Below are positions 1 through 64,000 of a stretch of DNA of 64,000 nucleotides, one piece after another. The notes beneath the pieces are model-generated. The model saw nothing but the letters and a program-made list of their open reading frames with translations. It ran no database searches and had not been told where the DNA came from. Source of the stretch: Tubiluchus corallicola (taxonomy: Eukaryota; Animalia; Priapulida); the NCBI GenBank assembly GCA_030141605.1, contig JAQGDQ010000125.1:496001-560000 (forward strand), given 5' to 3'. Each line of letters opens with the position of its first letter. Positions within the stretch are counted from its first letter, which is position 1. The translations under genes were made by a program, and so were the position numbers.

Positions 1-536
1 GCACCGCATCAACGTTTCAAGTCTCTTCGTTTGATTTATTGTGGAGGAGAGGCAACAGATGACACGCGTTTTACAGAGAGACAGACAAGCAGACAGAAAG
101 AACAAGATGAGCGACACGTGTTAAATTTAACTTATAAGTGCTGCTGACATTTGTACTTGTGTTAGTTAAATTGGGTGTCACGTGTGCCGTAACGCTGCCG
201 TTAGTACAAAAAAGCCAATTTTATCTGCTAGATAATGTGTTGCGTGTTGGAAGTCTACTGCTATAGTAATGACAAACTGAATAATATTTAATAACAATCG
301 TATAGTTTGTAGATAACCGTTGACTGTGCTGTTTGTTTTTGCATTAATCGCATTACATCGTATAATAATGTGATCATCGTACGATGCTTGATGGGCGATT
401 AAGCGGTTTTACGTTGCTGACAGTACGTTAGAAGTTAATTATGGTCATTTAGAGCTGCTGGTCGGTTTTCAGTAGCAAACACAGCAGGTGTTGTGTGTTT
501 TAATCACTATAATAATCTTGACTAACCTGCTGTGTA

Positions 537-734
537 ATGCCAGCGCAAAGTGAAGTGTTTCCGGCGTTTGCTACACCTCTGCGTTCTACTACATTGTCCA
601 GAAAGAAATCACCTGCGTTAAATGTAACTCATTCTTTACCTAGAAGTAGCAAAACGCAGACTTTGGATCGCACCAAAAAGATAAGAAACAAAGAGTTTTA
701 CTTGCAATACGAAATAGCACTTGGTTATTTACAG
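537..734 (+). CDS. Putative alternative first coding exon of cytohesin
   Basis: ATG-initiated 66-codon ORF ending at a CAG|GTATGA donor in phase 0, which matches the phase-0 acceptor at 5710 (QLKYELAEV...). It has no similarity to the canonical cytohesin N-terminus. Confidence 0.55.
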
Positions 735-3700
735 GTATGATTTAAAGCGAGATAATTTACCTTTTCAGCATTTTTTGCATCACGTTGGGTCACTTTTAAT
801 ATTTTCGAAACTTTTATCCACTTGTAATACTTTTAAAGAATCGTGAATGCCTTCCTTTCTTAACAATTATATGTTGTATATAGTCTTTTTATTGTACCAG
901 ACATACATACATGATTATTTTTTCGCCTAGTCATTTGTGAATATGTCATCCTCGAAATTCGGCTTGAATATTTTTAATATACTAGATTTTTTTTCGTTTA
1001 TTAACATTAGCATTGTTTGCTTTTTTGGCTAATCCAAATTTTAAGTTTATGAAACTCGTGTTGTAATGTATATTTTATGAACATGCAGAATTTTCCAATT
1101 CGTTAATAATATGCACACTATCGCTCTAAATGTAACATTGCGTATATTGCATTGGCCCCTACCTTACGCGCTTGTAAACTTACAACAGAGAGCTGTCACC
1201 TGTCTGGATCAGCAGAAGTTTAAGTGCTTTGGCATAATGCACCATAACAACGTAATTGTTAGTAAGCCAGCTATTTAGATTAACCACCAAATGTCAACAA
1301 CAGCTTGGAATTTATGAAAAGCGATGCCAACTCCTTCCTTGGCGGCTCATCTTTGATTCGCTGCCCATCTGTTATCAGTTAAATTTAGTGTTTAAGGGTT
1401 GGATTCTTTTTTACGGTGTCATTAGAAGTAGTGGAGTTACGCGGGTAGGGTATGATATCCCATAATAAATAATATCGTGTAGGAGAAGAATATTGTACAC
1501 GCATGCTGGTTTTATAAATCTTTCCCACGGTTTCACTTTCTGATATTCTTAATAGTTTAGTGCCAGTTTAAAACTAAAGTACTATCGATGATTTTGGGTA
1601 TAGAAATTATAACCATTATTTTAAAGAAGCTATTTGAATTTTTAATATTCTGTGCAATTTATGTAATATTTTATGTTCAACCTTTCAAAATTAGTTCTGT
1701 TCTCGTTTTATGACTTAATTCTATGTTGCTGAGCATGCCACTCCGGTCTCTACTTCTGTTCCCATGCTCGACTTGGTACTTAGACTTTGATAGACATTTT
1801 TTAGCTTTGATACTTAAATTTAGTTCATGATCAGTCTAGCAAATCCCGCTAATCTTAACAAGGAGTAAAAATTGCTAGCATAATAAACCGAGACTAAGAC
1901 GCAGACAAACAAATATCCGTACAAAAAATAAACTAACAAACATGTGACAAGCAAGTGATGGATAGACGAAAATAACAGATTCTTGTTTGATTTTTTTGTA
2001 AAAAAATATTACTTTGATTTAATTATTAATATTGTAGCTACAGTTGTTCTTCATTTACTACATTACCTCGGAAGTAAAATTTTGTTCGCATGTTTTTGAG
2101 TAAACCCCATTGAATGCCAAAAAACTGATGTGTGTCAGAGGCAGATTATATTTATACACGTGTAATGAATTATAATATCATTTAGCAGTTGCAGGATGTA
2201 GCAGATTTCCAGGCGACTTTGATTGATATTCATGCAGCAACAAGGTCATCTCCCTGTATAGGCGCAGTAATTTCAGCATCTCAATGAATATTTGAATTTA
2301 TTAATATTCTTGCATCTGAACCTTGTCTCCAGTTTACTGAGTACATCCAGTTTTAAAATTATTTATATATTAGCTTCCAGCTATTTTCATCGCGTAGTGC
2401 AAAATCTTTAAAATGGCAATTTAATGTAATATGATTTTTGTAGCCTAAGGATCTACTATATTACTTTCTCATGTACAAGTAATTCTGCCTTGACACCTCT
2501 GACATAAGAACTGCACATTTTGTTTTAACTGCATGAAGAAAGGTAAATTTTGAATTTTAAGTTAAGAAACAACAGTAACTTTTACTTCTCTTTAGCTCAC
2601 TTCTTTGCGTTTGAAGTAATGATGTTTAGCAATGGAAGGTATAACTTACTTCAGCCTATTTTCTTCAAAGTAAAATGGATCTTGTAAATAAACTCCCAAA
2701 CGTCTCGAATAGAGCGCCAAGTGCCTTGTATATGATCGCGTGCAGAGTATCGTATTTACTGATTAGCGTTAGTATTTGTAATCTTTTCTACTAGAGCTCT
2801 CGCTTTTATAACTCCGTGGAGGTTTAACTGACAGATGCAGCTAGATCAAGTAAAGCAAAAAAGAAATCCCAAACCAGCTAGATCAAGTAAAGCAAAGAAG
2901 AAATCTCAAACCAACTACTGATCCTACTGAAGCTATTCTTACTGAGTGGATTTTTTCAATTAGAGTTTCTGAAAGCACCAACTTCGTTTCCCTTTAGTAT
3001 CTGATGATCAACCATTGATAACCAGGCATGTTCTTCAGCATCAGGTCGACATTTAAATTTGATCAACATACAACCTTGCCGGGAGTGGTACTCAGTGACC
3101 AGTAATTACCGAGGTTTTGTGGAGAAGGACGTGGATTTATGTTCTTCAGCGTATAAAAGCAGTTGATTCGGATTTATATGTCAAAATTAATTGATGTCAG
3201 TAGTTGCATTTGTAAACTGACGTGGTTTCTATGTCTGCGATCTGCTGTTTTATCCACTGACATTGCCTTATTGGGGCGCACAGCCAGGTGTGCAAATTAG
3301 ATTTTACAACCCTTGCCGTGGTATTTCATAGAGCGTTACAGGTGCACTAGATTCCAATGTCTGTTTTGTAATTCAGTGTCATCTTTTTATGTTTTCGGCA
3401 ATATAGCATTAATGGTACAGTTTCACATAAAGCGTTTTTATTGGCAGGAAGTTTGGTAATGCATATTAAAATTATAAACTACTGAAAATATACTTTTTCC
3501 AGTTTTACTGCATACAATTTGCAGTTAGTGCAAAATTCGTTCCAATATCAGCAAATATTTTATTATCGTCATACCAAAATGGACACCTTTCAAATGAAAA
3601 CTGTCCATCCCTTTTTCTAATGTTGTTTAAATGCCCATTGTTGACCTTTGTGCATTGTTTAGTTATCTCAAGTTTGTTGTGGGAACATTGCTAAATTTTT

Positions 3701-6700
3701 CTTCTTTGCGTTTTCTCCAGAGCTGAGAGCTTTCCGCTCTAGACTAATTGGTGTCTCGCACAGTAGCCTGTCCTAGCTTCGTGTAATTACATCCATTCCA
3801 TACTCACGAAGTGCATCTACAACTTGAGTTTAATTTAATATTATTTCTTAGAGAGTTTTTATCCCAAGAGCTAAAAACCCGAACTTGCTTCTAATAATTG
3901 GCAGTCTACAAGCATAGAACTTGTTACTTATGACCAAAGATAACGATCACATTTATAAAGAATAATATTCGCATGAAGGCGTTGACATTTTCATTTCTAC
4001 AATCAATACGTTGTTGACCTTTCAAGCGCTTTGAATAGAAGCTTGTTACCGGCCACTTGATACAGGTATGCTAATACTGCTGCTTACTGTAAATTCTTAT
4101 AATCATTTTGTATCTCAGACATATACAGTTCGTATTCTTGACTGACAATATAAGAATATCTAAAAACCATAAGGTAGACGGTGCCAACAAGCCGTGTAAT
4201 GTGAAGATTAGATCATACTCCAGGACGTCCCGGGTCTAAACCCAGTAAAAACATTCTAGTTTAAAAACTTGAATTAGTGGTAGCACAAAATTGTCCTGCC
4301 ATTCATTGTTTTAGGCACAGGCTGAATTTCGCAAAAAATTCCAAGTGCTAGGTTTCCAGGCCGAGTATCTGTATGAGCTTTTGATGTTTGTCTGTTGTAT
4401 ATTTTTTTGAAAACGCTTCACATTTTTTAACTCTTAGAGCTTTTTCGTTTCAAGAATTTGACGAGAGACTATTACTATCTGTTTTACAACATTGCCACTA
4501 GCGTATCACGCATTTTACGTTTAAACAAGGCGTTATATGCAGGGTGCATAAGATTATGGATATGTATAAAATAAATAAAATAGCTTATTTTATGGATTTT
4601 TGAAATTTTATTTTATGGATATCAATAAAATAAAAAATATACTATATCTGGAATGAGATGCCCATGGGGAAATGTAAAAACGGGAGTGCTTGAAACGTAA
4701 TCTCTGGTGGCTGGGTCTCTCTCAGTTATTTTCAGGCCGAACTCCAGCTCATGCTTTGGTTGAAACTTCGCCATCTTGATAACAAAAAGACAATGAGAAA
4801 AAAACAATGTAAAATAGCAAATCCGGAAATGCGCTTTTGTTGGTTTGTTTTCTTTCTCTTTCTCTTCTAACGTTCATTTTCAGTGTTGCCAATACTTACA
4901 ACTCGTTACTTTGTACAAAAAATCACAAAAAAATTTTTTTTATTTTATGCATTTCTTATTTGATGGATTTTTCAAATTTCATTTTATGGATTTTTGGTCT
5001 TATTTTATGGATATCCATAATCTTATGCAGCCTGGTTATATGTCTTCCGTTTTTATATTATTGGGCATAACATCAGGAACGTGCTCCATAATGTTATTAC
5101 TTACGGTTGGCACAGTGTTGTGCTTGAGCTCACTAAGGTGCAACGAAGCAACATATTGTCACTGTACGTGTGCTATCCCTAGTAAATGTTGTACAGCGTG
5201 AGGGACTGTACAAACATTGTCAGAAACTAGTAAGATTCTAACATACATTAAAATTATATTTTTGATATTTTAATTGTTTGTCTGGTTTTATGAAAAGACT
5301 TTCTAAGTTCTAATTGCGTGAATGCTTAAATAAAAAGCTATAATGTACAGATTGTTTTCACTGTTTGGCTTCACGATTTTGAGTAACCTTCACCTTTGAC
5401 ATTGAAAACTAGTTAGTGTTCAGTATAAAATAAGACAGAAGTAGAAACTAGAAACATAGTGTGGCTTCTGTCGAGTTTAATGTAGGAGTGTCAGGTAGTT
5501 CTTCGCATTCATTTAACCTTTATTTTCATTTGATTTTTAGGATTGTATAATTTGTTTTGTATAATAGTGTAATATGACGTCAAGTGAGTTACTCATCACG
5601 TTTGGAGTAATTCATTGCTTCTTTGTTAGTGAAATGATTATGATATTCAGTACTCCCAGTACAAATTATGTGATGTTGTTAATAATGATTTTATTTTTTA
5701 CTTTTGCAGCAACTCAAGTATGAATTGGCGGAGGTTACTCGAGAAATGGAAGCTGCGGATGTGTCCGAGTAAGTTTATTTAAAATTCATTTCAAAATGTT
5801 TACTTATTTTAAAAAAAACTTTTATTTGCAGGCATAAGGCAATTTTACCGTGAAATGAATGCATACATGTTTTTTTATTGTTTCGGCATCAATTGTACCA
5901 TGAAAATGAATGTACACATGATTTTTTATTGCTTTGACATCAATTATACCATGAAAATGAATGCATACATGATTTTTTATTGTTTTGGCATCAATTATGC
6001 CATGAAAATTAATGTACACATGATTGTTTTATTTTTATGGCATCAATTATACCTCGAAAATGAATGCACACGTGATTTTTTATTGTTCTAGCATCAATTT
6101 AAATATTATTTTCAGGATAAATGCTAATAATGTTTAGGTATAATGCTCAGTATAAATTTTTGTTTTATAAAAAAGTTGAATTGTGTGTGTTTAGGAAGGA
6201 CAATCCCAAGGCCAAGCAGACATCTATTGGTCGAAAGAAGTTTAATATGGACCCTAAAAAGGTGTTGTACAATTAGCCATATGCGCTTATCATTTTTACA
6301 GCCTGAATGTTTTTTGTGTAATAGATCGAAAGTGTAATAGTTTTGTAGTTTTGTGTATCATCTATTTCTATTTGCACGTTGCTGATTCACACACTGCCTC
6401 ATGGTTTTCAAGTGCCATTTTTAGGCTGAAGTAATTACAATGTAATTATTTTGAGTCTGAATGTATTGATGTAACTAATTATACTTTTTCCTAATTTTAA
6501 AATTAAAATTATTAGCTTTAATGAAATCTCAAGCGAATGTGCAACTATTAAATAGGTTAAATGTGATAACTTATGTGTGTTATCCCCTATTGTTTACAGG
6601 GAATTGAATATCTTATTGAACATGGCTTGCTGGAGGATTCACCCGAGGATGTGGCTGGATTTTTGTTCAAGGGAGAAGGTCTCAATAAAACGGCTATTGG

Positions 6701-9700
6701 GGAATATCTGGGAGAGAGGTAAAGCAAATTATTAGTACCGTGTGGATGAAAATGTACCGGCACAAATAAGTTGTTGCTTGTTCAAAAATTTAGGTTTTGA
6801 AAGAAGCATTTTTTTTGTCCTGAAAGTTCAAAAACACTATTGACTGTTGTGTTGCTTAAAAATCAGTTTTTATCAGTTTTTGGTATGTTCATTCATGTGG
6901 GCCAGCCACTAGAATTTTTTGACAGGTGGTCTTGTACCCTTCCCTGGGAAGGAAGTGTTCCTAAAGAGCAGATCTGATTATTTGATAAGGAGGTATTGGA
7001 TAAGGCTGTGTAACCATGCAAGTAAATTTCCTTTGTGTAGATTGCAAAACCCACAGCTGGGTATTTTTGTGTAGTTATAATCACTTACCGCTGGTTTACA
7101 AATTTGGTGTAATAGATTAATTTTGGACCTTGTAATTTCCTCAAATGGATTTGAATGTTGTTATTTTTGCATTTATTGCAGGCATGATTTCAACCTGGCA
7201 GTACTGCAGCATTTTGTAGCATTGCATGAATTTGCAGACATGATATTAGTACAAGCATTAAGGCAGTTCCTCTGGAGCTTTCGTTTGCCTGGTGAAGCAC
7301 AGAAGATTGATCGTATGATGGAGGCTTTTGCACAACGTTACTGCCAGTGCAATCCTGGAGTATTTACATCTACAGGTATAGGACCGATGCATTCACCCAG
7401 TGCACAAATACTATCTTAGCTGTGTATTATGTATTAGCAACTTTGGAACATAATATTCACAATGATTTTTGGTTTTTAATTATGAACTCGGCAGATGGAT
7501 TAGTAAGCAGAACTAAGCAGATGAATGAATTTCCTGAAGAAAACATCATGCATTACACTTCTGTAATCTTCAGTGATGTTAGCATTGGGCTCTGATGAAA
7601 TGTATGAGGCGTGAGGACAGTAATATACCCAAGTTTCTGAGAAGATTACAAAGTCCTATTCATTGGTTTTTTTTTAAATTTACTATTAATTAATGAATAA
7701 TTAATAATTAACTTAGTAAGTGTTATGTTTGTGTATGGGGTGTAAGTGATTGTGTTTAATAGGATTATAAATGATGAAATAATGTTAGTGGATAATTAAT
7801 GTTTATCATAGATACGTGCTATGTGCTTTCGTTTGCGGTCATCATGCTCAACACTAGCCTCCATAATCCTGCTGTTAAGGATAAACCAACTGTGGAGAGG
7901 TTCATCCACATGAATCGTGGTATTAACGATGGAGGAGACTTGCCCGATGAGCTTCTCATGGTTCGTATAATTATTTTGTATGATTTGTATCTTACGTTAA
8001 GCAAGAAGTATGGTAAGATTGGTCACTTTTGAATAAACCTTTGAAAATTGTTGGTGAAGAAACGGGAGGCTTTCCCATTTAAAGATCTTTTTTGAAACCT
8101 GCAAAGTTATGCATAAATAAGGCTTTGAAGTGCTCTTTAAAATTCATCTGCCTAAAACATAAAAATGAAAATACTTTGTTTTGAGTTTGGTGAGTACATT
8201 TTGGGAGTCAGTCATACAAGTTATTTGATGAATCTTTGCTAGTTTTCAGATGTTTTTGTAAAACTATGACCCATAATTTGTCAAGAGTTTTGCTGCTCTC
8301 TCTGTCACTGTAATTCATAAAAAGTTTTTGCGTTTGTCAGAGTCTTTATGAGAGCATTAAGAAGGAACCATTCAAGATTCCTGAAGATGATGGGAATGAT
8401 CTGATGCACACCTTTTTTAATCCAGATCGTGAAGGGTGGCTGTGGAAACAAGGTATTTAAAATATATTATTAAATGTTAATGCAATGTCAATACAGAGGT
8501 GATAATTGGGATATTATAGTTTAGTAGTATTTTTATACGAATAAGGTTTTCAATCTTGTAGTTTTTTATAGTGCAATCTGTCTAGAGCTGTTGATCTTCT
8601 TTACCAGTCAAATTTCCTTTTAATAGTATTCATGTATTTGTTTTTCTTGAAATTACTTGCTGACTAGGAATAGTGAATGGTAACTGCTAATGACAATGTG
8701 TTTTTTTAATTTCATTTGCTAATTATGCTGAAAATGCCAGGCGGTAAGTCTACAAGTTGAATGATAGTGATTCATTTTGCATGCCCATTTAATTCTCTGC
8801 ATGCATTCTTATATACCAGTACATCCCGTTAGCAACATGCATTTTTATATATCATTACACCCCATTAGCAACATAAGTTCATTTTTTAGTTTTTTAATAT
8901 CCGTTACTTATTGTTTGAGGTTATCTGTCACTGCCATTTTTAGTGATAAAATTAACTTATTTGTTTTACTAGTTTTAAAACTCTACCCAAATTTGTCACT
9001 GCCATTATTTGTGAAACTGCATTTTTTGTCCAGTCCGCTGTTGCTTGTTGCTTAATCCTAAACAGTTTTTAGGTTTTATGGTTCACTTGCAGTTTGAGAT
9101 GTTACAGACTGTGTCTACATTATGAAACTTGTTTTAGTGTCTTTTGCGTCCATTATAATGTTTACTGTGCTAACCTTTTTTGTTTATCCATGTAACCATA
9201 CTAAGCTATGATACTCCCGTCCATCAAGCATTTCTAGGACATGCCAGATAATTATAGCAGTGTCAGTCTTACTAATTATGTGAATTTGCATCAGCTGCAA
9301 TGATTTATTTTGTTAATAATAATAAAAAAATAAATTAATTATTTAAACAATTTGAAACATTAAAAGAAATCAATTTTGGTTCATTTTCTAGTGCTAGCAG
9401 CATTCTTTGTTGTATATTATGTGTAACAGGTAACAATTTTTGCTCAACCGTAGTGTCAGTTTGTAATTCTCGCACAAGTAGTAGAGACTGTGTCGTGTAG
9501 CATTTGCGTATGTCGTGTAGCATTTGCGTAAAACTTGATAAACTGATCCTTGTCATAATATAATTTGTGAAACTGAAAAATGCTACTTCCAATGTTTTAC
9601 AAAAGGTTTGGTGTCAATTTTTCAATGTCACTGCTACCTCAAGTGTTTCTTTATTTTTTTAAAAAGTGTGATTTCTGTTACATGGCATATTTAAGAAGTT

Positions 9701-11898
9701 GTATTGATAAACATTTATTTGGTACGTTTCACTTTGGCTCATTAGCTATTCTAATTACAGGCGGTCGTTACAAGAGCTGGAAGCGTCGTTGGTTTATCCT
9801 TAATGACAACTGCCTTTACTACTTTGAATTCACTACGGTGAGTAATTCTACAGTGTAAATGTTGTCTTTGTGACAGTGTTGTTTGATGCTCTAACAGGTC
9901 TGACATTTTTGTATCTGCAAATTGTTTTATTATTTTGTAGAACAAAAGTTGTCAGTCACACTGTATAATCGGGGTCACTTGTAACTGTGTATGGTGTTTT
10001 TTAAATTGAACAAGAAGAGGTTGTAATTTCCAAGGGTTGTTTTCTTTATTTTGACTATTTTTATGCTTATAGTGCAATAAACCTTCGTCATTCTTGTCCA
10101 GTAATCCTAAAAACATTTTTTGTCTGGTTCATTTATAAAACTAGTGCTAGTTATTTAGTCAAGAAAATGCTCATCAAGCATTGTGACTTTCACAGGATAA
10201 AGAGCCAAGGGGAATAATTCCATTGGAGAATGTACATGTTCGGGAAATCCAGGATCGCAACAAGCCCAATTGTTTTGAGTTATTTTCTGTTGACAATGAG
10301 GTTATTAAAGCCTGTAAAACAGATTCTGAGGGAAAAGTTGTCGAAGGTAAGTATTGCTGTCTGTACGAGAATGAGTTCAGTTTTAACCATGTGTAAGTGC
10401 AATGCCTATGATTAAAAAGAAAAATTTTGCAAAAGCAAAAGAATGACGGCTGTTGTTATCTTAATTTGATTCTTGCTTGTGGGAAGAACTGATTATATCC
10501 TGCCAGATTAATTTTGATTTTACGTATAAAGAAGTAATATTCATGTCTTAAATAAACAGTTCTGTTGTGCTAATACAGACTATTAATACAGCCACTATTT
10601 TCTAATACAAGTGAAGACTTTTAAACTAGTCTTGGCTGTAAAATATTCATCACATCTCTACCATTCAACCATTATGGTTTTGTACAATCTTCTATGATGA
10701 TAGCATTGGGCTCTGATGTCAATGTCATGAGGACAGTAATTTATACCCAAGTTTCTGAGAAGATGTTTTATTGTTCAGATCTTAAAGTCAGTGTGCATTT
10801 GCATACGTCACAAGCTCGCTCGATCATGTTCATTCATTCAGTCTTTTTTATAGGTTGTATTTCCTTGTCTTCAAGTCAAGTCTTTGAGTTCTTGTGCTTT
10901 TTCAGTAATGTGGCAAATGAAAATTAAATTACTAGCTTCGTACCGAATTGCCTTTCACTATTCACCCGTCACACCCTCAGGTTCTTATTTGTGTATGAGT
11001 CACCTATGGGGGATTTACATGAAAACTTTTACATTAGCATTTTTTAAACATTTTTTGGTAACAGAATAGGTAAGAAAACAATGCAAGAATATGAAACTTT
11101 TTTTCATCTTCAGGAATAGGCTACTGAATGGATAAAATTAGCTTCATACATAATTTTATATTGCAAAACCACTATGTAGTTCGTACCACACACAGGTTGA
11201 TCAGGTGTTCGGTTGATCAGGTGTAGAGTTGACCAGTGGTAGAATTTTTAGGAACTGATTTGTGCACAAATTGATGCTGAAATCAAGTTGGAGACCACAG
11301 TTATGCAATTTTGCTGTGCTCTTTTGGCAGTGTATATCGCCACATTGCAAACAACTTGACAATATCAAATGAAATTAGATAGTGCTGCGCTTTGCATGGT
11401 CTGCAACAGCTGTGACAAAATTGTTTGTTTTCCAGGTAAACATACAGTGTATAGAATGTCGGCTACTACTAGTGAGGAAAAGGATGAGTGGATCAAGTGC
11501 ATCAAGTAAGTTTGTTGGAATTTTTTTACTTCTGATATTGTGGTATCTTTGTTTGTTTAAAAAAAACTGTTTAGATGTAAATCTTAGATGATGATAATCT
11601 GATTGTTTGTTACTTATGCTTATTTCATATTTGATGAAGTATGTCCTTAGTTTTTATAGAATCGCTGCAATCATCTGTCTCCTTTTTTCCGACCAGCTCT
11701 TGCTATTTTGCCTTTACCTTACTACTGCTTGTGATCTAAAGAAAGTGATTAGTATTTATTAGAAAGAACTGAAATTTAACTACTATGTTCACTGGTGTTT
11801 TTAGGGCATCTATCAATGAGAATCCATTCTATGATATGTTGGCAGCAAGAAAGAAGAAAGCTCAACACAAAAATACTGTCAAAAGTACAAAGGGATAA
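537..11898 (+). CDS. CYTH: Cytohesin/steppke-family Arf-GEF (coiled coil-Sec7-PH-polybasic), spliced, about 429 aa
   Basis: Exons: 537-734 (putative alternative first exon), 5710-5768, 6195-6261, 6600-6718, 7182-7375, 7812-7960, 8341-8452, [8741-8743 microexon], 9761-9837, 10196-10346, 11436-11505, 11805-11898. All introns are GT-AG with consistent phases, 1290 nt without the microexon. Motifs: [30 protein letters not shown] (Sec7 glutamic finger), [12 protein letters not shown] domain [19 protein letters not shown] and C-terminal MLAARKKK. Confidence 0.96.
2838..2912. repeat. Tandem duplication, 2 x 37 bp
   Basis: CAGCTAGATCAAGTAAAGCAAARAAGAAATCYCAAAC starts at 2838 and 2875. Confidence 0.85.
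3420..3900 (-). mobile_element. Highly degenerate LINE (RTE-like) AP-endonuclease remnant
   Basis: A frameshifted minus-strand translation reads [37 protein letters not shown], resembling the APE N-terminal pattern RIGTWNVRSL..KLAQV..EM.RY.LDI.GLSE. It has many stops and the boundaries are approximate. Confidence 0.35.
4540..5034 (-). mobile_element. Internally deleted hAT-type DNA transposon
   Basis: 24-bp TIR CAGG(G/C)TGCATAAGATTATGGATAT and perfect 8-bp TSD GTTATATG (4532-4539, 5035-5042). Subterminal TTTTATGGA repeats. The minus strand keeps a transposase-like start, [23 protein letters not shown]. Confidence 0.88.
5841..6100. repeat. Minisatellite, about 5 x 51 bp
   Basis: Unit is approximately AATTATACCATGAAAATGAATGCATACATGATTTTTTATTGTTTTGGCATC, starting at 5841, 5891, 5942, 5993 and 6045. 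Confidence 0.92.
7562..7650 (+). ncRNA. Intronic box C/D snoRNA, copy 1
   Basis: 10-bp terminal stem TGTAATCTTC/GAAGATTACA. C-like GTGATGT (7573), D' CTGA (7592), C' GTGAGGA (7611), D CTGA (7637). The D-box guide TATACCCAAGTTT is complementary to the conserved LSU rRNA segment ..CUUGGGUAUAGGGGCG. Confidence 0.85.
8741..8743 (+). CDS. 3-nt microexon (GCG) adding a third glycine to the cytohesin PH-domain beta1-beta2 loop
   Basis: Context is ...tgctaattatgctgaaaatgccag|GCG|gtaagt, in the intron between CAA G| (8452) and |GC GGT CGT (9761). Skipping gives KQGGRY and inclusion gives KQGGGRY. Confidence 0.9.
10687..10764 (+). ncRNA. Intronic box C/D snoRNA, copy 2 (paralog of 7562-7650)
   Basis: Stem ATCTTC/GAAGAT. 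Perfect C box ATGATGA (10694), D' CTGA (10713), C' ATGAGGA (10727), D CTGA (10755). Both guides (TAGCATTGGGCT and TATACCCAAGTTT) are identical to copy 1 while the spacers differ. Confidence 0.87.
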
Positions 11899-14274
11899 GA
11901 TTTGTAACAAGTAACTTGTGCCTAAATCAAAAGTCAAATTGATCAAAATTGTTGATGCACCTATTTTGGTATAGAAATTTGCAGCCACACTAAGCGAAGA
12001 GCCAAGAATGATATGTATAAAATACCAAACATTTGCAGCAATGTGTAACTATTAATTATTGCAATACGTATTGTAGCACTGTAAATTATTTTCGTTATCA
12101 AGTTTTTTCAAATACATATCAGTTTATATATAATTTCTAGGCTGTAGTTAGGCATGTAATTTTTTAATGAAATTTGCCAAAAAAATTACGTCCTGAATCT
12201 GTAAAAGTTTATCACACTCTGTCTGAAGATATCTGTTCTTCATTTTGCTATGTTTTTATAAGCAACAATACGCTAGTATAATTATATTATATTGTGTAAA
12301 TGTTATGTAAGTGTTTTGTTACTCTATTTATCTCTATTTTGAATCTCTATTTTATGTTGGAAATTGAATTGAGTTAGTAAAAGCTCAGCCTCATCAACAA
12401 TTTTCAGCAAAAGTTTAAGAAACGTGTTAAAATGGTATTCTAGTTACTTTTGTAAAATAGTATTCTAATTACTTTTGGAAAATAATTAAGTAATTAGCCA
12501 AATAATTGCTCGATTTTACTTTCGCCAATTGCTTTATACACACAATTCAGCGCTTGGGCAGTCATTCATTGACGACATCATGGCAGGAAACTTTAAAAGA
12601 CTGCCACCATCTCTTTTTGCTTTACTACATCTGCTTTCTACACAATTTCTGGGCATTTTGCACACGTATAATATACAAAAAGTTGCACAACACAAAAGTA
12701 AACTTCTGTACTTTCAACAGTTTAACAAACCGCAGCTTGTCACCACAGACAGACACAGACATGCCATAGTACTTTTCAGACAGTCATCCTCATCCTGTCA
12801 TGATGTCACTCACCAGCCGAAGCTTGGCGAGTAAAGATGCAGTACCGCAAATGTTCAATTGCTGAGATTTAACGCATTTTATTAATGAATTCACATAACT
12901 GCCATGCTGTTGCGCTATTTCTTTTTCTGCGTAAGTTGTTAATTTTCATATTTGTATAAAAAATGGCTGAGCATTTACTTTAAAGTTTGCATAATATTTT
13001 GCTGGCTGCTCACAATCGGGCGGTTTATCAAGTAAAGGTAGTTGTTGGTTTCTTTTAGTGATTGTATGAATTTCGGTTCTCCAAAAAGCTGTTGATCAGC
13101 TTGTTATTTTGTTTCTTGAATAGTTTTCACTAACTGTATTATTACATTGTCTCTGTAATACATGTATAAGTAATTGTAATCCATCCTTATTCTTTTTATT
13201 TTGCAACTTTTCATTCTCTTCGAGAGAATTTGTAAGTTTGAGCAGCTTGATTTATTTATCTATTGTATCTGTAATAAAAGTATCAAAATTAGTGCCGTTT
13301 TGCATATAATGTGCATGTATATAATATTATTATATTGTTAATGTCGTATTGCCTGCCTTGTAGTAGTTGTTATTAGAGCTATATTCATAATAAAGTTATC
13401 CGATTTTTATTTAAATCCACTTTTAAAATGTATTATTTGTTTCATTTAACGAGATGCAAAACCTCAATTAAAACGTACAATTGTGCATGTAACCTAAGCC
13501 TTCCTGTGGGTAAGACTACTTCCTAATTAAGTGACTTTTGCAATTATTGTTACATTTTGTATGATGGTACAGCAATCATCATTGCTTTCCTGTAAAGGGG
13601 TGGGATTGGTCTGATCATTTTCCTGAATCTTATTTGAGATTTTGGGTATGACTGCTGTTTGAGTACAGCAATTTTAGTAAAGTTTGTAGAAGTAAAAACT
13701 CTTGATTAAGAAACATCTTAACTGGTTTGTCAAAAGCACTGCATAGTCATAGCCATTTCTTATGGAACTCAGTTCTCAAAGCTTTGTACCTCTTCATGGA
13801 ACAGCTTCCAAGTAGTGCAATAAGAAAATGCATAGTATAGTTGCATATGAATAGACCCAGCGTTGGAAAACGTGTCTTACACAACAAGTATAAAACTGAT
13901 TCCATTCGTACACTAGTATACTATACATTTACTTGCTGCACTTGTATCATGCACCAGTCCTAATTTTGAAAGCTGAGCTTCATGAGAATTTTTTTGGCTA
14001 TTACTGTTCGACAACTAAGATAATCATTTGTCAGGTCAAAAATAATAGAGAATTGGAAAAGAATTGTTATAATGGCAGTTAGCATCTGCATCATTTTGCA
14101 TAGCAAGCAGTTTTAAGTTAAAGAAAACGTTTTTCACAAAAAGAAATGCAGATTAAGTCATATGAGTTGGCAGTAAACTTATTTATTTGGAAAACTCGCA
14201 TCATTAAAAAAGTAAGTTCGTATTAATTAAGTAATTTGTGTCAGTGGTCAAGAAGTTACACAATCCCTTAGCCA

Positions 14275-14890
14275 AGCAGACATTTGGCAGTGGACACTTG
14301 CCTTAGGCACATGTGCAATGGGCAGTTGACATTTGAGCAGCTGAAAGTTAAGCAGTGTCACTTTGGTAGTAGATAAACAGTAGTTTAAGCAGAGTAGATT
14401 TACCTACTTACGTACCTGATTGTTGCCTGTCTATCTTTAATTACCTACCTACTTATTAATTGATAATTATCCAACTATGTGCTGACCCAGCTGCTTGTTC
14501 TGTACTGTTTCATTCTGTTTTGTTCTGGCTTGCCCTGTCTGGGGCTGATCTCATCTGATCTGTTCCATTCTGTTTTTTTGTAGCCTATTGTACTCTGTAT
14601 AATAGTGCAGAGCATTATACAGAGATATATTGTACTCTTTATCCACGCACACGCATGTATATCTATATTTTACAATTAAAGTGTCGTGTAGATAAGTAGG
14701 TTAATAAGAAAGTGGCAAAATAAGTTTAGTTGAGTAGATATAAGTATGTAAGACTGGCAGTATTCCTGAAAAAATGTGCAGCAGCTGGCAATTGTATCCA
14801 TTGTTTTGCGCGCTGCCAAACAGTTACAGTCAAGTATCAACTGCCCAAATGTTCACTGTCAAAGTGCCGCTGCCCAAGTTACCTAGAGCC
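14275..14890. mobile_element. Degenerate foldback/MITE-like element with inverted subterminal repeat arrays
   Basis: The left arm repeats TTGRGCAGT-like motifs and the right arm repeats their complement ACTGCCCAA, ending GTTACCTAGAGCC. The left terminus and TSD are not resolved. Confidence 0.5.
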
Positions 14891-14896
14891 TGCACG

Positions 14897-15962
14897 ATTA
14901 CAGAAATCCACAATTGCAGCCTACATCAGTAAAACAGAAAAATAATTATTATCAATACTTACCCCTATTATTTTAGAATGTGAGTGTGTCAGCCACTAAC
15001 ACGTAGGGTTCTAAAAATAGGCATAGACAATTAGACATCTTTATTTAATACAGGAGAGGGAGCCGCAAGGTAACTAAATAATGTACTAGACAAAATATTA
15101 TACAATTTATTTTTAATAATGGCGCGAGTCTCTGCTGTACACATAATGCGCATAGCTCGGTTCAAATTCACTTTAGTTTCGTAAGAATCTAGATCGCAAC
15201 TGAGCTGAATTGGTTATTAAGAGTGCTCGTTGTGATTCATAAACGTTCCCGTGAGTTAAGAAACGAAAAGTTACAAACACCCTGTGGTTTCTCTCACCTC
15301 TCTCCACTTGTATGGGGCAAACGATGAAATCGATTACAGGTGTTCTTCAACCCTGTGGCACCTTTATTCTTCTTCAAAATTTTTTTTTTGTTTTTTTTTG
15401 TTTTGGTGTTTTTTGTTGGTTTGTGTTTTTTTTTTTTTTTTGTGTTTTTTTTTTTTTTTTTTGTTTTGTTTGTTGTGTTTTTTTTTGTGTTTTTTTTTGT
15501 TTTTTGTTTGTTTTTTTTTTTTTGTTTGTTTTTTTTTTTTTGTGTTTTCATTTGCTGTGCTATAACTTTGCTGGCTAACCTTTCACTTCCTGATATGAAA
15601 AGATTTTTTTTTGTTTTTTTTTTGGGGTTTTTCAGAGCTACTGTATCATATATTACAGAAATCCACAATTCCAGCCCGCATCAGTAAAACAGAAAATTTG
15701 TTTTCAACATTAAATTTTAATGCTTTTATTTTAGAATGTGAGTTTGTCAACCAATAAAATGTACAGTATTATAAATGATACCCAATTATTATTAATAATA
15801 GTGTGAATTTCTATGGTGAATCAAATTATCAAGACAGCTCGACAGTCGACACGAATCGAATTCACTTCCGTGACTCTAGATCACAACAGTTCTGTATTGG
15901 TTCTTAGGAGTGCTCTTGTGATCCGCAAGCGTGCTCATGAATTAATAAAAGAAGTTAAAGCC
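14897..15962 (+). repeat. Diverged direct duplication (about 14897-15278 and 15652-15962) upstream of Rac
   Basis: Colinear shared blocks: ATTACAGAAATCCACAATTnCAGCCnnCATCAGTAAAACAGAAAA, TTTTAGAATGTGAGT, AATTCACTT, TCTAGATCnCAAC and ATTGGTTnTTAnGAGTGCTC. Confidence 0.85.
15378..15625. repeat. Low-complexity T-rich (TTTG/TTTTTG) tract
   Basis: About 250 bp of nearly pure T with interspersed G. It generates the spurious Phe- and Lys-rich ORFs. Confidence 0.95.
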
Positions 15963-16120
15963 CACAATCCTTCACGCGCTAATTGGCGTCCATGTTGGGA
16001 GTGAACCTTTAAAAGTTGTGTGTGAAGTTCCGTTTTTAAATAAAGTGCTTTTATTGTCATTACGTTGCACATGCACGCTTTCAAATTGTAGTCATCAGTT
16101 TGTTATAGTAGCAAGAAACT

Positions 16121-24044
<7,924 letters not shown>

Positions 24045-24611
24045 TCATTGTTTCTTTTTGTATAGGATTTGTTAATTATAAAATGCTAATTTAATTGATT
24101 TCACATCCCTCGCAAATGCTTGGCTATAACTTATATGGATTGTGGTCAATTATTATAAGATCTTATTTAATATAATAATGAAAGCCATTTAGGCATTCAA
24201 ACATTTGGCATTTGTGTTCAGAGACCAAACAATTGTAAGACAGTTAATTATTCATTGAATACGTTAATCAGCTTGATAATTCAAGAATTTAAAGACGTCA
24301 AATGCAACCAGTTTTTTAATGAAAATGCCAAGTAATCTTTTATGAAAGTTGAGAATTGACTTTGTTAAAGTGTACATGTGTTGTCAATAGATGAATTTTG
24401 CCAAGTGTTTGACACATAATTATGATACCGTAGAGCTATAATAATGAAGTTTTTAGTGCCAAGTTCATTATCTGGGGGCATAAATGATTCTAACTGCTGC
24501 CTGTCATGGCATCATTTTAGGTGCTTGAATTTTGTTTCTTTTGGTGTAGTGCATTGGTTCTGAAAACTGATAGACTGAGATCGAATTTGTGTGATAAAGA
24601 ACACTTAGAAG

Positions 24612-24887
24612 CAGGTCCTATTTCAGTCTAAGCGAAGCGAGGCCCGGGGAAGTGGGGCGTGTGAGGCCTCCTTCGGGGGGGAAGCGCCGGGGGGCGGGCG
24701 CCACCATGTATGGCGCCCAGAAAATTTTTGAACTGCTAGAAGGCCGGAGAAGCATTTTCGAAGAGAAAATATGGAGTTATACAGTATGTTCGCATAAAGC
24801 AAAAAAATGTTACCTCGGCGCGAGGCCCCCCTGGAGGGTGAGGCCCCGGGGAAATATCCCCACTTCCACCCCCTGAAATAGGCCCTG
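24612..24887. mobile_element. GC-rich hAT-type MITE downstream of the Rac stop codon
   Basis: TIR CAGG(T/G)CCTATTTCAG and perfect 8-bp TSD CTTAGAAG (24604-24611, 24888-24895). Confidence 0.9.
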
Positions 24888-26488
24888 CTTAGAAGTGAGG
24901 TAGTGTTGAACAAAAGACTCATGTACAGTGTGTCAGTGCCTGCATCTGTCAATGATTCTTTAACAAATAAACATATTAACTGAGCCAAAGATAAGATATA
25001 GGATCATTTTGAGGATCTATTATTTCAAATTAGTTTTGTTTATGAAAATTAGTTAACAATTTCTTTAAAAAGAACTTAAAAATGGTTCTTAGCTGTTCCA
25101 TATTTCGTTGAAAACTAAATGTTTAAAGTCCCGCATCACTGAAATTCAACGTTATTTTTTCATGATGTCCTGCTGATGCTGTAAATTAGTGACGAATTGG
25201 AATGGTGCTATGACAGTGTGAGTATTAGAAATTTTTGCCCTGCTTAATATTTGTATATGATATGAATAGAGTATAAACTATACTTAAGCTGTTTTGTTTT
25301 TGTTTGTCTCATGTTTGCATGGAAATTTCTATATGATGTTACCGAATGCATAAATCTGTTCTGGCAGTGTTGCCTGACTGGCTAGCTTTTTGCAATATGA
25401 TAATTTTGTAATTGCAACTCGCTTTTTAACTTGCAGCTCAGGGCTTTTTGGAACAAAACTATTTTCGAAGTTCATTCTACCTGAAATATTTTAGTTGTTG
25501 CTATGGTTGACTAAGCTTGAGAATTGATCTAATTTAGTTTAATTTCCTTTTAAAGAAGTTTTGATCTTTAATGTTTGTTACATAAATAAACAATTGAGTT
25601 GTTTTGCTGTTTTCTTTTTATGGCCCTGTATTTATAAGCTGTTATATTGCATTTGTTTTAGTCCATTAATTATTATTGTAAATTAAATATTTGTAAGATG
25701 TAGTATCTATAGATTGCAGTTGTTACACGATATGATTGTGATGTTTCTTTAGATAAGTTTTGAAAATCACTGCAACAAGTATTACACTGTTTCAAAAATA
25801 ACAAGAATACATTGACACACGATTTGTACTTCTGTGTTACCATTTCACATTTTTATCTCTAACTGAGTGTCAAATTTAACCATTGTTGTTGTTATTGCTA
25901 CAGCAACTATTCTAGGAATTGTGTGTATGATTTTGGCACTGTTGTTTTCAATACTTGAACATTACTTTTACCGCTTGCTTCCTGGTAATGTTTCTTCTAA
26001 TATTCTGATAGGATATCTGTTACATTTAACTATTTATGTCAGAATATCTTATAGATTTTATAAATGTGGCGTTAGTTTCCTTCTGCCTTCCTCCTAGTTA
26101 CAACATTGTTTATGTTGACAGCATCATGATAGTGAAATTGAGTTGTATCGTGTACGTTTCTGCTAGTTAGCTAGTTATAATTTATAATAATAATAATTAG
26201 ACATAGGGGCGTTACTCTATGCTATGCATAATCGTTTCTCATTCAATTCATTTACATTTTCAGTTTGAATTTTCTGGCAATTTAGAACAGTGCCGTGTTT
26301 GGTATTTAGCTCTATGAAACTACTTGAAACTTTGCCACTTAGGTTGACCAAATTTTAAGAAATGAACTTCTGTATCATAATCAGTAGTCTGATAGATGTG
26401 CTTGTTGCTACTGTCAAGTTGTCAACATGACTGTAAAGTTCTTACAATTCTTTAATAAATAAACTACTTTGATAATAAGTCCGTTTTC

Positions 26489-26688
26489 TGTTGTCTATTA
26501 AGACAAATGCTCCGTCATGTTCGCATTTTTTCAGTTTTATGTCATCAAGACCTGATTTTAAAGTGTATTTACTACAGCTTAAAACACTTATGTTGTCTAT
26601 TAAGACAAATGCTCCGTCATGTATACTTTTTTTCAGTTTTATGTCATCAAGACCTGATTTTAAAGTGTATTCACTACAGCTTAAAACA
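26489..26688. repeat. Tandem duplication, 2 x 102 bp
   Basis: TGTTGTCTATTAAGACAAATGCTCCGTCATGT...ACTACAGCTTAAAACA starts at 26489 and 26591. Confidence 0.92.
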
Positions 26689-26963
26689 TTTACATTCCAA
26701 TTGAATTTGGGAACTACAGTCAGTATAGGAACTAACTAAAGTTGTGTGTCTTTGAAAACCACAATTTTTGTTATGCATAATTTTGAAAATTTCGGAAAGT
26801 TTACTCTTGAAAAGCTACTGTCTACATACAGCACAACATTGGCAATTAATTGCAGCATTTGCAATTCAACCTTTATTTCACGTTTATTAGACTTGTACAA
26901 CATGGAGGTATTTAATGTTGCTGACTAGCATTATTAATTTTTCATACGTGTCAATGTCCTTTA

Positions 26964-26981
26964 TGACCTGTAGGTGGCAGC
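26964..26981 (+). promoter_or_regulatory. CTCF-like binding motif between Rac and crumbs
   Basis: TGACCTGTAGGTGGCAGC fits the CTCF core CC(A/T)(C/G)(C/T)AG(G/A)(G/T)GGC(A/G). This is a motif match only. Confidence 0.4.
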
Positions 26982-27133
26982 TCATGCCTGTAGGTAACTT
27001 GAATTAAAGGTGTGTCAGCAGGTGTCGTGGCTTGTCATTGTTTTGTTATTTTTTGGTGTACCCGCAAAATTTTAATAAAACATGTGCATTTTTGGATATA
27101 AAGTATTGAATTGACAGTAGCTATTATTTAATC

Positions 27134-27170
27134 ATGCCACCGGGAACGTACGGTGAGGGAAAATATTTAT
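27134..27170 (+). CDS. Putative alternative first coding exon of crumbs (MPPGTYGEGKYL)
   Basis: ATG in an ATCATG context followed by a T|GTGAGT donor in phase 1, compatible with the phase-1 acceptor at 29035. Confidence 0.5.
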
Positions 27171-28534
27171 GTGAGTAGTATTATGCAATTTACGCGCTAT
27201 AGGAGCTTGGAACTCAATTATATATTTATACGATAGTCTATAGTTATATATACGTTTTACTAATTGTGAACGACAAAAACTGACCAGACTAGGACTTTCG
27301 GGCTTTCTATCTTTTACATTTAGTTAACCTAGCCATAGTTTGCTAAGTATTTATGTAAGTGATGTAGGATAATGAACAAGTAGTAAGTCCATGATGTGTA
27401 TTGCCGCAGAGTCTTATAAAGTTTTAATTGTTTACGTTCGTTTTGTTGTGAATTTAAGATGGCACAAATTGACTTTATAACATTGAGCCTCTGATACGTT
27501 CTGCAGGACGTTATGAACTTTATCTTGTGCTCATATATGTTGAGGTGATGAAAATGTGCACAAAATTGATACACAACAGCTGCTGTCTTCACTAACGCTA
27601 CAATCCCAGTCATGTCATGTGCTGGAAATATTTTTTTACATGATTAGAAAAAAATCATCTGTGTTTAATTGTATTGCTTAAATTATTATAATTACTTTCT
27701 TTTCGAAATGGCAAAACAAACAAAATATGAACAGAAATGCAATTAAGTACTGTATGGTAGTTGTATAAGAATATTATAGCAAAATCTTGTTGGTTGCATT
27801 ATTTCTATGAAGGTTATCAATGAAAAACATTTCACCAATCCAACCATTTTTGGGGCCTCTGGGCCCCAGTGCATAGTATTCCCTTTTCTGAGTGGAGCTG
27901 CCTATGCCCATCAGATACTCCATTACTACTGCAGAACTGTCAAGCCACAAGTGGGGATTTTGTAACATAATTCCAGTACAAGCCCACACTTTGATGTCCT
28001 GGGGAAATGCTATAAAACTAACAAGATCTGGAGCAATACCCAGAACTTGTGCTTTAGTAAGTTTTGAAAAATGAATTTAAAGTGATTAAATTTCATAAAA
28101 ACACATTGAAGAAATAAATTCTTGCAATTAATACTTGTAAAAGTCGTGAAATTTACTTATTTGTCCCGACTTCATTGAAGGGATCACGGGAGTTGTCTAA
28201 TTTGCTTTTGTCTTCTTGTCTTGAATACACTAGTCTGACTGTGACATTAGGACGTAATGACTAATGAGTGTAAACTAGTTTAATCTTTACGCTTTTTAGC
28301 CTGCATTCATTGTGCAGGCATTGGCATACCGTAATCATGACAAGTGGATTCTAATTACTGGTATAATGGCAGCTAGGATGTATTGAGTTAACAGCTCTGG
28401 AGACTTACCTTGTTTACCTTGACGGCTACCTTTGTGTGACCATGATTTCTTGTTTTGTTGTTAATTAGTACTTCTAGAATCTACATTGGTAGTGTTGTAG
28501 TACAGTACTGCAGTATAGTTCACAATACCCAAAG

Positions 28535-56604
<28,070 letters not shown>

Positions 56605-58446
56605 TGCAGTAATTTAAATATCAATTGTTATTTCAAACAAAGAAGTTTAGTTGAAATAAACTCTGACATGACCTGATGCAGCTGGATGCATTGTACTGTA
56701 GAGTCAGTGCCTCCTTTTTGACAACGTCTTCTTTCTTGGAGGAAGGTGTCATTCGGGTACTGTACAGTAGTATGTAGTCTTTAGTAGATTTTGTAAATAA
56801 GGTAAAATTGCTTTGAAGCATTTATACTTTTAGATAAAGTAATCACATGTAGGTAGTGCTGTCATTAAAGTAGCGCTTTAGCTTCCCCTTTTCAGTTTTC
56901 AGCTTTTGCTTCCCCTTTAAGACAAGTGGAGAAATAATTCAGATTTTCCTGATTGCATACTTTTATTTATATGTTCTAATGTGTATAAAACATTCCATGT
57001 CTAAAGGTTGTGATTTTAAAGTTGTAATTATTGTGAAGCTGGAATGGTGTAGGTGATATGATGCATTAATTGTTATAAATATGCGATGTATGTCTTCTTA
57101 AGTCATTTCTAACTTTTATTATGTGTTGTCGCATCGTGTCTTACCCTAATCATTCAAATGTAAGACTTAATCAATTGATGTACTTTTTATTATGGACTAT
57201 GATATACTAGATTATTTATTTTAGATTCTTTTTTATAATTTTAGAAATTATGCAATTGTAAACACATAATATTTCCAGTACTGGCAGCTATTTCATTAAT
57301 GATGTGCTCAGACTGTTCCATCCATATAATAATGTGTACTGTGCAGTGTATATTTATAAAAAGTGAATCTGTGGTTGTAAAGTTGTATTATTATTAAGAA
57401 AAATATCTAGTTTTTATAATGTAAAAATCGTGTAAATTTGTGGGCTTACACATTTTTAAGTAAGTTTCTTAATGGGGAACATTTAAATTTTATTGCAAAA
57501 TCAGATTTTAACATTCAGACATTCCAGTCTATAGCTTTAAGAGGAAATATAAGTTTTGCTAGTTCTATGACCAATGTTTAAATATCATGTAAATTACTGG
57601 ATTAGCTTTTTAAACATGTTAATTGACACAGAATGGTAATAAATTATTATTTTTATGGGTAATAGTTACTTTTCCGAAGTATTTTTAATCTTTTTCGCTT
57701 GGCAACTGTAATACACCTTAGCAATTTACCACTTGTTTTATTTGGCCTAATCTTTTAAACAGTTTAAATCAGAAAAAACTGGATCAAGAAATTTAATTCT
57801 CAATAATTTTGATACTTTTAATTACTGTTTGATTGACTATCAATAGTGATCTCAAACGTGATCGAACATTGTTTGTTTTTTGTTAATATTTACAAACATG
57901 GTGCCTGTATTAACAAAAATTGATTTGCCGGTACAGTGTGTACATGGGAAAATTAGCAACTTGAGCTTTAGCAAAACTTATAGATTTTAAAAAGAGAAAT
58001 TACTTGCAAAAATCAAGAGTAACAAAATATGAAACTGCTACACTCCCTTTGTGCGTTGTTTCTGTAAGGTTTAAACATTTGAAAAGGACCATTATGCTAA
58101 CTGTGAAGAGAGACAATGGAAGCGGTTACTCTGCCCTTCACTGAAATTTAATGTATCAAACAAGAAGCTTCTAGTTTTGATGATGATAGACAATTGGAGC
58201 AAGTTATTCTGCTAATTTTACTTTCCTTCATCTTTACCATTGTCTCCATATTCAGCAATCATCGAATCCATTGAGCTAACAGCTTTTCTATTTGAGTTGT
58301 TTCCACTGTAAAACACAAAAAAAAGAATGGATCAAATTTGTGATTCAAACATACACGAGTTTTCTAACACCTTCGTAATATAATATTGATAGACAAGTTT
58401 CTACATAAAATGTACTCTGGAGGTTTAGGTCTTCTTATTACAATAC

Positions 58447-61400
58447 TCACAATTTGTTGGTTGACACTGGCTCGTCAGGATCGTCAAAGAAATTAAGTAT
58501 TTCTTCCAGTTGTGCAGGTGTAAAATTATCATCATCTGCAGCAGGGGATGCTAACACAGTTGCATTTTCTCCTCCTTTAAAACTTATCTTCTTTGTCTTG
58601 TTTGCACTTTCACTAGTTTTCTTTGCATGAACAGGTGACTCTAACATCTGTTGGAGAAAGCCAAATGATCCCGTTTCAGGAGCATTGGTTTTGTCGTCAA
58701 AGCTGACTTTGTTCGTTCGTTTTTTCTGCCCCGTATCCATTTTCTTACTCAATGAAGCTGCACTGTTAACTTTCATGTCTAAATCTGCACTCAGGGTATT
58801 TCTCATGCCCTCATCATAAGAAGCGCGGGGAGAGGTTGATTTACGTATGACCGTGTCTTCGGTACTGGAGTCGCTGTCACTAGATCCAGATCTGACAACA
58901 TTGTGAGTTTCACACGTCTCGACTTCAACATCTGTGTCATCAGAGCCAGCTCTGGATGCTGGATTCAGCTTTTCCATTGAAATGCAACTCGCTTTTCCGG
59001 ATGATCGGCTGAGTTCTCCGGATTGTCTTCTGGACAAGTTCAGATCTTCTGATACAAGCAAGCTGTTACTACTCACTAAGCTCATGTTATCCATCTCCGG
59101 TGTAAGACTGGTGATGTCAGCTCTATCTACAGCATCAGCATCATTTTGCTGTCCCTCGTTCATGTCGTTCTCACATACAATTTCATCTTCATCACTGTCA
59201 TTCTGTTCTGCTAAAAAGTTTACAAGAAAGAGTGGAATAATTCATTTAGTACATTTTCGCCAATTGACTGTTCTAAATAACTAAAAAAATTATATGTGTG
59301 TACAAAACTTAAACTTACGATAACTGTTCGGAATAGCAAGATCCATTATGACTCTTAAATCTCGTACAGTTTTCTTATCACCATCAACAGCAGACAGCCA
59401 CTGCTTGCAAGCAAACTCATACTGCCTCTGTTCTGAAGCATCTACCACTATAACTTTTTCCAAGAACCATGCATGCCCTAGAAAACCATGGTTTTCAAAG
59501 TTACAACTGTCGGGATTTAGATCACGCTTTTTCATAATTTGATATTGTCATTTTCCAAATTCATTGTTACATTCAGTAAATAATTCTCTATTTTCAGACT
59601 TTGCCTAACAACTACTTGCAGGTTATTCTGTTTGCCAGTGTTATTTCAAAAGGGCATTCATTAAATTAAAATACTTACGTAATTCAGGACTATCATGCCC
59701 AATTCTGATAAGTGTTAACGGCCCAAGATGGAATCCGTTTATAGTAAATGTGTCAGTCTAAAATTAAAAATAACAACGTTTTCATCAGGTAAATAGGTGG
59801 TCTTGATAGGTGGTCGTAAATAGGTAGCGCTGTGTAAGGAACGCTACTTCATTGGGACTGGAGAAATTACTGAGAAATAAAATAAAATACAGTCCATCAG
59901 AAGTAGAACTCTGTTGGGAGATAATAAGAATTACGAAAGATCTGTTAAATGGAGTTATTTATATTATCTTGAAGAAACTATAATAAATGCGGTTGTGAAA
60001 TGAAACTTCAAGAAATGGTGTGCGATTATCCATGTGTTTAAAAAACTAACGATTCTACTTTTTCTGGTTTAATTTACTTGTGGGGACTACTAAAGTTGAT
60101 ACCTGTCCTTTACTGAACTTCCTTCGTTTCTTGCGATCGTTGTCTCGTAAACTATTTGTTAAAACAATTTTCTCAGAACGTCCTGTTTGTCCATACAGAA
60201 TGATGTGCACGTCAGTACGAGTTCCAGCTCCTATTTTTCTTCCCGTGGTCACTCGCATTTTGTATGTAGCTTTAGTGCCTTCATAGAGGATTGGTACCTA
60301 AAACATGGACAGGTGGTAGTACATGTAACTGCACTTGTACATGTAAGTACATGTATATGCACAGGTACATGTAATTGCATTTGGCATACAATTGTATCTA
60401 CGTATAGTAACTTGAAAAATAACTTTCAGTGTTAATTCGATGAGAATAAATGATCAAATTTTGAAATGAAAGGTAAGTAAAATGTATATAATACCTCAAG
60501 GGGATCTGTTTGAATTGAAATATCTTCCATTGTTCCCGTATACACCCATTTCTCTGTTTGCCTGGCAGCGTCTACCTGTCGTTTTAACATGCCTGGTGTG
60601 GCTGGGCGTGGTATCAGACGAGTGGGTTGGTCATGTGATCTCATGTTGTTCAGCAAAACCTCATCTTCGCTTACATCAACTTTGAGAATCTGCTGTCTAA
60701 ATAAAGACAGAGGGTAAGTGAGCGATTTGGAAGAAAATTGACACAACCCACTGTTCTTACATTGAGTAGTATGTATCTCATGTGATATCTACTATAATGA
60801 TCACAAACAGTTAAGAAATATTGCATCATCGAACTCGTCTGCCTTGTGTAATGGCTAAGGAAGAACTGTTAAAGATAGTGATCTTTAATAAGAGCTATAG
60901 ATTGGCGTTTTAGTGGTTGCTGCTACAAAAATACGTAGATCATTAATTTCCATCTGTATTATAAAGTAATACATATATAGTGTAATACATTATTTGCTTT
61001 CAGATGGTGGCTTAAGCTCAAAATTTGTGGGTTAATCCAAATGGGTTAGATCAACAGCATTTCAGTCCATATGTGCAACGACATGAGTAAAATACTAAAA
61101 TATATAAAATACTAAAAGAGAATCTCTAGGATTGAAATAACTTCAGTTATTTGAGGTATAGTCAGTCAGCTTGAAATGAGAAAGAGCAGGAGAGGGAGGA
61201 AAAAGACGAGGACACAACTCAAAGAAATTGCTGGAAGCACACAATTTGTCACTGAAATCACAGCACTAAATGGTTATATCAGTTGAAACCTGGGGAGCCA
61301 TTTCGTAAAAAGTGAAACATTTTTGTGACCGTACCTTAACCACTCTGGTAGACTAGATGGCATAGAAGATCCAGGTGGTGATGATATAGCTAACATGCCG

Positions 61401-62666
61401 CTGCTTCCGCGAGCTGAGTACAAGCCATCATACACGTTCTGAAAAAACACCATACTGTATATTTTTGGCATTTTGCTTTAGAACGAGTTTTAAGATGGAT
61501 TACGACAATATTAAGGCACATCTCTGACAAATGTCCTTGTTGCAGAAGGCAACGTGCGATGCAGACAATATTATTAAAGCGCTTGATGATGCTGCTGCAC
61601 AGTGAATTCAGAAAGGTAGGCGATATTTCCACCCAGTATGACTTGGTAAGGAAAAATATGAACTATCCAAGCACGTCTTTCATCTGAGATACAATAATGA
61701 AAGACTTAGACATGGCGCCCGGTATTAGACTTTATCCGGTGGTGAAACAAGGAGACTGCTGTGACTTTTTTTTAGAAATTCTAATGAACAACTAAAATCG
61801 TAAAAACGGCTATACTTGATGATGTGAATGTCCAACAGGAAAATGAAGGCTCCGCACAGTACTTGTTTTGGACCTTGTTTTACCCACTTTTGTCTCTATA
61901 GATGCAGTGCTCCTCTTAGCTTTCCTCTGGAACAAAAACAGTTGAACTTAATTGCCTTTATATAACATATTTTGTCTACATTAATAGTTATAAAAACGTG
62001 TGAAATTATACTGTATAATTTTTCATTTATTATACTGGTAAGGGTTTTATGTACAATGTATGTAATATATAATGTGCAGCGTTATCGTGATAAGAATTCC
62101 TGTATTCATCTATGGCGTTCAGAGAGCATTTCAGTCCCATTTATGGTATTGCAAACTTCATTAGTCCATTGTTGCATACAGTATCTAAGCATGATTTGCT
62201 TTGCTTGAATAAAGATTTTGTTTTACTTACAAATGTTGTTTCTTTAGCCTTTTCTCTTGCTTCTTCCTTTTGCTTTTCCTGCAATTAACATTTACTACGT
62301 CATACACTTGAGTAAGAAGTCACGCTTTTCATAAATCAAATTTAAAATGTGAACTTGTGAAGTAGTACCAAATACCGATCCAGCTGCCATGTTTTTCATT
62401 CAAGTTTTTCAAAGATCACATTGTAAACTTAATTTCTGTTGCAAATCACGTGTCACTGTTAGCTATTCTTATCCACAGTTGGCTATCCTCTTCTGGATCA
62501 GTTTATGGTAACCTTAGATTTACGTACCAAAAGCAGTATTAATTTTGTTGCCATTGTCACCAGACGATTGTATTCCTCGTTGGGGATCTTCCAAGGAGGT
62601 GGTTGGTAAGTGACAGAATTTTCTGCAGCCCAACTTGCAGAATGTAACGAACTATGAATTTTGTCT
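58447..62666 (-). CDS. Uncharacterised protein with one PLAT/LH2 domain and long disordered flanks (5' end not resolved)
   Basis: Minus-strand exons 62666-62528, 62278-62231, 61926-61816, 61438-61335, 60696-60495, 60297-60103, 59757-59679, 59477-59319 and 59210-58447, with consistent phases. PLAT motif YKMRVTTG..GAGT..DVHIILYG..GRS...FSKGQTDTF...LGPL..IRIGHD...WFLEKVIV....YEFACKQWL. Confidence 0.85.
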
Positions 62667-62706
62667 CTGCGAAAAAACAAAATCTTAGTAATTTTGTAAA
62701 GTTTTT

Positions 62707-62744
<38 letters not shown>

Positions 62745-62995
62745 GGTGGTGGTGGTGGTGGTGGCGGTGGTTGTTATCATTATCATCGCTGCTGGTTGTG
62801 TTCGTCCTTATCATCGCTCGTAGCTGTTGTTGCTGCTGTTTTTGTTGCCGTTGTTGTTGTTGTTCTTGTTTCTACTGCTGTCGTTGTTGTTGTTGTTACT
62901 GCTGCCGTTGTTGTTGTCGTTGTTGTTGCTGTTGTTATTGTACTTGTTGTTGTTGTCGTTGCTGTCAGTGTTGCCGTTGCAGTTGTTGTTGCTGT
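62707..62995. repeat. Compound (GTT)n/(GGT)n/(GCT)n microsatellite
   Basis: Directly visible trinucleotide runs that explain the poly-Cys, poly-Thr and poly-Val ORFs. Confidence 0.95.
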
Positions 62996-63229
62996 TATAA
63001 ACTCATTCACATAAACATATAAAATCATTGTTAGACTTTAACAGCTGCAAATACATCCTAACTATTAATTAGTTAAAACTATATAAAACTTGTGAAGCAT
63101 AATAGCCGGTGGTACATAACAATTTACTAGGGGCTTTATAAAAACAACGAGTACGTTACAGCAGAGAATAGAGATAAATTTATTACATCAAAGTGCTGCA
63201 GAAACAACAGCAAATCTATCATGCCCTAA

Positions 63230-63467
63230 AATTTAGGAAAATCCTCATCGCACAGCCTACGATCTTGAGGGGTATGATCTAGCAGCGACTTGAAGATCTG
63301 CTGAACATGTCTCACATGCTTGTGTATTCATTACCGGTCAACGGTATGTTTTTTTATCATCTTAGCATCCCTTGTTTTCCAAAATAGCTCCAGTGTGCTA
63401 GGGTTGAGGTCTGGTGAATTTCGAAGCCATTCAGTTCGACCGTTAAGATTAATCGCAGAGTTTACAC
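63230..63467 (-). mobile_element. Possible Tc1/mariner transposase C-terminal relic
   Basis: The minus strand reads NGRTEWLRNSPDLNPSTLELFWK, resembling the W.P.SPDLNP...W motif. Stops occur nearby. Confidence 0.45.
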
Positions 63468-63517
63468 ATCACTACCCTCACGATTGCAGGCAGTACTGCG
63501 CAAGGCTTCCACACTAA

Positions 63518-63727
63518 AGCGGCGTTTACGTACCATCCGGATGCGCATGCGGATGCGTTTTCCACTTGCGGAACAGTCTGCAGAAAAATCAAGAGGAATA
63601 ACTACAGAAAAACAATAACGCATACGCAGGCTGCATAAACGGGTGCATTGAAAACAATATAAACCGATTTTATCTATTTCACACCCCGCAAAACGCATCC
63701 GCATCTGGATGCTACGTAAACGCCACT
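63518..63727. mobile_element. PIF/Harbinger-like MITE, family copy B
   Basis: TIR AG(C/T)GGCGTTTACGTA(C/G)CATCC(G/A)GATGCG with a TAA TSD (63515-63517, 63728-63730). It shares TATAAACYGATTTTATCTATTT and GCGTTWTCCACYTGCGGAA with 35649-35817. Confidence 0.85.
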
Positions 63728-64000
63728 TAATGTTGAAGGTGTGCTTAATTGGCTATTGTTTCAGTCAGAAATACTTTGATGTAGTAAACTTGGTGTAGGT
63801 GTACTATTATGGTACTCGTTGTTTTATTACACCCTAGTAAAAGGTTATGCACCGTCCTATGCGTAATGGGTGCTGCAGGGTGCGTGCTTTATGAACATGG
63901 AGTTACATCACATAGGAAGTGGTACGGTGACATGCCAAATATAGAACTATTTTGCACGTCCCTGAATTCCACCAACTAGTGGCAGAAGCAGAGAAAACCC

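What the first reader, a model, noticed from the sequence alone, without database searches (positions are those of the whole stretch)
8685..8803. 3-nt microexon encoding the cytohesin GG/GGG phosphoinositide-specificity switch, with its splicing code
Seen: AG|GCG|GTAAGT at 8741-8743 in the intron that splits the PH-loop glycines, so inclusion adds exactly one Gly. Branch-like TGCTAAT motifs lie at 8685 and 8717, TGC motifs at 8726 and 8735 directly precede the acceptor in place of a polypyrimidine tract, and two TGCATG motifs (8778, 8798) lie downstream. Established: in vertebrate cytohesins the di-Gly form prefers PIP3 and the tri-Gly form binds PI(4,5)P2 comparably; UGC near the 3' splice site is the SRRM3/4 (eMIC) signature and UGCAUG is the RBFOX site. 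Inference: this invertebrate keeps an ancient, probably neurally regulated lipid-specificity switch that gene predictors would miss.
Basis: partly seen in the sequence, partly recalled or inferred. Interest (0 to 1): 0.85.

Follow-up and report, generated by a model that had tools for sequence, protein, structure and literature searches.

The report
One-glycine splice switch in priapulid cytohesin
An intron of a cytohesin signalling gene, in what is likely a priapulid worm, holds a three-base segment between proper splice signals that would add one glycine to the protein's lipid-binding loop, likely the membrane-targeting switch known from human cytohesins, though its use in RNA and any nerve-specific control are untested.

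Summary
Observation confirmed. CAG|GCG|GTAAGT (8741-8743) lies in the phase-1 intron splitting the PH-loop glycines of an intact cytohesin; inclusion turns KQGGRY into KQGGGRY. A Gly-adding unit with such sites arose in 0.025% of resampled introns; branch, UGC and UGCAUG motifs are where stated. The host is likely a priapulid. No RNA shows inclusion: the one RNA-like run does not cover this junction. Neural control: mouse Cyth1/Cyth2 3-nt exons are classed neither eMIC-dependent nor neural and are 69-76% included in HeLa. 'Ancient and kept': none of the invertebrate-type (KQ) proteins among 264 with a readable loop has tri-Gly; instead scorpion, bivalves and nemerteans carry a 15-18-nt exon here and 17 unnamed loci a 12-nt candidate. 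So this intron is a long-lived microexon slot of changing length, and the 3-nt form is retained or convergent. I found no invertebrate case in print. The scan earlier noted the vertebrate exon in a shark. Verdict: likely real, new member of a known kind.

The parts
537..11898 (+). Cytohesin gene (short coiled-coil, Sec7, PH, polybasic tail); exons 537-734 (putative first exon), 5710-5768, 6195-6261, 6600-6718, 7182-7375, 7812-7960, 8341-8452, [8741-8743], 9761-9837, 10196-10346, 11436-11505, 11805-11898
   Evidence: Open frame of 430/431 aa; 70% identical to mouse cytohesin-1; Sec7 and PH Pfam matches; 5 exon joints seen in contigs of run X6. The first exon is inferred, no homologue found.
8341..8452 (+). 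Upstream constitutive exon, ends W-L-W-K-Q plus the first G of the Gly codon (phase 1)
8685..8691 (+). Distal branch-point-like TGCTAAT (CUAAY)
   Evidence: function inferred from the consensus in PMC8797185
8701..8717 (+). U-rich tract, displaced upstream of the UGC cluster, inside a 67-nt AG-free zone (8672-8739)
8717..8723 (+). Proximal branch-point-like TGCTAAT
8726..8737 (+). TGC motifs at 8726 and 8735, next to the acceptor (candidate eMIC/Srrm234 element)
   Evidence: 3 TGC in the last 25 nt against 0-2 at the 10 other acceptors of the gene; function untested
8738..8740 (+). Acceptor CAG
8741..8743 (+). 3-nt microexon candidate GCG; inclusion would add one Gly to the PH beta1-beta2 loop
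   Evidence: the only candidate of 3-33 nt in this intron with a full GTAAGT donor; inclusion not seen in RNA
8744..8749 (+). Donor GTAAGT, full consensus
8778..8803 (+). Two TGCATG (RBFOX-type) motifs at 8778 and 8798
   Evidence: RBFOX assignment is recalled knowledge, function untested
9761..9837 (+). Downstream constitutive exon, begins GC GGT CGT (G-G-R-Y-K)
   Evidence: PH match

Best explanation
The three bases GCG at 8741-8743 are likely a real alternatively spliced microexon of a cytohesin gene, and their inclusion would turn the di-glycine lipid-binding loop of the PH domain into a tri-glycine loop. Shown: the position, phase, splice signals and the one-Gly effect on the frame. Inferred from vertebrate and fly data: the skipped form binds PIP3 selectively and follows PI3K signalling, the included form binds PIP3 far more weakly and PI(4,5)P2 comparably, so it sits on the plasma membrane without a PI3K signal and activates Arf GTPases there. 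Inferred: the weak UGC-rich acceptor with strong branch points, strong donor and downstream UGCAUG pair makes inclusion depend on trans factors, plausibly Srrm234-eMIC and Rbfox; whether this is neural is open (about 40%). The intron is an old microexon slot that holds 9-18-nt exons in other protostomes.
For: Same intron position and phase as in vertebrates: a GAG insertion that encodes Gly requires phase 1 after G, and vertebrate gene models break at W-L-L-K-L plus one base (P0002, P0003). Gly-adding unit by chance 0.025%. Four separate motif features cluster around it and match the published layout for regulated microexons. Other protostomes have annotated skip and inclusion isoforms at this very joint, so the intron is known by annotation to host cassette exons; no xSKLS-type exon is present in this intron. 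PH pocket conserved with mouse cytohesin-1, including K-W-K-R-R-W with the arginine that corresponds to R280 (mapping by alignment). Tri-Gly engineered into fly Steppke lowers PIP3 binding. Cytohesin-1 Kd values: 0.033 vs 21 uM di-Gly, 3.0 vs 7.2 uM tri-Gly.
Against: No read or contig shows inclusion. No relative shows the same 3-nt unit: 0 of 48 intron-bearing loci (15 scored complete, 81 kb of intron) hold YAG-GNG-GTRAG, and the window intron has no BLAST match to them, though none is a close relative. 0 tri-Gly among 204 KQ-type proteins with a readable loop and 33 more, and 0 of 32 spliced or intronless loci. Lack of variants around the unit in runs X1, X2, X3 is not significant (P 0.09-0.28). 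The chance figure comes from one intron picked by a reader who scanned a whole window.
Confidence: 0.68

Rival explanations
1. Real exon, strictly neural and eMIC/Rbfox-driven, inherited unchanged from the bilaterian ancestor together with the vertebrate exon.
For: Same length, position, phase and G-N-G form as vertebrate GAG; eMIC-like acceptor and UGCAUG pair; neural microexons date to the bilaterian ancestor (PMC8797185).
Against: Mouse Cyth1/Cyth2 exons are 'ASE', not eMIC-dependent or neural; 66-93% inclusion of the CYTH1 exon in non-neural cell lines; only four eMIC exons are shared between fly and mouse; scorpion and spiralians share a different, 15-nt xSKLS-type exon here, which points to a longer exon in the protostome ancestor.
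Confidence: 0.2
2. Real exon that arose in the priapulid line independently of vertebrates, by replacement or shortening of the 15-nt protostome exon: convergence on the one-Gly switch. This is a version of the best explanation that differs in history.
For: A 15-18-nt exon with a shared x-[ST]-K-[LIF]-[SG] pattern occurs in an ecdysozoan (Centruroides) and in bivalves and nemerteans and is absent from this intron; lengths of 9 (P0099) and 12 nt (17 loci) show that the slot turns over; a Gly-only insert after G needs just G-N-G, an easy target.
Against: No invertebrate deuterostome, nematode or other scalidophoran intron was examined; 3-nt exons are missed by gene models, so they may coexist unseen with the longer exon (a weak GAG|GTG|GTAAGT sits in L061/L062). 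The two longer exons whose DNA I saw (L064, L007) use TCN for Ser, so an internal donor at Ser-Lys is not supported.
Confidence: 0.4
3. Chance or vestigial splice-like unit that is never included; the gene makes only the di-Gly form.
For: No RNA support; any YAG-NNN-GTRAG appears in 5% of resampled introns; the paralog's RNA contig is di-Gly; fly Steppke is described as di-Gly, with tri-Gly called a mammalian isoform, and no 3-nt step exon was found in two fly tables.
Against: It is G-N-G with a perfect donor, in the one intron where vertebrates have the same thing, with clustered branch, UGC and UGCAUG motifs; a decayed unit would not be expected to keep all of these.
Confidence: 0.18

Closest known systems
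3-nt GAG microexon of vertebrate cytohesin-1, -2, -3 (di-/tri-glycine PH variants; PMC6314551, PMC9104363)
   Same: Orthologous gene family, same intron position and phase, 3 nt, G-N-G, adds one Gly to the beta1-beta2 loop.
   Different: Sequence GCG, not GAG; loop context KQ-G(G)G-RY, not KL-G(G)G-RV; invertebrate host; inclusion and lipid effect not yet measured; common descent not established.
eMIC/SRRM3/4-dependent neural microexons (PMC8797185)
   Same: Very short exon, long AG-free zone, CUAAY branch points, UGC next to a weak acceptor.
   Different: No alternating UCUC tract (U-rich instead); tissue pattern unknown; the mouse counterparts of this exon are not in that class.
15-18-nt cassette exon in the same loop of scorpion, bivalve and nemertean cytohesins (RefSeq isoform pairs)
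   Same: Same joint, same phase, alternatively included, changes the same loop.
   Different: Adds 5-6 residues with a Lys rather than one Gly; absent from this intron; I found no paper on it.

Membership tests
Cytohesin (Sec7-PH Arf GEF) | Sec7 domain followed by a Grp1-type PH domain and polybasic tail | tested here: met
   70% to mouse cytohesin-1; Sec7 above cut-off; PH pieces just under cut-off as single exons
Cytohesin di/tri-Gly microexon | 3-nt G-N-G unit with AG/GT sites in the phase-1 intron inside the beta1-beta2 loop glycines | tested here: met
   vertebrate boundary from P0002/P0003
Cytohesin di/tri-Gly microexon | Both splice forms are made | tested here: inconclusive
   Run X6 contigs do not cover this gene's junction; contigs only, no raw reads
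Cytohesin di/tri-Gly microexon | The extra Gly shifts selectivity from PIP3 towards PI(4,5)P2 | not testable with these tools
   Inferred from PMC6314551 and the fly mutant in PMC4640550
Cytohesin di/tri-Gly microexon | Homology by descent with the vertebrate exon (unit conserved in intermediate lineages) | tested here: inconclusive
   0 of 48 intron-bearing loci with YAG-GNG-GTRAG, most partial, none close kin; longer exons in other protostomes
eMIC/SRRM3/4-dependent neural microexon | Cis layout: long AG exclusion zone, CUAAY branch point, UGC near a weak 3' site | tested here: met
   against the list; the UCUC-rich tract is not present
eMIC/SRRM3/4-dependent neural microexon | Neural-enriched inclusion that is lost without the eMIC domain | not testable with these tools
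   No tissue RNA; mouse counterparts are not eMIC-dependent
RBFOX-enhanced exon | UGCAUG in the downstream intron close to the donor | tested here: met
   two copies 35 and 55 nt after the exon; binding and effect not tested

The most novel reading that the evidence does not exclude
The intron inside the cytohesin PH lipid-binding loop is a bilaterian-wide microexon slot whose cassette has been swapped repeatedly (3 nt in vertebrates, 15-18 nt in scorpion, bivalves and nemerteans, 12 and 9 nt in other animals), and a priapulid has independently arrived at the same one-glycine PIP3/PIP2 switch as vertebrates, here under an eMIC/Rbfox code that the mouse exon lacks.
Probability: 0.3. Interest if true: 0.7.

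Novelty: new member of a known kind. Interest (0 to 1): 0.48.

Why it matters
The di/tri-Gly switch is treated in the papers I read as a mammalian or vertebrate feature. A protostome case makes two questions testable: whether the switch is older than the protostome-deuterostome split or evolved twice, and what the longer, lysine-bearing inserts in the same loop of molluscs, nemerteans and scorpions do to lipid choice. Microexons at equivalent positions across distant bilaterians are rare (four between fly and mouse). It is also an exon that gene models would likely miss.

Tried and rejected
No whole genome is held, so no genome-wide background or paralog intron could be read. Run search: no RNA holder listed; X6 (RNA by guess) has no contig over this gene's 8452/9761 junction, which proves nothing. 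Polymorphism test: none of 23 variant sites in the intron falls in 8492-8861, but P=0.09 (independent) to 0.28 (clustered) for the 8680-8810 stretch. A 15-nt xSKLS-type exon in this intron: not found among 12 relaxed candidates. Origin by an internal donor at AGT-AAG of the longer exon: not supported by L064 and L007. Tree was the quick version; the Priapulus row is long because its model is frameshifted, so I relied on local identity instead. First-exon homologue search found nothing. Rfam at gathering level: nothing. Papers: searches gave no invertebrate cytohesin microexon; supplements of PMC8042270 (fly) and PMC12626424 (zebrafish) had no step/cyth rows. Irimia 2014, Cronin 2004 and Torres-Mendez 2019 are not held; their supplements, above all the last with invertebrate microexon tables, may already list such an exon. 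No structure was predicted, as a model would not settle lipid choice.

Full report
The observation. All elements are at the stated places: CAG at 8738-8740, GCG at 8741-8743, GTAAGT at 8744-8749, TGCTAAT at 8685 and 8717, TGC at 8726 and 8735, TGCATG at 8778 and 8798. They lie in the 1308-nt phase-1 intron 8453-9760 of a cytohesin gene. The exon model gives open frames of 430 aa (skip, KQGGRY) and 431 aa (inclusion, KQGGGRY), 70% identical to mouse cytohesin-1. Five other joints of the model are seen in contigs of run X6. The acceptor is weak (50% pyrimidine in the last 20 nt), has 3 TGC in the last 25 nt against 0-2 at the other 10 acceptors, and follows a 67-nt AG-free zone; a U-rich tract sits at 8701-8717, so the tract is displaced rather than absent.

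Chance. In 20000 resamples of this intron a YAG-NNN-GTRAG arose in 5.2%, but one reading G-N-G, which alone adds Gly, in 0.025%. The paired TGCATG and paired TGCTAAT are each unlikely at window rates (4e-4, 9e-5; after-the-fact windows). Of 6 YAG-NNN-GTRAG on the + strand only this is G-N-G, and of 12 relaxed candidates of 3-33 nt in the intron only this has a full consensus donor.

Host. Over 133 residues of Sec7-PH linker the closest named protein is Priapulus caudatus cytohesin (129 identical; next 122), and the tail of the neighbouring crumbs gene is also closest to Priapulus (36 of 45; next 33). Crumbs is only 35-45% identical in its long exons, so the host is likely another priapulid or scalidophoran. 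The quick tree placed the window next to Priapulus but with a long, unreliable branch.

Expression. No RNA holder was listed. X6, RNA by guess and kept as contigs, does not cover this gene's junction. It holds a contig of a second cytohesin, whose variants also stand in DNA runs X1 and X2 at the depth of this gene, spanning the same joint in the di-Gly form. That says nothing about this copy. Inclusion is therefore not shown.

Relatives. Of 80 loci fetched (the best 80 of 166), 48 hold part or all of the intron (15 scored complete, 81 kb): none has YAG-GNG-GTRAG; two near-identical loci have a weak GAG|GTG|GTAAGT; 17 share a 12-nt candidate exon with third-position changes that would add A-G-G-R. 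The 32 spliced or intronless loci gave 28 GG, 2 GS, 2 longer inserts or other, 0 GGG. Among proteins, 207 of 420 held (many of the rest are crumbs-like) had a readable loop: 174 KQ-GG, 30 with longer inserts, 2 KL-GG, 1 KL-GGG (mouse), 0 KQ-GGG. A further 57 of 148 representatives gave 32 KQ-GG, 1 longer insert, 0 KQ-GGG, and 2 vertebrate-type KL-GGG. The longer inserts are 5 residues in Centruroides (SSKIS), Lineus, Tubulanus, Ruditapes, Mercenaria, Mya, Dreissena, 6 in scallops, 3 in P0099; several species have both skip and inclusion models. These sets are redundant and gene models miss 3-nt exons, so the zero is weak; the longer exons are positive evidence that the intron is a microexon slot well beyond vertebrates. 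The shared x-[ST]-K-[LIF]-[SG] pattern in a scorpion and in spiralians suggests (inference) a 15-nt exon in the protostome ancestor, which this intron lacks.

How it likely works. Skipping gives di-Gly; in cytohesin-1 this form binds the PIP3 headgroup at 0.033 uM and the PI(4,5)P2 headgroup at 21 uM, tri-Gly at 3.0 and 7.2 uM (PMC6314551 section 10), and the forms localise differently (abstract). In fly Steppke, whose loop belongs to the same invertebrate type, engineered tri-Gly weakened PIP3 binding (PMC4640550 passages). The same effect is inferred here. The cis layout fits that described for eMIC-dependent exons (PMC8797185 passages), and downstream UGCAUG as an RBFOX enhancer is recalled knowledge. 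Against a neural reading, table S2 of that paper files the mouse Cyth1 and Cyth2 3-nt exons under 'ASE', while Apbb1 and Itsn1 microexons are 'eMICdep', and inclusion in HeLa is 76% and 69%. I put real exon at about 0.8, real with lipid switch at 0.68, neural control at about 0.4 if real.

What is known. The vertebrate exon is established (PMC6314551: passages and sections 8, 10; PMC9104363 and PMC6724607: passages). Nine searches (listings and abstracts) and passages of PMC6938242 and PMC6727740 showed no invertebrate case; supplements of PMC8042270 and PMC12626424 had no matching rows; the fly sheet of PMC8797185 lists step only for longer exons. Three key papers were not held and may bear on novelty. 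The scan earlier noted the vertebrate exon in a shark; no look-alike of this DNA was noted.

Verdict. Observation confirmed; interpretation partly supported; new member of a known kind; interest 0.48. The bolder reading, a repeatedly refilled microexon slot with convergence on the one-Gly switch, stays open at about 0.3.

Noticed in passing
window 7565-7647 and 10686-10765 (+): Two related C/D-box snoRNA-like elements in cytohesin introns, matching Rfam SNORD88 at E 2e-5 and 2e-4 but under the gathering score; both have terminal stems and C, D', D boxes.
   Followed up: partly
runs X1, X2, X6 laid on window 8347-8399 and 9755-9837: A second cytohesin gene in the same genome (about 84% identical DNA, same depth as this gene), expressed with the di-Gly junction in X6. 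Its intron was not read.
   Followed up: partly
L003, L019, L024, L034, L037, L038, L042, L043, L045, L048, L058, L061, L062, L065, L071, L077, L079: A conserved 12-nt exon candidate (CAG..GTAAG) in the same intron that would add A-G-G-R and turn the next Gly to Cys; it resembles the start of the downstream exon and lacks the UGC/UGCAUG code.
   Followed up: partly
P0033, P0049, P0084, P0089, P0093, P0123, P0099, L064: 15-18-nt (and one 9-nt) cassette exons in the same PH loop of scorpion, bivalve and nemertean cytohesins, with skip and inclusion models; lipid effect apparently unstudied.
   Followed up: partly
window 537-734 (+): Putative first exon of 66 codons that would replace the usual N-terminal coiled-coil start; no homologue found, no RNA joint seen; another first exon may lie outside the window.
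   Followed up: partly
window about 28800-56604 (+): A crumbs gene (EGF repeats, laminin-G domains, tail ending PPPEERLI) downstream of cytohesin.
   Followed up: partly
window about 58400-60800 (-): Exons of a further gene on the minus strand that look like PLAT/LH2-domain segments (recalled resemblance; one ORF tested gave no Pfam match).
   Followed up: no
window 9896-9959 (+): A weak hairpin match to mir-153 (E 0.33, far under threshold); likely chance.
   Followed up: no
window 5837-6091 (+): A tandem array of about 43-nt imperfect repeats in the intron before exon 6195.
   Followed up: no
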